A DNA stretch of 64,000 nt from Deltaproteobacteria bacterium (GCA_040218735.1 JAVJQW010000027.1:7518-71517); one strand, 5' to 3'; positions 1 through 64,000 are shown, counted from the stretch's first letter. Translations and numbers: made by a program. The notes: generated by a model from the sequence alone, not told the origin.

Positions 1-1682
1 GCGCCGTCGACGCGACCTACGTGTTCCCGGCCTCCACCCACGCGGCGGTCGACGGGCTCACGATGCACATCGGCGACCGACGCATCGAAGCGAAGGTGCA
101 GCCGCGCGGTCAGGCGCGGGCCACGTTCGAGCGCGCCAAGGCGGAGGGCAAGACGGCGACGCTCCTCGAGCAGCACCGTCCGAACGTCTTCCAGTCGAGT
201 GTCTCCAACGTGATGCCGGGGGATCGGATCGACGTGGAGCTGCGGTACACCGAGCTCCTTGTCCCGGAGGAACGGGTCTACGAGATCGTGCTCCCGCAGA
301 TCGTCGCGGAGCGGTTCGGCAAAGCCCCGTGGGGCGGCGCCGCGGATCGCACGCCGCGTTCGCGCGTCGAGGTCGACATCGACGCCGGGATGAAGATCCG
401 CGAGGTCCACGTCGCGTCGCACGACGCCCCCGCCACCGTGCGCGGCGCGAAGGCCAACGCGCGCATCGACGCCCCCGGCGGGTTCACGGACGACGTCGTC
501 GTTCGCTACCGGCTCGACGGCGACCACGTGCAGACCGGCATCCTCCTCGACGAACGCGCCGACGGCGGCAACTTCCTGTTCATGATGCAGCCCCCCGAGC
601 GCGTCGCACCCAACGCGGTCCCGCCGCGTGAGTACGTGTTCGTCGTCGACGTGTCAGGCTCGATGAATGGCTTCCCGCTCGACGTCGCCGCGCACCTGTT
701 GGAGCGACTCGTCGATGGCCTCGGTCCGATGGATCGCTTCAACGTCGTCTGCTTCGCGAGCTCCAACTCCGTTCTCTACGACCGCTCGAAGGCCGCGACG
801 CCCGAGACCCTGAACGAGGCGATTCGTTTCCTGCGCTCCCACCCCTCCGGCGGCACGCAGCTCGGCGGCGCGTTGAAGCGCGCGCTCGACTTCCCGCGCG
901 ACGAAGGGACCTCGACGAGCTTCGTCGTCATTACCGACGGCTTCATCACCGCGGAGCGGAGCACGTTCGAGCTCATCCGTGACAACCGCGGCAACACCAA
1001 CGTGTTCGCGCTCGGCATCGGCACCAACGTGAATCGGTTCCTCATCGAGGGCATCGCGAAGGCGGGTGGCGGACACCCGTTCGTCGTCACGAGCGAGGCC
1101 GACGCCGACCACGAGGCGCGGCGCCTCCTCGCGTACATCGAGTCGCCGGTGCTCACCGACATCCACGTCGCGTTCGAAGGGTTCGACGCCTACGACCTCG
1201 AGCCCCCGACCGTCCCGGACCTCTTCGCCGACCGTCCGATCGTCGTGCTCGGCAAGTACCGCGGCGCGCCGAAGGGCCGCATCGAAGTGACCGGTCACGG
1301 CGGCGGCGCGAAGTTCACGCGGAGCATGACGATGGAGCGCACCGGCGAGCAGAACGCGGCGATCGCCAAGCTCTGGGCGCGCTCGCGCATCGATCACCTC
1401 ACGCTCCTGTACGGGCTCGGTCGTGACAAGAGCGTAGGCGACGAGATCGAGAAGCTCGGCCTCGAACACAACCTCCTCACCGAGCGCACGAGCTTCGTCG
1501 CCGTCGACACCCGCGTCCGAAACGCAGCGCGCCCGCGCACCGTCGCTCACGTCCCGCGTTCGCGCGGGTTCGGCTCGGTGTCCGCGACGCCCGAGCTCGA
1601 CCCGGGCGCGGCCGCCGGCGCGCTGCTCCTCCTCGCGGGGTTGATCGCGATGCGGCTCGATCGCCGCCGTCGCTCGGAGTAG
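1..1682 (+). CDS. VIT + von Willebrand factor A (VWA) domain protein, 5' end outside the window, with a C-terminal sorting tail
   Basis: The frame is open from nt 3 (AVDATYVFPASTHAAVDG..), so the GTG at 21 is internal. 'NVFQSSVSNVMPGDRIDVELRY' is VIT-like. 'YVFVVDVSGSMNG ... GGTQLG ... FVVITDGF' is a VWA MIDAS layout (DxSxS..T..D). The protein ends TPELDP / hydrophobic helix / RLDRRRRSE. Confidence 0.8.
   Translation, partial: AVDATYVFPASTHAAVDGLTMHIGDRRIEAKVQPRGQARATFERAKAEGKTATLLEQHRPNVFQSSVSNVMPGDRIDVELRYTELLVPEERVYEIVLPQIVAERFGKAPWGGAADRTPRSRVEVDIDAGMKIREVHVASHDAPATVRGAKANARIDAPGGFTDDVVVRYRLDGDHVQTGILLDERADGGNFLFMMQPPERVAPNAVPPREYVFVVDVSGSMNGFPLDVAAHLLERLVDGLGPMDRFNVVCFASSNSVLYDRSKAATPETLNEAIRFLRSHPSGGTQLGGALKRALDFPRDEGTSTSFVVITDGFITAERSTFELIRDNRGNTNVFALGIGTNVNRFLIEGIAKAGGGHPFVVTSEADADHEARRLLAYIESPVLTDIHVAFEGFDAYDLEPPTVPDLFADRPIVVLGKYRGAPKGRIEVTGHGGGAKFTRSMTMERTGEQNAAIAKLWARSRIDHLTLLYGLGRDKSVGDEIEKLGLEHNLLTERTSFVAVDTRVRNAARPRTVAHVPRSRGFGSVSATPELDPGAAAGALLLLAGLIAMRLDRRRRSE
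1587..1679 (+). other. Putative exosortase recognition tail (VPEID / PEP-CTERM class)
   Basis: The last 31 aa are TPELDP + GAAAGALLLLAGLIAM (hydrophobic helix) + RLDRRRRSE (basic cluster). This is the tripartite layout of exosortase sorting signals. Confidence 0.65.
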
Positions 1683-1685
1683 TCG

Positions 1686-3077
1686 ATGCGCGCGCCCCTC
1701 GCACTCGGACTGATCCTCGTCGAATACCTCCTCGTGAGCCTCGGGCTCGACTCGAGCGGGACCCCCTGGGGACACGTCGCCGCGTCGGCGGTCGCGGTGG
1801 CGTTCGCCGTCGCGCTCTTCGCCGAAGAGACGCGACGCGCCGTGTTCGAACGACGGATCGAGTCGCGTTCGATCGGGCTGCACGCCATCGCGTTCACGGT
1901 GGTGGCGGCGCTGGTGCTCACCGGCGTCGTCACCTCCACCTTCGTCGTCGCGCTCCTCGCCACGCTCGCCGCGGCGCCGCTGCTCACTCCGCTCATCCCT
2001 GTGTTGTTCACGCCGCGTGCGATCGGCGCCGGGTTCCTCGGCGCGATTGCGTTCGGCGCCGCGCTCTCCTTCGACGTGTTCTGGCCCCACCTCCGCAGCG
2101 CGACGCTCGGCGCGGTGGCGCTGGTGCTCGACGTCGCGGGCGCGGACGTCCTCGCGCACGTCGACGAGGGCATCGTCGGCACCACGGCGTTCGTCGTGCG
2201 CATCGAGCCGGCGTGCTCGGGGATGGAGGGCCTCGGGCTCATGTTCGTGTTCGTCGTCGGAGGGCTGGCTTGGTTCCGAAGCGACCTCGTCCTGTCGCGC
2301 GCGTGGGTGCTCGTCCCGGTGTCGGCCGTGTTGATGCTGGTCCTCAACGTGCTGCGCATCAGCGCGTTGATCGGCGTGGGGCACGCGGGGGCGCCGCAGC
2401 TCGCGCTCGGCGGGTTCCACTCGCGCGCCGGGTGGGTCGGGTTCTGTGCGGTCGCGGCGGGGCTCGTCGAGGTCGCGCGACGGAGCCGCTGGTTGCGCCG
2501 CGACGTCCCGGCGACGTTCGACGCGCCGGCCGTCGCCTACCTCGCGCCGGTCGCAGCGCTGCTCGCCGGGAAGTTGTTCGTCCCGCTGTTCAGCGAGGAC
2601 GCCGAGCTCGCATACGTGATCGCGGCGGCTGCGTCGTTGCTGGCGCTCTTCGCGGTCGGGCGCGACGGGCTGCGTTCCTTGTCGCCGGGGCCGGTCGGTG
2701 TGCCCGTCCTCATCGGCGTCGCGGCGTTCGCCGCCTGGCGTCTGTTCGCGCCGGCGCAGACCTCGACCGAGGCCTGGTGGCTCCACTTCGCGGTGTCCGT
2801 CGTACTCGTCCCGATCGCCGAGGAGCTCGCGTTCCGTGGGTACCTCATGCGGCGACTGGCCAGCGCTACGTTCGAAGAGTCGGAGCCCGGGCGCGCTCCC
2901 GTCTGGGCGGTCGTCGTCAGCTCGGTGGTGTTCGGCGCGGCGCACGAGCAGTTCTTCGCCGCCGTGTTGGCCGGGCTGTTGTTCGCCTGGGTGTACCGCC
3001 GGCGCGGCCGATTGTTCGACGCCGTCGTCGCGCACGCGGTCGCCAACGCCCTCGTCGCATTCGAGGTGCTCCTCTGA
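1686..3077 (+). CDS. Exosortase fused to a CPBP (CAAX-type) intramembrane protease, XrtE-like architecture
   Basis: The multi-TM N-terminal part has exosortase-like motifs 'RIEPACSGMEGLGL' (Cys), 'LNVLRISALIG' (Arg) and 'FHSRAGWVGF' (His). The C-terminal part has CPBP motifs 'EELAFRGYL' and 'FGAAHE ... HAVANA'. The start lies 3 nt after the upstream stop. Confidence 0.8.
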   Translation: MRAPLALGLILVEYLLVSLGLDSSGTPWGHVAASAVAVAFAVALFAEETRRAVFERRIESRSIGLHAIAFTVVAALVLTGVVTSTFVVALLATLAAAPLLTPLIPVLFTPRAIGAGFLGAIAFGAALSFDVFWPHLRSATLGAVALVLDVAGADVLAHVDEGIVGTTAFVVRIEPACSGMEGLGLMFVFVVGGLAWFRSDLVLSRAWVLVPVSAVLMLVLNVLRISALIGVGHAGAPQLALGGFHSRAGWVGFCAVAAGLVEVARRSRWLRRDVPATFDAPAVAYLAPVAALLAGKLFVPLFSEDAELAYVIAAAASLLALFAVGRDGLRSLSPGPVGVPVLIGVAAFAAWRLFAPAQTSTEAWWLHFAVSVVLVPIAEELAFRGYLMRRLASATFEESEPGRAPVWAVVVSSVVFGAAHEQFFAAVLAGLLFAWVYRRRGRLFDAVVAHAVANALVAFEVLL

Positions 3078-3139
3078 GTATACGTGTGTGAGCGCGGCGC
3101 CGAGACTGCGACCTGGGCCGTGTGTAAGCGTACCGGTGG

Positions 3140-4843
3140 ATGGGGCCTCGTTGGTCATGCTTCGTCGTCTTGGTGGGTGCCTGCGCCGCACCGGCGCCGG
3201 AGTCCACGCCGCCACCGGTCGCACCGGGTGAGCCCGAGGCGCGGATCTGGACGGCGCCGAGCGGAGCCGTCGCGCTGCAAGACAAGTTGCGGGCAACGCT
3301 CCCCGTGATCCCCTCGATGGGAGAGCCGAGCCCGAACCGTTGCGCGCAGGCCGCGGCGCCCCTCGCCTTCGACGACGTCACGGTGTGCGCGGGCGTGACG
3401 GGCGGACGTGGCTACATCCACGACTACCGGACGTCCGGGCAGGCGTGGGCCGACGTCGACGGTGACGGCGACCTCGACCTCTACGTCACGGACTCGCTCG
3501 GGCCCAACACGCTGTACGCCAACCGCGGCGACGGGACCTTCGAGGTCTCCGAGATGAACGCGATGGTCGCCGACACGCCGAACGCGAGCGGCGGTGCGCT
3601 GTTCGCCGACTACGACAACGACGGGGACCAGGACCTGTTCGTGCTCAGCTTCGGTCGCAACACGCTCTACCGAAACGACGGCGGCGTGGCGTTCGTCGAC
3701 ATCACCGAGGAGGCGGGCGTCGGCGGCGTCGGTATGGGGCAGACCGGAGCCTTCGGCGACTACGACAACGACGGCTTCCTCGACCTGTACGTGACGAACT
3801 GGGGCTGCTTCCTGTGCGCACCCGAGGGCGAGGACTGGGTGACGTACGGAGCGGACCTGCTCTACCACAACAACGGCGACGGGACGTTCACGGACGTGTC
3901 GGGCCTGATGACCGTGAACGAGCGAACCGGCGCAGGCTACGTTGCGAGCTGGTTCGACTACGACAACGACCTCGACCTCGACCTCTACGTCGTCAACGAC
4001 AAGGGCTACGAGGGTGACCCGGAGCCCGGCTCGGCGATCAACCGCAACGTCCTCTGGGAGAACGTGGGTCCGGGCTGCGCGGGTTGGTGTTTCCGCGAGC
4101 GCGCCATCGAAGCGGGCGCCGACCAACGGCTCGAGGGGATGGGGCTCGCGATCGCGGACTACGACCACGACGACGACCTCGATCTGTTCTTCACGAACAC
4201 CGGGATGCCCGTGCTCCTGGAGAACGACGGGCAGGGCAACTTCACCGACGTCACGGAGCGCGCGGGCGTCGGCTTCGATCACACGAGCTGGGGTGCGGTG
4301 TTCTTCGACTACGACAACGACGGCGACCAGGATCTCTACTACGCCCTCGGGCGGACGTTCGGATACGACAACCCGAACCGTCTCTTCGAGAACCTCGGGG
4401 ACGGCACCTTCGCCGATGTCTCGGACGTCAGCGGTGCCGACGGGGCGACCTACGACATCGGCGTCGCCGCCGGCGACTACGACCAGGACGGTGGCGTGGA
4501 TCTGGTGATTGGGCAGTTCGCCCGCGGCTACCGGCTGCTGCGCAATCGAACGAACGAACGCGAGGGCCACGGGTGGATCTCGGTGCGGCTCGAAGGCGGC
4601 GGACCGATCAACCGCGACGGCATCGGGAGCCGCGTCTTCGTGGAGACCGACGACGGGCGAGTCCAGATGCAGGAGCTGAAGTGTGGCTCGAGCAACGGCG
4701 CCGGCAACGACCTCGCGCTCCACTTCGGGTTGGGCGAGGCGACCCAAGCGCGGGTGTTCGTCCGGTGGCCAGACGGGCTGATCACGTCCGCAACCGGCGT
4801 TGCATCCGGGACTCGGCTCGCGCTGGCCTACCCTGCGAACTGA
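3140..4843 (+). CDS. CRTAC1-family protein (FG-GAP/VCBS repeats + ASPIC/UnbV C-terminal domain), lipoprotein-like signal
   Basis: The signal ends VLVGAC. There are seven Ca-binding-type repeats (DVDGDGDLDLYV, DYDNDGDQDLFV, DYDNDGFLDLYV, DYDNDLDLDLYV, DYDHDDDLDLFF, DYDNDGDQDLYY, DYDQDGGVDLVI). The C-terminus 'NRDGIGSRVFVETDDGRVQMQELKCGSS..GNDLALHFGLG' is typical ASPIC/UnbV. Confidence 0.85.
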   Translation: MGPRWSCFVVLVGACAAPAPESTPPPVAPGEPEARIWTAPSGAVALQDKLRATLPVIPSMGEPSPNRCAQAAAPLAFDDVTVCAGVTGGRGYIHDYRTSGQAWADVDGDGDLDLYVTDSLGPNTLYANRGDGTFEVSEMNAMVADTPNASGGALFADYDNDGDQDLFVLSFGRNTLYRNDGGVAFVDITEEAGVGGVGMGQTGAFGDYDNDGFLDLYVTNWGCFLCAPEGEDWVTYGADLLYHNNGDGTFTDVSGLMTVNERTGAGYVASWFDYDNDLDLDLYVVNDKGYEGDPEPGSAINRNVLWENVGPGCAGWCFRERAIEAGADQRLEGMGLAIADYDHDDDLDLFFTNTGMPVLLENDGQGNFTDVTERAGVGFDHTSWGAVFFDYDNDGDQDLYYALGRTFGYDNPNRLFENLGDGTFADVSDVSGADGATYDIGVAAGDYDQDGGVDLVIGQFARGYRLLRNRTNEREGHGWISVRLEGGGPINRDGIGSRVFVETDDGRVQMQELKCGSSNGAGNDLALHFGLGEATQARVFVRWPDGLITSATGVASGTRLALAYPAN

Positions 4844-4849
4844 AGTTGA

Positions 4850-4867
4850 ATGTCACTTTGATGTCAC
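4850..4867 (+). promoter_or_regulatory. Pho-box-like direct repeat (ATGTCAC-TTTG-ATGTCAC)
   Basis: A perfect 7-nt direct repeat with a 4-nt T-rich spacer (11-nt period). This matches the architecture of the PhoB box CTGTCAT-N4-CTGTCAT. It lies 58 nt upstream of the porin-like ORF start, and a TAGACT -10-like hexamer sits at 4886-4891. Confidence 0.35.
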
Positions 4868-4924
4868 CTGGACGCCATGTTGACGTAGACTCCGGCGATC
4901 GCCCGTCTTCTCCCCTGCCTGTCG

Positions 4925-6106
4925 GTGCTGGCCGCTTCGTTGTGGGCGTCGTCCGCGCTGGCCATACCGACGACCGACACGAGTAGCGGAAGCATCGGGT
5001 ACGTCCCGGGCCACGGCGCGATCGCGCGCTCCGCGGACGGACAGTTCGCCCTCGCCATCCGCATCCGCGGTCAGATGCGTCACACCGCGCGCGCGCCTTC
5101 GTCCGGAGCCGCGCGGCAGGCGTTCGAGATCCGTCGCGCGCGCATCGTGCTCGCGGGGCACCTCTTCGGCCCGGAGAGTCGCTTCAAGCTCGAGTTGGGG
5201 CTCTCGCCCGCGGACCTCGGCGTCGTCGACAACTTGTCCGCCGACCCCGACGAACGCGCGACGCGACGAACGCCGCTCCTCGATCTGTACTTCGAGCTGC
5301 GTCACCTCCGCGACCTCACGGTGCGCATCGGTCAGTACAAGCTCCCGTCGAACCGACAGCGCGTCATCTCGTCCGGGAACCTCCAGCTCGTCGACCGCTC
5401 GATCGTGAATCCGGAGTTCACGCTCGACCGCGACCTCGCGATCGATCTCCGCAGCCGCGACCTCTTCGGGCTCGATCTCTTTCGTTACTACCTCGGGGTC
5501 GCGATCGCTCGCGGCCGCGACAGCCGCGGCTTCGACGACTTCGGCATGATGTACTTCGGCCGCGTCGAGGTGCTCCCGTTTGGACACTTCGCGGACTACT
5601 CCGAGGTCGACTTCGCTCGCACCGAGAAGCTGCGCGCGAGCTTCGGCGCCGCGTACGCCTTCATCGACAACTCCATCGGCCTGCGCCGCCCTTCGGATCC
5701 GGCGCCGGCCGAGGGGGGCACGACGGACAACCACGTCGTGGTCGCGGACACGATCGTGAAGTACGCAGGGTTGACGCTCCAGAGCGAGCTCGGCTGGCGC
5801 CGCGGTCGGCGCAACGTCATCACGAACAACCAGGATGTCACGCCCGCCCGCAACGGTTGGGGGACGATGGTGCAGCTCGGCTACCTGTTCGGCGCCCACC
5901 CGATCGAGGTCGCTGCGCGCTACGGTCGCGTGCGCGGCGCATCCGGAGAGACGAGCCTCGAAGATCGCAACGAGCTCGGCGGGGGCCTCAGCTGGTACTT
6001 CTACGAGCACCCCTTCAAGCTCCAAGCGGACGTGTTTCGGCTGTGGCAGACGCGCATCTCGGACGGAGATCTCCGCGTGCGGGTTCAGCTGCAGGCGTCG
6101 CTTTGA
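4925..6106 (+). CDS. Putative outer-membrane beta-barrel porin (phosphate-selective porin O/P-like)
   Basis: High third-position GC in this frame. Short signal-like N-terminus (..LWASSALA) and an alternating beta-strand-like pattern throughout. The family assignment is by eye only. GTG start, and the signal peptide lacks a basic n-region, so the start is uncertain. Confidence 0.5.
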   Translation: MLAASLWASSALAIPTTDTSSGSIGYVPGHGAIARSADGQFALAIRIRGQMRHTARAPSSGAARQAFEIRRARIVLAGHLFGPESRFKLELGLSPADLGVVDNLSADPDERATRRTPLLDLYFELRHLRDLTVRIGQYKLPSNRQRVISSGNLQLVDRSIVNPEFTLDRDLAIDLRSRDLFGLDLFRYYLGVAIARGRDSRGFDDFGMMYFGRVEVLPFGHFADYSEVDFARTEKLRASFGAAYAFIDNSIGLRRPSDPAPAEGGTTDNHVVVADTIVKYAGLTLQSELGWRRGRRNVITNNQDVTPARNGWGTMVQLGYLFGAHPIEVAARYGRVRGASGETSLEDRNELGGGLSWYFYEHPFKLQADVFRLWQTRISDGDLRVRVQLQASL

Positions 6107-6121
6107 TATGGCCTTGGTCTC

Positions 6122-6496
6122 GTGAAGGTCGCGCTCGGAGTGCTCGCGGTGGCCGCGCTCGTCGTGCTCGTGCTGTGGAGCCTCGGCGATCTCCGCGCCC
6201 GCCCGCCCGGAGCGCTCGGCGTCTGCCCCGACACGCCGCGTGAGCGCGACTTCGAGCTCGCGGCAAAGCGAACCCACGACGCGCAGCTCGATGCGGTGGA
6301 GCGCGCCGCCCGCGCCCTCGCCGAAGGGCACGAGCCGAGTGACGCCGACCAGGACGAGTACTGCGCCTGGGAGCTGGTCACGTCCTGCAAAGCCGCGCCG
6401 GATCTCGCGGCGCTCACCGCGAGCGTCGCCGCCGAGCGGAAGAGGATCGAAGCGGACCGCCAACGCCTGAAGGCGTGTGACTACCTGCGACGTTAG
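6122..6496 (+). CDS. Hypothetical membrane-anchored protein
   Basis: N-terminal TM/signal segment VALGVLAVAALVVLVLWSL, followed by a charged helical region. Codon bias is consistent with coding. Confidence 0.5.
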   Translation: MKVALGVLAVAALVVLVLWSLGDLRARPPGALGVCPDTPRERDFELAAKRTHDAQLDAVERAARALAEGHEPSDADQDEYCAWELVTSCKAAPDLAALTASVAAERKRIEADRQRLKACDYLRR

Positions 6497-6571
6497 GCTC
6501 GATGTGGCCCATGCGCGCGGTCACGTCGGGAAGACGGGACTCATTCCGACTCGCGGGTAGTTTGACCCGAT

Positions 6572-7807
6572 GTGTCCGGCGAAGTCATCGGCTCCGCGCT
6601 CGCGCTGGTCGCCTACGCGCTGATCGCCAACGTGGCGATCGCGTTGGTGCCCCACGAGCCGGCCGTGATCGTCGCCGGCGGGACGCTCGGTGTCGCGCTC
6701 ACGGTGGTGGCGGCGTCGGTCGGGACCGCCCTCGCGGCGTACCTCGACCACCGCCTCTTCGCCGGGATGCTCGAGCGTCGCGCGCGGCCGGAGGGGCTCG
6801 CGCGGTGGCTGCTGGAGCGGTTCGAGCGCGCGCCGTCGGCGGTGCTCGCCGCGAGCGGGTTGCTGCCGGTGCCGACGTGGCCGTTCAAGGTCGCGGCGCT
6901 GACGGTGGGGCTGTCGCGGTGGCGCTACGTCGCCGCGCTGACGGCGGGGCGGGTGCCTCGCTACGCGCTGCTCGCGGCGTTCGGGAGCGCGCTGTCGTTG
7001 CCGACGCCGGTGCTCGTGGCGATCAGCGTCGGCTTCGGCGCGGTGATGGGGATTGGACCCCTGATGAGGAGATTCAAGATGGCGAAAGACAACAACCAGC
7101 AAGCGCAACGCATGACGGACGGGCTCACGGCACGGTGGGAGAAGGAGAACCTCCCCCGCATGGCGGCGGCGCTCCCGGCCTGGGTCACGCCGGATCACCT
7201 CACGGTGCTCGGCCTCGTGGCGGCGGTCGTGATCGCGGCGGGCTACGTGCTGTCGTCGTTCTCACCCGCGTGGCTGTTGCTGGTGGTCGTCGGACTGTTC
7301 TTCCACTGGCTGGGCGACAGCCTCGACGGGACGCTCGCCCGCGTCCGCAAACAGACGCGCGAGCGCTACGGCTACTACGTGGACCGCACGGCCGACGCGA
7401 TCAGCACGGTGCTGATCGGCGTCGCGTTCGGGCTGTCGCCGTACGTGCACCTCTCGGTCGCGATGCTCATGACGATCAGCTACCTCCTGCTCCAGATCTA
7501 CGCGGAGATCTGCGCGTACACCGCGCGTGAGTTCCCGCTCTCGTTCGGTCACCTCGGCCCGACCGAAGCGCGAATCGCGCTCGCGTTGTTCACGGTGCTG
7601 ATGATGTTCCTACCGCCGGCCTCGGTCATCGTCGCCGGCCTGAACGTCACGTGGGTCGACGGCGTCGTGCTCTGCGTGAGCGCCGGCCTGTTCGTCACGT
7701 TCGCGGTGTCCTCGTGGCGCCAGGCGCGCCGCCTCGACGTGCTCGATCGCCAGCAGTGGAAGCTCGCCACCGAGAGCGGCACCGGCTTCCCGCAGATCCG
7801 TGACTAA
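6572..7807 (+). CDS. Fusion: VTT/DedA(YqaA)-like membrane domain + CDP-alcohol phosphatidyltransferase
   Basis: The C-terminal half carries 'GDSLDGTLARVRKQTRERYGYYVDRTADAIS', the CDP-alcohol transferase motif D-G-x2-A-R-x..-G-x3-D-x3-D. The N-terminal ~170 aa are 4-5 TM helices with a DedA/YqaA-like look. Confidence 0.75.
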   Translation: MSGEVIGSALALVAYALIANVAIALVPHEPAVIVAGGTLGVALTVVAASVGTALAAYLDHRLFAGMLERRARPEGLARWLLERFERAPSAVLAASGLLPVPTWPFKVAALTVGLSRWRYVAALTAGRVPRYALLAAFGSALSLPTPVLVAISVGFGAVMGIGPLMRRFKMAKDNNQQAQRMTDGLTARWEKENLPRMAAALPAWVTPDHLTVLGLVAAVVIAAGYVLSSFSPAWLLLVVVGLFFHWLGDSLDGTLARVRKQTRERYGYYVDRTADAISTVLIGVAFGLSPYVHLSVAMLMTISYLLLQIYAEICAYTAREFPLSFGHLGPTEARIALALFTVLMMFLPPASVIVAGLNVTWVDGVVLCVSAGLFVTFAVSSWRQARRLDVLDRQQWKLATESGTGFPQIRD

Positions 7808-8868
7808 CGCGCCTTGTTCACGAGCGACGCGGCCAACGCCTCCGTCATCTCGTAGAAACCTTCGTCCGAGCAGTCCCCGCGCGCGGCGCCCGCCGTCACG
7901 ACGATCTCCTTCGCGAGATCGATCAACTCACCGTTGAGGACACACGAGCTCCCGAAGCGCGTGATCTGCGAGCGCAAGATGAATTGCGCGGCGAGCGCCT
8001 TGCCCAGCTCGATCTGACAGCGCTCGTCGTAGCACGACTTGTACGAGTCGGCCTTCGCCGCCGCGACCTGGTCGGCGAGCACCGACTCCTGCGCGCCGCG
8101 GTCGATCGTCGAGAAACCACCCGCCGCGACGAACACCCGGAGCTGGTCGCCGACGTTCTGCCTCAACAGCGGATCGATCGCTCGCGTCGGATCCGCGGCG
8201 TTGAGATCCCGCACCTCCATCACGGCGACGATCTTCGGGGCGGTCTTCACGGGCGGCGGGGGCGGCGGCGCGCCCTTCAGCGGATCGTCGCGCACGAGAT
8301 CCACCGCGAGCTCGCGCGGTCCCGGTGCGATCACCTGCACGAAGAGGTCCTGATACCCGGGCCGCTTCGCCACGTACTTCGCCGCCTTCTCGCGGACGTC
8401 GCGCGACAGCAGCTCTTCCTCCTCGAACCCCCAGATCCCCGCGAAGGTCCACTCGGTGATCGACAGCGCCGTCATGATCATCGAGCCGAAGGTCAACGAG
8501 ATCACCTTGCCCGGCGTCCCGATGTCCGACTTCGCGATGAGCACGATGCCCACCGTCATCAGCGCGGCGTCGAGGAATCCACCGAGGAACAGCGGGAGCG
8601 TCGACTCCGGGACCTTGTAGCGCTCCGAGACCTCGTAAGCGATCGTGTCCGTGCTCGGCCCGTCACCGACGTGCACCAGCTCCCCGCCCTCGACGCGGTA
8701 GAGCGTCGCCGCGTTGGGCGTCGGCGTGATGCGTAGGTCGTAGCGCTCCTCGCGGACGCGCGTCTCTTCGTGTGAGTACCCGACGAACGTGCTCTGCAGG
8801 ATCCAGCCGCACCCCTGTCCGAAGATCGCGATCGCCGCGGTCGCGACGTGTGCCCCCGACTTCCCCAT
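7804..8868 (-). CDS. Hypothetical membrane/lipoprotein with a C-terminal LpoB/CsgG-like domain
   Basis: Good codon bias. Central TM helices, a poly-Pro linker (PPPPPPP), and a C-terminal 'KIVAVMEVRDLN ... CYDERCQIELGKALAAQFIL' resembling the LpoB/CsgG-type lipoprotein fold (weak, by eye). Confidence 0.6.
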   Translation of the reverse strand: MGKSGAHVATAAIAIFGQGCGWILQSTFVGYSHEETRVREERYDLRITPTPNAATLYRVEGGELVHVGDGPSTDTIAYEVSERYKVPESTLPLFLGGFLDAALMTVGIVLIAKSDIGTPGKVISLTFGSMIMTALSITEWTFAGIWGFEEEELLSRDVREKAAKYVAKRPGYQDLFVQVIAPGPRELAVDLVRDDPLKGAPPPPPPVKTAPKIVAVMEVRDLNAADPTRAIDPLLRQNVGDQLRVFVAAGGFSTIDRGAQESVLADQVAAAKADSYKSCYDERCQIELGKALAAQFILRSQITRFGSSCVLNGELIDLAKEIVVTAGAARGDCSDEGFYEMTEALAASLVNKAR

Positions 8869-8904
8869 CCCGTTCGAACCCTACGCCGAATCGGAGTCGA
8901 TGGG

Positions 8905-10110
8905 TCACTGTGATCGCGATGCCACCCACTTCGGGAGCGCGAGCAACGGCAGCGGAGACACCAACGCAAACGTCACCCCGAGGTACAGCGCGTTGCCGAT
9001 GCCGATCGCCTCGGCCACCGCACCCGCGCCGAGCGCCGCGACGGGGAGGAGCAGCGTCTCGACCGCCGTGAAGATCCCGTTCGCACGCGCGAGCACACTG
9101 CGGTCGAGGTACGTCTGCCGATGCGTCGTCGCGTGCACCTGGTACGCGATCTCGAACCCGTCGCTCACGAGCTGGTGCGCGACGAGCAGACCGATCGCCC
9201 ACCAGCCCCCGACCGCCGCGAGCGGGATGAAGATCATCGACAGCTGCGACACCGTGAACGCCGCGATCAGCCCGCCGCGACTCGTGATGCGCCGCGACAG
9301 GAGCGCGCCGAACAGCGCGCCGAAGCCGCCCATCGAGATGATCACGCCGACCGCACCCACCGACAGCGCGAGCGTCTCGAGCGTGAACAACATGTAGAGC
9401 GCGAAGAAGAAGCTGTCGGCGAGCGTCTGGATCGCCGTGACGATCAGGTAGGGGCGCACGCGCGGCTCGGACCACACCGCGTCGAAGCCTTCGCGCAGGT
9501 CCGTCCACAGGTGAGGCGTCGTGGTGGGGAGCTCCGGCTCACGCGTCTGGATGCGGAACAGGAGGACGGCCGACCACACGTAGGAGATCGCGTCGAGCAA
9601 CATCGCCATGGGCGCCGTGACCCACTCGATCAGCAGCCCGGCGAACCCCGGCCCGACGATCTCCGCGATCGACTCCGTGGTCTCGAGCTTGGCGTTTTTG
9701 TCGACGAGCTCCTCCGCCGGCACGAGGTGGACGAGGTAGGCGTTGTCGGTGACCGCGAACAGCGCCGAGGCCGTCCCGACGAGCGCCGCGACGCCGTAGA
9801 GCTGGAGCATCGTCAACGCACCGAGCCAAGCGGCGAGGGGGAGCGTCAGGATGAGCACCGCCCGGACCAGATCCGCACCGATCAGGACCGAGCGCTTCTG
9901 GGCGCGGTCGATGCGGCCCGCGGCGAGGAGCGCGACGATCGCCCCCGGACCGGTCGAAACCGCCGCGAGAATCCCCAGCTCCAGCGGCGTCCCGTCCACG
10001 GAGAGGATCGCGAGCACCGGCAGCGCGGTGCGCGTAACGCGGCTCCCGAGGGCGCTGACGCTCTGCGCCATCCAGAGGCGCCCGAAGTCCGTGCGGGGCA
10101 TGCGTGTCAT
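8905..10110 (-). CDS. MFS transporter
   Basis: About 12 predicted TM helices. The N-terminus 'FGRLWMAQSVSALGSRVTRTALPVLAI' is typical of the EntS/DUF894-like MFS group. Confidence 0.8.
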   Translation of the reverse strand: MTRMPRTDFGRLWMAQSVSALGSRVTRTALPVLAILSVDGTPLELGILAAVSTGPGAIVALLAAGRIDRAQKRSVLIGADLVRAVLILTLPLAAWLGALTMLQLYGVAALVGTASALFAVTDNAYLVHLVPAEELVDKNAKLETTESIAEIVGPGFAGLLIEWVTAPMAMLLDAISYVWSAVLLFRIQTREPELPTTTPHLWTDLREGFDAVWSEPRVRPYLIVTAIQTLADSFFFALYMLFTLETLALSVGAVGVIISMGGFGALFGALLSRRITSRGGLIAAFTVSQLSMIFIPLAAVGGWWAIGLLVAHQLVSDGFEIAYQVHATTHRQTYLDRSVLARANGIFTAVETLLLPVAALGAGAVAEAIGIGNALYLGVTFALVSPLPLLALPKWVASRSQ

Positions 10111-10276
10111 CGCAGGGGTCGACCGACGGTCTACGCAACCGAGTGGGTCATATGCCCACCGAGTAGGATCGGGTTGCAGATTCGGGAGGGTTCAGGTGTA
10201 CTCATCTTACGCCGAGCGACCTCGCGGTCGCGGTGTACGTCGGGCCCGAGGATGGGACCGGCGGGGAGGACAAGGA

Positions 10277-11560
10277 ATGTCGATCCAGGGAAGCTACTTT
10301 TCCAACCCCTTCATGAACCCGTACCTCACGGGTGCATTCCCATCGGGCTCCAATCCGCTCGCGAGCAACCCGTTCGCCGCCCAGATGTTCGGCGGCAGCG
10401 CGCTCGACATGTTCTCGATGGGCAACACGTCCATCCCGGCGGCGCAGATGCTGCCGATGTTGATGGGCGCGATCATCCAGCAGCAGCTCGCGCTGATGTT
10501 CCTCGCCGAGCTCCTCGCGGGCGGCGGCGGACGTCGTCAGCAGGGCGGCGGTTGCAACCACTGCGGCGGGTTCCCGAACGGCAACTTCAACTCGGGCCGT
10601 CGCCTCGGTCCGGGCGCCTGGAACAACAACGGCGTCACCGGCCCCGGCGCGGGCGTCATCCCCACGCCCGGCGCAGCCGCGCACAACGGCACCGCGACGA
10701 TCGACTCCGTGCGCAACTCGGGCGCGCGCAACCAAATGGTCTCCGGCCGCATCACGGTGAACGGCCGCACGTACCAGTACAACAGCGGCGGTCACGGTCG
10801 CGGCAGCCTCCCGCCGGGCCAGTACCAGGTCACGCCGCACATGTTCAGTCGCAACACCCGAGGTATGGTGCGCGACGGCGTCGGTTACAGCTTCGCGCTG
10901 AACAACGCGTACGACCCGCGCGTCGGCGACACGCGCACCGCGCTCCGCATCCACCCGGACGGTGGCAGCGCCGGCACGATGGGCTGCATCGGCATCGTCG
11001 GTGACGCGGCGACGCAGCGTCAGTTCCGCGCGGACATGATGGCCGAGATCCAGCGCAACGGCGGCAGCTTCACGCTGAACGTCGGTGTCCCCGGCAACCA
11101 GGTCCCGAACTCGCCGACCAACGTCGCGAACAACGGCGTCACCGGCCCGACGAGCGCGTCGGCGGCGAACCTCAACCGTCACCTCGGCGGGGTCTTCAGC
11201 GGCCAGGGCCAGGCGTTCATCGACGCCGCGCGTCGCCACGGCATCGACCCGAACCTCCTCGCTGCGATCGCGATCCACGAGACGGGGAACGGCACGTCGA
11301 ACGCCGTGCGCAACCACAACAACCCCGGCGGCCTGATGAACCCGCGCACCAACTGGAGCACGCTGCAGCGCTTCGGCAGCCTCTCGCAGGGCATCGACGC
11401 GATGGCGCGCAACCTCAAGCGCGGCTACATCAGCCAGGGCCTGACGAGCATCTCAGCGATCGGTCGCAAGTACGCGCCCGTCGGCGCCGGCAACGACCCG
11501 CGCGGCCTCAACCGCCACTGGGTCCCGAACGTCACCGACATCCTGCGTCGGATCTCCTGA
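10277..11560 (+). CDS. Two-domain peptidoglycan-targeting protein: Tlde1/DUF2778-like L,D-transpeptidase-fold domain + glucosaminidase (FlgJ/LytD-type) domain
   Basis: ATG preceded by GGAGGA. The middle region 'YNSGGHGRGSLPPGQYQV ... TALRIHPDGGSAGTMGCIGI' shows a YkuD-like His..Gly-Cys catalytic motif as in Tlde1 effectors. The C-terminus 'GQAFIDAARRHGIDPNLLAAIAIHETGNGTS' is a glucosaminidase signature. The N-terminal ~130 aa are N/G/P/Q-rich with no signal peptide. Confidence 0.75.
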   Translation: MSIQGSYFSNPFMNPYLTGAFPSGSNPLASNPFAAQMFGGSALDMFSMGNTSIPAAQMLPMLMGAIIQQQLALMFLAELLAGGGGRRQQGGGCNHCGGFPNGNFNSGRRLGPGAWNNNGVTGPGAGVIPTPGAAAHNGTATIDSVRNSGARNQMVSGRITVNGRTYQYNSGGHGRGSLPPGQYQVTPHMFSRNTRGMVRDGVGYSFALNNAYDPRVGDTRTALRIHPDGGSAGTMGCIGIVGDAATQRQFRADMMAEIQRNGGSFTLNVGVPGNQVPNSPTNVANNGVTGPTSASAANLNRHLGGVFSGQGQAFIDAARRHGIDPNLLAAIAIHETGNGTSNAVRNHNNPGGLMNPRTNWSTLQRFGSLSQGIDAMARNLKRGYISQGLTSISAIGRKYAPVGAGNDPRGLNRHWVPNVTDILRRIS

Positions 11561-11833
11561 TCAAGTCCGAGCGTATCGCTGCGCCGCGCGGGCCTTTGCC
11601 TTCGCGGCTTCTTCCTCGCGGTTCTTCGGCGGCGCGTTCGTTTCGAGCGAATCCACGAGCTGGCGGGTCGCCAACGCGATCATCTCCACCGCGCGATCGA
11701 ACGCCTCTTCGTTGGCCTTGCTCGGCTTCCGCGAGCCGCTGATCTTCCGCACGTACTGGAGCGCCGCGTCGCGGACCTCCTCGTCCGTGGCGGGCGGCTC
11801 GAAGTTGAACAGCGGGCGAATGTTGCGGCACAT
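11561..11833 (-). CDS. DUF2277-family small protein
   Basis: The internal start gives 'MCRNIRPLFNFEPPATDEEVRDAALQYVRKISG', the characteristic N-terminus of this family. An alternative ATG lies at 11851. Confidence 0.75.
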   Translation of the reverse strand: MCRNIRPLFNFEPPATDEEVRDAALQYVRKISGSRKPSKANEEAFDRAVEMIALATRQLVDSLETNAPPKNREEEAAKAKARAAQRYART

Positions 11834-11864
11834 GCGCGGAAGGTAACGCATTCGAGGCCTCCCT

Positions 11865-12956
11865 GTGGACGTCGCGGGGGCCTTCGTCGCAATCTCGTCG
11901 TCGGTGCGTCGGTTCGCCCTGCTCCTGCTCGCGCTCGTCGCCTGTCGCGACAACGCGCCGGCCTGCCCGGAGGGTGCGGCGTGCGCGACCGCGTGCGCTT
12001 CGGACGCGGAATGTGGCGCCGACGAGATCTGCAACCAGGCGATGCGCTGTCAGCGCCGCCCGCGCTGTCGCTCCAACGCGGACTGCGAAGCGGCCGAGCA
12101 GTGTGATCCGACCAGCGGCTCGTGCGTCGCGCCGCAGGTCTGCTTCGCCGACCTGCACTGCGCCTTCGGCGAGCTGTGCGAGGACGGTGCCTGTGTCCCG
12201 GGTTGCCGCTCGGACGGGGACTGCCCGCTGTACTCCGTCTGCGATGCCGGCGCGTGCACGAACGAATGCGGCTCGAATGCGTTTTGTGATCTCGGCTCGG
12301 TCTGCGCGGCCGGCACCTGCTACCCGTCGCCGAACCCGAGCCACTGCGCGCCCTGCGACGCCGATCGCCCGTGCCCCTACGCATCGGACTACTGCCTGCT
12401 CAACCACAACTACGACGCCAACGAGCCGTCGCGCGGGACGGCGCGTTACTGCGCGGTGGACTGTCTCGGCGACGCCAACGTCTGCCCGAATGGCTACGCG
12501 TGTCAGCCGGTCACCCTCCTCACCGAGGACCCCTGCGAACGCGACATCCAGTGCCAGCGCGAAGATCGCCGGTGTCTGATCGAGGAAGGCGCGACCCGGG
12601 GCTTCTGCTCGTGCGGCAACGACTTCGACTGCCTCCCGGAGTCCCTCCCGCCGCGGTGCCGCCTCGGCTTCTGCGAATCACCGAGCGGTCAACTCTGCGG
12701 GAGCGACCGCGACTGCCGACCGCTCGTGCTCTGCGACAGACACGGCGGGAGCCCGGTCGACATCTGCGCCAACGACGGCTCGCGCTGCGACTCCGCGGAG
12801 GACTGCCTCTGCCACGAAGGTCGCTGCCTCAACACCGGACGCGTATGCGAGCAGGGCAGCGACTGCATCTTGCCGTGTGTCGACGGCGTGTGTTTCGTCG
12901 GCGCCGCGTGCGCGCCCGTCGAGGGGTTGTACTGTCCCGAACTTCGCGAGATGTGA
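11865..12956 (+). CDS. Cysteine-rich secreted lipoprotein (myxobacterial Cys-rich repeat type)
   Basis: Lipobox LLLALVAC, then dense recurring C..D..C / 'CxSDxDCxxxxxC' units over the whole length. Confidence 0.7.
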   Translation: MDVAGAFVAISSSVRRFALLLLALVACRDNAPACPEGAACATACASDAECGADEICNQAMRCQRRPRCRSNADCEAAEQCDPTSGSCVAPQVCFADLHCAFGELCEDGACVPGCRSDGDCPLYSVCDAGACTNECGSNAFCDLGSVCAAGTCYPSPNPSHCAPCDADRPCPYASDYCLLNHNYDANEPSRGTARYCAVDCLGDANVCPNGYACQPVTLLTEDPCERDIQCQREDRRCLIEEGATRGFCSCGNDFDCLPESLPPRCRLGFCESPSGQLCGSDRDCRPLVLCDRHGGSPVDICANDGSRCDSAEDCLCHEGRCLNTGRVCEQGSDCILPCVDGVCFVGAACAPVEGLYCPELREM

Positions 12957-13026
12957 TCGACACGTAGCCTCGGCGGCCACCTTGAACGCCGTCGCGCTTT
13001 GGTCGAGGCTCTGTACCGGGGGACAG

Positions 13027-13869
13027 GTGGCGCCCGGGGGGCTCGGTCGCGCTGAAACACATTTGAGAACTCTTGTCGTTGCCAGCCAGAAGGGGGGCGT
13101 TGGAAAGACCACGCTCGCCCTCAACCTCAGCTACGCGTTCGCCGAGGCCGGCTTCAAAACGCTGCTCGTCGACACCGATCCGCAGGGTGCCGTCGGCCTG
13201 TCGCTCTCCCCGTCGGTCGCGCGACGGGCCGGCCTTGCGGACGTCATCGCGGGGGAGGTGGGCGTCGACGACGCCGTCCTGCAGACGAAACACGAGCGGC
13301 TCGCGCTGATGCCCGTCGGGCGCATCGCGCCGAAGGAAGTCGCGGCCTTCTCCCGCGCCATCGTCGACGGGCGTCGCCTCGAACCCGTCCTCGACGGGCT
13401 GCACGACCGTTACGACGTCAAGATCATCGACACACCGTGCGGGTTCGGCGGGATTACGGTCGAGGCGCTACGCAACTCCACGCACGTCGTCTCGCCGATC
13501 CTCGCGGAGCCGATCGTCATGCGCTCGGTCCCGCAGCTCTTCGAGATGGTGCAATCGCTCATCGAAGAGGGTGTGGCCACGTGCATCGTCGGACTCGTCG
13601 TGACGATGCTCCAGGCTCAGGAACAGTACTCGTCGAGCGTTGCTCGCGAGCTGCGAACGCTGTTCCCGCCCGAGCTGCTCTTCGACGTCGACATTCCGCG
13701 CCAACCGATCTTCCTCGAGGCGACGTCGCTCGGTGTACCCGTCGGGCTGCTCCGTACGCCCGCGCCACCCGTCACTCATCTCATCAACCTCATCGCTGCG
13801 GAGATCGCGAATCGCATGCAGCTCTTCAGGAAAGACGACCATGTCCGGCACCGGACCCTCGTGGATTGA
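13027..13869 (+). CDS. ParA/MinD-family ATPase (deviant Walker A)
   Basis: 'LVVASQKGGVGKTTLALNLSYAFAEAGFKTLLVDTDPQG' plus Walker B-like 'DVKIIDTP'. The start is uncertain: GTG 13027 or TTG 13063. The listed ATG at 12877 would overlap the upstream gene by 80 nt. Confidence 0.8.
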   Translation: MAPGGLGRAETHLRTLVVASQKGGVGKTTLALNLSYAFAEAGFKTLLVDTDPQGAVGLSLSPSVARRAGLADVIAGEVGVDDAVLQTKHERLALMPVGRIAPKEVAAFSRAIVDGRRLEPVLDGLHDRYDVKIIDTPCGFGGITVEALRNSTHVVSPILAEPIVMRSVPQLFEMVQSLIEEGVATCIVGLVVTMLQAQEQYSSSVARELRTLFPPELLFDVDIPRQPIFLEATSLGVPVGLLRTPAPPVTHLINLIAAEIANRMQLFRKDDHVRHRTLVD

Positions 13870-14407
13870 AACGGATCGGCTGAGCGGCCTCGTCGCCCTC
13901 ACCGCGTGGCGGCGTCCCGCGGCGTCCGGCACAACGTCACGCTTCGGTGTGACGGAGGTCCACGCACGCTTCGACGACGACGGGCAAAACCGAACCCTCG
14001 TTACGCCGATCCCGGAGCCTCCGCCCGTAGGGGCCGTTTCGATGGCGGGCCCCATCGAAACGCGGCTCGACGCCCTCATGGCATGGAGCGTGTCGACGCT
14101 GAAGCTGTCGTCGGCCTACGTCGCCGATGACGAGGGACTGCTCCTCGCCTCGACCTCCGAGGTGGCGCTCCCGCCGGTCGTGACCACGTGTATCGACACG
14201 TTGGTACGGCAGTGGACGCGGTACGCTGCGCGCCCCCGCGGCTGCCTGATCGTACGTGCTGACGGACTAGCCCACGCCGTCGCGTGGACGAACCTGGGCG
14301 AACGTACGTACTTCCTCGTCGTGAGTGGCGCACACCACGACGATTTCGCGCCGGTCGACCCTCTCGTCGAGGGGCTCGCGAGTGCGTTGGAGTCCAAAGA
14401 CCGATGA
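13841..14407 (+). CDS. Roadblock/LC7 (MglB-like) domain protein
   Basis: ATG with AGGAAAG 7 nt upstream, overlapping the ParA-like 3' end by 29 nt. 'LSSAYVADDEGLLLAST ... CLIVRADGLAHAVAW ... YFLVVSG' fits the Roadblock alpha-beta-alpha pattern (by eye). Confidence 0.55.
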   Translation: MSGTGPSWIETDRLSGLVALTAWRRPAASGTTSRFGVTEVHARFDDDGQNRTLVTPIPEPPPVGAVSMAGPIETRLDALMAWSVSTLKLSSAYVADDEGLLLASTSEVALPPVVTTCIDTLVRQWTRYAARPRGCLIVRADGLAHAVAWTNLGERTYFLVVSGAHHDDFAPVDPLVEGLASALESKDR

Positions 14408-14982
14408 ATGACGAGCAACTCAGGATGACCGTCTCGACCATCCCGCGCCTGCGCGCGTGCGCTGTGGTCAGCACACGGGGCGGTGCGCTTCGCGCGACGT
14501 ACCTGTCGCCTACGGAGAGTTGGGACGCGATCGACTTCGCGCAGGTGGTCGGGCGTCTGTTCGACGACGCGTCGGGCGCGCTCGGGCTCATCGGTGCCGG
14601 CGGCGCCGAGCAGCTGCTCCTCGAGGCCCGCGGGCGTCGCGTCGCGCTCCAGGCGCTCGACGCAAACCACGTCGCGGCGTTTGTGTTCGACCGCGAAGCG
14701 AAGCTCGGGATGATCCGCCATCGCCTCGACGATCTCCGCGCCGCGCTCACGGAGAACCTGGGCGATCACAACGGCACCGCTCAACGCGGCGCGACGATCC
14801 TCGAGTACCTCGAGCGCAACGCCGCCGACACCCACGCGGCGCTGCTGAGAGTGTCACTCCAAACCGGCTTGCCAATGAGCCTCCTGAGAACGCCCGACAG
14901 CCTCTCCGAAGCCGAGCTCGAGAGCGTCGCCGCCTCCGTACGTCAGATCCTCGGCGTGCAGACTCTGGGAATCGAGTCATGA
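14404..14982 (+). CDS. Roadblock/LC7 (MglB-like) domain protein
   Basis: ATGA overlap with the upstream stop. 'IPRLRACAVVSTRGGALRATYL ... QLLLEARGRRVALQALDANHVAAFVFDREAKLGMIRHRLDDL' is a good Roadblock pattern. Confidence 0.65.
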   Translation: MNDEQLRMTVSTIPRLRACAVVSTRGGALRATYLSPTESWDAIDFAQVVGRLFDDASGALGLIGAGGAEQLLLEARGRRVALQALDANHVAAFVFDREAKLGMIRHRLDDLRAALTENLGDHNGTAQRGATILEYLERNAADTHAALLRVSLQTGLPMSLLRTPDSLSEAELESVAASVRQILGVQTLGIES

Positions 14983-16241
14983 CCAACATCGCCCACCTCT
15001 TCGAGAGCCGCTCCACGATGGAGTCGCACCAGATGGACTTCCTCGCGGAGACGCAGGTCGTCTTTCACTGCCACCACTTCAACCTGTTCTTCGACCAGAC
15101 GATCGACGACGCGCTCGGACCGGAGCGCGGCACCGAGCTGCGCGTCGAAGCCGGGCACAAGTCGGCGTACCACCTGCTGCGCGGGCTCTTCCGCAGCGGT
15201 CGCTACCGCACACCGATCGAACGGCTCGACGCCGCGACGACGCTCCTGCGCGCGATGGGCCACGGCCGCGTCGACTCCATGACGAATCGCTCCGGAGGCA
15301 CCGCGACCGGTGACTACCTGCACTACGGGTTCGGGTGGCAAGAGAAGTACGGCGACGCCGTCAAGCGGAACCACTGCGCGGATGCCTTCGCCGCCGGCTT
15401 TCTCTCCGCTGCGAACGAGCTCGCGTACGACCTCGACCTCGGGTCCCTCGCGACGCGCGAGTCGCGCTGCATCGCGACGGGGGAGCGTCAGTGTCACTTC
15501 GAGGTCGAGCCGCGTCGGCAGCGACTGCTCACCAGCAACGTGCACCCGTCCACCGCGGAGGCGACGTTGCCGGCGTCGTTCGAAGGTGAGTTCGAAGATC
15601 GGATCGAGGCGATCACCAAAGGGCTGCGTGAGTTTCTCTCCGGGGTCCAAGGCGACGAGCGTGGGGTGATCGACGCCTTCGGCGTGCTCGTCACGATGCA
15701 CCTCGCCGACTACTACAACCACCTCGCGAACGACACGCTGCGCGTTGTCGCCACCGAGAAGCCCCACGCACAAGACGCGTTCCGTTCCTTGCTCGTGGAG
15801 TCCGGGCAGGTCTGCTCCTTCCACACGTTCGGGGGGGTGCTCGCGTCGCCGGAGTGGGACGGTATGGTCGGGGCTCCGTCCGGTGAACCGTCGGAGGTCG
15901 TCGTCGGGGGCCTCGCACTCGCGCGCGCGTTGGGGTTCGGACGGTGGAGCCTCGAGGATTGGATCCCCGAGAAACAGCTCGTCCTCGGGAGCCCGGGTAC
16001 TTATGAGAGTCTGTTCTCGCGTCTCGCGCCGATGTCACCGCATCGCGCGCCGAGCGGGATCTTTCCGGGCGCGGCGCTCGGGATCATGTCCCTCGCGCAC
16101 CGCGTCGACTGGGCGAACAAACAACCCCTCGATGCGGCCCTCTACCGGCAGCTCGTTTCGAACAACCCGTGGAAGGTCGAGCAGACGCATTCGATCGTCG
16201 CGGGTGACGACCGGGACCGCGTGGTGGTGAGTCTGAAGTGA
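14979..16241 (+). CDS. Tandem V4R-domain protein (second copy degenerate)
   Basis: ATGA overlap with the upstream stop. The first half ends 'NHCADAFAAGFLSAANE...LATRESRCIATGERQCHFEVE', the V4R Cys signature. The second half ends 'VEQTHSIVAGDDRDRVVVSL', with the same spacing but no Cys. Confidence 0.6.
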   Translation: MTNIAHLFESRSTMESHQMDFLAETQVVFHCHHFNLFFDQTIDDALGPERGTELRVEAGHKSAYHLLRGLFRSGRYRTPIERLDAATTLLRAMGHGRVDSMTNRSGGTATGDYLHYGFGWQEKYGDAVKRNHCADAFAAGFLSAANELAYDLDLGSLATRESRCIATGERQCHFEVEPRRQRLLTSNVHPSTAEATLPASFEGEFEDRIEAITKGLREFLSGVQGDERGVIDAFGVLVTMHLADYYNHLANDTLRVVATEKPHAQDAFRSLLVESGQVCSFHTFGGVLASPEWDGMVGAPSGEPSEVVVGGLALARALGFGRWSLEDWIPEKQLVLGSPGTYESLFSRLAPMSPHRAPSGIFPGAALGIMSLAHRVDWANKQPLDAALYRQLVSNNPWKVEQTHSIVAGDDRDRVVVSLK

Positions 16242-16564
16242 CTTCGCTCGTCGCCACGCCACCGACGCCCGACCGCGGGTGTCGGAATCAGATCCTCTGG
16301 GAGTGCGGGTTGTCGCCGACGCTCCACGCGGAGGACTTCGTCGCGCGAGTGCTCGCCGCGGGGGCCCGCGACGTCGGACCGCCGGGCATCCCGTCGCTGC
16401 GGATGTTCGAAGCTCCCGAAGGCGGGCATCGGCTCGTGTTCGTCCCGAGGACGTCGCGGCTTCAGCTCCGGCTCGACGCGATGACGCCGCAAGGGACCCG
16501 CGTCGATGCGGCGCGTGCGCTGCACGCGTGGCTCGTCGAAGTGCTGACGCGAGGTGAAGCGTGA
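16238..16564 (+). CDS. Hypothetical small protein in the operon
   Basis: GTGA overlaps at both ends (16238 and 16561). Codon bias is consistent with coding. No recognisable motif. Confidence 0.5.
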   Translation: MTSLVATPPTPDRGCRNQILWECGLSPTLHAEDFVARVLAAGARDVGPPGIPSLRMFEAPEGGHRLVFVPRTSRLQLRLDAMTPQGTRVDAARALHAWLVEVLTRGEA

Positions 16565-17646
16565 ACCGAGTCCTGATCGTCGATGGCGACGTCGACACCC
16601 TCCGCCGCGCGCGCGCCGGGTTGTTGGTGCACGGCTTCTCGGTGCTGACCGCGACGAACCGCGAGGAGGCGTTGGAGCTGCTCTCGGCGAGCCCGGTCTC
16701 CGTGATGGTCGTGGAGCACGCGTTGGAAGGGCGGACCGGGCACAAACTGATCGAAGAGGTGCGGCGCCGGTGGTCGTCGACGGCGTGTGTGCTCGCGGTG
16801 ACGAACGAGGACGGTCGTCGCGTGGCGCGCGAGGTGGGCGCGTCGCGCGTCGTGGCGAAGCCGTACGACAACGACCGCCTGGTCAACGTGCTGGCGTCGC
16901 TGCGCGGCGGCGCCGGATTCACCGGCACGGGCCTGACGGGGTTCAACCTCACGGACCTGTTGCAGCTGGTGTCGATGTCCGGGCAGGCGATGACCTTGCG
17001 CGTGAACCGGGGTGACGAAGACGGGGAGATGTGTGTCTCGAACGGTCGCCTCGTGCACGCGCGTGCGGGTGACATGTCCGGCGTGGACGCGGGGCTCGAG
17101 ATGTTGTCGTGGACCGACGGTGAGGTCGCGTCGTCGCCCGAGGTTTTGCCGGAGCCGCAGTGGACGTCGGACCTCCCGGTGATGGAGCTGCTGATGAACG
17201 CGGCGCGCCACCGGGACGAGCAGGTGGCTGGGCAACAACGCAAGCGAACGCAGGCCGCGCTGCGTGGGTTGGTGGCGTTGGACGGGGTGCTCGCGAGCGT
17301 CGTGTACGCGCGGCCGTCGTTCGACGAGCTGGTCGTCGCGACCTCGGAGGGGGCGCCCGAGCGCGACGCGGACCGTCGTTGGATCGTCCTCGCGTTGGAC
17401 GCGCTGAAAGAGGCCGATTCGTTCACTTCGATGCACTGGGACGGACCGCGGCACGGCATCACCGTCGTACCGATCCGAACGAACGGCGTCCTGGTGGTGT
17501 GGACGCAGGCGGGGGGCCGCCACGATCCCTACCGCTCGGTGCTCGACGATCTCCGCGTTCACCTCGAGGAGACGCTCGGTGAGATCGGCGAATCGTCTCA
17601 GGGCGCGGGTGGGCAGGTCTTGCGCGTCGTCCCCGAATCCGACTGA
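16561..17646 (+). CDS. Receiver-like (Asp->Glu at phospho-acceptor) + PATAN/DUF4388 + Roadblock-like C-terminal domain protein
   Basis: REC fold with 'VLIVDGD', 'VMVVEHALEGRTG' (E52 where the acceptor Asp is expected), 'LAVTNED' and 'VVAKPY'. PATAN segment 'GFNLTDLLQLVSMSGQAMTLRV...GRLVHARAG..SGVDAGLEMLSW'. C-terminal 'LDGVLASVVYAR ... GITVVPIRTNGVLVVWTQ' is Roadblock-like. Confidence 0.7.
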   Translation: MNRVLIVDGDVDTLRRARAGLLVHGFSVLTATNREEALELLSASPVSVMVVEHALEGRTGHKLIEEVRRRWSSTACVLAVTNEDGRRVAREVGASRVVAKPYDNDRLVNVLASLRGGAGFTGTGLTGFNLTDLLQLVSMSGQAMTLRVNRGDEDGEMCVSNGRLVHARAGDMSGVDAGLEMLSWTDGEVASSPEVLPEPQWTSDLPVMELLMNAARHRDEQVAGQQRKRTQAALRGLVALDGVLASVVYARPSFDELVVATSEGAPERDADRRWIVLALDALKEADSFTSMHWDGPRHGITVVPIRTNGVLVVWTQAGGRHDPYRSVLDDLRVHLEETLGEIGESSQGAGGQVLRVVPESD

Positions 17647-17689
17647 GGCCTCGACCTCGACGCGGGGAGCGGCTTAGTCTCCGCGCGCC

Positions 17690-18607
17690 ATGATGGTCTC
17701 GAACGAAGGCTCCATTTGGGGCCTGCTCGCCTGGCAGTGGAAGAACACGCTGATCTTCACGGTCGCGTCGACGATCGCGTTCGTGATCTACGAGGTGCTC
17801 GGCTACACGTGGTTCAAGCTCCCCGCGCTCCCGCTCGGCGTGGTGGGTGGCGCCATCGGCATCTTCGTGAGCTTCAGGACGAACTCGGCGTACGACCGCT
17901 GGTGGGAGGGCCGAAAGCTGTGGGGGCGCATGATCAACACGTCCCGGCACTGGGGCCTGCAGGTCATGGCGTACCTTCCGAAGGCGGAGGGGGGCGCGGT
18001 CAGTGAGACGCAGCAGCGGCTGATTCGTCGGCACATCGCGTACGTCCACACGCTGCGCTGTGCGCTGCGCGGGCAGAAGCCGTTCGACGACGAGGACTTC
18101 AAGCAGGCGCTCCCCGATGACGCCGAAGCACTCCAGTCCGAGAGCAACCTCAACACGGCGCTGCTCGGCCGCCAGCTCGCGGACGTCAAGGCGCTCGCGC
18201 AGGAGGCGAAGATCGATTCGTTCGAGCTGTCGAACCTGGACCTGTCGATCCGACACCTCCTCGACATTCAGGGCGGGTGCGAGCGCATCAAGAAGACGCC
18301 GATGCCGCGCGGCTACGCCTTCATCGCGGAGCGCCTCGTGCGTTACTTCTCGTTCCTCTTCCCGCTCGCGCTCGTCGCCGACCTCCACGCGTGGGTCATC
18401 CCGATCAACTTGCTCGTCTGCATGGCGTTTGCGTTGATCAGCGAGGCGGGGCGCGTGTTGGAAGATCCGTTCACGCTCTTCTGGAACGGCCTGCCGCTGA
18501 TGGCGATCAGCCGCATGATCGAGGTGAACCTCGAGGAGCGCATGGAGACGCCACGCGACCAGCTGAAGCCCATGCTCGCGCCGAACGAGAAGGGCATCCT
18601 CATGTAG
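17690..18607 (+). CDS. Bestrophin-family (YneE/UPF0187) anion channel
   Basis: 'FVSFRTNSAYDRWWEGRKLWGRMINTSR' and 'GCERIKKTPMPRGYAF' are family hallmarks. About 4 TM helices. Confidence 0.8.
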   Translation: MMVSNEGSIWGLLAWQWKNTLIFTVASTIAFVIYEVLGYTWFKLPALPLGVVGGAIGIFVSFRTNSAYDRWWEGRKLWGRMINTSRHWGLQVMAYLPKAEGGAVSETQQRLIRRHIAYVHTLRCALRGQKPFDDEDFKQALPDDAEALQSESNLNTALLGRQLADVKALAQEAKIDSFELSNLDLSIRHLLDIQGGCERIKKTPMPRGYAFIAERLVRYFSFLFPLALVADLHAWVIPINLLVCMAFALISEAGRVLEDPFTLFWNGLPLMAISRMIEVNLEERMETPRDQLKPMLAPNEKGILM

Positions 18608-20474
18608 CGCGCGGGCGGGTCGTGCCCCAGACCAACACCTGGATCGCGACCACCGCCACGAGTGTCAGCGCGACCGCGTGGGAGATGTAACGCGGCCACA
18701 CCGCACCGGCGCAGGCGCCCGCGAGCGCCGCGGCGGACGAGAGCAACGTGCGACGATCCATCGTGACGGCGAGGATGCCGAGGCCGGTGGCGAGGAGGAG
18801 GAGGTCCTGGACGAGGACCTTCTCGATCGGGACGTCCATCACGATCGACAGCCACAGGTGAATCGGCGCGACGATGCCGAGGGTGAGGATCGAGAACCCG
18901 ATCTTCTTCGCCGCCTGATTTGCGAACAGCGTGCGCCGGAAGAGCGCGCCGACGATCACGACGACGGACAACAACCCGAGGCGGCCGCTCATCCAGGCCC
19001 GCTCGCCGCCGAGGTCGAGCCACTCCAGGAGGTATAGGCCGCTTACGGCGATGCCGCAGGTGATGCCGAGCGCGGTGTACGCGCGGGCGCGTCCGCCGGC
19101 GGCGACGTCGAGGTCGGCCTCGAGATCTTGGAGCTGACGGAAGCGCTCCTCCTGTTGCGCCTCTTCCGCCTTCAGCGCGTCGAGGCGCGCGGGGAGGTCG
19201 CCGCGATCCTCCTGGGCGAGCTCCGCGATCAAGAGCTCGGCGCCCTCGGCGTTGTCGCGTTGGAGCTCGTGCGCGGCCATCAGCGCGATCGCCGCGGCGA
19301 GCCCGGCGTTCGCGTCGGGGAGGTCGGGCGTGACGCGGAGCGCTTCTTCGTACGCGAAGCGGCACTCGCCAAAGATGCGGTACTGCGCGACGCGATCGTC
19401 GACGAGGGTCTCGAGGCGACGGTGTTTGTCGCGGGCCTGCCGGACGAGGTCGACGGAGGAGCGCGTCTGGAGGAAGTCGAGGAGCGCGACGCGGAGCTGT
19501 TCGGGATCTTCGTAGCGATCGTTCGGTTTCGGTGCGAGCGCGCGGCGCGCGATGTCGACGAGCGCGTCGGGCGTGCCTTCGGGGTACGTGTACTCGGTCG
19601 CGAAGCTCTGCAGCAGAACGGCGATGAGGTCGCCGCCGCGGTGCGGGGGAGCGCCGGTGAGCATGTGATGGAGCAGGCCGCCGAGGAGGTACACGTCGGT
19701 GCGTGGTCCGACGTAACCCGCGGTCGCGTCGATCATCTCCGGTGCGAGGTACGCGGGTGTCCCGACGAGCGCCATGGGGCGCCCGGCTTCGCGGTCGTCG
19801 CGGAGGTCGTCGATGCGCACCGCGATGCCCCAGTCCAGGAGGTAGACCTCGCCGAAGTCACCGACCATGACGTTCTCGGGTTTGATGTCGCGGTGGAGGT
19901 AGCCGTGCCGGTGCGCGAAGTGCACCGCGTTGGCGACCTGCATGAGCACTTGCAGGCACCAGTCGAGGCGCGCGCCGCGGACCATCGCCCAGCGCGCGTG
20001 GTCGGGGTCGTCGAGCATCGACGACAGCGGGGTGCCGTCGATGCGTTTCATCATCAGCAGCGGCCGGCCGTCGACGTCGCGGCCGAGGAGGTGCACCGGC
20101 GGGATGTTCGGGTGTTCCAGCGCGCCGATGATGCGGGCTTCGCGGAGGAGGCCGGCGCGTGCGCCGGGGGAGTGGAGCTCGTGCAGGCGTTTGACGGCGA
20201 CTTCGCGACCGAGCGCGACTTGCCACGCGCTGCGGACGACGCCCATGCCGCCGCGCCCTAGCTCCCGTCCGAGGATCAGCTCGGTGGTCCTGAGGTCCGC
20301 GTCGCGTTCGCCGACGCGGACCGCGGTGAGCGGCTCGTCCTCCGGGAACATCGGCGTCGGTGCGGGACGGATGGAGAGGAGCGGGTCGGCGGACTGGTGG
20401 GTGTCGAGGAGGCCGACGTCGTCGAGGGCGGTGCGGATCGTCTCCTCGTAGGACACCGCCACCAAGGCTATCAC
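18600..20474 (-). CDS. Ser/Thr protein kinase with a C-terminal multi-TM domain
   Basis: 'GRELGRGGMGVV...VAVKRL', 'HRDIKPENVM', 'DWGIA', 'GTPAYLAPE'. About 6 TM helices at the C-terminus. The start is taken as the GTG overlapping the upstream stop (GTGA at 20471-20474). An alternative ATG lies at 20351. Confidence 0.8.
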   Translation of the reverse strand: MIALVAVSYEETIRTALDDVGLLDTHQSADPLLSIRPAPTPMFPEDEPLTAVRVGERDADLRTTELILGRELGRGGMGVVRSAWQVALGREVAVKRLHELHSPGARAGLLREARIIGALEHPNIPPVHLLGRDVDGRPLLMMKRIDGTPLSSMLDDPDHARWAMVRGARLDWCLQVLMQVANAVHFAHRHGYLHRDIKPENVMVGDFGEVYLLDWGIAVRIDDLRDDREAGRPMALVGTPAYLAPEMIDATAGYVGPRTDVYLLGGLLHHMLTGAPPHRGGDLIAVLLQSFATEYTYPEGTPDALVDIARRALAPKPNDRYEDPEQLRVALLDFLQTRSSVDLVRQARDKHRRLETLVDDRVAQYRIFGECRFAYEEALRVTPDLPDANAGLAAAIALMAAHELQRDNAEGAELLIAELAQEDRGDLPARLDALKAEEAQQEERFRQLQDLEADLDVAAGGRARAYTALGITCGIAVSGLYLLEWLDLGGERAWMSGRLGLLSVVVIVGALFRRTLFANQAAKKIGFSILTLGIVAPIHLWLSIVMDVPIEKVLVQDLLLLATGLGILAVTMDRRTLLSSAAALAGACAGAVWPRYISHAVALTLVAVVAIQVLVWGTTRPRAT

Positions 20475-20842
20475 TGGCCGTTTTCGCGCCGCCAGCAGGT
20501 GAACTGGGCGTTGGACGTGGAGCCCATTGCCGCGCAGAACGTGGCGTAGTCGAAGCCGGGGAGGGCGAGCAGCCGATCGAGCAGGGCGTCCTTCACGGCG
20601 CCGCCGGGCAGCGCGCAGCCGGAGGCCGGGCGGCCGTCCTCGTCGAAGGCGCCGACCAGGAGCCAGAAGACGTCCTCGGCGAAGGGGCCCTCGTCGGTGG
20701 TCATTACGGTGACCTCCGACAGCTCGTCCCAGCGGACGTACTCGAACGAGCCGTCGGCGCGGGACACCGAGACGCCGAGGTCGTCGTGGTCGAGGCGCGG
20801 TCCGGGGTTGGGGGTGAACAGGCGTTTGATCGTCTCGAACAT
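20471..20842 (-). CDS. Hypothetical protein (first gene of the kinase operon)
   Basis: Clean codon bias. ATG start next to an AT-rich promoter region. No recognisable motif. Confidence 0.6.
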   Translation of the reverse strand: MFETIKRLFTPNPGPRLDHDDLGVSVSRADGSFEYVRWDELSEVTVMTTDEGPFAEDVFWLLVGAFDEDGRPASGCALPGGAVKDALLDRLLALPGFDYATFCAAMGSTSNAQFTCWRRENGQ

Positions 20843-20865
20843 GAATACATCGTTGCCTTGATAAA

Positions 20866-20877
20866 TTGGGTATCCAA
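20866..20877. promoter_or_regulatory. Near-palindrome TTGGGTATCCAA, candidate TetR operator
   Basis: 5 of 6 palindromic pairs. It sits inside the unusually AT-rich 46-nt divergent spacer (TTGATAAATTGGGTATCCAACCAGTAAAC) between 20842(-) and the TetR gene at 20889(+). Confidence 0.3.
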
Positions 20878-20888
20878 CCAGTAAACCG

Positions 20889-21470
20889 ATGGCGATGGCT
20901 CGCCCCTCGAATCGATTCGAACGTCGCGCCGAGCTCGTTCGGGCACTCGAACAGGTCCTCGCGGAGCACGGCCTCGGTGGCGCTACCGTCGCGCGCGTCG
21001 CGGACGTGATGGGCTGCGCGCCCGGGCTGGTGCACCACCACTTCTCGGGTCGCGAGGAGCTGATGCGAGAGCTCGCGCGTTCGCTCGTCGAACGCTTCCG
21101 TCATCAGCTCCCGAACGAAAAGGACCCGGCGGCCTTCTTGGAGGCCTACGTCGACGCTGCCGTCGCGCTCCGGCCGTCGCGCGGTCGAACGGCGGCGCGC
21201 GCGTGGGTCGGCCTGTTCGCGGAGGCGGTGTGCACCGCGTCCGTACGCAGGGTCGTGCAACGTGCCTTGCAGACGGAGGTGCAGCGCCTGGAGTCACGCT
21301 TCGCCGCGCTGGGGGACGACCCGCAGCGCGCGAAGGAGAACGCGGCGGGGCTCGTGTCCGGAGTCGTGGGGTGCCTGGTGTTCGGCGCGATCGTCCCGAA
21401 CACCGCGGTGGGGTTCGCGGCGCCTTACCTGCGCCGGGTCATCGCACGGCGATCGTCGCCGTCGTCGTGA
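20889..21470 (+). CDS. TetR/AcrR-family transcriptional regulator
   Basis: N-terminal HTH 'LGGATVARVADVMGCAPGLVHHHFSGREELM'. Confidence 0.8.
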   Translation: MAMARPSNRFERRAELVRALEQVLAEHGLGGATVARVADVMGCAPGLVHHHFSGREELMRELARSLVERFRHQLPNEKDPAAFLEAYVDAAVALRPSRGRTAARAWVGLFAEAVCTASVRRVVQRALQTEVQRLESRFAALGDDPQRAKENAAGLVSGVVGCLVFGAIVPNTAVGFAAPYLRRVIARRSSPSS

Positions 21471-22677
21471 GGAAGTGCTGGCCCGCGACGTACTTCCCTT
21501 CGAGGTCGTGGTACGCGAGGTTCTTCTCGTTGATCCGGAAGCGGCTCGCCTTCAGCGTCACGTAGATCGGCCCGGCCTTCGGCGCGGTGAAACGGAGGAT
21601 TCCTTCGCGCGCTTCCTTCGGCTTCAGGCGGTTGTCGCTGAGTTTCTTCACCTCGGGTGACCACTGGTAGACCGACCCGATCTCGAACTGATCGCGAATG
21701 AGCGGCCCGCCGTCCGTGCGCGCTTCGAGCTCGATGCGAATGAAACGCTCCGGATCTCCCGACGGGAGCATGTGCCCCGTGTTGGCGTTGGCGTAGCGAT
21801 ACGTGATGCCGAGCGGCTGCGTCGGCTGGACCTCGTCGGGCGCGTTCACCCACGTGGCCTCCAGGCCCGGCGGGTAGTGCGCGCGCAGCTTCGCGAGCTC
21901 GTCCGTGAAGCGCGGGTGTTTGGGGATCAGCGAGCCCCCGAACCAGTGGCGTCGCGTCTTGCGTGGCTTTCCGTTCGTGGCGATCGGGCGCGTCACCTCG
22001 GGCATGTGGCACGACTGACACGTCTTGCCCGCCTCGTCGTAGTCGGACGCGGCGTACTCCTGCCCGGTGTCGAACACACACGCGAGCGCGATGTGCCGCC
22101 ACTCGGCCTTCGCCTGGTGGCACTGCGTGCACACGTCGACCTTCAGCAGGGACGGGTCCTTCTTCACCGGGTGCGGCGCGATGGTGTCGCCGTACGGGCC
22201 GAGGATCTGCCCGTCCTTCACGTGGCAGGTTCCGCAGGTGATCGCGTCCTTTTGGAGCGCCTCCGAGAAGCGCGGGTTGTCGACGAAGATCGGCTTTTCG
22301 ACCGCGCCGTCCTCGAGCTTCGCCACGAGACGCGGGAGCTGATTCACCATCGGCGTGTGGCAGTTGACGCACATCCAGCCGACGCCCTGTCCGTTGGACT
22401 TCTCGAGCTCGGCCATGAACTGCGCGTCGTCCGTCCACGCGCGGGCGTGGGTGGAGATCTTCCACTCCTCGTAGATCTCGACGTGACACTTCCCGCAGGT
22501 CGCCGCCTCCAGATCCGGGAGCCCCTCCGGGACCTCGGAGTAGGCGACGGGCTGCAGGAAGCGCGGCTGCGCTGCGTAGAAGGCGACGGCGTCGTCGTAA
22601 CCGAGCGAGCGCGCCTTGGACGTGGTCTTCGTACAACCCGCCGCGCCGACGACGACCAGCAGGAGGAGCGGTCTCAT
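21439..22677 (-). CDS. Pentaheme c-type cytochrome lipoprotein
   Basis: The internal ATG gives 'MRPLLLLVVVGAAGC' (lipobox). There are five CxxCH motifs: CGKCH, CVNCH, CGTCH, CTQCH, CQSCH. ATGA overlap with the upstream gene's stop. Confidence 0.8.
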   Translation of the reverse strand: MRPLLLLVVVGAAGCTKTTSKARSLGYDDAVAFYAAQPRFLQPVAYSEVPEGLPDLEAATCGKCHVEIYEEWKISTHARAWTDDAQFMAELEKSNGQGVGWMCVNCHTPMVNQLPRLVAKLEDGAVEKPIFVDNPRFSEALQKDAITCGTCHVKDGQILGPYGDTIAPHPVKKDPSLLKVDVCTQCHQAKAEWRHIALACVFDTGQEYAASDYDEAGKTCQSCHMPEVTRPIATNGKPRKTRRHWFGGSLIPKHPRFTDELAKLRAHYPPGLEATWVNAPDEVQPTQPLGITYRYANANTGHMLPSGDPERFIRIELEARTDGGPLIRDQFEIGSVYQWSPEVKKLSDNRLKPKEAREGILRFTAPKAGPIYVTLKASRFRINEKNLAYHDLEGKYVAGQHFLTTTATIAVR

Positions 22678-23648
22678 ACGACGATCCGGTACGCCCGGTG
22701 GATCTTCTTGTTGCGGTAGTCGGAGGGGATCGTCTCCTTGGTGATCTCCTCGATCGACTTCACCTTCAGGTAGTCGAACCGCGGCTCGAACCGCTGGTGG
22801 TTCGTCGAGAAGTACACCACGCCCTTCTTGCGCATCACGCCGACGGTCGCCGCGAGGAGATCCGGGTGGTCCCGCTTGATGTCGAAGCGGTTGCGCCCGC
22901 GACCACCGCGCGTGGAGTAGGAAGGCGGGTCGACCACCGCGAGGTCGTAGCGCTGCGGCGACGCCTTCGCTTCGTCGAGCCACTCGAGGACGTCGTGTTT
23001 CACCAGCTCGTGTTTGCGTGAGTAGAGCCCGTTGAGCTGCAAGTTGTCTTTCGCCCAGTGCAGGTAGGGGCCGGAGAGGTCGACCGTCGTCGTGCGCTTC
23101 GCGCCGCCGAGCGCCGCGTAGCAGGTGAAGCTACCGGTGTACCCGAACAGGTTGAGGAACGACTTGTTCTTCGCTTCGTTCGCGATGAGCGCGCGGGTCT
23201 CGCGGTGATCGGCGAACAGGCCGGTGTCGACGTAGTCGTCGAGGTTCACGAGGAACTTCAGGTCACGCTCGCGGACCTCGATGCGCTTGCGCGAGCGCCC
23301 CTTGTCGTCGTAGCGGCGCCCCTTCTTCGGCTGCGTGCGGCGCGTCTTGAGGTGGATGCGTCCGGGCGCGATGCCGAGGGTGTCGGCGACGGCGCGGCCC
23401 ATGCGTCCGATCCAGTCCGGCACCTTGTCCGTCTGGTCGCGCGCGTACTCCGCGACGACGAGGTGGCCTTCGTACCAGTCGATCGCGGCGCGCACCTCCG
23501 GGATGTCCCAGTCGTACAGGCGGAAGACGCCGATGTTCTCCTGCTCGAACTTCTTCTGGAGTTTCCTCAGGTTCTTCTTCACCCGGTTCGCGAGGATCTC
23601 CGCGTGCCGGTCGACGTCTGCCTCGGTGAGTCCTGCGGGGCCTGCCAC
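22674..23648 (-). CDS. Class I SAM-dependent RNA methyltransferase (RlmK/RlmL C-terminal-domain-like)
   Basis: 'FLNLFGYTGSFT', 'TTVDLS', 'YDLAVVDPPSYS' (NPPY-like DPPS motif). The N-terminus 'VFRLYDWDIPEV..IDWYEGHLVVAEY' is typical of this family. Confidence 0.8.
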   Translation of the reverse strand: MAGPAGLTEADVDRHAEILANRVKKNLRKLQKKFEQENIGVFRLYDWDIPEVRAAIDWYEGHLVVAEYARDQTDKVPDWIGRMGRAVADTLGIAPGRIHLKTRRTQPKKGRRYDDKGRSRKRIEVRERDLKFLVNLDDYVDTGLFADHRETRALIANEAKNKSFLNLFGYTGSFTCYAALGGAKRTTTVDLSGPYLHWAKDNLQLNGLYSRKHELVKHDVLEWLDEAKASPQRYDLAVVDPPSYSTRGGRGRNRFDIKRDHPDLLAATVGVMRKKGVVYFSTNHQRFEPRFDYLKVKSIEEITKETIPSDYRNKKIHRAYRIVV

Positions 23649-23699
23649 TTCGCCGACAACGAGCCACGCCGCGCCCGGCCGGTCAACTTCGCTCGTACT

Positions 23700-23930
23700 T
23701 CACACGCCGTAGATCGTCGCGCAGATCGAAAACGCCCAGAACAGATACGCGGCGGAGACGCCGCACAGGCCCGCGGGTTCCACGAAGCGGTCGTAGATCC
23801 GGAGCCACTTCGACTCCGAGCGCTGCATCGCGCGGTGGGCGCGGACGCGGATGTGCTCGCGTCGCCAGTCGTCGACGTCCTCCTCGGGGAGGTCGGCGAG
23901 TCGTTCGAGGATCGGGTCGGAGTCGTTCAT
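23700..23930 (-). CDS. Putative anti-sigma factor (small, single C-terminal TM)
   Basis: ATGA-coupled to the ECF sigma gene. 76 aa, with a C-terminal hydrophobic helix GLCGVSAAYLFWAFSICATIYGV. Confidence 0.5.
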   Translation of the reverse strand: MNDSDPILERLADLPEEDVDDWRREHIRVRAHRAMQRSESKWLRIYDRFVEPAGLCGVSAAYLFWAFSICATIYGV

Positions 23931-24487
23931 GACGTCCCTCGTGGCTCGAGGCGTTGGGCGAGCATCTCGCGCGCGCGGCGGAGACGCTGGCGGAGCGCTT
24001 CGGGCTTGATGTTGACGATGTCGGCTGCGGCGCAGGGCGACAAGCCCTCCACGGCGACGAGGAGGATCACCTCGCGGTACTTCACCGGGAGGGCGGCGAT
24101 CCCGCGTTCGAGCGCCTCGTGGGTCTGCCGTGCCGAGGAGCGTTGGAACGGCGTCACGGGTGCGGGCGGAGGGGCGCGGCGGAGCGTCCCGAGGCGATCG
24201 AGGTCGAGGAGCACCCAGCGGCGGTGGCTGACGAAGAGGTTACGCGCCACGGTGAAGAGCCAGGCCTGCAGGCGGGTGTCCTCGGCGAGCCCGGCGGACT
24301 TGGTGGCGAGGCGGAGGAAGGTCTCCTGGAGCAGGTCCTCGGCGAGCGCGCGCTGCTGGGTGAGGCGGAGGAGGAAGCCGAACACGCGGGGGCGGTAGAG
24401 GTCGTACGCCTCGTCGAACGCGGACGTCTCGCCGGCGCGCAGGCGGGCGACGAGCGTGGCGCCGTGTTCCGTGACCATCGCTCCCAT
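23927..24487 (-). CDS. ECF-type sigma-70 family RNA polymerase sigma factor
   Basis: Region 2 'FDEAYDLYRPRVFGFLLRL ... AEDLLQETFLRL'. Region 4 'YREVILLVAVEGLSPCAAADIVNIKPEALRQRLRRAR'. The start is ATG 24487 or 24478. Confidence 0.8.
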   Translation of the reverse strand: MGAMVTEHGATLVARLRAGETSAFDEAYDLYRPRVFGFLLRLTQQRALAEDLLQETFLRLATKSAGLAEDTRLQAWLFTVARNLFVSHRRWVLLDLDRLGTLRRAPPPAPVTPFQRSSARQTHEALERGIAALPVKYREVILLVAVEGLSPCAAADIVNIKPEALRQRLRRAREMLAQRLEPRGTS

Positions 24488-24588
24488 CGCGTTACAACCG
24501 GGTGAACGCCCCGCCGGGAGGAGCGTGACAAATTTTCTTGTCACGCGCAGGCGCCCCGAGCGTTGGGTGGGTCGGAGGTTCGACAGAC

Positions 24589-24951
24589 ATGCTTCAGTTC
24601 ATGCGCGCGGGTGGGTTCGGAATCTGGATCGTCCTGCTCTTCGGGATCATCATGCTCTTTTCATCGGCGCGGTTTGCGCTGAAGCCGGACGACGGGCGCG
24701 TGGGCTTCCTCCGGGGGATGTCGGCGGCGACGGTGTTCTCGATCTTCACCGCGGTCAGCTCGAACTTCGCGATGGTGATGTGGCGGGTGCCGAACGTCGA
24801 CGAGCTGGGCAAGAGCCCCGAGGTCCACCTGATCGTCATGATGGGCGTCGCGGAATCCCTGACGCCGGCGATCCTGGGCTCGGCGTTCCTGACGCTCGCT
24901 TGGCTCATGATTGCGGTCGGACACCGCCGAAACGCCCCGTCCTTCGCCTGA
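24589..24951 (+). CDS. Small 3-TM membrane protein (MotA/ExbB-like look, weak)
   Basis: 'MLQFMRAGGFGIWIVLLFGIIMLF' and two further TM helices. Codon bias is good. Confidence 0.55.
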   Translation: MLQFMRAGGFGIWIVLLFGIIMLFSSARFALKPDDGRVGFLRGMSAATVFSIFTAVSSNFAMVMWRVPNVDELGKSPEVHLIVMMGVAESLTPAILGSAFLTLAWLMIAVGHRRNAPSFA

Positions 24952-24991
24952 CGCGGGGAGTTCACACAACAAGGTAGGACACCGGCCGATA

Positions 24992-25603
24992 ATGTGGGCC
25001 GTCATGGTCCGTTTCGATCCCCAGGCCACGTTCCAGCGCGTCTTCGGACCGCGCGACGCCCAGTCCACCGCCCAGTCGGCATCGACCCGGCCGTCCCAGG
25101 GCGCCGACGGCTTCGACAAGACGAGCTCGGGTCCCAAGACCGTGTGGGGCCAGATCTGGAGCTTCCTCGGCAACGTCGTCCAGCGTGGCCGGATGCTGCT
25201 GTCGAGCTTCGCGAGCCTGTTCGCGGCCGACCGCGGCAGCCAGATGCCGAAGGAGAACCCGTCGGTCGCCGCCGCCCAGATCGGCGCCGTCCGCGGCCGG
25301 GTGGTCTCCAAGGGCGCGACGCTCGCCGGGCACGTGATGGACGCGCAGGCCAAGTACGCCGACGCGAAGCGCGTCGCGACGACCTCGATCGCCTACGCCT
25401 CACACGCCGGCGTCCCGAAGCCGATCGTCGCGCTCGCGGAAGCCGACGTCGCGTCGCTCGACGGGCGCGCGGATCAGATCTTCGAGAACATCGGTAACCG
25501 GCACCGCAGCAGCCAGAGCCGCCGCAACCAGCGCGCGAAGCTCGACGACGTCATCGGGGAGCTGCACGCGATCGCTCAGCGCATGGACGCCGCCGGCGCG
25601 TAG
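24992..25603 (+). CDS. Hypothetical protein
   Basis: High third-position GC in this frame. No recognisable motif. Confidence 0.5.
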   Translation: MWAVMVRFDPQATFQRVFGPRDAQSTAQSASTRPSQGADGFDKTSSGPKTVWGQIWSFLGNVVQRGRMLLSSFASLFAADRGSQMPKENPSVAAAQIGAVRGRVVSKGATLAGHVMDAQAKYADAKRVATTSIAYASHAGVPKPIVALAEADVASLDGRADQIFENIGNRHRSSQSRRNQRAKLDDVIGELHAIAQRMDAAGA

Positions 25604-25615
25604 CGCGGCGAACCG

Positions 25616-26641
25616 TTAGAGCCCCGCGTCGCGCCAGCGAAGCATTCCGCCGGCCATCGAGGCGACGTGGGCGAAGCCGGCCTCCTCCATCGTGCGCGCG
25701 GCTTTTCCGGAGCGACCGCCCGATCTGCAGATCGTGATGATGGGCGCCTGACGATCCCACGCGCCGAGGTGATCACTCAGCTCGGGGAGCGGTACGAGCT
25801 CGGTGCGCGCGATGTGGCCGAGCTCGCCTTCGTACTCGTCCTTGGTGCGGACGTCGATCAGGCGCACCCCATCCGGGACGTCGGCGATCGCGCGGATGGA
25901 GACCTCAGGGACCTCGTCGGCGGTTCGGGCGACCGACGCCCAGTCGTCGTTCGTCATCCCGCACAGGAGGTTGCGCGGGACGGCGACGTCGATGCGCTTG
26001 GGATGCGCGAGGTTCAGGTTGTTCATGATGTCCACGAACTCGTCCTGGTCGTTCTCCATCTTGAGTCGCGGGTTGTGCTGTTTCTCTTCGGCGACCGTCG
26101 TCACCGTGCGGCCCTTGTAGTCGTGGCCGGGGTGCAGCTGCGCGTCGTCCGCGAGTGTGAAGATCTTCCCGCGCACGGACTCGAAGAGTGTGTTCGCGCA
26201 GCCCTGCTGGAAGTCGGTGCGACCGCAGCCGCGGATGAGGAGCGTGTCGCCGGTGAAGGCGTGTTTCAGATCGTCGGTGATGTACGTGACGCAGCCGTCG
26301 GTGTGGCCCGGTGTCGCGCGGACGATGAGGCGGTGCGCGCCGAAGGTGATTTCGTCGCCGTCGTCGACCTCCACGTCAGCGTTCTTCGTGCCGCCCGCGC
26401 GGGACACGACGTACTTACTGTCGCGACGCACGCGAAGGACGCCGCCGCCCGTGACGTGGTCGGCGTGAACGTGGGTCTCGAGCGTATACTTCAACGTGAG
26501 ACCGAGCTCGTCGAGGATGGCCTCGTCGCGAGCGACCTGCTCCAACACGGGATCGATCAACACGGCTTCGCGCGTGTTTTCGTCGGCGAGCAGGTACGTG
26601 TAGGTAGAGGTCTCTTTGTCGAAGAGTTGACGGAACAACAT
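25616..26641 (-). CDS. Persulfide dioxygenase (ETHE1-like MBL fold) fused to a rhodanese domain
   Basis: Canonical N-terminus 'MLFRQLFDKETSTYTYLL'. Metal motif 'HVHADHVTGG'. C-terminal rhodanese active-site loop 'ITICRSGGRSGKAA'. Confidence 0.85.
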   Translation of the reverse strand: MLFRQLFDKETSTYTYLLADENTREAVLIDPVLEQVARDEAILDELGLTLKYTLETHVHADHVTGGGVLRVRRDSKYVVSRAGGTKNADVEVDDGDEITFGAHRLIVRATPGHTDGCVTYITDDLKHAFTGDTLLIRGCGRTDFQQGCANTLFESVRGKIFTLADDAQLHPGHDYKGRTVTTVAEEKQHNPRLKMENDQDEFVDIMNNLNLAHPKRIDVAVPRNLLCGMTNDDWASVARTADEVPEVSIRAIADVPDGVRLIDVRTKDEYEGELGHIARTELVPLPELSDHLGAWDRQAPIITICRSGGRSGKAARTMEEAGFAHVASMAGGMLRWRDAGL

Positions 26642-26739
26642 CACCCTCGACAAGAGCAACCGCCGGGCCAGGTGCCGCGCTTGTGTTGTGCTGGGCTTTC
26701 CTGGCCATCCGTATTATTCGGTTTCAGCGGATCCGAAAC

Positions 26740-27702
26740 ATGCCGAAACGTCCCGACTGCCGACCGACGAACTTCCACGGGCTCCTCACCTGCGCGCCCG
26801 AGATGGAGGCGTTCTTCGCGTTGCTGCAGCGCGTCGCACGGAGTCAGGCGTCGGTCCTCGTACGCGGTGAGACGGGCACGGGCAAAGAGCTCGTCGCGCG
26901 CACGATTCACACCCTCAGCCGCCGCTCGGGCGGCCCGTTCCTCGCGGTGAACTGCGCGACGTTCACCCCCGAGCTGCTCGCGTCCGAGCTCTTCGGTCAC
27001 GTGCGTGGCGCGTTCACCGGCGCGGTGCAGAACCGCCAGGGCCTCTTCGCGCTCGCCGACGGCGGGACGCTCTTCCTCGACGAGGTCGCGGAGATGCCGC
27101 TCGATCTGCAAGCGCGTTTGCTGCGTGTGCTCGAAGAAAAGGCGTTCGTCCCCGTCGGCGGGTCGGAGCGCCACGACGTCGACGTACGTATCCTCGCCGC
27201 GACGCACAAGTCACTGCGCCGCGAGGTGCACGGCGGACGCTTCCGCGAGGACCTCATGTTCCGCATCCGCGTGGTGCCGCTGTTCGTCCCGCGCCTCACG
27301 GACCGCACCGGCGACATCGAAGCGTTGATGTGGCACTTCGTCGAAGAGCTCAACGATCGCGAGGACCGTCAGGTCGATACGGTCTCACCCGCGGCGATGA
27401 CCGCGCTCCTCGGGCACGAGTGGCCGGGCAACGTGCGTGAGCTCCGCAACGTGATCGAGTACGCGTTCATCGTCGGCGACGGCCGCACGATCGAGCTCGA
27501 AGACCTCACCCCCGAGCTCCGCGGAGAGGCGCCGCCGGGCGCCGAAGACGAGGACGCATTGGACCTCAAGGAGATCGAGCGTCGGTCGATCCTCGAGGCC
27601 TTGAACAAGACGGGCGGTCGCAAGGCGGAGGCCGCGGAGCTGCTGCAGATGAGCCGCACGACGCTCTGGCGGAAGCTCAAAGAGCACCGCCTGATCGAGT
27701 GA
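26740..27702 (+). CDS. Sigma-54-dependent activator (AAA+ + Fis-type HTH) lacking an N-terminal sensor domain
   Basis: Walker A 'GETGTGKELVA', intact 'GAFTGA' loop, Walker B 'GGTLFLDEV', HTH 'AAELLQMSRTTLWRKLKEH'. Only ~20 aa (MPKRPDCRPTNFHGLLTCAPEM) precede the AAA+ core. Confidence 0.85.
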   Translation: MPKRPDCRPTNFHGLLTCAPEMEAFFALLQRVARSQASVLVRGETGTGKELVARTIHTLSRRSGGPFLAVNCATFTPELLASELFGHVRGAFTGAVQNRQGLFALADGGTLFLDEVAEMPLDLQARLLRVLEEKAFVPVGGSERHDVDVRILAATHKSLRREVHGGRFREDLMFRIRVVPLFVPRLTDRTGDIEALMWHFVEELNDREDRQVDTVSPAAMTALLGHEWPGNVRELRNVIEYAFIVGDGRTIELEDLTPELRGEAPPGAEDEDALDLKEIERRSILEALNKTGGRKAEAAELLQMSRTTLWRKLKEHRLIE

Positions 27703-27707
27703 CTGCC

Positions 27708-27899
27708 ATGAGACGTGCTGCTGTCCTGTTACTGCTGTTGTGCGGCTGCCCTGACCTCGAGCCGTCGAAGGTCTCGGCGACGTGCACGAAGGCGTTCGAC
27801 AAGTGCAAGCTCGCGAACGGGCCGCTCGGGGTGTGTCAGGAGATCGAGTGCAAGGCCGGCGAGAAGAAGCCGTGCCTGAAGTGTGTCTCTCAGCACTGA
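27708..27899 (+). CDS. Small Cys-rich lipoprotein
   Basis: 'MRRAAVLLLLLCGC' lipobox. Eight Cys from the lipobox Cys onward, in a mature part of about 50 aa. It starts 6 nt after (or, via the GTG at 27699, overlapping) the activator stop. Confidence 0.5.
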   Translation: MRRAAVLLLLLCGCPDLEPSKVSATCTKAFDKCKLANGPLGVCQEIECKAGEKKPCLKCVSQH

Positions 27900-28737
27900 G
27901 CGTGCTGCATCGCGGCCAACGTCCGCTCGGTGCGCGCGAGGCGACCGAGCCACGGCGCGGCGTACACGTCGGGCACGCCGCTCAGGTGTTCGCGGAGCTC
28001 GTCGACTTCCGCACCGAGCGCCGTCAGCAGCGCCGGGAGTGCGTCGCGATCCGCGGCGGAGTGCATCAAGTTCTCCAGCATCAACGCGCGCTCGCCGAAC
28101 CCATGTGACGACGACACCCCGCGCGCGAAGCGCGTGACGTCGAAGCGCGAGATCCACAACCCGCACGCCGCGGGGCGGCACAGGTGGCCTGCGATGTCGC
28201 GCAGGCTCGTCTTTCGGTCTTCGAGATCGATCGAAACCTCCGCGACCGGCGCGCCGCCGCGGTGTGGGCCGAGCGTCGCGCGGTGCTCGAGCAACACGCC
28301 GAGCAACGTCGACGCCGCAATGTCGTACGGCGCGAAACCGCGGAGCGCGTGTGCGAACAGCGGAACCCAACCGAGGAGGTGCACGTCCAGCATCACGCGC
28401 TGCGCCGACGCTGCGCCCGCGCACGTCGACGCGAGCGCACGGAGCTGCACCGCGAGGTGATCCGGCGCCGGCCCCGTCACGTCGTACGCGAACCCGAGGC
28501 GTGCGTACGTGTCGACGACCCGCTGCGAGACCTCGCCGCCGACCACACCCTCCGGATCCACGAACACACTCTCGTGCGGCGGCACGGCGAGCCCGAGCGC
28601 CTCGTAGTGCGCGCCGGGCTCGTGTTTCACGGCGACGCCGAGGAGCGCCGACATGCGCGCCTCGTCGTCGGCCGGGACGCCGTGCTCGAACAGATCCGCG
28701 AGCACCGAATAGGCGACCGCATAGGTAGATGACGTCG

Positions 28738-28741
<4 letters not shown>
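27890..28741 (-). CDS. TorD/DmsD-like molybdoenzyme maturation chaperone
   Basis: The internal ATG overlaps the stop of the molybdoenzyme gene (ATGA at 28738-28741). It is an all-helical ~283-aa protein. 'YSVLADLFEHG ... LGLAVPPHESVFV ... PDHLAVQLRAL' resembles the TorD family (by eye). Confidence 0.6.
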
Positions 28742-31602
<2,861 letters not shown>

Positions 31603-31613
31603 TCTCGTGACTC

Positions 31614-33197
31614 CTAGCTGTTCGGGACGTCCTGCGGCGCCATCACAAAAGCGTGCTCGTAGCAGTACAGACCCACCAGCGCGAGCAGCGCGGGCAGCAC
31701 CGGGACGCCGAAGTACAGCACCCCGAACGCGGCGACGTGCCCGACGAGGATGCTGCCGACCCAGAAGTAGTTCTTGTACCGACCGTGCGTGATGTCGTGC
31801 GCGGCGCGCGCCGCAACTTCACTTGCGTGGGGCATCCCGATCTCGCCGAGGATCATCACGCCGAGGTCGATCGCGATGCTCCACAGCGCGACGGTGCGCG
31901 CGAGCTCCGCGATCGCGCCGCTGATGGGGAAGACGTTGCCCGACGCGGCGAGGAACACTGCACCGGCCATCGTGGCCTGGATGACGAGGTGAATCGGGAG
32001 GAGCGGGCTCTGCCAGAGATCGCGACCCTCCGCCTGGCCGAAGAGGAACGCGGTGTACGACGCGACGCCGATCGCGAGCGGCGACGCCGCGAGCAGGATC
32101 CACGGCCGCGCCGCGGCGAGCGTGGCGTCCGGGACCATCCCGAAGAGGTTGCCCAGCTCGATACCCATCCAGCCGGTCACCACGATTGAGAACGCGATCA
32201 GGATAAACGCGCCGCGCGTCAGCCAACTCTTCCACTGCGGCGTGAGGATGATGCGCAGGAAGCGCCCCGGCTTCTCGAGGTCACCCACGAGCAGCACCGT
32301 CGTGATCAGCGTGAACACCACCGCAGTGGCGCTCGCGAAGACCCCGGTCGTCGCGCTCAGCTCCATGCCCATCCACAGCGCCAGCGCGAAGACCAACGCG
32401 ACGCCGGCCGCGATGCCCTTGGTGACGAGGTACGCGGGCACCTGCCAGTGCCAGGGCACCTCGTGCTGCGCGTTGTACGAGACCTGCACCATGTGCTCGG
32501 AGACGCGCCCGCCGATCTGGATCGGACCCGCCGCCGGCAGCCCCTGCGTCGAGTGCGACTGATCCGCGCGGATGTTCTCACCGTGCAGCGGCTTCACGTC
32601 GGCCCACATGAACGTCTCGGGGGTGCGCTCGGTCGCCGTCGGGTGCAGCGCGATGTCGCCGCCCTCGATGTAGAACAACTTCGGCCCCGTCCCCTGCTCG
32701 GGTTTACGGACCGTGACCTTCTCGTTGTGGACGATCTTCGAGATCTCGGAGTGAGGGTCGTCCAAGTCGCCCGCGATGATCGCGTGTTCTGGGCACACGA
32801 CCACGCACGCCGGCTCGAGCCCGATGTCCGTCCGGTGCGCGCAGTAGTGACACTTCGCGGCCGTACTCGTCTCCGGGTCGATGTGGATCGCGTCGTACGG
32901 ACACGCCTGCAGGCACGCCTTGCACCCGATGCAGCGACGGCTGTCGAAGTCGACGATGCCGTCCTCGCGTTGATACATCGCCGTGACCGGGCAGATGCGC
33001 ACGCAAGGTGGGTTGCTACAGTGGTTGCAACGCGTGACCTGGAAGTGGCGACGGTTGTCCGGGAACGTGCCCGTCTCGGTGTACTTGACCCAGGTCCTGT
33101 ACACGCCGAGAGGGACGTCGTTCTCGCTCTTACAAGCCGTCGAGCACGCGTGGCAGCCGATACAGGATCGGTTGTCGATGACGAACCCGAAGTTCAC
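31614..33197 (-). CDS. Fused 4x[4Fe-4S] ferredoxin subunit + NrfD/PsrC-type membrane quinone-interacting subunit
   Basis: 'CIGCHACSTACKSEN', 'CNHCSNPPCVRICP', 'CIGCKACLQACPYDA' and 'CHYCAHR..CVVVCP', followed by ~8 TM helices in the same polypeptide. GTG start. Confidence 0.85.
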   Translation of the reverse strand: MNFGFVIDNRSCIGCHACSTACKSENDVPLGVYRTWVKYTETGTFPDNRRHFQVTRCNHCSNPPCVRICPVTAMYQREDGIVDFDSRRCIGCKACLQACPYDAIHIDPETSTAAKCHYCAHRTDIGLEPACVVVCPEHAIIAGDLDDPHSEISKIVHNEKVTVRKPEQGTGPKLFYIEGGDIALHPTATERTPETFMWADVKPLHGENIRADQSHSTQGLPAAGPIQIGGRVSEHMVQVSYNAQHEVPWHWQVPAYLVTKGIAAGVALVFALALWMGMELSATTGVFASATAVVFTLITTVLLVGDLEKPGRFLRIILTPQWKSWLTRGAFILIAFSIVVTGWMGIELGNLFGMVPDATLAAARPWILLAASPLAIGVASYTAFLFGQAEGRDLWQSPLLPIHLVIQATMAGAVFLAASGNVFPISGAIAELARTVALWSIAIDLGVMILGEIGMPHASEVAARAAHDITHGRYKNYFWVGSILVGHVAAFGVLYFGVPVLPALLALVGLYCYEHAFVMAPQDVPNS

Positions 33198-33397
33198 GGA
33201 CGCGGGGATAGCAAGAGGTAGGCCTGTCCGCTAGCCGGCCTCCGGACGGTGTGCGCGCCGCAGCATGTTTCATTCGGTTTCGTGCGGTCGGAACGGATCG
33301 CGTTGCGTCGACGCCGTCCGGTGAACAACGGGACGGATTTCGGTGCGGCGACGGTGCCTTGCTGCGCTGGTACGCGCCGTGAAGTCACGACCGAGCC

Positions 33398-33823
33398 ATG
33401 GAGAACTTCACGCCCGTCACGTCGTTGGTCGGGGGCATCCTGATCGGCCTCGCGAGCTTCGGCCTCTTGGCCTTCAACGGACGCATCGCCGGTATCAGCG
33501 GCATCACCGGCGCGTTGCTCGCGCCCAAGGCCGGCGACGTCGGCTGGCGCCTCGCCTTCTTCTTCGGCCTCGTGCTCGGCGGCATCGTCATGGGCGCGCT
33601 TCAACCGCAGTGGTTCGAGTACGGCCTCGACCGATCCGTCGCGACCGTCGCCATCGCCGGTCTCGTCGTGGGATTCGGGACGCGCCTCGGGAGCGGGTGC
33701 ACGAGCGGCCACGGCGTATGCGGAATCAGTCGCCTCTCGGTCCGGTCGATCGTCGCCACGGTGACGTTCATGGCGACCGGCGCCATCACCGTCTTCCTGT
33801 TCCGAACGTGGGGTGCATCGTGA
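33398..33823 (+). CDS. YeeE/YedE-family sulfur-compound transport protein (half-size)
   Basis: '[23 protein letters not shown]' signature, 4 TM helices. Confidence 0.8.
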
Positions 33824-34266
33824 AAGAGATCATCGTCAGTCTGGTGTCCGGCTTCACCTTCGCGGTGGGCCTCGCCGTCTCCGGCATGACGCAGCCGACC
33901 AAGGTCGTCGGCTTCCTCGACTTCCTCGGCGACTGGGATCCGAGCCTCGCGTTCGTCATGGGCGGCGCGATCGCCGTGTACCTCCCGCTGTTCCGGTGGG
34001 TCCGCAACCGCGAGCGCGCGTTCCTCGGCGCCAAGTTCCTGATCCCCACGCGCAAGGACCTCTCCCCGCGGCTCATCGCGGGCTCCGCGCTGTTCGGCAT
34101 CGGCTGGGGACTCGCGGGCTTCTGTCCGGGCCCCGCGATCGTCGCCGCATCCTCGCGCATGTCGATGGGGCTGATCTTCTTCGTCGCGATGGTCACCGGC
34201 ATGCTCTTGTTCCGCGCGTTCGAATTTGCTTCGCAGCCGGCCCCCGCTCCTGTGAAGTCCTCCTGA
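33820..34266 (+). CDS. YeeE/YedE-family partner protein (second half)
   Basis: GTGA overlap with the upstream stop. '[16 protein letters not shown]' signature, 4 TM helices. Confidence 0.75.
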
Positions 34267-34267
34267 G

Positions 34268-34885
34268 ATGTCCTGGCTCGTCGCTCCGCTCTACGACCGC
34301 ATCATGCGTGGGACGGAGGCGGCGTGTCTGGCCGCGTGGCGCGCGGAGCTCCTCGCCGACCTCGAAGGAGACGTCCTGGAGATCGGCGCGGGCACCGGCG
34401 CGAACATCGCGCACTACGGTCCACGCGTGGAGCGCGTGCGTTACTTCGAACCAGACCCGCACATGGCGCGTCAGCTGAAGACGAAGCTCGCCGCGGATCC
34501 GAAACGCGGTGCGTCGGACGAAGTCGTCGAGGACCTCGCCGCCGTCGCCGACGAAAGCCACGACGCCGTCGTCTCCACGCTCGTGCTCTGCACCGTCCCC
34601 GATCCGACGGCGACGCTCGCCCACGTGCGGCGGGTGCTCGCGCCGCACGGCCGGTTCGTATTCCTCGAACACGTCGCGGCGCACGAGCACCCCGAGCGCC
34701 TCGCGTGGCAGCGCCGCCTCGAGCCGCTGTGGAAGCGGGTCGCGGGCGGTTGCCACCTCACCCGCGAGACGGCGCAGACGATCGCGGACGCCGGGTTCAC
34801 GCTGGAGCAGCTGCAGCGCGAATCGATGCGTAAGGCCGTACCCTGGGTCCGCCCCACGGTGCGCGGCGTCGCCATCGTCCGTTAG
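34268..34885 (+). CDS. Class I SAM-dependent methyltransferase
   Basis: Motif I 'VLEIGAGTGANI', and 'DAVVSTLVLCTVPD', 'GRFVFLEH'. The start lies 1 nt after the upstream stop. Confidence 0.8.
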   Translation: MSWLVAPLYDRIMRGTEAACLAAWRAELLADLEGDVLEIGAGTGANIAHYGPRVERVRYFEPDPHMARQLKTKLAADPKRGASDEVVEDLAAVADESHDAVVSTLVLCTVPDPTATLAHVRRVLAPHGRFVFLEHVAAHEHPERLAWQRRLEPLWKRVAGGCHLTRETAQTIADAGFTLEQLQRESMRKAVPWVRPTVRGVAIVR

Positions 34886-34937
34886 GCATCCGATAGGCAC
34901 TGGCCCTCGGCCCCGGCGGGACGGATACTGGATCGGC

Positions 34938-37913
34938 GTGACGGCGCCCAAGCCGCCAGACAAGATCGAAGACTATCGCCTCGAGGCCCGGATCGGTCAG
35001 GGGGCGATGGGCCACGTGTTCCGCGCGCGCGACGAGGCGCTCCAGCGCGACGTCGCGGTGAAGTTCATGAGCGACGAGCTCGCCGCGCAACCCTCCGCGC
35101 GCGAGCGCTTCCGCACCGAAGCGCGCGCCGCCGCGCGGATCCAGCACCCGTCCGTCGCGCAGGTCTACAAGGTCGGCGAACACGACGGCGTCCCGTTCAT
35201 GGTCTCGGAGTTCGTCCGGGGCCGCTCGCTCGACACGTTCGAAGGCGGGCTCCCGTGGCGCGAAGCGGCGCGCTACGGCGCCGACCTCGCGCGAGGCCTC
35301 GCGGCGGCACACGCGTGCGGTGTTCTGCACCGCGACATCAAACCGTCCAACGCGATCGCCACCGACGACGGCGTGAAGCTGATCGACTTCGGCCTCGCGA
35401 AGCTCGCGCCGGAGGCGCCGCGCGAGGACTTGACGCTCGACCCCGACGCCCCGCCGAACCTCACGCGCTCCGGCGCGGTGATGGGCACGCCGTACTACAT
35501 GCCGCCGGAGGCGTGGCGCGGCGAGGCGGCGACCGTGCGCTCCGACGTCTACTCACTCGGCGCGCTCCTCTACGAGCTCGCTTCAGGATCGCCGCCGCAC
35601 GGTCGTATCCGCACCCGCGAGCTGCAGCAGATCGTTCAGGTCAACGAGCCGCGCCCGCTCGCGGAGCGCCTCGGTACGGCGGACGCGGAGGCGTTCGCGG
35701 CGGTCGTGGATCGATGCCTACGCATCGCGCCGGAGCAACGCATTCACACTGCGGCGGAGCTCGCGGAGCTCCTCGCTTCGGTGACGGCGCCCATCGAAGC
35801 CGACCCGCGCTCCGAGCGCGCCGCCGCCGAGCTGGACGCGGCGCGGGTGCTCGTCGTGCACGCCCACGAGGAGGCCGACGCCGTTGCCTTCGCACGCGAT
35901 GTGTTGCTGCCGTACGTCGCGCAGCAGACGGGGCGATCGCTGGTCCGCGTGCAGGCTCGGACCGCGGCGGACGTCGAGGCGGCGCTGACGATCAAACGAC
36001 GCGACGACGCGACGGTCGCCGACGCCCCGCTCTTCGAGGAGCCACCGCCCGAGGAGGACGAGGTCGAGCTTCGGCGTGACGTCGTCGTGTTGGTCGAAGG
36101 TGGTGCACACGCCGACGCGTCCTGGCGTTCCACGTTCGAACGCCTCACTCCGAACGCGTGGCTCGTGCTCCCGGTCGCCACATCGGCCGTGCCGCCGTTG
36201 AGCGGCGCCCTCGCGGCGGCCGTCTTCGGGCTCGACCCCGAGCGCAAGCGGTCACGTTGGCCCTGGCTCCTCGTGGCGGCGATGGGGATCGCGTCTGCCG
36301 CGGCGGTGTGGGTCGCGGACGCGCCCTCCGACGTGCGCATCGAAGACCTGGAGCGCGTCACGTTCGAAGACGGTTGCGAAGAGTTCCCGTCGCTGACGCC
36401 GGACGGGGAGCGACTCCTCCACGACGCGGAGCTCGACGGTCGCTACGCCCTGATCCTCCGGGACCTCGTGAGTGGGCGCGCCGAGCCGATCACCGGTTCG
36501 ACCGAAGGCTGGGAGTTCGCGCCCGCGGTGTCCCCGGACGGCGCGCGTTTCGCGTACATCCGACGCACCGACGGCGTGTCGCGCGCGTACGTCGCGACGT
36601 TCGAGGCGCCGACGAAGTCGCGTGAGATCGCGGTGGGGCGGTTGCGTCCCTCGTGGACGCCCGACGGTCGCGCGGTTTGGGCGGGGCCGGGGACGAAGCC
36701 ACAGCGTTTCGATCTCGCGACGTCCACGGTGACACGTACGCTCACGCCGCCGCCCGAGACGCAGCTGCTCCACCTCCGCGAGATCCCGGACGGCCGCATC
36801 GTCGCGATCCCGTTCGCGGAGGACATCAGCTCCGTCGGTCGTGGCTTGGTGATCTACGAGGGCGACACGCCGAAGTGGTTGTTCGAGCGCGACGTGCTCG
36901 AGGTGTTGGAGGTGCTCGAGGACCAGGCGCTCGTCGCGCACCGAACGCAGTCGGAGAAGGTGCAGCTGTGGCGTGTTCCATTCGATGGAACGGAGCCGAC
37001 GCCGCTCTCGGCGGGCGGCGTCGAGGCGCGCGCCGGGCTCGCGGTGCGCGGGGATCGGATCGTCTGGTCGAACTGCCGCATCGAGCAGAAGTTGACGGCG
37101 CTCGCCGACGAAGAGGGTGAGCAAGCCTTCGTTCCGCTGGTGAAGGGGGACTGGTCCGACTACGAACCGGCCGCGGTGCCCGGCACGGACCTGGTGCTCG
37201 CGTTGTCGTTGCGCTCCGGCAAGGTGCGCATCTGGGAGATCGATCTCTCGCGGAAACGTCCGGCGCGGATGCTCGAGACCGGAGCACCGGAGCCGGTGTC
37301 GGTCGCGGTGTCGCCCGACGGAACGCAGGTCGCCTTCGGTACGGAGTCCGACGGCATCTTCGTCATGCCGCGCGACGGGAGCGCCGCGCCGAAGCTCGCG
37401 GTGAAGGGCGCGCACAACTACTACCCGTCGTTCACCGCGGACGGCCGCGCGCTCGTCTACCAGTCGGAGAACAAGGACGGGTTGGACCGCATCGACGTCG
37501 TCCCGCTCGACGGCGGTCCCACCGAGCGCCTCCTCGACGCCAACGCCGCCGACCCGGCGGTGTCGGTGGACGGCAAGACGGTGGCCTTCGTCCTCGAGAC
37601 GGACCCGGACAACGAGCTGGGCCACGTCGTCCTCTTCGACCGCGCGACGAAGCAACACGAACGGCTGACGATGGAGCTGGACGCCGGCTGGTACCACAAC
37701 CTCCGCTTCTCCCCCGACGGCGAGCGCCTGCTGCTCCTGGAGAGCGGCACGAAGCTCTACGAGGTCGACTTGGCCTCGAAGAAGGTCGTGAACCGCCGCG
37801 ACGCGGGCGCGAACCAGTTCATGGGCGTCACCTACCGCGGCGACGACATCGTCCTGGGCTTCATGCAGTGGTCCGGAGACCTGTGGTCGGGTCGCCTCCG
37901 AGTCGGCCGCTGA
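34938..37913 (+). CDS. Ser/Thr protein kinase - linker domain - TM - periplasmic TolB-like (PD40) beta-propeller
   Basis: 'IGQGAMGHVF..VAVKFM', 'HRDIKPSNAI', 'DFGLAK', 'GTPYYMPPE'. TM helix 'WPWLLVAAMGIASAAAVWVA'. Repeated PD40 motifs (LTPDGERL, VSPDGARF, WTPDGRAV, VSPDGTQV, FTADGRAL, VSVDGKTV, FSPDGERL). The GTG start is chosen after the end of the upstream gene and is uncertain. Confidence 0.8.
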   Translation: MTAPKPPDKIEDYRLEARIGQGAMGHVFRARDEALQRDVAVKFMSDELAAQPSARERFRTEARAAARIQHPSVAQVYKVGEHDGVPFMVSEFVRGRSLDTFEGGLPWREAARYGADLARGLAAAHACGVLHRDIKPSNAIATDDGVKLIDFGLAKLAPEAPREDLTLDPDAPPNLTRSGAVMGTPYYMPPEAWRGEAATVRSDVYSLGALLYELASGSPPHGRIRTRELQQIVQVNEPRPLAERLGTADAEAFAAVVDRCLRIAPEQRIHTAAELAELLASVTAPIEADPRSERAAAELDAARVLVVHAHEEADAVAFARDVLLPYVAQQTGRSLVRVQARTAADVEAALTIKRRDDATVADAPLFEEPPPEEDEVELRRDVVVLVEGGAHADASWRSTFERLTPNAWLVLPVATSAVPPLSGALAAAVFGLDPERKRSRWPWLLVAAMGIASAAAVWVADAPSDVRIEDLERVTFEDGCEEFPSLTPDGERLLHDAELDGRYALILRDLVSGRAEPITGSTEGWEFAPAVSPDGARFAYIRRTDGVSRAYVATFEAPTKSREIAVGRLRPSWTPDGRAVWAGPGTKPQRFDLATSTVTRTLTPPPETQLLHLREIPDGRIVAIPFAEDISSVGRGLVIYEGDTPKWLFERDVLEVLEVLEDQALVAHRTQSEKVQLWRVPFDGTEPTPLSAGGVEARAGLAVRGDRIVWSNCRIEQKLTALADEEGEQAFVPLVKGDWSDYEPAAVPGTDLVLALSLRSGKVRIWEIDLSRKRPARMLETGAPEPVSVAVSPDGTQVAFGTESDGIFVMPRDGSAAPKLAVKGAHNYYPSFTADGRALVYQSENKDGLDRIDVVPLDGGPTERLLDANAADPAVSVDGKTVAFVLETDPDNELGHVVLFDRATKQHERLTMELDAGWYHNLRFSPDGERLLLLESGTKLYEVDLASKKVVNRRDAGANQFMGVTYRGDDIVLGFMQWSGDLWSGRLRVGR

Positions 37914-39412
37914 AATTCGCGGGTCAGATCCTCGGGGCTCGCGACGAAACCCCCTACGTGACTCGCTGTATCGAAGGCGTCCTGCCGCGTTATGCTCCTG
38001 AAGACGTGGGGTTCGAGACCGTCGAGGATGTCCGACTGACGGGCTGGGAGGCCTCGTCGACCGACAGCGCCGCCGACGAGGTCTGGGCGTTGGTGATCGC
38101 CTGGTCCGCCGAGGGCCTGGAGCGGTTGGGCGAGGTCGCGCTGTTCGGCGGCGCCGGGCCGTTTGTGCTCGGGCGTGGGCCGGAGGGCGACGGAGTGCGC
38201 GTGACGTTCGTCCGCCAGCGCCCGGGTGAGCAGCCCGCCGCGTCGCCGATCGAGGCGAAGGGGATCTCGCGCGACCAGGTTCGGTTCACGCCCGACGACG
38301 GACTCGTCGCGACGAACGTCGGTCGCTGCAAGATGTTCGTGAACGGCGAGCCGCAGGACGAGGCGACGCTCGGCGAGGGCGACACCCTCCTCCTCCACAA
38401 CCAGCTCCTGCTCGTGTGTGAGCGTCGGCCCGCGCGCCTCGCGCCGCTGCGCTCGTTGCCGAGTGACGCGGTCCCCGCGTTCGGCGCCGCGGATCGCTTC
38501 GGGATCGTGGGGGAGTCGTCGGTGATCTGGGGCCTGCGCGAGCGCGCGGCGACCGTCGCGAACACACCCGAGCACGTGCTCGTGCTCGGCGACAGCGGCG
38601 CCGGCAAGGAGCTCGCGGCACGCCTCATCCACGCGCTCTCGCGCGAAGGGCCGTTCACCGCCCGCAACGCCGCGACGATCCCCGACGCGTTGGTCGACGC
38701 CGAGCTGTTCGGCAACGCGAAGAACTATCCGAACCCCGGCATGGCGGAGCGCGCGGGGCTCGTGGGCGAAGCCGACGGCGGCACGTTGATGCTCGACGAA
38801 GTCGCGGAGCTCCCGGAGCGCTCGCAAGCTAGCTTGCTCCGCGTGCTCGACGGCGGCGGTGAGTATCATCGGCTCGGCGACTCGTCGCAGCGGCGCTCCT
38901 CGTTCCGCTTCGTCGGGGCGACGAACCGCTCGAAGGAAGAGCTCAAACACGACCTCCTCGCGCGCCTGACTTCGCGCATCCTCGTCCCCGGCCTGACGGA
39001 CCGCCGCGCGGACATCCCGCTCATCGCGCGGCACCTGCTTGCGGCGCGCTGTCGCGAGACACCCGCCTACGCCGAGCGGTTCGGCGGTGAGCAGCTCCGC
39101 GTGGCGCCGCAGCTGATGGAGCGGCTCGTTCGCCACCCGTATACACACCACGTTCGCGAGCTGTCGCGGCTGGTCTCGACCGCGCTCGCGACGAGCCCCG
39201 GCAACTTCGTCGCGCTCACCGAAGAGGTCGAAGCCGAGCTCGGTGCGCCGCCGACGCCCGTGACGCGGGACGTCGAACCCTCGGCCGAGGACATCCAGTC
39301 GGCTCTCGACGTCGCGAAGGGGAGCCGCGCCAAGGCGGCGAAAGCACTGGGGCTCTCGAGCCGCTTCGTCCTCTACCGGCTCATGAAGCGCCACGGCCTC
39401 GACGCCGACTGA
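37868..39412 (+). CDS. FHA domain + bEBP-type AAA+ + Fis-type HTH regulator lacking the GAFTGA loop
   Basis: FHA-like 'ISRDQVRFTPDDGLVATNVGRCKMFVNGEP'. Walker A 'GDSGAGKELAA'. Walker B 'GGTLMLDEV'. 'ELFGNAKNYPNPGMAERAG' sits where ELFGHxxGAFTGA is expected. HTH 'AAKALGLSSRFVLYRLMKRHG'. The start overlaps the kinase 3' end by 46 nt and is uncertain. Confidence 0.8.
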   Translation: MVRRPVVGSPPSRPLKFAGQILGARDETPYVTRCIEGVLPRYAPEDVGFETVEDVRLTGWEASSTDSAADEVWALVIAWSAEGLERLGEVALFGGAGPFVLGRGPEGDGVRVTFVRQRPGEQPAASPIEAKGISRDQVRFTPDDGLVATNVGRCKMFVNGEPQDEATLGEGDTLLLHNQLLLVCERRPARLAPLRSLPSDAVPAFGAADRFGIVGESSVIWGLRERAATVANTPEHVLVLGDSGAGKELAARLIHALSREGPFTARNAATIPDALVDAELFGNAKNYPNPGMAERAGLVGEADGGTLMLDEVAELPERSQASLLRVLDGGGEYHRLGDSSQRRSSFRFVGATNRSKEELKHDLLARLTSRILVPGLTDRRADIPLIARHLLAARCRETPAYAERFGGEQLRVAPQLMERLVRHPYTHHVRELSRLVSTALATSPGNFVALTEEVEAELGAPPTPVTRDVEPSAEDIQSALDVAKGSRAKAAKALGLSSRFVLYRLMKRHGLDAD

Positions 39413-39426
39413 AGACCAGACGGAGC

Positions 39427-39450
39427 GTGCGCGCACGTGCGCGCACGTGC
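39427..39450. repeat. Tandem self-complementary decamer (GTGCGCGCAC x2.4)
   Basis: GTGCGCGCAC GTGCGCGCAC GTGC read directly. Each unit is a perfect palindrome. It begins 15 nt after the stop at 39412. Confidence 0.7.
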
Positions 39451-39492
39451 GGGGCCGGGCGATCGCACGCCCGCGGGGCCCCAACACTTTTT
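39451..39492 (+). terminator. Candidate intrinsic terminator
   Basis: GGGGCCGGGCG-atcgca-CGCCCG(cggg)GCCCC stem of 6+5 bp with a bulge, followed by AACAC-TTTTT (39488-39492). It is downstream of the FHA-AAA+ gene. Confidence 0.45.
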
Positions 39493-39529
39493 CTGCGCAG
39501 ATGGTCTGCACCTTGAAAGGGGGAGGGGG

Positions 39530-41926
39530 ATGGCATCGGGGGAGCGCGCGCCGAAGACCTTGTGGGCCTGTCTGGACCTCGCGGACCACTGCCTCGGTGC
39601 AGAGGGCGTGCAGACCCTCGACGTGGCGGCCGCGCTCGTCGATCGCGCGACGTGTGCGCTCGAGGTCGCGCCGTCCTCCGAGGCGACGGAGGTGTTGGCC
39701 GTCGCGATCATCGAGCGCTCGGCGCGGCTCGTCGAGGCGTACGCGGGGTATCGGATCGCCGAGTCGCTAAGGCACCTCGAAGCCGCGAAGCGCGCGCTGG
39801 CCGACGCGCTGTTCAAGAACACGAAGCTGCGACGTCGCATGGAGGCGGTCCTCGGGACCGCGGCGATGAACGCGCTCATCACCTACGACTCGCGCCTCGA
39901 CGCGATCGTTCAGTCCGAGGGTTATCTGGTCGGGGTAGGGGACGAGCTGCTCGGTACGGCGCGTGCGTTCCTGTTCGGCAGCACGGCGGGCGGAGCGCGG
40001 GCCGCCGCCGCGCGCCAGAGGCTCGCCGAGCTCGAGGCCGCGCTCGATCGCGTGGACGACGTGTGGAACGTGGCCGAGCGCCAGATCGAGAACGGCTATC
40101 GCGAGCTCACCGCGCCGCTCGAAGACGGCGACCGTGACGGCTGCGCCGAGGTCACCGCGCAGCTGATCGTCGGCTCGGAGCAGCTCGCGGTCGGCTGGGA
40201 GATCGCCGTCGCGGAGCGTCGCGAGCTGACGCTCCTGCACGGGCTCCGCGTGTTGGCCAACGAGCGATCGTCCGACCCTGCGATCTACGCGGCGGACGGG
40301 ACGGTGCGCGGGTTCGTCGGCGGCGGCGAGGAGTGGGCGGCGTTCGTCGAGTGTGTCGCGACCCGCGAGCTCCCCGTCGCGCGGTTGTTGACGCAGAGCC
40401 TCGTCGAGACGCGCGCGGCGCCGTCGGATTTACCGGCCGCCGTGATCACCGAGCGGATGCGCGACGCGGTGTGTCCGCCGACGCGTGACCTGCTTCCGAA
40501 GCTCTCGGTGGTGGTGCTGGTCGCGCTGGTGCAGTCGACGACGACGGCGTGCCTGATGACCCCGAGCAACGGCGAGTCGGTCGCGAGCACGACGGCGCCG
40601 ATCGAGCTCACCGGTTACGCACAGGCGGCAAACGCGACGGTGCAGATCGCCGCGGCGCCGTCGGCCGCGGGCCCCTTCACTACCATCGCGACGACGCAGG
40701 CGTCGGCGTCCCCGTCCGAGTTCTGGGGCGGAGCGCAGCTGTACGCGTTCGACGTCACCGCGGTCGTTCCGGCGTCGTCTTGGTCGCCGGGGTGCCTGGA
40801 GGACGAGGCGTTCGTCCGCGCCTACGGGAACAGCATCGCGCTGCCGACGTACGACCACCCGTCGGTCGCCGCGGAGCACCCGGGCGTCTGTTTCCTCCGC
40901 GAGGAGGCCGCGGGGACGAGCTTCTACGACGCGCTGTTCATCTGCGCGTCGCCGGACAGCCCCGTCGCGCGCATCACCGCACCCGCGGACTACAGCACGA
41001 CGCACGTGGGCGACGTGACGATCGACGACGCGGCGGACGTCGCGGCGTTCTCTTGCGTGGGGACGATCGACGGCGACCTGGAGATCACCGGCCCGTTCGC
41101 ACTCGACGTCTCGCTGCCCGCGCTCCAGGTCGTGACCGGGGACGTACACATCGACTACCCGCGTGACGGCGCGGGCGTCGGCCGCACGGTGCAGCTCCCT
41201 CGCTTCGCGACGATCGGTGGCGACCTGTTGATCACGACGTCCGGCGGTACACCCGCGGAGCTGGACTTCGGGCTCGAAGCGCTCGTGAACCTGGGGCGCA
41301 ACCTCACGCTGCAGCTCCAGGTCGGCGGCATCGAGTCGTGGGATGGGCTCGACGCGCTCGTCCACGTCCCGGGTGACTTCGCCATCGACCAGAGCAGCGG
41401 TGACATTCGCGTCGGCGCGCTGACTTCGCTCGAGGTCGTGGACGGCGACGTCACCCTCGACATGGCGGGGACGGTGCCGGGTGACTATCTGCCGTCACTT
41501 CGGATCGTGGGGGGTGACTTCGTCGTGCCGTTTGCGCGGTTCACGGGGACGATATTTCCGGCGCTCGAGATGGTCGGCGGTGACTTCACCCTGAGTAGAT
41601 GGGTTCAGACTTTTCAGTTGGGTCCCATGGGTAACACGCAGGCCTTCGCTGCACTCGACTACGTGGGTGGGGCGCTGACGCTCCTGCACGGGGCGCAGTA
41701 CGCCCTCTTGGATCTCGGGGCCCCGACCCTCGACGTCGGTGCGTTCATGCTGACGAGTCCGACCGTCGCTACGCTCGGAACGACCTCGATCGCGGTGCGC
41801 GGCGCCGGCGCGATCGTCATCGTCGACAACCCGAACCTGTGTACGTCCGAGGCCGAGGGGTTCGTCGCCGGGCAGTCGCTGCGTTGGTTCGGCACGGCGA
41901 CGATCGCTGGCAACGATCGCTGCTGA
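39530..41926 (+). CDS. Single-pass membrane protein: N-terminal helical cytoplasmic domain, TM, Receptor-L-domain-like beta-helix ectodomain
   Basis: ATG preceded by GGGAGGGGG. High third-position GC across the whole ORF. One hydrophobic segment 'LLPKLSVVVLVALVQ'. The C-terminal ~330 aa show recurring 'L..L..V.GD(L/F).I' units (IDGDLEIT, VTGDVHID, IGGDLLIT, VPGDFAID, VDGDVTLD, VGGDFVV, VGGDFTLS, VGGALTLL) ending 'IVIVDNPNLCTSEAEGF', as in EGFR/insulin-receptor L domains. Confidence 0.65.
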   Translation: MASGERAPKTLWACLDLADHCLGAEGVQTLDVAAALVDRATCALEVAPSSEATEVLAVAIIERSARLVEAYAGYRIAESLRHLEAAKRALADALFKNTKLRRRMEAVLGTAAMNALITYDSRLDAIVQSEGYLVGVGDELLGTARAFLFGSTAGGARAAAARQRLAELEAALDRVDDVWNVAERQIENGYRELTAPLEDGDRDGCAEVTAQLIVGSEQLAVGWEIAVAERRELTLLHGLRVLANERSSDPAIYAADGTVRGFVGGGEEWAAFVECVATRELPVARLLTQSLVETRAAPSDLPAAVITERMRDAVCPPTRDLLPKLSVVVLVALVQSTTTACLMTPSNGESVASTTAPIELTGYAQAANATVQIAAAPSAAGPFTTIATTQASASPSEFWGGAQLYAFDVTAVVPASSWSPGCLEDEAFVRAYGNSIALPTYDHPSVAAEHPGVCFLREEAAGTSFYDALFICASPDSPVARITAPADYSTTHVGDVTIDDAADVAAFSCVGTIDGDLEITGPFALDVSLPALQVVTGDVHIDYPRDGAGVGRTVQLPRFATIGGDLLITTSGGTPAELDFGLEALVNLGRNLTLQLQVGGIESWDGLDALVHVPGDFAIDQSSGDIRVGALTSLEVVDGDVTLDMAGTVPGDYLPSLRIVGGDFVVPFARFTGTIFPALEMVGGDFTLSRWVQTFQLGPMGNTQAFAALDYVGGALTLLHGAQYALLDLGAPTLDVGAFMLTSPTVATLGTTSIAVRGAGAIVIVDNPNLCTSEAEGFVAGQSLRWFGTATIAGNDRC

Positions 41927-42032
41927 GTCCCGACGCGTCTCAGCTCGCGTTCGTCCGTCGACGCCAATGGTCCGGCGAAGTCCGATCCGAATTCGGCGGT
42001 GAAGATCGCCGCGCCGGGGCACTGCCTCGGGC

Positions 42033-42701
42033 ATGAAACGAACACCGTACTGGATCGCGGTCTCCTTCCTCGTTGCCTGCACGCAGGTCGACGACGCTGC
42101 GGGCCCACCGATCATCGACCAAGACAACGCGGAGCTGGACTGCCAGATCCCCAGTGACGAACCCGGACTCCTCAACGACGGCCGAGCCGAGTGGGCGGGC
42201 GCTGGAGAGGAGGTGCTGTCGGCCGACGGAACGAGCGCGCTCGCGACGGTGGTGCTGCAGGGGCCCAGTCATCGCGTGGCCGAGCTCGTCGTCGAAGCGC
42301 GCGCACGAATCGGCAACCGCCATGTGGAGCTCTTGAACGCGCGGCGACGGCTGGAGCCCGCTGAGGTGGCGCGGGTCGCGATCGATCTGCGACCCGCGCT
42401 CGCCCTCGACTCGGCGCAGCTCGACCATGTCACGCACGTCGTCGTGTCCGTCGCAGCGCTGGACGAGACGGGTCGTGTCCTCGAGCGCACGTCACTCCCC
42501 GGTCGGTATCTCGCCGTTCAGAAGGAGGGCACCGCCCGGGTGTTCTGCAACGAGACCTTCGTTCAACGCTACGCGGACGGCTTGACCAACGCCGACGCGC
42601 GGCAGCGGTACCACACCGCCCGCGCCGCGCTCCCGCCCGACGACTCGATCTCTCTCGGCGTCGGTCCTGGCCTCTACAAATTCACCCCGTCCGCAGAATA
42701 G
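42033..42701 (+). CDS. Hypothetical lipoprotein
   Basis: 'MKRTPYWIAVSFLVACTQ' lipobox. Codon bias is good. Confidence 0.55.
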   Translation: MKRTPYWIAVSFLVACTQVDDAAGPPIIDQDNAELDCQIPSDEPGLLNDGRAEWAGAGEEVLSADGTSALATVVLQGPSHRVAELVVEARARIGNRHVELLNARRRLEPAEVARVAIDLRPALALDSAQLDHVTHVVVSVAALDETGRVLERTSLPGRYLAVQKEGTARVFCNETFVQRYADGLTNADARQRYHTARAALPPDDSISLGVGPGLYKFTPSAE

Positions 42702-42711
42702 GAGACGAACA

Positions 42712-43878
42712 ATGCGATTCCCTTCAACGATGTTGCTTCTCGCGGCGATGTTCGCCGCCCCCGCGACCGCCTCCGCCTACTCCGCGACCATCTGCTTCGA
42801 GTACGAAGTGGACTTCGCCGACCGACTGGGTGGCGATTGGTGGAGAAGCACTGCGGACAAGACGGCCCGGGGTGTCCGGGTTCAGGTCATCACCCAAAGC
42901 GGTGTCGTCGTGTTCAACGACTACGCGAGCGCGTCGACGGGCTGCACGCCGACCCTCTCGATGGGCGCGACGCCGCACCTGATCCGCGCGTTCACGATCG
43001 CCAAGACACAGCACAACAACCTCGTGATGGTCTTGGACGACGATGAGAGCCACGTGTCCTACTCGTTCACGGTCGCATCGGCGTTCACGCCGTACGCGTC
43101 GGGGACCTACACGTTCCCGATCGACAACCCGAGCAGTGGAGCGGCGGAGGACGTGGTGAACGTCGCTGCCGCGGCCGGTTACGCAGTCAACAAACGCAAC
43201 GGCGGACACCACAACCAGACCTTCTCCCTCTACAACCAGATCTGCCCCAGCGGCACCGGTAGCTGCATGAGGCAAGGCGGCGCGAAGATGTACCTCTCCC
43301 CGTACGGGAAACGTCGGAAGTTCATCATCGCGCACGAAGTCGGTCACGCGGTCGGTGCGAAGCGCGACGAGTTCACGTCGCCCGCGGTCAGCGCCTCTTC
43401 CGCGGCGAGCGCGTGCGACGAATGGACCGATACGTCCCACGATCTCGTGAGCAAGGAGTGGCAGTCGACCGGGTTCATCGAAGGCTACGCACACTTCTAC
43501 GCGGCGACGGTCTTCAACGACCCGGCGGAGTACGACTGTGAGTTCTTCTATTACAAGTCGATCGACTTCGATAAAAACGGCTTCGGCGAGAGTCCGCGGG
43601 TCCGAGACTGTGAGGTTGGCGGTGACTACCTCGGGACGTACTGCGACGCACCGCTCACGAATCGGTCGACCGAGTACGACTGGCTGCGGTTCCTCTGGGA
43701 CCTGCACACCAACGAAGGCGAGACGTTCACCAACATCACCGACATCCTGGACCGCGCGAATCCGCGGAACTGGACGGAGGCCACCGTCTACGATCGGCTC
43801 CGTGACGCCGCGATCGTCGAAGGGGTCTCTGCTTCGGCGTGGGACGACATCGCGGCGTACAACGGCGTCACGCGCTGA
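42712..43878 (+). CDS. Secreted HExxH protein (putative zinc metalloprotease)
   Basis: Signal 'MLLLAAMFAAPATASA'. 'KFIIAHEVGHAVG' HExxH motif. Otherwise unrecognised. Confidence 0.6.
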   Translation: MRFPSTMLLLAAMFAAPATASAYSATICFEYEVDFADRLGGDWWRSTADKTARGVRVQVITQSGVVVFNDYASASTGCTPTLSMGATPHLIRAFTIAKTQHNNLVMVLDDDESHVSYSFTVASAFTPYASGTYTFPIDNPSSGAAEDVVNVAAAAGYAVNKRNGGHHNQTFSLYNQICPSGTGSCMRQGGAKMYLSPYGKRRKFIIAHEVGHAVGAKRDEFTSPAVSASSAASACDEWTDTSHDLVSKEWQSTGFIEGYAHFYAATVFNDPAEYDCEFFYYKSIDFDKNGFGESPRVRDCEVGGDYLGTYCDAPLTNRSTEYDWLRFLWDLHTNEGETFTNITDILDRANPRNWTEATVYDRLRDAAIVEGVSASAWDDIAAYNGVTR

Positions 43879-44061
43879 GCCGCGTCGAAGATGCGAGCTC
43901 GACGTGCGTTCGACCTGCGCGGGCTGCGAGGAGCAACCCGTAGGGACGAACGCCAGTAGAACCCGCCCACGTTCGTTTGCGCACTCCCGCCGTACTCGTG
44001 CGACTCGCCACGTCGCCTCCCGTTGACTGACCCGCCGCGAGGCGCCATGGTCCGCGCGAAA

Positions 44062-45357
44062 ATGAGCGCGAAGATCGGCGTTGTTGGCATGTGGCACCTC
44101 GGGTGCGTGATATCGGCCTGCTGGGCCAAGTTGGGGCACAAGGTGGTGGGCGTCGATCGCGACGCCAAACGTATCGACGCCCTGAAGAACGGCACCCCGC
44201 CGTTGTACGAGCCTCACCTCGAGGAGACGATCCAGCAGTACATCGAGAGCGGTCACCTCGCGTTCGACACGGAGGCCTCGGCGCTCGCAGACGCGGACTT
44301 CGTGTTCATGTCCTACGACACGCCGGTCCGCGACGACGACTCCAGCGACGTCACGATCCTGCTCGAGACGATCGACTCGCTCGCTCCGGTCCTGAAGGAC
44401 GGCGCGGTCGTCGTGGTCAGCTCGCAGTCGCCGGTCGGGCTCTGCGCGAAGATGCGCGCGACGCTGCAGGCGGCGAACGCCTCGGTGGAGCTCGCGTACT
44501 CACCGGAGAACCTGCGGCTCGGCGAGGCGATTGCGTGTTACCTCGCGCCGGGTCGTGTGATCATCGGGACGGCGACGTCCGAGGCCGAAGCGAAGGTGAA
44601 GGGGCTCTTCGGTGAGATCGACGCGGACCTCGAGTGTATGGGGCTCGAGTCGGCCGAGGCCGTCAAACACGGCATCAACGCGTGGCTCTCCACGAGCATC
44701 ACCTTCGCGAACCACCTCGCGGACATCTGCGAGTCGCACGGCGCGCGCATCGACGACGTCGTCCGTGGCATGAAGACGGACCCGCGCATCGGCCCGAAGG
44801 CGTACCTCGCGCCGGGCATCGGGTTCTCGGGCGGCACGCTCGGGCGTGACCTCAAAGTCCTGGAGGCAGCGAACGACGAGGGCGGCAAGGACGCGACGTT
44901 GTTCGGGCACATCCACGCGCTGAACGGGCTGCGCAAGGACGTCGTGGTGCGCAAGGTCGATCGCATGGTCGGCGGCCTCTCCGGCAAGACCGTCGCGGTG
45001 CTCGGCCTGACGTACAAGCCGGGGACGAGCACGCTGCGTCGTTCGCTTCCGCTCGCGGTGGTCGAGACCCTCGCGTCGCAGGGGGCGACGGTGCGCGCGT
45101 ACGATCCGAAGGCCGACTACTCCGAGGTGGAGCAGCTTCCGCCGATGACCAAGGCGAGCGGCATCGACGACGCGCTCGAAGGCGCGGACGTCGTTCTGCT
45201 GCTGACGGACTGGCCGGACTTCAAGGAACACGACTTCGCGGGGAGCCTCGCGAAGGCGAAGCAACCGAACTTCTTCGACACGAAGAACTGCCTCGACGAG
45301 GCGAAGATGACGCAGGCCGGCTGGCGGTACGCGTCGATCGGGAGGCCCACGCGATGA
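44062..45357 (+). CDS. UDP-glucose/GDP-mannose dehydrogenase-family nucleotide-sugar dehydrogenase
   Basis: 'KIGVVGMWHLGCV' Rossmann N-terminus, then the central and C-terminal UDPG_MGDP_dh blocks ('AYSPENLRLGEA', 'VAVLGLTYKPGTSTLRRS'). An alternative start lies at 44047. Confidence 0.85.
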   Translation: MSAKIGVVGMWHLGCVISACWAKLGHKVVGVDRDAKRIDALKNGTPPLYEPHLEETIQQYIESGHLAFDTEASALADADFVFMSYDTPVRDDDSSDVTILLETIDSLAPVLKDGAVVVVSSQSPVGLCAKMRATLQAANASVELAYSPENLRLGEAIACYLAPGRVIIGTATSEAEAKVKGLFGEIDADLECMGLESAEAVKHGINAWLSTSITFANHLADICESHGARIDDVVRGMKTDPRIGPKAYLAPGIGFSGGTLGRDLKVLEAANDEGGKDATLFGHIHALNGLRKDVVVRKVDRMVGGLSGKTVAVLGLTYKPGTSTLRRSLPLAVVETLASQGATVRAYDPKADYSEVEQLPPMTKASGIDDALEGADVVLLLTDWPDFKEHDFAGSLAKAKQPNFFDTKNCLDEAKMTQAGWRYASIGRPTR

Positions 45358-46214
45358 AAGCACTGGAAGGCAAGAACGTCATCATCACCGGCGGGAGCCT
45401 CGGCATCGGCCTCGCCGTCGCGAAGAAGTGCGTCGAAGACGGCGCGCGCGTCGCGATCGGCGCGCGCAACGAAACCGATCTCGCCAACGCGCTCGAAGAG
45501 CTCGACGCGATCGCGCCGGGGCAGGTCAGCCACAAACTCGACGTCGCCGACGACGCCTCCGTCGCGGCGTTCGTCGCGCACTGCGAGAAAGAGATGGGCG
45601 CGCTGCACGGGCTCGTGAACTGCGCCGGTATCTACGGTCCGATCGGCGCCACGCCGAACGTCGACCTCGGCGCGTTCGTGCAGGCGATCCAGGTGAACTT
45701 CCTGGGCACGGTACGGATGTGTCAGGTGGTTGCGCCGAAGCTGGTCGCAAACGCCGAGGGGAAGAAGAAGATCGTGAACTTCTCGGGCGGCGGCGCGGCG
45801 AGCCCGTTCCCGAACTACTCGGCCTACGCGACGAGCAAGGTCGCCATCGTTCGCTTCACCGAGAACCTGTCGCTGGAGCTCGCGGACGACGGCGTCGAAG
45901 TGAACTGCATCGCGCCGGGGTTCGTCGTGACCCGTCTGCACCAGCAGACGGCGGCGGCCGGCGCGGACGCGGCGGGCGCGGGGTTCTTCGAGAAGACGCA
46001 GAAGATGGTCGAGGACGGCGGCGTCCCACCCGACAAGGCGGCGAACCTCTCCGCGATGCTGTTGTCGTCGGTCGGCAACGGCATCAGCGGTAAGTTCCTC
46101 GCGGCGCCGTGGGACGCGTGGGACCAGCCCGAGTTCCGGGAGCGGCTGATGAACGAGAAGAACTTCTGCACGCTCCGCCGGATCGACGACAAAGGTTTCT
46201 TCGAGAAGAAGTAG
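45354..46214 (+). CDS. SDR-family oxidoreductase
   Basis: ATGA overlap with the upstream stop. 'ITGGSLGIGLA' cofactor motif and 'YATSKVA' YxxxK catalytic motif. Confidence 0.85.
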   Translation: MKALEGKNVIITGGSLGIGLAVAKKCVEDGARVAIGARNETDLANALEELDAIAPGQVSHKLDVADDASVAAFVAHCEKEMGALHGLVNCAGIYGPIGATPNVDLGAFVQAIQVNFLGTVRMCQVVAPKLVANAEGKKKIVNFSGGGAASPFPNYSAYATSKVAIVRFTENLSLELADDGVEVNCIAPGFVVTRLHQQTAAAGADAAGAGFFEKTQKMVEDGGVPPDKAANLSAMLLSSVGNGISGKFLAAPWDAWDQPEFRERLMNEKNFCTLRRIDDKGFFEKK

Positions 46215-46221
46215 GCCGCCT

Positions 46222-46980
46222 TCAGTCCGAGCTCTCGAGCGCGACCGTGCCGTCCTTCAGGTCGACGCTGTAGCGGCGCTCCCCGTCGAGCACGAGCTGC
46301 GCCGCGCCGGAGCCGTCGAACGTGACGACGGCGTTCACGTCGATCTCCCGCTCGATGTCGCGGAACGTGCGCGACTTGGTCTGCTTCGCGTGCACGTCGT
46401 ATTCGATCGTGCCGGCGACCGGCACCTCGTCCGCGGTGCGGATCTGCACGGCGTCGTAGCGGGCGTCGTAGTCGAGGACGAACGTGCGCGTCTCGTTGCG
46501 GAAGATCGCCATGAACTCCGACTCGACGTCGAACGTTCCGCTGCCGTCGAGCGTCGCGGTCTCGCCGGTGAGGCCGACGATCTGCCAGTCGCCGGTGCGG
46601 CTGAGCTCCGCGTCGTAGCGTGCCGTGTCGATCGTGCCCTGCACGTCGAGGACGAGTCGCGCCGAGTCGGTGGTCTCGTCGCAGGGGGCGAGGGTCGCGC
46701 CCGCGGCGTCCTGGCAGGTGACTTCGAAGCTGTAGTCGACGGTGCCGCGTTTGCCGCTGATGGAGCCCATGCCGCTCCGGGAGAGGCCGCTCGGGACCTC
46801 GCCGTGCGCCGCCTCCATGCCGTCGGAGATCGCTTCGGTCTCGCTGCCGGGGTTGTCGGAGACGAGGCCGGCGACGCCGGTCGCGATGTCGTCGTACTCC
46901 TCGGGGGTGGGCTGCTGGCCGCAGGCGAGGGCGAAGGCGCTGAGGCCGAGGATGAGGGTCGTGGTGCGCGTGCTGTTCAT
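46222..46980 (-). CDS. Hypothetical lipoprotein
   Basis: 'LILGLSAFALACGQ' lipobox. Beta-rich sequence. Confidence 0.6.
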   Translation of the reverse strand: MNSTRTTTLILGLSAFALACGQQPTPEEYDDIATGVAGLVSDNPGSETEAISDGMEAAHGEVPSGLSRSGMGSISGKRGTVDYSFEVTCQDAAGATLAPCDETTDSARLVLDVQGTIDTARYDAELSRTGDWQIVGLTGETATLDGSGTFDVESEFMAIFRNETRTFVLDYDARYDAVQIRTADEVPVAGTIEYDVHAKQTKSRTFRDIEREIDVNAVVTFDGSGAAQLVLDGERRYSVDLKDGTVALESSD

Positions 46981-47057
46981 GGAATCGAGTTCCTTTCACG
47001 AGCTTGGACCGGCTCGCGGCCGCTCGACGGCAACAAAATGAACTCGAATGACCGCGC

Positions 47058-49322
47058 TCACAAGCGCCCGGGCGTTTTGTCCCCCAGGTAGTCCGTGTCG
47101 ATCAGCTCGCCGCCACTCTTGAGCACGACGCCCTTCATGTCGGTGGGCGCGAGCCCCATCTTCATCGCGCCGACCCAGGTCTTGAGGCGTTCCGGTCGCC
47201 CGCGCGTGAGGAACCGCTTCCCCTGCATCGACTCGTACAGCTCCGACACACTCTTGCGCATCCGGGCCTGGAACTTCGTGCGGAAGAAACCTAGGCGCCC
47301 GAGGAACGACATCTGGCTGACGTCCCCGAGCTTGGCGAGCTCCTCGAACTGCGAGGGCAGGTCCGTGAATTCACCGTCCGCGTTGCGCCCGCGGTCGTAG
47401 ACCTGTTTGAGCGCCGCGGTCGCGTACGCGTCGACGACCGACGCGTTGTCCGACGCGATCGACACACCGACGTCGACCTGCTCTCCGAAGTCCGGGCCGC
47501 AGCTCGACACCGTCTGCCGCATGTCCGTCCAGGTGAAGGCCGTCATGTGTTTGAAGAACAGCTCGAGCTCGCCGAGTTTGTCGAAGAAACCTTGGCCGGG
47601 TCCGCCGGCCTGCTGACCCTTGCCTTCATCGGCCAGCGCCTGCGCCTCGCTCGACAGGTGGTGAATCCACTGCTCACCGGTGTCGACCATGTCGTCGTAG
47701 TGTGCCTCCCAGTCGAAGCCGTTCATCTTCTCTTCGGTGAGGCGCCCCTCGTCCTCCAGCCCCTTCAGGTTCACCGCGCCGGTACCCATCCAACGCACCG
47801 CCTGCTCGATGCGCTCGGTGAAGGTGCCGTAGTCCTCGCCGTCGCGCGGCTTCGGGACGCGCGCGAACTTGTTGTGCAGGACCACGCCGCGATCGACGCC
47901 CGCGAGCAAGCCGATGTGATTCTTGTTCGCACCGGTGAGCCCGCAGTTACTCATGATGCCGTGGCGCCCCGGGGGCTTCGGTAGGTTGATCATCTTCTTG
48001 AACTTCAGGAGGTGGGCGTTCACGCGAATCCCGTCCTTGAAGTGTTTCATCGAGTCGTACTGTTGGCGCGTGACCGGGATTTCGTTCTCCTTCAGCTTCA
48101 TTCCTCGTCGCGCGACGACGGGCTTCAAGATGACGGTCGGCCCCTCGTCGAGCGGCAACACCTCGACGCCACCCTCCTTCGCGAGCGCGATGAGATCGGC
48201 GTCGTGCCGATTGATCAGCGGGACGAGGTCTTCGATCTTCGGCGACGCCGGGATCTCACGCTTCGTGTCGTCACGGTAAGTACGCTCGCGTTCGATCATG
48301 GCGCGGTGCACGTGGTTCAACGCGTGCTGGTGTGCCTCCGCGTTCGAGAGCCCCTGCTTGCGGTAGTGGTTCTCGATGCCCGCGAAGATCCCCGCGCCGA
48401 GGATGTTCGTGTCCTCCATGTTGTCCATGGTGGTGCGACCGAAGTCCTTGTTCTCGATCCCCGACTCGTCCGCGATCGTCACGGGCACGTTTTTGTTCTT
48501 CGCCGCCGCCTTCTCGAGCGTCCCGAGCGCGGCGCCGTAACACGCCTCCCAGCTCGTCACGCTCGGGTAGCCGTTGATGCCCCAGTTGATGCCGGGTTTG
48601 ATGAGCATCGGGTGCGGCTCGTCCTCGGGCACCCATTCGAGCCAGTTCCACCCGCCGATCTCCTCTGACTGCCTGAGGAACGCCGCCATGATCTGCTGCG
48701 CGCTCGACTTCACCGGCAGCGCCGCGACGCTCGCCGTCGCGCGCACGTTCCCCGCCTGCTTGCGCGCCGCCTGCACCTCGGCCTCGGACGCCTCACCGCT
48801 GCGTGCGAACTGCGCGAACGCGCCGTCGCGCCACTCCATCATGACCTCGGCGTTTGCGGCGCGCGCTGCGCTCGCTTCCTTCCCCGCGCCGACCGTCTTC
48901 AGCACCGCCGGGTCGATGTCCGCGAGGTTCGCGTGTGCGAAGCGGAGGAGATCGAAGCGCGCGAGCTTGCCTTCGCGCGTGAGCTCACCGTCCGCCGTCG
49001 ACTCGAAGTTGCGCGCGTCCATCCCGACCTCGAGGAGGAACCGCGCTTCGTCGTCGGTGACTTGCCCGCCATCCCACGCGGCCTTCTTCAGCGCGAAGGT
49101 CTGCTTCGTCGTGAGTTGCAGCCCTCGCCCGTGCCCGCCGAGGAACCGCTTCTGCAGCACGTCGCGCATGCCGAGCCGGAGCTTCAGGTTTCGCGTCGAG
49201 TCGAGCGGCACGAAGATTCGGTTGCTCTCCGCGCCGACCTCGCCGCGCTTCATCGTCCCCATCAACGAACCGAGGAAGAGGGAGACGGCCTCGGAGGTCT
49301 TCGGCATCCGCATGCCGACCAT
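47058..49322 (-). CDS. Large hypothetical protein (754 aa), no signal peptide, no recognised domain
   Basis: Long ORF with consistent codon bias. It is visibly richer in Lys/Asn/Met than its neighbours. I could not match any motif. Confidence 0.7.
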   Translation of the reverse strand: MVGMRMPKTSEAVSLFLGSLMGTMKRGEVGAESNRIFVPLDSTRNLKLRLGMRDVLQKRFLGGHGRGLQLTTKQTFALKKAAWDGGQVTDDEARFLLEVGMDARNFESTADGELTREGKLARFDLLRFAHANLADIDPAVLKTVGAGKEASAARAANAEVMMEWRDGAFAQFARSGEASEAEVQAARKQAGNVRATASVAALPVKSSAQQIMAAFLRQSEEIGGWNWLEWVPEDEPHPMLIKPGINWGINGYPSVTSWEACYGAALGTLEKAAAKNKNVPVTIADESGIENKDFGRTTMDNMEDTNILGAGIFAGIENHYRKQGLSNAEAHQHALNHVHRAMIERERTYRDDTKREIPASPKIEDLVPLINRHDADLIALAKEGGVEVLPLDEGPTVILKPVVARRGMKLKENEIPVTRQQYDSMKHFKDGIRVNAHLLKFKKMINLPKPPGRHGIMSNCGLTGANKNHIGLLAGVDRGVVLHNKFARVPKPRDGEDYGTFTERIEQAVRWMGTGAVNLKGLEDEGRLTEEKMNGFDWEAHYDDMVDTGEQWIHHLSSEAQALADEGKGQQAGGPGQGFFDKLGELELFFKHMTAFTWTDMRQTVSSCGPDFGEQVDVGVSIASDNASVVDAYATAALKQVYDRGRNADGEFTDLPSQFEELAKLGDVSQMSFLGRLGFFRTKFQARMRKSVSELYESMQGKRFLTRGRPERLKTWVGAMKMGLAPTDMKGVVLKSGGELIDTDYLGDKTPGRL

Positions 49323-49408
49323 TGAGCCTCACACCTGCGGACGTGTCACGGGACGGACCTCGACTCCGTCATTCGTCGCCGTCGAGTGTCAGCGAAACGA
49401 CCGCTCGG

Positions 49409-51172
49409 TCAACGCGCGGCGAGGCGCGACGGCGCCGAGGGTAGCGCCGTGGTGGTCGTCGGCGCCGTCTTCTCGTACGCGATGATCACCACGTACCGCC
49501 CCCACGGCTCGTCGTCGGGCTGCCGATGCCCGACGGAGATCACCACGCGTGCGTCGGAGGTGATCAGACCCTGCGGCCACTGGATCTGCTCGAGGTCGGT
49601 CGTCTCGACGTAGTACCCACCGACGCCGGTCTTCAGCGCGTTGGCGGTCGTGCGCATGAGGGCGTCGAGGGCGTCCTCCGCGGACGCCCCGGTCATGATG
49701 GCCTCGTCCGCCTTCAGGATCGCCGCTTCGAGGTTCGGCGCCATCATCGCCGGCTTCTGCCGACCCGCGCTCGCCCGCGCCGCGGAGATCGACTCGAGGA
49801 CCTGCGTCCGCAGGTCGGCGGCGGGCGTCTCGAAGAGCGCGTACGTCGCGAGCAACACGCCGTACAGATCTGACGACGCCTCGAACAGCGGCCCGATCGC
49901 GACGCGCTTCGCTTCGGGATCGAGCAACACCATGCGTCCGAAGGGCCCGTCGATGATGCCCGCGAGGAGCGTCGCGAGGTTCGGCACCCCCACGCTGATC
50001 GCGGAGCCGACCTGCCCGTACCGCACCGTGTCCTCCACGCTCCACCCCGCGCGGAGCCCGAGCGCCACCGTCTCCGCGACCATCGGATCGAGGCGCCCCA
50101 GCAGCGACGCGAAGTACGGCACGACGAACTGACTCGCCTCCGAGCTCTGCGTCAGGTCGATCGTGAGCGGCGCGCGCCCCGCCTGTTGGCGTACCTCGTT
50201 GGCGAGCTCCAACAGACGGCCCGTGAGCTCCGCCGCGCTGCTCGCCTGGACCTGCTGCCCGAGCTCCGGCCTTCGGTAGGGCGCCGGCGCAGCGCCCGAA
50301 GGGTGAACGCGGATCGCCGCCCCCATCGTCCCGAACACCGCGCCCGGCTCGAACGTCGCGACCTCGATCCACGCGGCGTCGTCATCGGCCGCCATCGGAC
50401 ACTCCACGACGAACCGGGGACGTTGCGCGTTGACGACGATTCCACACTCCGCGGCGCCGTAGGTACCCACCGTCGCGAGGGTGCGCTGCGAAGCGATCGG
50501 ACCCACGAACTCACCGTCGACGCGATACCCACCCTGAGATCGTGTCACCGAACGAATGGCGATCGTTCGCCGCGCGTAGGCGAAGATGAACATCCCGCGG
50601 TTCCCTTCGCGGTGATAGGTGAGCCCGGTGGCCAACGGGCCGCGCACGGCCGGCCGTACCATCTGCGCGACTTGCTGTTCCGCGTGATCCCAGACCTTGT
50701 GGTCGTCCCACTCCGGCGGAAGGTCGAAGGTCAGCGTCGAGTACGCGAAGCTCGTCATCAGCGTCTTGCAGCGCGCGGCGAGGTCACGTTGGAGCGCGAG
50801 GGAAGGCGCCTTCTCGTGGATGAGTAGGAAACGCGCCAGCTCGCGGGCGGCACAATTCATCCCCGGCGTCGGACGCGCCTGCCCCTGAGACGTCTGGTAG
50901 AGCTGCACCAGATATTTCGACCAGAGCTGCGCGTCCTGATGAAGTGTGTTGCCGTAGTCCGGAGGGAAGGGGCCGACGAACTCCCAGGACTCGACGTCCG
51001 CCACCGCGTTCCCCTCCAGGGTCGCGTCCAACGCACGTACTTCCGCGAGCGCCTCTCGCGTCGGAAACCCACCCTTCGTCTTGGTGTTGGAGAGGCCCGC
51101 GGAGCCACGCCCCGTCGAGGTGGCGCAGGCCGCGAGGCCCAAACTCATGAGTAGGATCCCCCGGTGGTTCAT
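49409..51172 (-). CDS. Hypothetical lipoprotein (possible CAP/SCP-like segment, weak)
   Basis: The internal ATG gives 'MNHRGILLMSLGLAACAT' (lipobox). 'LLELANEVRQQAGRAPLTIDLTQSSEA' resembles the CAP-domain N-terminal motif (low confidence). Confidence 0.65.
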   Translation of the reverse strand: MNHRGILLMSLGLAACATSTGRGSAGLSNTKTKGGFPTREALAEVRALDATLEGNAVADVESWEFVGPFPPDYGNTLHQDAQLWSKYLVQLYQTSQGQARPTPGMNCAARELARFLLIHEKAPSLALQRDLAARCKTLMTSFAYSTLTFDLPPEWDDHKVWDHAEQQVAQMVRPAVRGPLATGLTYHREGNRGMFIFAYARRTIAIRSVTRSQGGYRVDGEFVGPIASQRTLATVGTYGAAECGIVVNAQRPRFVVECPMAADDDAAWIEVATFEPGAVFGTMGAAIRVHPSGAAPAPYRRPELGQQVQASSAAELTGRLLELANEVRQQAGRAPLTIDLTQSSEASQFVVPYFASLLGRLDPMVAETVALGLRAGWSVEDTVRYGQVGSAISVGVPNLATLLAGIIDGPFGRMVLLDPEAKRVAIGPLFEASSDLYGVLLATYALFETPAADLRTQVLESISAARASAGRQKPAMMAPNLEAAILKADEAIMTGASAEDALDALMRTTANALKTGVGGYYVETTDLEQIQWPQGLITSDARVVISVGHRQPDDEPWGRYVVIIAYEKTAPTTTTALPSAPSRLAAR

Positions 51173-51195
51173 CGGGGCGGAGAGTACGCGATGAC

Positions 51196-52641
51196 TCAGG
51201 GGTTGGCGCAAATGGCGTAGGTCGTGAGGACCTCGTTGTTCATGTCACCGGAGCAGCGGCAGTACGCTCGCCACGCCGTGTTGCCGTTCGTCGGGTGGCT
51301 CTCGTACTCCTCCAGGTCGCGGCTGTTGTCGTTGCAGGTGCACCCTTCGGAACCGCCGCCGATCACCAGCTGGCCGCCGGTGCACTGCGCGGAGGCCTCC
51401 GCCGTGCGCCCGCCGCCGAAGCTGTCGGTCGCCGTGATGACCTGGTAGCCGAGCGTCGCGAGGCTCCCCGGCCCCGTCGCACCCGTCGGTCCGTCCGGAC
51501 CGGTCGCTCCCGTCGGACCGTCCGGACCCTGCGCACCCGCGGGCCCCTGCGGTCCCACCGGCCCTTGCGCACCCGCCGGCCCTTGCGGCCCCGCGGGGCC
51601 TTGGAGTCCCTGCGGCCCAACGCCGCCCTGCGGTCCCGTCGGACCCTGCGGTCCGACCGCGCCGGCCGGCCCTGCGACGCCCGCCGGTCCCTGCGGTCCC
51701 GTCAGGCCCTGCGGTCCGGTCGCGCCCATCGGTCCCGCGGGTCCCGCCAAGCCCTGCGGTCCCGCCGGCCCCGTCGCGCCCGCCGGTCCCTGCGCTCCGA
51801 TCGGTCCCTGCGGCCCGGCGGCGCCCATCGCGCCGACCGGTCCCTGGGGCCCCTGCGGTCCGACCGGTCCCATCGGGCCCAGTCCACCCTGCGGTCCCGC
51901 CGGACCCTGCGGCCCCACCGCTCCGGTCGTTCCGGTGGGCCCCGCGACACCTTGCGGCCCCGCCGCGCCGGTCGCACCGGCCGGCCCCGTGGCGCCCGCC
52001 GGACCCTCCGGCCCGACGACGCCCTGCGGTCCCGTCGGCCCTGCGGGTCCCGCCGGTCCGAGCAAGCCACGTTCACCCACCGGTCCGACCGCTCCGGTCG
52101 GCCCCGCCGGCCCCGTCGCACCGGCCGGTCCTCGAGGCCCTTGCGCGCCGGCCGGCCCCTCCGGCCCTGTGGGTCCCGTCGGTCCGCCGATATTGCTCAC
52201 CGGCCCGATCCACTCGCCGGTCATCGTGTCGACCAGCGGCTGGCCGCCGACCTCGAGACCACCGGCGACGTTCGCGCGCAGCGCGTACGGGACACTCGCG
52301 AGCGGCTCGCGCGGCGTGAACTCTTCACCCGCGTCGAGCTGGATGCCCACCCAGCGCATGGTCCCGTCGAAGACCTCCGGCGTCAGCTCGGTCTGCATCC
52401 CGAGCACGACCTTGTAGTAGCCGCTCGCGTCGAGCGTCACGGACTGCTGCTCGGTCCACAGTGCGTCGCCGCCTTCGCCGCTCGCGTAGATCGAAAACGT
52501 GACGTCGTGCGCGCCGGTCACCGGTCGATCTTCGGCGTCCGCGAAGTGACCCTCCGCGACGAGCAACGCGGGCGTCTGCGCGTACGCCATGACCGGGGCA
52601 GCGACGCACAGCAGCGCCATCGACAACGTCCTCGAATTCAT
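51196..52641 (-). CDS. Secreted collagen-like triple-helix repeat protein
   Basis: Signal '[13 protein letters not shown]'. N-terminal globular domain of about 150 aa, then 80 uninterrupted Gly-X-Y triplets (counted from the translation), then a C-terminal Cys-containing ~90-aa domain. Confidence 0.85.
51466..52185 (-). repeat. Gly-X-Y coding repeat (about 80 triplets, 9-nt periodic GGN-CCN-NNN DNA)
   Basis: [25 protein letters not shown] ... [12 protein letters not shown] with no interruption of the Gly-every-third-residue pattern. Confidence 0.9.
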
Positions 52642-52979
52642 CACGGTCCTCTCGCGGTGGAGCGGTGGGTCGTCACGGCCGGGACCGCGACCCGGCCGCG
52701 GTGTTGGAAACCACGGGTGTCCGTCTGTACGGGGCCGCCGATGACGGTGGGGACGGCGACTTCGACGTCGGGGGGAACGCAGCTCCCGTCGCGACAGACG
52801 TCGCCGCCTTCACACGGGGCGGACGTCGAGCACTCGACGCAGGTCGTGTCGCAGACGGCGGAGGCGCACTCGGTGTCGGCCGCGCACGCCTCGCCCAGCG
52901 CACCGAGGGACGGCAGCTGAGGTGCGAAGTCGCAGCCGAACAGCGCGAGGCCGAGGGCGAGGGGCAGGGCACGATTCAT
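52641..52979 (-). CDS. Small Cys-rich lipoprotein
   Basis: '[12 protein letters not shown]' lipobox, then '[36 protein letters not shown]'. Its stop overlaps the collagen-like gene's ATG by 1 nt. Confidence 0.55.
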
Positions 52980-53013
52980 CGACGTCGCTCGACGCCCATC
53001 AGTACCATGGGGC

Positions 53014-53046
53014 GACGCGCGATCCGAAGCATTTGAATCGCGCGTC
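53014..53046 (-). terminator. Perfect 10-bp inverted repeat hairpin (GACGCGCGAT / ATCGCGCGTC, 13-nt loop), no U-tract
   Basis: Read directly. It begins 5 nt downstream of the protease stop on the minus strand. The absence of a T-run makes an intrinsic-terminator call uncertain. Confidence 0.35.
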
Positions 53047-53051
53047 AGGGA

Positions 53052-54350
53052 CTACCAGCAGCGTGCGTACGAGTGATTCGCGAGGTTCGTGTACGCGTTC
53101 ACGCTGTTGTAGCGGTTGCAGCACGTCGCGCCGTTGCTCGGGCACGTGAACTGACCGTTGCCTCCCAGTTTGGGTTCGATCCAATTCGAGAAAGTACCGC
53201 TCAGGCGGTGCCATCGCTGTTTGCGGTACGCGGCGATCCCGGTGTTCTTCGTGCAGAACTGATCGTCGTAGAACGTGCCGTTCGAGAGGACACCCGCGAC
53301 GAGGTCGTGCGCGTCCTGATGCAACACCGCCGGTCCGCCCGAGTCACCCTTGCACACGATCGCCGTCGTCTCGTCGTCGGTGAGGAAGTGGCGCGAGCCG
53401 GTCCAGTCCACCGAGATTCGCGCGCCGTTCGGCGGCTCGTGGAGACGCGGCGAGGTCTGCGAGTAGCGGCTGCGCGAACCGAAGCCGTAGAGGTCCATCG
53501 TGATGCCGAGCGAGAGGTTCCCGAGCCACACGCGGTTGTTGTTGTAGTAGCGCTGCCAGTAGCTGCCGCTGCACAGGTCGATCGCGTCGCGCTCGTTGCT
53601 CGTGATGCACCCGCGGTGCATCGAGAGGATCGCGATGTCGTCGCCGGTGTCGCCGGTGCCCGTCCAGTTCTCGTGCTGGTAGATGAACACGCGGTAGTTG
53701 CCGACCTGCACCGGCTCGCCGATGTCCGAGCCGCTCGGATCCGCGCGCATCACCCGCACGCGCCACCACCCCTCTGCGCCCGGCGGGATGCAGTGGGCCG
53801 AGGTGAGGATGTGGTTCTCGGAGATCGGGATCGCGGTGCAGTTGAACGTCGGTGCGTCGAGCGCGGCGTCTTCGGGATCGCCGAGCGAGACCGGGATGCG
53901 CACGTGCAGCCAGCGCTGGTCGCCGATCGGATCGCCGACCCAGATGCCGCGCGAAGTCTGGTTCGGGTTGCCTTCGATCGGGTAGTCGACGGCCTCTTCG
54001 GGGAGCTCGATGACGGGCTTCGCGGGTTGGAGCACGCGTGCCCGCGCGACGATGCGCGCGTCCTCGCAGGAGGTGACGGCGTCGAAGCCGACCTGCTGGG
54101 CGAGCGCTGCATTCTCCGCGAGCTCGTCGTTGAGGAGCGCGAAGTCGTAGCGTTCGACTTGGACTTCGCGCCCGCCGAGGATCTCGTTGTCGACCTCGAC
54201 GCGATCACACTCGGTGAGGCGTGAGAGTTTCTTGGTGGCGCGACCAGTTTCTTGTTCCGCGAGCTCGGGAGAGGTCGACGGAGCACCGCCGCAGGCGAAG
54301 GCACCGACGATCCAGGGCAGCGCAAGGCAGACGGGTGACACGGATTTCAT
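53052..54350 (-). CDS. Trypsin-like (S1) serine protease lipoprotein with an N-terminal extension
   Basis: The internal ATG, preceded by GGAG, gives 'MKSVSPVCLALPWIVGAFACGG'. Catalytic triad contexts 'LTSAHCI', 'DDIAIL' and 'CKGDSGGPA'. Confidence 0.85.
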   Translation of the reverse strand: MKSVSPVCLALPWIVGAFACGGAPSTSPELAEQETGRATKKLSRLTECDRVEVDNEILGGREVQVERYDFALLNDELAENAALAQQVGFDAVTSCEDARIVARARVLQPAKPVIELPEEAVDYPIEGNPNQTSRGIWVGDPIGDQRWLHVRIPVSLGDPEDAALDAPTFNCTAIPISENHILTSAHCIPPGAEGWWRVRVMRADPSGSDIGEPVQVGNYRVFIYQHENWTGTGDTGDDIAILSMHRGCITSNERDAIDLCSGSYWQRYYNNNRVWLGNLSLGITMDLYGFGSRSRYSQTSPRLHEPPNGARISVDWTGSRHFLTDDETTAIVCKGDSGGPAVLHQDAHDLVAGVLSNGTFYDDQFCTKNTGIAAYRKQRWHRLSGTFSNWIEPKLGGNGQFTCPSNGATCCNRYNSVNAYTNLANHSYARCW

Positions 54351-54510
54351 GAGAGGACTCCTGTTCGGTTGGGGGGCGCCGCGTCGCGTGGCGCTTCGCA
54401 CTCACAGGTGCTTCCTGGCGGGTGTCCTTATCCGGGAAATTCGCGCCGACGTGTCCGCCACCACGCCGCAGCGCTACGCTCGACACCAAGCTGGGGGCGT
54501 GACGCAATAG

Positions 54511-55701
54511 ATGCTGATGGGTCGGTTTTGCTTCGTGGTCGTCTTGGCGCTCGCCTTCGTCAACTCGGCTTGCGGTGCGATCGCCCAGCAGATGTACGGC
54601 TTCACCGAGACCCAGACCCGGACTTCGACGCGAGAACAGAAGGTGCGGGTCCACCGGCCGTTTGCGGCACGGGTCGAGCGTGTGGAGGCGGACGGGTCGC
54701 GAACGCAGGTCGAAGGCCCCAGCGACTTCGTCGACTTCGAGGTCGAAGAGACCGTCGAGGTGCCACGTTCGTTGGTGCCGCTGTACGTCGGCACGGCGCT
54801 CGACGCCGCCGCGACCGTGGGCGTCGGCGCGTTCTTCCTGAGTAAGCGCAACGTCGACGAATCCGCCGCGCAACCGCTCTTGCTCACGATCGGATCGGCG
54901 TTCATCGCCGACTTGGGTTTCTCGATCTACTACGGCACGAAGGAGCGGGAGCCGGAGCTGGTGCGCTACCGCCCGACGCAACCCAAGCCCGTGACCTACG
55001 TCGCCACGTTCGGCGAAGAGGTGACGACCGCTCGAATCGAGGCGACGTTCGATCACGAGGTGGAGCTGGACTTCGCCGCACCGCAGACCTCGACGACCGC
55101 AGTCGCGAAGCTCGTGCCCCCCGCCGAGCCGGGTGGCCCCAAGCTCCCCGCCGAGCCACCCACCGGGCCCGAGAAGAAGGGGGAGTCGTTCGAAGCGCTC
55201 ACGGCGCCGGCGCCGCCTCCGCCCGAGGAGACCTGGTACGGCTGGCAGACGTTGCTCTTGGAGGTGCTGTCGCTCTCGCTGGTGGGTTACGGCGCCAACG
55301 AGAAGGACTACCGGATGCTCGGCATCGGCCTCGGCGCGCACGCGCTGGGACCCGGTCTGGTGCACGCGGGCAACGGTCAGCTCGACGAGGCGGGCGCGAG
55401 CGTCGGTCTGCACCTCGCGCCGGCCGCGGGCGGTGCGGCGGCCGGCGCCGCGATGGTCCTCGTGTTCTCGCCGTTCATCCTGCTGTTCGGGGAGGGCGAC
55501 GAGATCCCGAACCTCATGGCCACGTTCGCGGGGTACGGCGCGGCCGCGATGTTCGTGATCGGTGCGCCGGTCGTCGCGATCCTCGACGCGGCCGCGATCG
55601 CCTGGAAACCGAAGGCCACCGAGACCGAGGTGCGCATCGCGCCGACCGCGAGCTGGACGGACGACGGGCACCCCACGTTCGGGTTCGTCGGCAGCTTCTG
55701 A
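54511..55701 (+). CDS. Hypothetical membrane protein
   Basis: Signal/lipobox-like 'VVVLALAFVNSACG'. Pro-rich linker and C-terminal Gly/Ala-rich TM helices. Confidence 0.6.
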   Translation: MLMGRFCFVVVLALAFVNSACGAIAQQMYGFTETQTRTSTREQKVRVHRPFAARVERVEADGSRTQVEGPSDFVDFEVEETVEVPRSLVPLYVGTALDAAATVGVGAFFLSKRNVDESAAQPLLLTIGSAFIADLGFSIYYGTKEREPELVRYRPTQPKPVTYVATFGEEVTTARIEATFDHEVELDFAAPQTSTTAVAKLVPPAEPGGPKLPAEPPTGPEKKGESFEALTAPAPPPPEETWYGWQTLLLEVLSLSLVGYGANEKDYRMLGIGLGAHALGPGLVHAGNGQLDEAGASVGLHLAPAAGGAAAGAAMVLVFSPFILLFGEGDEIPNLMATFAGYGAAAMFVIGAPVVAILDAAAIAWKPKATETEVRIAPTASWTDDGHPTFGFVGSF

Positions 55702-57117
<1,416 letters not shown>

Positions 57118-57133
57118 CCGGCGAGCATAACAG

Positions 57134-58264
57134 TCAGAACGGCGTCGCGCGCTCCGCCGGCGCGGGCCAGCGCGGCGCGGGGGCGATCTCGGGGTCGTCG
57201 AACAAGAACAGCACGCCGCCGATCACGCCGAGCACGGCGGAGGAGGAGAGGAGCACGACCGACGTAGTGCGGAGGGTGTTTCGCTCGCGGACGTCGCCGT
57301 TGTAGTCGTCGAGGGTCGCGGAGCTGACGTTGCGTTCGCCGCGGAGCGCGTCGACGTCGCTCGCTTCACCCTGCGCGACGAGCGCTGCGACGACCGCGAC
57401 CGCGCCCGCGGCCGCGAGCCCGGCGCTCGTGATCAGCACGGCGTGACTCGCTTCGCGCCGCGCCGTGGGTTCGAAGTCGAAGGCCTGTGTCATCGCGGCG
57501 TCGCGTTCGGCGGTGACCGACTCGGAGCGCAGCCGGTGCCCGTTCAGTCGAGCGTCGATGCGGTGGGGGCCCGGCGGCAACGCGACCTCGAACGGCAGCG
57601 GCGCAAGGCCGACGCGCGCGCCGTCCACGAAGATCTCCGCGCCCGGCTCCGCGTCGACCGTGAGGCGCGCCGGTTTGGGTTCGAGCGTCACGGTCACGGG
57701 GGTCATGCGCTCCGGCGCGGCTTCGATCGACGAACGCCCCGGGAGGTAGCCGGGGGCCTCGGCGGTGACCACGTGAGGCCCCGGCGCGACCGCGGTGACG
57801 ACCGGCGTCGCGACGGCGGGGGCTCCGTCGATCGACACCGTCAGCCCGACCGCCTCCGAGTAGACGAACAGCTCCGTGACCGGGGGCGGGGGAGGGGGCG
57901 CCTCGGTGCGCTCGACGCTCGCGCGTACGATGCGCAGCGCTTGGAGCTGGTCGACCGCGTCGGGGCGACGACGACCGTCGGGCGCGCGTTCCAGGTACGT
58001 CTCGAAGAGCGCGATCGCACGGTCGAGCTTCGCCGCGTCCTTGTCGACGAAGTACTGCCGGCGGTGCGCCTGCGCGAGTGAGAACGCGAGGGCCGGCGAG
58101 TCGACGATGCCGTAGGCCTCCTCGAACGCACGCGCCGCCTCCGCGAAGCGACCCCGTTCGTACGCGATGCTCCCGGCGCGGAAGAAGCGGCGGGCGCGCT
58201 CGGTGTCGTCCGCGAGCGCGCGGCCCGGCAGCGCAACGAGGAGCAGGAGGACGAGCGCCCTCAT
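57134..58264 (-). CDS. Secreted TPR-like + PEGA-like domain protein with a C-terminal TM
   Basis: The internal ATG overlaps the upstream stop (ATGA at 58261-58264). Signal '[18 protein letters not shown]'. '[25 protein letters not shown]' is TPR-like. '[19 protein letters not shown]' is PEGA-like. Confidence 0.65.
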
Positions 58265-60672
58265 CGCCGCGGCTCCGTCGTGAACACGTAGACCCCGCCG
58301 CCGAGGAAGAGCACGAGGTCCTCGAGCTCGTCGTCGTCGACGCGCCCCGCGCGTAGCTGGGCGTCGCCGTCGTCTTCGACGTCGAGCGGTGCGGTGATCG
58401 GCGCGGGGACGGCGTAGAGCGCGTCGTCGCGGACGTCGTAGTCGACGGTGAAGAGGCCGTCGTCGGTGTAGACCGCGACTTCGGGGCGAGGGTCGTCGTC
58501 GACGTCGACCAGCGTCGCGGCGCGCACCCGAAGCCCGCCGAGCACACGCTCGGCGTCGTAGGCCAGCGCGCCCTCTTCCGCACGCAGGTTCCACAGCACG
58601 TAGACAGCGCCGCGTTCGTCCTCGGTGGCGAAGTAGACCAACGCCTCGTCCTCACCGTCGTCGTCGAGGTCACCGACCTCGAGCCAGGTCGGTCGGCCGG
58701 CCGGCGCTTCGCTGGTCACGACCTCGAACCCTTCGTCGTCGCGGGTCGCGAGCAGGAGCGTCGAGGGCCCGGCGTCGCACGCGGCGGTACCGTCGACGCC
58801 GATCACCGCGCCCCCGCGCGTCGTCGCGAGCAACGCACATTCGGATCGGAACGCGCCGAGGTCCACGGCGGACGTCGTGGCGGGGCCGCCGGTGTCGAGG
58901 TCGTCGCCGGACACGAAGTACACCGCGCCATCGCCGAGGCCGACGAGGTCCGGCGTCTCCGCCTCGGGATCGTCCAGCAGGCCGGCGGTCACCGCGAGGG
59001 GACCTGCGCCGAGAGGGATCGGCGATAGCAACGCGCGGCGTGCGGAGCCGAGCAACACGACGTACGTGTCTTCGTCTTCGGGCGTCACGAGGACGTCCGC
59101 GGTGCGGTCGGGGTTCAGCGTCGACGCGGCGCGCGTGATGGACGCTTCGACCGACACGATGGCGTCGAAGCCGTACGCGCTGCTGAGGTCCTGGAGCGGG
59201 TTCGTCGCGCCACCGAACAACACCGTGACCGCGTCCTCCTCGTCGCGGGTGCGCTCGACGAGGACGACGTCGTCGACGCCGTCGCCGTCGAAGTCGCCGA
59301 CGTCGAGCGCGCGCGGGAGCTGAACGTTGGAGATCGGGACGCTCGTGAAGACACCCGGAGTGGCCTGGCGGAGGAGTCGCAGATCGACGGCGTCGCAGTC
59401 GGCGCTCTCGGAGCGCGTCGTCACGACGATGTCCGCGAGGCCGTCGTCGTCGAAGTCGCCGATCGCCGCCTCGGCCCAGGCGTCGCCCCGTGCACGGACG
59501 TAGACGCGTTCGAAGCCCGTCGCCGTCGCGAAGTACACGCCGTCTTCGGTGACGACGTCGTAGCGCGGACGGGCGCGCAGGTGCCCCGCGGTCAGCCACG
59601 CCGGGCCCTCGCTGCACGCGCGTGACTGCGCGTCGACGCGCTCCGTGAGCGCGGCGTAGCGCGGATCCTCGGCGAACGCGAAGTCCGGGGGTGATGCGCT
59701 CGCGACGGTTTCGCTCGTGGCGGCGATCAGGGCGTCGCCGTCGAAGGTGATGCGCTCGACGCCGTCGACCGCGCGGCGCTCGACGTTCGCGAGCAACACA
59801 CAGCCGGCGCCGTCGAGCCGCGTCTCGCCGAGGACGACCGTGTCTTCGAACGCCATCGCGATCCGCCGTGCGCCGGAGGGGAGGCGGAACGACGCCTGGT
59901 CGAGGAGCGCGCCGGACACGCCGAGCGTCGAGGTGCTCGCGTAAGGATCGAGGCACCCGGGCGTCTCGAAGGCCACGCTCGCCGGTTCGCCGAAGAGCAC
60001 CATGCGGTCGTCCACGCCGTCGTCGTCGTCGAGGCGAAGGCTGCGCACCGCGATGCGTTCTCCGGGGAGCTCGAGCGTGGTGCGCGCCGAGACCGCGGTC
60101 GTGAGGCGTCCGCGCTCTTCCTCGAGCACGTGCACGACCGCGCGCCTCGCTTCGCCCGCAACCTGGGTTGCGCTCGGGAAGACGATCGCCGAGCGGTCGT
60201 CGTCGATCGGTACGCTCGTCATCACGCCCCCCGTCGCGCCGAACGTCGCGGCCGAGAGCACCGCAGAGGAGGCGTCTTCGTCGAGCGAGAGGATGGTGAG
60301 CTCCCCGTCGAGGCGGACCGCGAGCTCACTCGTCGCGTCGCCGAGGAAGTTGGCCACGATGAAGTCGTCGGCGCGCAGCACGTGGACGGGTTCGTCGTCG
60401 AAGTCGAAGGCGCCCGACGGCGGTCGGCAGATCCGATCCTCGAAGCACCCCCAACCCTCGGGGCACTCGGCGCCTCCGCCGCACAGGTACCGGCAGGCGC
60501 CGAAGAAGCCGGGGGCGCCGCAGGTGAGGTTCGCGCCGAGCGCCGGATCCACGACGAGGTCGCAGTCCTCCCGCGGCGCCTCCACGACGTTGTTCCCGCA
60601 CACGTCGGGCTCGACGACGTCCAGGTCGGCGCAGGCGGCGAGTACGCAGAGCAGAGGGACGTGGGCCCGCAT
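58261..60672 (-). CDS. FG-GAP/VCBS-repeat lipoprotein with an N-terminal myxobacterial Cys-rich repeat
   Basis: 'LLCVLAAC' lipobox. 'CGNNVVEAPREDCD' Cys-rich repeat. Repeated 'GDFDDDGLADIVV', 'GDFDGDGVDDVVL', 'GDLDDDGEDEALV' motifs. Confidence 0.7.
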   Translation of the reverse strand: MRAHVPLLCVLAACADLDVVEPDVCGNNVVEAPREDCDLVVDPALGANLTCGAPGFFGACRYLCGGGAECPEGWGCFEDRICRPPSGAFDFDDEPVHVLRADDFIVANFLGDATSELAVRLDGELTILSLDEDASSAVLSAATFGATGGVMTSVPIDDDRSAIVFPSATQVAGEARRAVVHVLEEERGRLTTAVSARTTLELPGERIAVRSLRLDDDDGVDDRMVLFGEPASVAFETPGCLDPYASTSTLGVSGALLDQASFRLPSGARRIAMAFEDTVVLGETRLDGAGCVLLANVERRAVDGVERITFDGDALIAATSETVASASPPDFAFAEDPRYAALTERVDAQSRACSEGPAWLTAGHLRARPRYDVVTEDGVYFATATGFERVYVRARGDAWAEAAIGDFDDDGLADIVVTTRSESADCDAVDLRLLRQATPGVFTSVPISNVQLPRALDVGDFDGDGVDDVVLVERTRDEEDAVTVLFGGATNPLQDLSSAYGFDAIVSVEASITRAASTLNPDRTADVLVTPEDEDTYVVLLGSARRALLSPIPLGAGPLAVTAGLLDDPEAETPDLVGLGDGAVYFVSGDDLDTGGPATTSAVDLGAFRSECALLATTRGGAVIGVDGTAACDAGPSTLLLATRDDEGFEVVTSEAPAGRPTWLEVGDLDDDGEDEALVYFATEDERGAVYVLWNLRAEEGALAYDAERVLGGLRVRAATLVDVDDDPRPEVAVYTDDGLFTVDYDVRDDALYAVPAPITAPLDVEDDGDAQLRAGRVDDDELEDLVLFLGGGVYVFTTEPRR

Positions 60673-60786
60673 CGAGGACGGCGAACTCTAACACCGAAAC
60701 CGGGGCACGCCCGAGGGCGTCGTCCGCCGAAGAAAAGCGAACCCCGCGTGCAAGGTCGTCTGCGGACGCCTCGAACGAACACCGAG

Positions 60787-62412
60787 ATGAACATCACTCG
60801 ACACACCAACCGATTCACCTGCGCCTGGGCTTCGACCCTCGTCTTGCTCGCCTGCGGAGGCGTCGAGGGGGCCGCCGACGCTCCGTTCGATCCCTCGGGC
60901 CTCGAGATCGTGACCGAAGACCAGCCGCTGTATCCGCTGACGACGACGCTCTGGCGCACCACGCGGATCCCGGTGTGCTGGGAGAATCCGACCTCGGCCA
61001 ACGCGCAGGGGCGGACCTGGACCCGGAGCGCCGTCGAACGGACCTGGGAGGCGGTCACGCCGATCGAGTTCGAGGGCTGGGGGACCTGCGCGGCCGGCAC
61101 GAAGGGGATCCGAATCCGGGTCGAAGACACCGGGCCGCACGTCAAGGCGCTGGGGCGGAGCCTCGACGGCTACGTGAACGGGATGGTGCTCAACTTCACC
61201 TTCGCCAACTGGAGTCAGAGCTGCGCTTCGCAGAAGCAGTACTGCATCGACAGCATCGCCGTGCACGAGTTTGGGCACGCGCTCGGCTTTGCACACGAGC
61301 ACAACCGGCCCGACACCCCCAGCTCGTGCACCGACGCGCCCCAGGGGACGAACGGCGACCTCACGCTCGGCGCCTGGGACCTCGACTCTGTCATGAACTA
61401 CTGCAACCCCGCCTACAACGGGGACGGCAACCTCTCGACCGGCGACATCAACGGAGCGCAGTACTTGTACGGTCACCTCGCGTCCGGCGTCATCAACGCG
61501 GGGGCGGGGTTTCAGGAGGCGATCATCTCGCAGCAGGGTGACATCGGCGTCGTCGGCGGCCTGATTCGACCGACCTCCAACAGCCCGAGCTTCTGGACGC
61601 CCGGCAAGCTCGTCGCGATGCTCCCGTACGACAACCGCCCGGCGAAGCGGCACATCTTCCACCTCAACCAGCACAACCAGGACGCGCGCGTCGACGTGAC
61701 GGCGAACGGCGAAGTGCTCTTCCTGAACGGGAGCTCCAGCTACGCGTGGATCAGCCTCGCCGGGATCAAGTTCCCGACGCAGATCGACGGTACGCTGGCG
61801 CACGGTCCTGGCGTCTCGAACTACGGTAGCGGCTACGAGAACGCTTCATACACCCGCGAAGGTTCGACCGTGCTCGTCAGCGGCCTCGTCAAGAAGTCCG
61901 GCGGCTTCGGGCCGGGGGACGTCATCGCGACGCTCCCCGTCGGCCAGCGCCCGGCGAAGCAGCTCATCTTCAACCAGAACCAGCACACCGCCCACGCGCG
62001 GATCGACATCCACCCCAACGGCAACATCGTGTATGTGACCGGCACGAGCCCCTACAGCTGGATCAGCCTCTCGGGGATGTCGTTCTCGGTCGGCGGCGCG
62101 AGCCCGGTGAGCCTCGCGAGCGGAATCTCCAACTACGGTGGCGCCTACGAGTCGGCGATGTCCCGCCGCGAGGGCGATACGGTCGTGGTCAACGGGCTCA
62201 TCCGGTCGACCTCCGGTGCGATGAACGGTCGCGTGCTCGCGACCTTGCCCGTCGGGCACCGCCCTCCGAAGACGCTCATCTTCACGCTCAACACCCACGC
62301 GACGACCGCACGCATCGACGTGCACCCCAACGGCAACATCTACTTCAATACGGGGAGCGCGCCGTACAACTGGGTCAGCCTGTCCGGCCTGACGTTCCGC
62401 GTGCCTCGATGA
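60787..62412 (+). CDS. Astacin-family (M12A-like) zinc metalloprotease lipoprotein with three tandem C-terminal ~95-aa repeats
   Basis: The internal ATG gives 'STLVLLACGG' (lipobox). 'HEFGHALGFAHEHNRPD' is the astacin HExxHxxGFxHExxRxD motif, with an 'SVMNY' Met-turn. Three related modules follow (..GLIRPTS..LVAMLPYDNRPAKRHIFHLNQH..ARVDVTANGEV..YAWISLAGIKF; ..GLVKKSG..VIATLPVGQRPAKQLIFNQNQH..ARIDIHPNGNI..YSWISLSGMSF; ..GLIRSTS..VLATLPVGHRPPKTLIFTLNTH..ARIDVHPNGNI..YNWVSLSGLTF). Confidence 0.8.
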   Translation: MNITRHTNRFTCAWASTLVLLACGGVEGAADAPFDPSGLEIVTEDQPLYPLTTTLWRTTRIPVCWENPTSANAQGRTWTRSAVERTWEAVTPIEFEGWGTCAAGTKGIRIRVEDTGPHVKALGRSLDGYVNGMVLNFTFANWSQSCASQKQYCIDSIAVHEFGHALGFAHEHNRPDTPSSCTDAPQGTNGDLTLGAWDLDSVMNYCNPAYNGDGNLSTGDINGAQYLYGHLASGVINAGAGFQEAIISQQGDIGVVGGLIRPTSNSPSFWTPGKLVAMLPYDNRPAKRHIFHLNQHNQDARVDVTANGEVLFLNGSSSYAWISLAGIKFPTQIDGTLAHGPGVSNYGSGYENASYTREGSTVLVSGLVKKSGGFGPGDVIATLPVGQRPAKQLIFNQNQHTAHARIDIHPNGNIVYVTGTSPYSWISLSGMSFSVGGASPVSLASGISNYGGAYESAMSRREGDTVVVNGLIRSTSGAMNGRVLATLPVGHRPPKTLIFTLNTHATTARIDVHPNGNIYFNTGSAPYNWVSLSGLTFRVPR

Positions 62413-62476
62413 GCCCCGCCTGATTTTTTTCGCGATCGGATGATCACTTTCGGCGGCGTTTGCGGCGTCGGGGGAC

Positions 62477-62956
62477 ATGAAGAAACTCAGCGTGCTCCTC
62501 TCCTCCACCCTCTTCGTCCTCGCGGCCTGCGGCGGGGGCAGCGATACGGACCTCGAGACGGCCTTCTGCATCGGTTTGGGCGGTGCGGCCGACGCCACGA
62601 TTGCCGCCTCCGCGTCGCCCGACGCGGCGCCCACGGCCCCGCTCGGTGACCTCCGCACGGACGTGACGCTCGCCGACCTCGGCGGCGAGAACGGCGGTTC
62701 GATCGTGTACGTTCCGGACGAGGACGGCTTCTTTGCCTTCGGCCTGGGCGCCGACGTCGAGCTGTCCATCGCGGACGCTTCTGGGAACGACGTCCCCATC
62801 GTGAAGACCGTGCGCGGCAGCGCGATGTGTACGGAGCTCGCGGTGCGGTACACCGCCGAGCTTCGCGCCCAGCCCTACACGCTGACGTTCGGACCGACCG
62901 CGACCGCGACGCTCCCGATCGTCGCCGAAGAGAGCGACGACGACGTGACGCCGTGA
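62477..62956 (+). CDS. Hypothetical lipoprotein
   Basis: 'MKKLSVLLSSTLFVLAACGGG' lipobox. Confidence 0.6.
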   Translation: MKKLSVLLSSTLFVLAACGGGSDTDLETAFCIGLGGAADATIAASASPDAAPTAPLGDLRTDVTLADLGGENGGSIVYVPDEDGFFAFGLGADVELSIADASGNDVPIVKTVRGSAMCTELAVRYTAELRAQPYTLTFGPTATATLPIVAEESDDDVTP

Positions 62957-62980
62957 CCCCGGCCTGGTACGCCGTGAGGG

Positions 62981-63541
62981 GTGGCGGGAGACATCACGCG
63001 GCTCCTCATGGCGGTCAGCGCTCAGGAAGACGGTGCCTCGGAACGCCTGCTCGCCGAGGTCTACGATCACCTCCGCCGGATCGCGCAGCGCCGCATGAAC
63101 GCCGAGCGCGCCGGCCACACCCTCGACGCGACCGGCCTGGTCCACGAGGCGTACCTCAAGCTCGTTCAGCAAGACGAAGTCGACTGGAAGAACCGCGCGC
63201 ACTTCTACTCGGTCGCCGCGATGGCGATGCGCCGCGTGCTCCTCAACTACGCCGAGGCGCGGCGCGCGGAGAAGCGCGGGGGCGGTGCGGTCGCCGCGAC
63301 GTTCGACGAGCAGGCGTTCGGCGCGGAGCTGCGCTCGGATCGGATCCTCGCGCTCGACGAAGCGCTCGAACGCCTCGCCGCGATGAGTGAGCGTCAGGCG
63401 AAGGTCGTCGAGTACCGGTTCTACGGTGGGCTCACGCACGAGGAGATCGCCGAGGTGCTCGAGGTCTCCGTCCCCACCGTGCGTCGCGATTGGCGGGTCG
63501 CGCGCGCGTGGCTCACGAACGCGCTGCGCGAGGACGTTTGA
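62981..63541 (+). CDS. ECF-type sigma factor of the group usually associated with Ser/Thr kinases (no anti-sigma adjacent)
   Basis: 'DITRLLMAVSAQEDGASERLLAEVYDHLRRIAQRRM..ERAGHTLDATGLVHEAYLKLV' and 'ERQAKVVEYRFYGGLTHEEIAEVLEVSVPTVRRDWRVARAWL'. GTG start; an alternative ATG lies at 63008. Confidence 0.8.
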   Translation: MAGDITRLLMAVSAQEDGASERLLAEVYDHLRRIAQRRMNAERAGHTLDATGLVHEAYLKLVQQDEVDWKNRAHFYSVAAMAMRRVLLNYAEARRAEKRGGGAVAATFDEQAFGAELRSDRILALDEALERLAAMSERQAKVVEYRFYGGLTHEEIAEVLEVSVPTVRRDWRVARAWLTNALREDV

Positions 63542-63594
63542 CCCACATCCCGGGCGGATGGTCCTTCGGCGTCGGGCGTGCTCGGATCACGTCG

Positions 63595-64000
63595 ATGCGT
63601 CGCGCCGTGCTCGGGACCGCTCTCGTCCTCGCCGCCTGCTCGGGCAACGATCCGCTCATCATCGACGTCGATGCTTCGGTCGACGCCGGCATGTCGCGGG
63701 ACGGCGGCCTCGAAGAAGAGGACGCCGGTGCCCCGCGTGACGCGGGCCCCCCGCGCGACGCGGGCTTCGAGGAAGAGGACGCCGGCACCGTGCGCGACGG
63801 CGGCGTCCCGCGCGACGGCGGCGAACGCGACGGCGGCCCGATGACCTGCGAGGTCTCCGCGACGGACGGGGAGTGCGTCGACGTCCTCACGTGCGGCGCG
63901 GCGGCCTTCCGCGGCGTGTGCTCCGGCGGCCTCCGCAACACGTGTTGCATCGACGTCAAGGACGCTTGCAGCGTCGACGGTGCGCCGGGGGTGTGCATCG
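63595..64000 (+). CDS. Lipoprotein with DAG/RDGG acidic repeats and a Cys-rich region, 3'-partial (runs off window end)
   Basis: Not in the ORF track because there is no stop before the window end. My own translation from ATG 63595 is MRRAVLGTALVLAACSGN...DAGMSRDGGLEEEDAGAPRDAGPPRDAGFEEEDAGTVRDGGVPRDGGERDGG..CEVSATDGECVDVLTCG.. It has high third-position GC. Confidence 0.5.
   Translation, partial: MRRAVLGTALVLAACSGNDPLIIDVDASVDAGMSRDGGLEEEDAGAPRDAGPPRDAGFEEEDAGTVRDGGVPRDGGERDGGPMTCEVSATDGECVDVLTCGAAAFRGVCSGGLRNTCCIDVKDACSVDGAPGVCI

Follow-up and report, generated by a model that had tools for sequence, protein, structure and literature searches.

We report that six overlapping genes at positions 13027–17646 of the window (the whole 64,000-nt stretch of DNA analysed, from Deltaproteobacteria bacterium, GCA_040218735.1 JAVJQW010000027.1:7518-71517) form a conserved, uncharacterised myxobacterial operon, which encodes a ParA ATPase, three Roadblock-fold proteins, a double sensor and a PATAN adaptor, and no small GTPase. 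The invariant core of this module is Roadblock plus V4R (plus the small protein g5), not ParA plus Roadblock. As ParA and Roadblock proteins occur here without a small GTPase, Roadblock proteins may work with another class of nucleotide switch.

Gene organization of the module

The genes, named g1–g6, all lie on the + strand, with their ends exactly where the original prediction had placed them (Table 1). The ATG of g2 at 13841 falls within g1, which ends at 13869, giving a 29-nt overlap, and the subsequent junctions are ATGA at 14404 and 14979 and GTGA at 16238 and 16561, all as had been read. The tight gene coupling proposed at the same time was supported by these junctions and by conservation of the g1/g2 overlap, the g2-type ORF starting 25–31 nt upstream of the ParA stop codon in nearly all loci. 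GC3 values of 0.80–0.89 across the six genes are those expected of coding sequence in a window of ~68% GC, and the GC content is uniform along the window, giving no hint of an island. The predicted composition also held, with ParA followed by two Roadblock proteins, then a tandem V4R protein and a small ORF, and lastly a protein of the REC-PATAN-Roadblock type, and nearly all of the domain assignments made by eye were upheld by Pfam, family profiles and AlphaFold/Foldseek.

Table 1 Positions of the genes and domains of the module in the window
Feature	Position	Strand	Basis or details
g1, ParA-type (deviant Walker A) ATPase, 280 aa	13027..13869	+	Pfam AAA_31, CbiA, ParA; motifs
g2, 188 aa (N-terminal peptide, linker, Roadblock-like domain)	13841..14407	+	Family alignment and profiles
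g2 conserved N-terminal peptide, residues 1-20	13841-13900	+	Family alignment
g2 Roadblock-like domain, residues ~74-188	14060-14404	+	Family-level profiles
g3, 192 aa	14404..14982	+	AlphaFold, Foldseek, PDB profile
g3 Roadblock/LC7 domain, residues 1-118	14404-14757	+	AlphaFold/Foldseek
g3 conserved 4-helix C-terminal domain, residues 124-183	14773-14952	+	Model
g4, 420 aa, tandem XylR_N+V4R-fold repeat	14979..16241	+	AlphaFold/Foldseek
g4 N-terminal half	14979-15563	+	Carries E161-x2-C164-x7-C172 at 15459-15494
g4 C-terminal half	15564-16238	+	Without Cys pair in this genome
g5, conserved orphan, 108 aa	16238..16564	+	Invariant C15, W21, R74, R78; VPRTGRxQxR motif
g6, 361 aa	16561..17646	+	REC-PATAN-Roadblock-like
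g6 REC domain	16570-16893	+	Pfam Response_reg 49.9 bits (cut-off 30.2), E 4e-13
g6 PATAN/DUF4388, residues 125-221	16933-17223	+	61.1 bits (cut-off 25), E 1e-16
g6 Roadblock-like C-terminal domain	~17242-17610	+	Alignment to g3/g2 families

The ParA-type ATPase and the Roadblock proteins

The g1 protein matched Pfam AAA_31 (97 bits, E 1e-27), CbiA (60 bits) and ParA (44 bits), all above their cut-offs, and it was also matched by NCBIfam models of the ParA/MinD type, every one under its equivalog cut-off. It contains the full set of motifs of a ParA/MinD ATPase (xKGGxGK[ST] P-loop, DxDPQ Walker A' and Walker B), namely a Walker A KGGVGKT at 13090–13110 (within SQKGGVGKTT), DTDPQG and a Walker B IIDTP, and these catalytic motifs were at least 95% conserved among 58 orthologues. 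Judged by its sequence, g1 is a ParA-type ATPase with intact catalytic motifs, in agreement with the deviant Walker A ATPase that had been predicted. Its DxDPQG is the motif of the ParA/Soj type.

Two Roadblock proteins of ~190 aa had been predicted downstream of g1. For g3, the AlphaFold model (pLDDT 88.5) has the a-b-b-a-b-b-b-a topology of the Roadblock fold, and Foldseek returned archaeal Roadblock3 (9jue), MglB (6hjm) and LAMTOR2 as top matches, with a TM of 0.85, an rmsd of 2.0 A and E 1e-7 for the superposition on 9jue/6hjm. MglB chains were the top six matches in a PDB profile search, and g3 orthologues are annotated at JGI as Roadblock/LC7/MglB family. On the strength of the model we identify g3 as a Roadblock/LC7 fold protein. 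Its 4-helix tail showed an HTH-like resemblance (LacI-type, CytR) that was not significant (E 0.6).

For g2, the case was made at the level of the family. A Pro-rich, variable and disordered linker separates its N-terminal peptide, which is not clearly basic, from the Roadblock-like domain. The g2 protein of the window had no direct Roadblock match in Pfam; among 148 family members, 11 matched Roadblock-superfamily Pfam models (best E 2e-5) and eight matched Robl_LC7 (best E 2.1e-5). The family profile found Robl_LC7 7f8f and LAMTOR5 as its best matches in the PDB, and HHalign aligned g2 with the C-terminus of g6 (P 2.4e-4) and with g3 (P 0.016). These family-level comparisons suggest that g2 contains a Roadblock domain. 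The predicted pair was thus recovered for g3 by model and Foldseek and for g2 by family profile; in Pfam, g3 had no match at all, and none of the g2, g3 and g6 proteins of the window reached the gathering score of Robl_LC7. The Roadblock/LC7 fold is seen in the g3 model, and for g2 and the g6 C-terminus it is profiles that point to it.

The double sensor g4 and the proteins g5 and g6

The AlphaFold model of g4 (pLDDT 96.3, pTM 0.94) has the same secondary-structure pattern in both halves, and HHalign aligned the two halves with each other (P 4e-4). Foldseek ranked MopR (7vqf), PoxR (5fru) and DmpR first, then the V4R protein MJ1460 and then TRAPPC3. Each half superposed on the MopR/PoxR/DmpR sensor domains with a TM of 0.66–0.75 over ~185 residues at 12–19% identity, whereas the match to Bet3/TRAPPC3 was weak (E 0.01–0.1, TM ~0.55). 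Pfam V4R was matched by 72 of 118 family members (best E 2.8e-12), the g4 of the window scoring 15.3 bits, below the 31-bit cut-off. Profile, fold and the E-x2-C-x7-C motif (residues 161–172, in the first half) all point to a V4R/MopR-PoxR-type sensor, and the C164-x7-C172 spacing is that of the MopR zinc cysteines C181 and C189 (PMC9556785). About one-third of the orthologues keep the cysteine pair in the second half as well. The model shows g4 as two MopR/PoxR-like V4R sensors in tandem, the first half carrying a predicted Zn-type E-x2-C-x7-C site. Since its closest structural relatives are phenol-sensor domains and Bet3 is clearly farther, g4 is better read as a ligand sensor than as a TRAPP-like GEF subunit. 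The predicted tandem V4R protein was therefore confirmed as to the duplicated fold and the Cys-less second half, but its TRAPP/Bet3-like reading gave way to a MopR/PoxR-like one. Ligand binding has been proposed for V4R/TRAPPC3-like proteins (PMC10933270). Neither Pfam nor the model revealed AAA+ or HTH in g4, which has only two sensor-like halves, so it lacks the fusion of sensor, AAA+ and HTH of a sigma54 activator.

The small protein g5 had no relatives in the profile libraries or among the other genes of the module. BLAST or the motif located its gene directly 3' of g4 in 53 of 78 loci, and at least 11 further divergent copies were recognised by eye, bringing the count to 64. In g6, the PATAN (DUF4388) segment that had been predicted scored above the gathering threshold, and the Roadblock pattern noticed at the C-terminus was substantiated by profile alignment over the whole domain to the g3 (P 9e-5) and g2 (P 2e-4) families. 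The phospho-acceptor position of the REC domain varies in the orthologue alignment: the window has Glu52, the related locus L004 and Haliangium have Asp, and Nannocystales have Gly or Ala.

Conservation of the module

Among 80 loci of Polyangia and some Acidobacteriota, the majority show the order g1-g2-g3-g4-g5, and both order and overlaps are kept at 25–60% protein identity over two phyla. Conservation of gene order, which the original prediction had left to be checked, holds across Myxococcota and reaches Acidobacteriota; kept in ~80 loci, it is far beyond chance. The tightest pair is g3-g4 (67 of 69 loci). ParA is encoded in 60 of 69 loci (87%), and the nine others retain g3-g4 with no ParA within 7 kb, which indicates that ParA is dispensable in cis; one of the nine, L083, retains g2 including its N-terminal peptide. 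The accessory proteins with PATAN or TPR differ by lineage: g6 is lineage-specific, in most other loci its place is taken by a TPR or PATAN-TPR protein encoded upstream, and three PATAN-containing architectures occur (REC-PATAN-Roadblock, PATAN-TPR and PATAN-Roadblock). No motility genes were consistently adjacent to the module.

The absence of a Ras-like GTPase, as predicted, was corroborated in three ways. Pfam detected no small GTPase in the flanking genes of the window; tblastn with an MglA query sequence not taken from a database record gave no match in the window or in the 80 related loci; and a screen of the ORFs of related loci for Walker A (GxxxxGK[ST], with NKxD flagged) found no small GTPase beside the module. 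Thus no MglA-family GTPase gene was seen within a few genes, where a coupled MglB would have one. We found no published description of the module in the literature searched, in keeping with the view that it was undescribed.

Proposed mechanism and alternatives

We tentatively propose, as a reading that falls somewhat short of probable, that the operon encodes a cytoplasmic small-molecule-sensing Roadblock/V4R complex coupled to a ParA-type ATPase. The sensory core would consist of g4, g3 and g5. The ParA partner would be g2, its N-terminal peptide docking on the ATP-bound ParA dimer and stimulating hydrolysis, and its Roadblock domain pairing with that of g3 or g6 and so tethering the core to ParA. 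As ParA goes through its ATP-dependent cycle, probably on the nucleoid, it would position, partition or toggle the complex, and ligand bound to g4 may modulate this positioning or switching. The PATAN or TPR accessory protein (here g6) may connect the complex to the cell-pole or type IV pilus polarity machinery.

The co-occurrence of g3 and g4 (67/69), g1 (60/69) and g5 (at least 53/78) favours this mechanism, as do the composition and folds of the proteins, the close coupling of the genes with the conserved g1/g2 overlap, the conserved catalytic residues of ParA, the sensor-domain matches and cysteine spacing of g4, and the recurrence of PATAN domains with the module. ParA/MinD partners use a disordered N-terminal peptide for binding and the remainder of the protein for the cargo (PMC10241942), and the layout of g2 (peptide, disordered linker and globular domain) matches that design, which counts for g2 as a ParA partner. 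A ParA partner or adaptor of the classical kind would suit the architecture of g2 no less well than regulation of ParA by a Roadblock pair. ParA partner peptides are usually positively charged, and that the g2 peptide is not clearly so is a point against the mechanism, as are the nine loci that have g3-g4 but no ParA within 7 kb and the lack of consistently adjacent motility genes. PATAN genes have been noted beside those of MglB and MglA (PMC4316618), and a 2021 preprint reports that PATAN response regulators interact with the type IV pilus motor.

A doubtful alternative, the one put forward in the original prediction, is a switch like that of MglB, in which a g2/g3 Roadblock heterodimer would bind the ParA dimer as a GAP/GEF-like platform, with ParA in place of MglA and V4R as the input. 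The superposition of g3 on MglB, which is also its best sequence-profile match, speaks for it, as do the two different Roadblock proteins adjoining the sole NTPase, the lack of an MglA-like gene in the window and 80 loci, and the 328 orphan MglB homologues known, and uncharacterised, in 2014 (PMC4316618). However, ParA is lacking in 9 of 69 loci, and the peptide and linker of g2 suggest peptide-mediated stimulation rather than a platform. Moreover, to our knowledge all Roadblock/longin platforms bind TRAFAC-class small GTPases and never SIMIBI ParA dimers. It is likewise unlikely, in our estimate, that Roadblock proteins directly regulate or form a platform for a SIMIBI-class ParA in complex with a V4R (Bet3-superfamily) protein. 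If they did, the partnership of Roadblock proteins with NTPases would extend beyond Ras-like GTPases, and a coupled Roadblock and V4R assembly, with the folds of Ragulator and TRAPP, would exist as a bacterial operon.

It is improbable that the Roadblock, V4R and PATAN proteins regulate a GTPase encoded elsewhere, ParA being a co-transcribed localisation factor or functionally separate. Large myxobacterial genomes usually have several MglA-like GTPases, which would suit such an arrangement, the g2 protein of the window is itself recorded on an 11.5 Mb contig, and the g3-g4-g5 unit does occur without ParA. MglB and PATAN genes are also found near MglA genes elsewhere (PMC4316618). Yet 87% of loci have both ParA and g2, with their translation coupled, and no GTPase was seen within 7 kb at any locus. 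We consider it very improbable that the module is a ligand-responsive DNA regulator, in which the g3 tail would be an HTH with a ParB-like role alongside ParA on the nucleoid, controlling transcription or a chromosomal locus according to the g4 ligand. In structure g4 is related to the sensor domains of transcription activators, the g3 tail weakly resembles a LacI-type HTH and g1 has the ParA/Soj-type DxDPQG; however, the HTH match was not significant, Pfam found no DNA-binding domain in any of the six proteins, and the recurring PATAN and TPR partners point to protein–protein signalling. An anti-phage or conflict system, or chance adjacency without functional unity, is scarcely credible: ParA-like and STAND-like P-loops are found in many defence systems and Myxococcota signalling genes are dense enough for accidental adjacency, but PADLOC gave P-loop-level matches for g1 and none for the five others, order and overlaps are conserved at 25–60% identity in two phyla, and GC is even across the window without an island.

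Comparison with known systems

The proposed sensory complex coupled to ParA shares features with several systems. Like MglA/MglB(/MglC)-RomR/RomX of Myxococcus xanthus, the module has Roadblock-fold regulators (MglB and its paralogue MglC in that system) and a response-regulator-type accessory (RomR) in Myxococcota, where PATAN genes sometimes lie close by. However, the NTPase of that system is a Ras-like TRAFAC GTPase, whereas the sole NTPase here is of the ParA type with no MglA-like gene nearby; the Myxococcus system lacks a V4R protein, and MglB has neither the N-terminal peptide and linker of g2 nor the helical tail of g3. In ParABS, McdAB, ParC/ParP and PomXYZ, as here with the candidate partner g2, a deviant Walker A ATPase is encoded beside a diverse partner protein, in which a conserved peptide at the N-terminus and a disordered stretch are joined to a part that binds cargo, although no known partner or cargo is made of Roadblock and V4R domains and the g2 peptide is not clearly basic. 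The MopR/PoxR/DmpR sensor (A) domains are the best structural match of each g4 half, with the same C-x7-C zinc-cysteine spacing, and, as the native sensor is a dimer, the tandem repeat of g4 may mimic it; unlike these proteins, g4 lacks AAA+ and HTH output domains, carries two sensors in one chain and is only 12–19% identical.

The actinobacterial conservon CvnA-D is likewise a multi-gene cassette with a sensor, a Roadblock protein, a small accessory and an NTPase, but CvnA is a membrane histidine kinase, CvnC a DUF742 protein and CvnD an MglA-family GTPase, and profile searches found no HATPase, DUF742 or GTPase in the six proteins, which sets the module apart from a conservon. The Roadblock and V4R/Bet3 superfamilies also occur together in the Ragulator/TRAPP blocks of eukaryotes and Asgard archaea, where the clients are Rab and Rag GTPases, whereas g4 matches Bet3/TRAPPC3 weakly. 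MK-D1, an Asgard archaeon, generally does not have its small GTPase genes in operons with Roadblock, longin or TRAPPC3 genes (PMC10933270); here, in contrast, Roadblock and V4R genes overlap.

Roadblock/MglB proteins have been treated as regulators of small Ras-like GTPases, with hundreds of MglB orphans left without a partner in 2014 (PMC4316618). One orphan MglB class now gains a candidate partner, the ParA-type ATPase, and a candidate input, the MopR-like ligand sensor. For the ParA/MinD field, a Roadblock and V4R signalling complex is a candidate new kind of partner or cargo, and for evolutionary cell biology the operon physically couples two folds of Ragulator and TRAPP in a bacterium. 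As cultured Haliangium ochraceum has a g4 orthologue (Hoch_6825) and uncultured Haliangium genomes contain the whole module, these hypotheses are directly testable.

Operon organization and gene calls

All six forward-strand ORFs (g1–g6) were present exactly as the original prediction had placed them, with the same junctions. Genes g1 and g2 share 29 nt; g2/g3 and g3/g4 are joined at ATGA, and g4/g5 and g5/g6 at GTGA. In this window of ~68% GC, all six genes had a third-position GC of 0.80–0.89, which is what real genes should show. In the public annotation, the window's g2 protein is likewise 188 aa long and g3 begins seven codons downstream of the predicted start; the N-terminus conserved among the g3 orthologues favours the longer form. 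A promoter scan found no sigma70-like site, which is uninformative in so GC-rich an organism. None of the genes that flank the module in the window is related to it; they code for a Cys-rich protein, a DUF2277 protein, a bestrophin, a Ser/Thr kinase, a TetR regulator and a multihaem cytochrome. Of these, the Cys-rich and bestrophin genes are kept beside the module only in the closest relative, L004, where a kinase similar to the window's Ser/Thr kinase lies downstream.

Features of the module, its surroundings in the window and related loci in other genomes (L numbers)
Feature	Position	Strand	Description
Glucosaminidase-domain protein	10280-11560	+	C-terminal domain, Gly/Asn-rich region before it; outside module
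DUF2277 protein	11561-12034	-	Adjoins glucosaminidase-domain gene; outside module
Cys-rich protein	11865-12956	+	363 aa; weak DUF7107 match
g1	13027-13869	+	ParA-type ATPase
g1/g2 overlap	13841-13869	+	Out of frame
g2	13841-14407	+	N-terminal peptide, linker, Roadblock-like domain
g3	14404-14982	+	Roadblock domain and four-helix tail
g4	14979-16241	+	Tandem V4R sensor-like protein
g5	16238-16564	+	Conserved gene, no detectable relative
g6	16561-17646	+	REC, PATAN/DUF4388 and Roadblock-like C-terminal domain
Bacterial bestrophin	17690-18607	+	Flanks module
Ser/Thr kinase	18600-21260	-	886 aa; C-terminal membrane region by eye
Upstream TPR/PATAN-TPR protein	L038 4070-4999; L058 4020-4949; L080 3878-4909		Examples
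Units without ParA or g2	L061 6404-8523; L029 6316-8520; L047/L049 (upstream of 6387/6416)		Minimal g3-g4(-g5)
Stand-alone tandem-V4R paralogue	L001/L002 8001-9251; L036 7001-8242		Marine metagenome genomes
Kofleriaceae extra ORFs	L064, L066, L069, L072, L077, L078, L080, L081		Downstream of g4
728-aa protein	L005-L009, ~3.1 kb; L013, 1.5 kb		Distance downstream of g4 start

Conservation of the module

Scanning 185,579 species genomes by pattern gave 138 relatives of g4, of which 80 loci were kept. The gene order was conserved well beyond the window genome, mostly in Polyangia (Polyangiaceae, Nannocystales, Haliangiales and Kofleriaceae), with several loci from Acidobacteriota (Thermoanaerobaculia and Acanthopleuribacteraceae) and a few from bins carrying the label Methylococcaceae or Bdellovibrionales. 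Among loci with sufficient flanking sequence, g3 preceded g4 in 67 of 69 and ParA was present in 60 of 69; BLAST or a motif detected g5 directly behind g4 in 53 of 78, and including at least 11 divergent copies seen by eye raised this count to 64 or more. Junctions were typically overlaps of 1–8 nt or gaps of <40 nt. The co-occurrence thus forms a hierarchy, with g3-g4 the most constant, followed by g5, then g1-g2, and finally the PATAN/TPR proteins.

Nine loci had no ParA motif within 7 kb on either strand. Two of these, L036 and L075, have no g3 either and retain just g4, and the other seven keep g3-g4, some of them with g5. One such ParA-less unit lies directly downstream of narGHJI-like genes, and in two the upstream slot normally held by ParA is occupied by DUF4388-like (PATAN) proteins.

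Roadblock and Roadblock-like domains in g2, g3 and g6

Single-sequence searches of the PDB returned no matches for g2 or g3, and family profiles were needed; g3 also had no match in Pfam. With a profile of 47 g3 orthologues, the six best PDB matches were all MglB chains (E 0.004–0.3), and several orthologues carry the JGI label 'Roadblock/LC7/MglB family'. An AlphaFold model built from 56 sequences (pLDDT 88.5) showed the Roadblock topology alpha-beta-beta-alpha-beta-beta-beta-alpha for residues 1–118, for which Foldseek retrieved an archaeal Roadblock protein, Myxococcus xanthus MglB, a Streptomyces Roadblock protein and LAMTOR2 (TM 0.8–0.85, rmsd ~2 Å, E 1e-7 to 1e-6). Residues 124–183 form a well-conserved four-helix domain in which D142, H144 and R149 are invariant.

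The g2 protein evolves fast, with a mean column identity of 21%, and a word-indexed homologue search yielded 13 proteins, none of them named. Its position is nevertheless kept at nearly every locus, as an ORF of 176–277 aa whose start lies 25–31 nt ahead of the ParA stop codon and whose end meets the start of g3. In the family alignment, a conserved peptide of ~20 residues at the N-terminus is followed by a Pro/Ala-rich linker, variable in length, and by a C-terminal domain of ~115 residues; the best PDB profile matches of this domain were a Robl_LC7 protein and LAMTOR5 (E 0.25–0.4). An exhaustive profile search gave 345 matches at E <= 0.001; of 148 representatives, eight matched Robl_LC7 (best E 2.1e-5), two LAMTOR5 and one MP1, and unrelated families each matched two at most. 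HHalign aligned the g2 domain with g3 (P 0.016) and with the g6 C-terminus (P 2.4e-4 over 113 columns). Taken together, g2 is very probably a Roadblock protein.

For g6, both REC and PATAN/DUF4388 exceeded their cut-offs, and the additional C-terminal domain aligned over its whole length with the g3 Roadblock family (P 8.7e-5, 106 columns). The phospho-acceptor position holds Glu in the window, Asp in both the closest relative and Haliangium, and Gly/Ala in Nannocystales, so that 'pseudo-receiver', the term originally proposed, suits the window genome and not the family at large.

Relationship of g4 to bacterial ligand sensors

Although the window's g4 protein fell short of the V4R cut-off (15 versus 31 bits), 72 of 118 family members matched V4R (best E 2.8e-12); one protein of the family, Hoch_6825 of Haliangium ochraceum, is annotated as '4-vinyl reductase'. 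The AlphaFold model was very confident (pLDDT 96.3, pTM 0.94), with the pattern beta-alpha-alpha-alpha-beta-beta-alpha-alpha-beta-beta in both halves. Foldseek matched it best to the entire phenol-sensor domains of MopR, PoxR and DmpR (TM to target 0.66–0.75 over ~185 columns, E 6e-5 to 9e-4), followed by the archaeal V4R protein MJ1460 and then by TRAPPC3/Bet3 and H-NOX (E 0.01–0.1). Judged on the predicted structure, the closest relatives of g4 are bacterial ligand sensors.

The first half of g4 contains E161-x2-C164-x7-C172; the zinc site of MopR, we assume, uses Glu178 besides its cysteine residues. The C-x7-C spacing equals that of the MopR zinc cysteines, C181 and C189 (PMC9556785). The second half aligns with the first across the E-x2-C-x7-C hairpin (P 4e-4), and its cysteine residues are lost in the window genome and kept in about one-third of orthologues. 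The earlier description of g4 as a tandem V4R protein with a Cys-less second copy was therefore right.

The first strand (residues 30–35) carries a nearly invariant H-C-H-H-F-N, with H...YYN as its counterpart in the second half (residues 241–247); the motif might bind a metal or a ligand. In marine metagenome genomes, a stand-alone tandem-V4R paralogue (41% identity) directly follows genes for a PLP-dependent decarboxylase (Pyridoxal_deC and tyr_de_CO2_C) and a short-chain dehydrogenase, with no ParA or Roadblock genes beside it. This setting hints at an aromatic amine or phenolic compound as a possible ligand of the g4 family.

The adjoining g5 is a real, conserved gene, with no relative detectable in Pfam, NCBIfam, the PDB (by profile) or, by HHalign, among g1–g4 and g6. 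The idea that a C-x7-C in g5 substitutes for the lost cysteine pair of g4 was dropped, as the two did not correlate across loci.

ParA ATPase and its coupling to g2

Pfam AAA_31, CbiA and ParA all matched g1 above their cut-offs. Its NCBIfam matches (ParA, MinD and BcsQ types) were all sub-threshold, placing g1 in no named subfamily. As KGGVGKTT with its signature lysine, DTDPQG and Walker B are each at least 95% conserved among 58 orthologues, g1 is expected to be catalytically active. The out-of-frame overlap with g2 (25–31 nt) is kept across the family, at most loci; it encodes the conserved C-terminal tail of ParA (DDxPIxLLD) as well as the start of the conserved N-terminal peptide of g2, and is thus under a dual-coding constraint.

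Proposed working of the module

The folds, gene coupling, co-occurrence hierarchy and intact ATPase motifs are established by these analyses; control of the ParA ATPase by the Roadblock proteins is still a hypothesis. In our scheme, g4, g3 and g5 would form a ligand-sensing core. As Roadblock proteins work as dimers, the Roadblock domain of g2 would pair with that of g3 or g6. Through g2, the core would be tied to ParA: the layout of g2 is that described for ParA/MinD partners, which interact through a short peptide at the N-terminus, have a disordered region and bind their cargo with the rest of the chain (PMC10241942), and by this analogy g2 may be a ParA partner protein. Cycling of ParA would then set the position of the sensing complex, partition it or toggle it, and the PATAN/TPR proteins would connect it with the machinery of polarity or of type IV pili. 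The analogy for this output is that PATAN genes adjoin those of MglA and MglB elsewhere (PMC4316618) and that cyanobacterial PATAN response regulators are reported, in a 2021 preprint, to interact with the type IV pilus motor. As a whole, the scheme is tentative, plausible rather than probable.

The original prediction had instead a Roadblock pair acting directly on ParA, as an MglB-like platform, which we consider unlikely. Its statement that no small GTPase is encoded here was borne out, since an MglA query found no MglA-like sequence in the window or related loci, a Walker A screen of ORFs called in the related loci found no small GTPase beside the module, and the window's flanking genes include no GTPase. 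Action on a GTPase encoded in trans is somewhat less likely again. A role in DNA-directed regulation, exerted by the g3 tail, is improbable, as the best match of this domain and its only HTH-like one, CytR, was below significance. A defence system or chance adjacency is very improbable; the defence idea failed with PADLOC, which was negative and gave P-loop-level matches only.

Among known systems, MglAB has a GTPase, conservons have CvnA, CvnC and CvnD, and sigma54 phenol regulators have AAA+ and HTH domains; the module lacks all of these and so belongs to none of the three, and it matches no described ParA cargo system. It is akin to ParA-partner systems and Roadblock-based NTPase modules. 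A literature search of partial coverage, leaving a description elsewhere possible, found none for the domain combination, PATAN/DUF4388 or Hoch_6822-6827. The module is real, conserved and apparently undescribed, and in these respects, as in composition, the earlier interpretation stands; what changes is the V4R protein, which lies closest to MopR, PoxR and DmpR, with TRAPPC3/Bet3 further off.

Lineage-specific companions of the module

The g6 gene is limited to the window's subgroup. At ~50 other loci, a protein of 310–400 aa, absent from the window, is encoded directly upstream of ParA; it has a conserved C-terminal TPR-like motif (AYLRRDY...PDDxRxxHNxExL) preceded by N-terminal TPR repeats or PATAN, and appears to alternate with g6. 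Kofleriaceae loci have an additional ORF of ~110 aa downstream of g4, Roadblock-looking by eye, and a protein with a weak DUF4388/PATAN match, a C-terminus that likewise looks Roadblock-like by eye and no receiver domain. Downstream of the module, Nannocystales loci share a 728-aa protein with the look of a membrane GAF-GGDEF protein, and at the same place Haliangium loci (L010, L012 and L026) have a histidine-kinase-like protein, both by eye; these neighbours could reflect lineage-specific signalling or chance.
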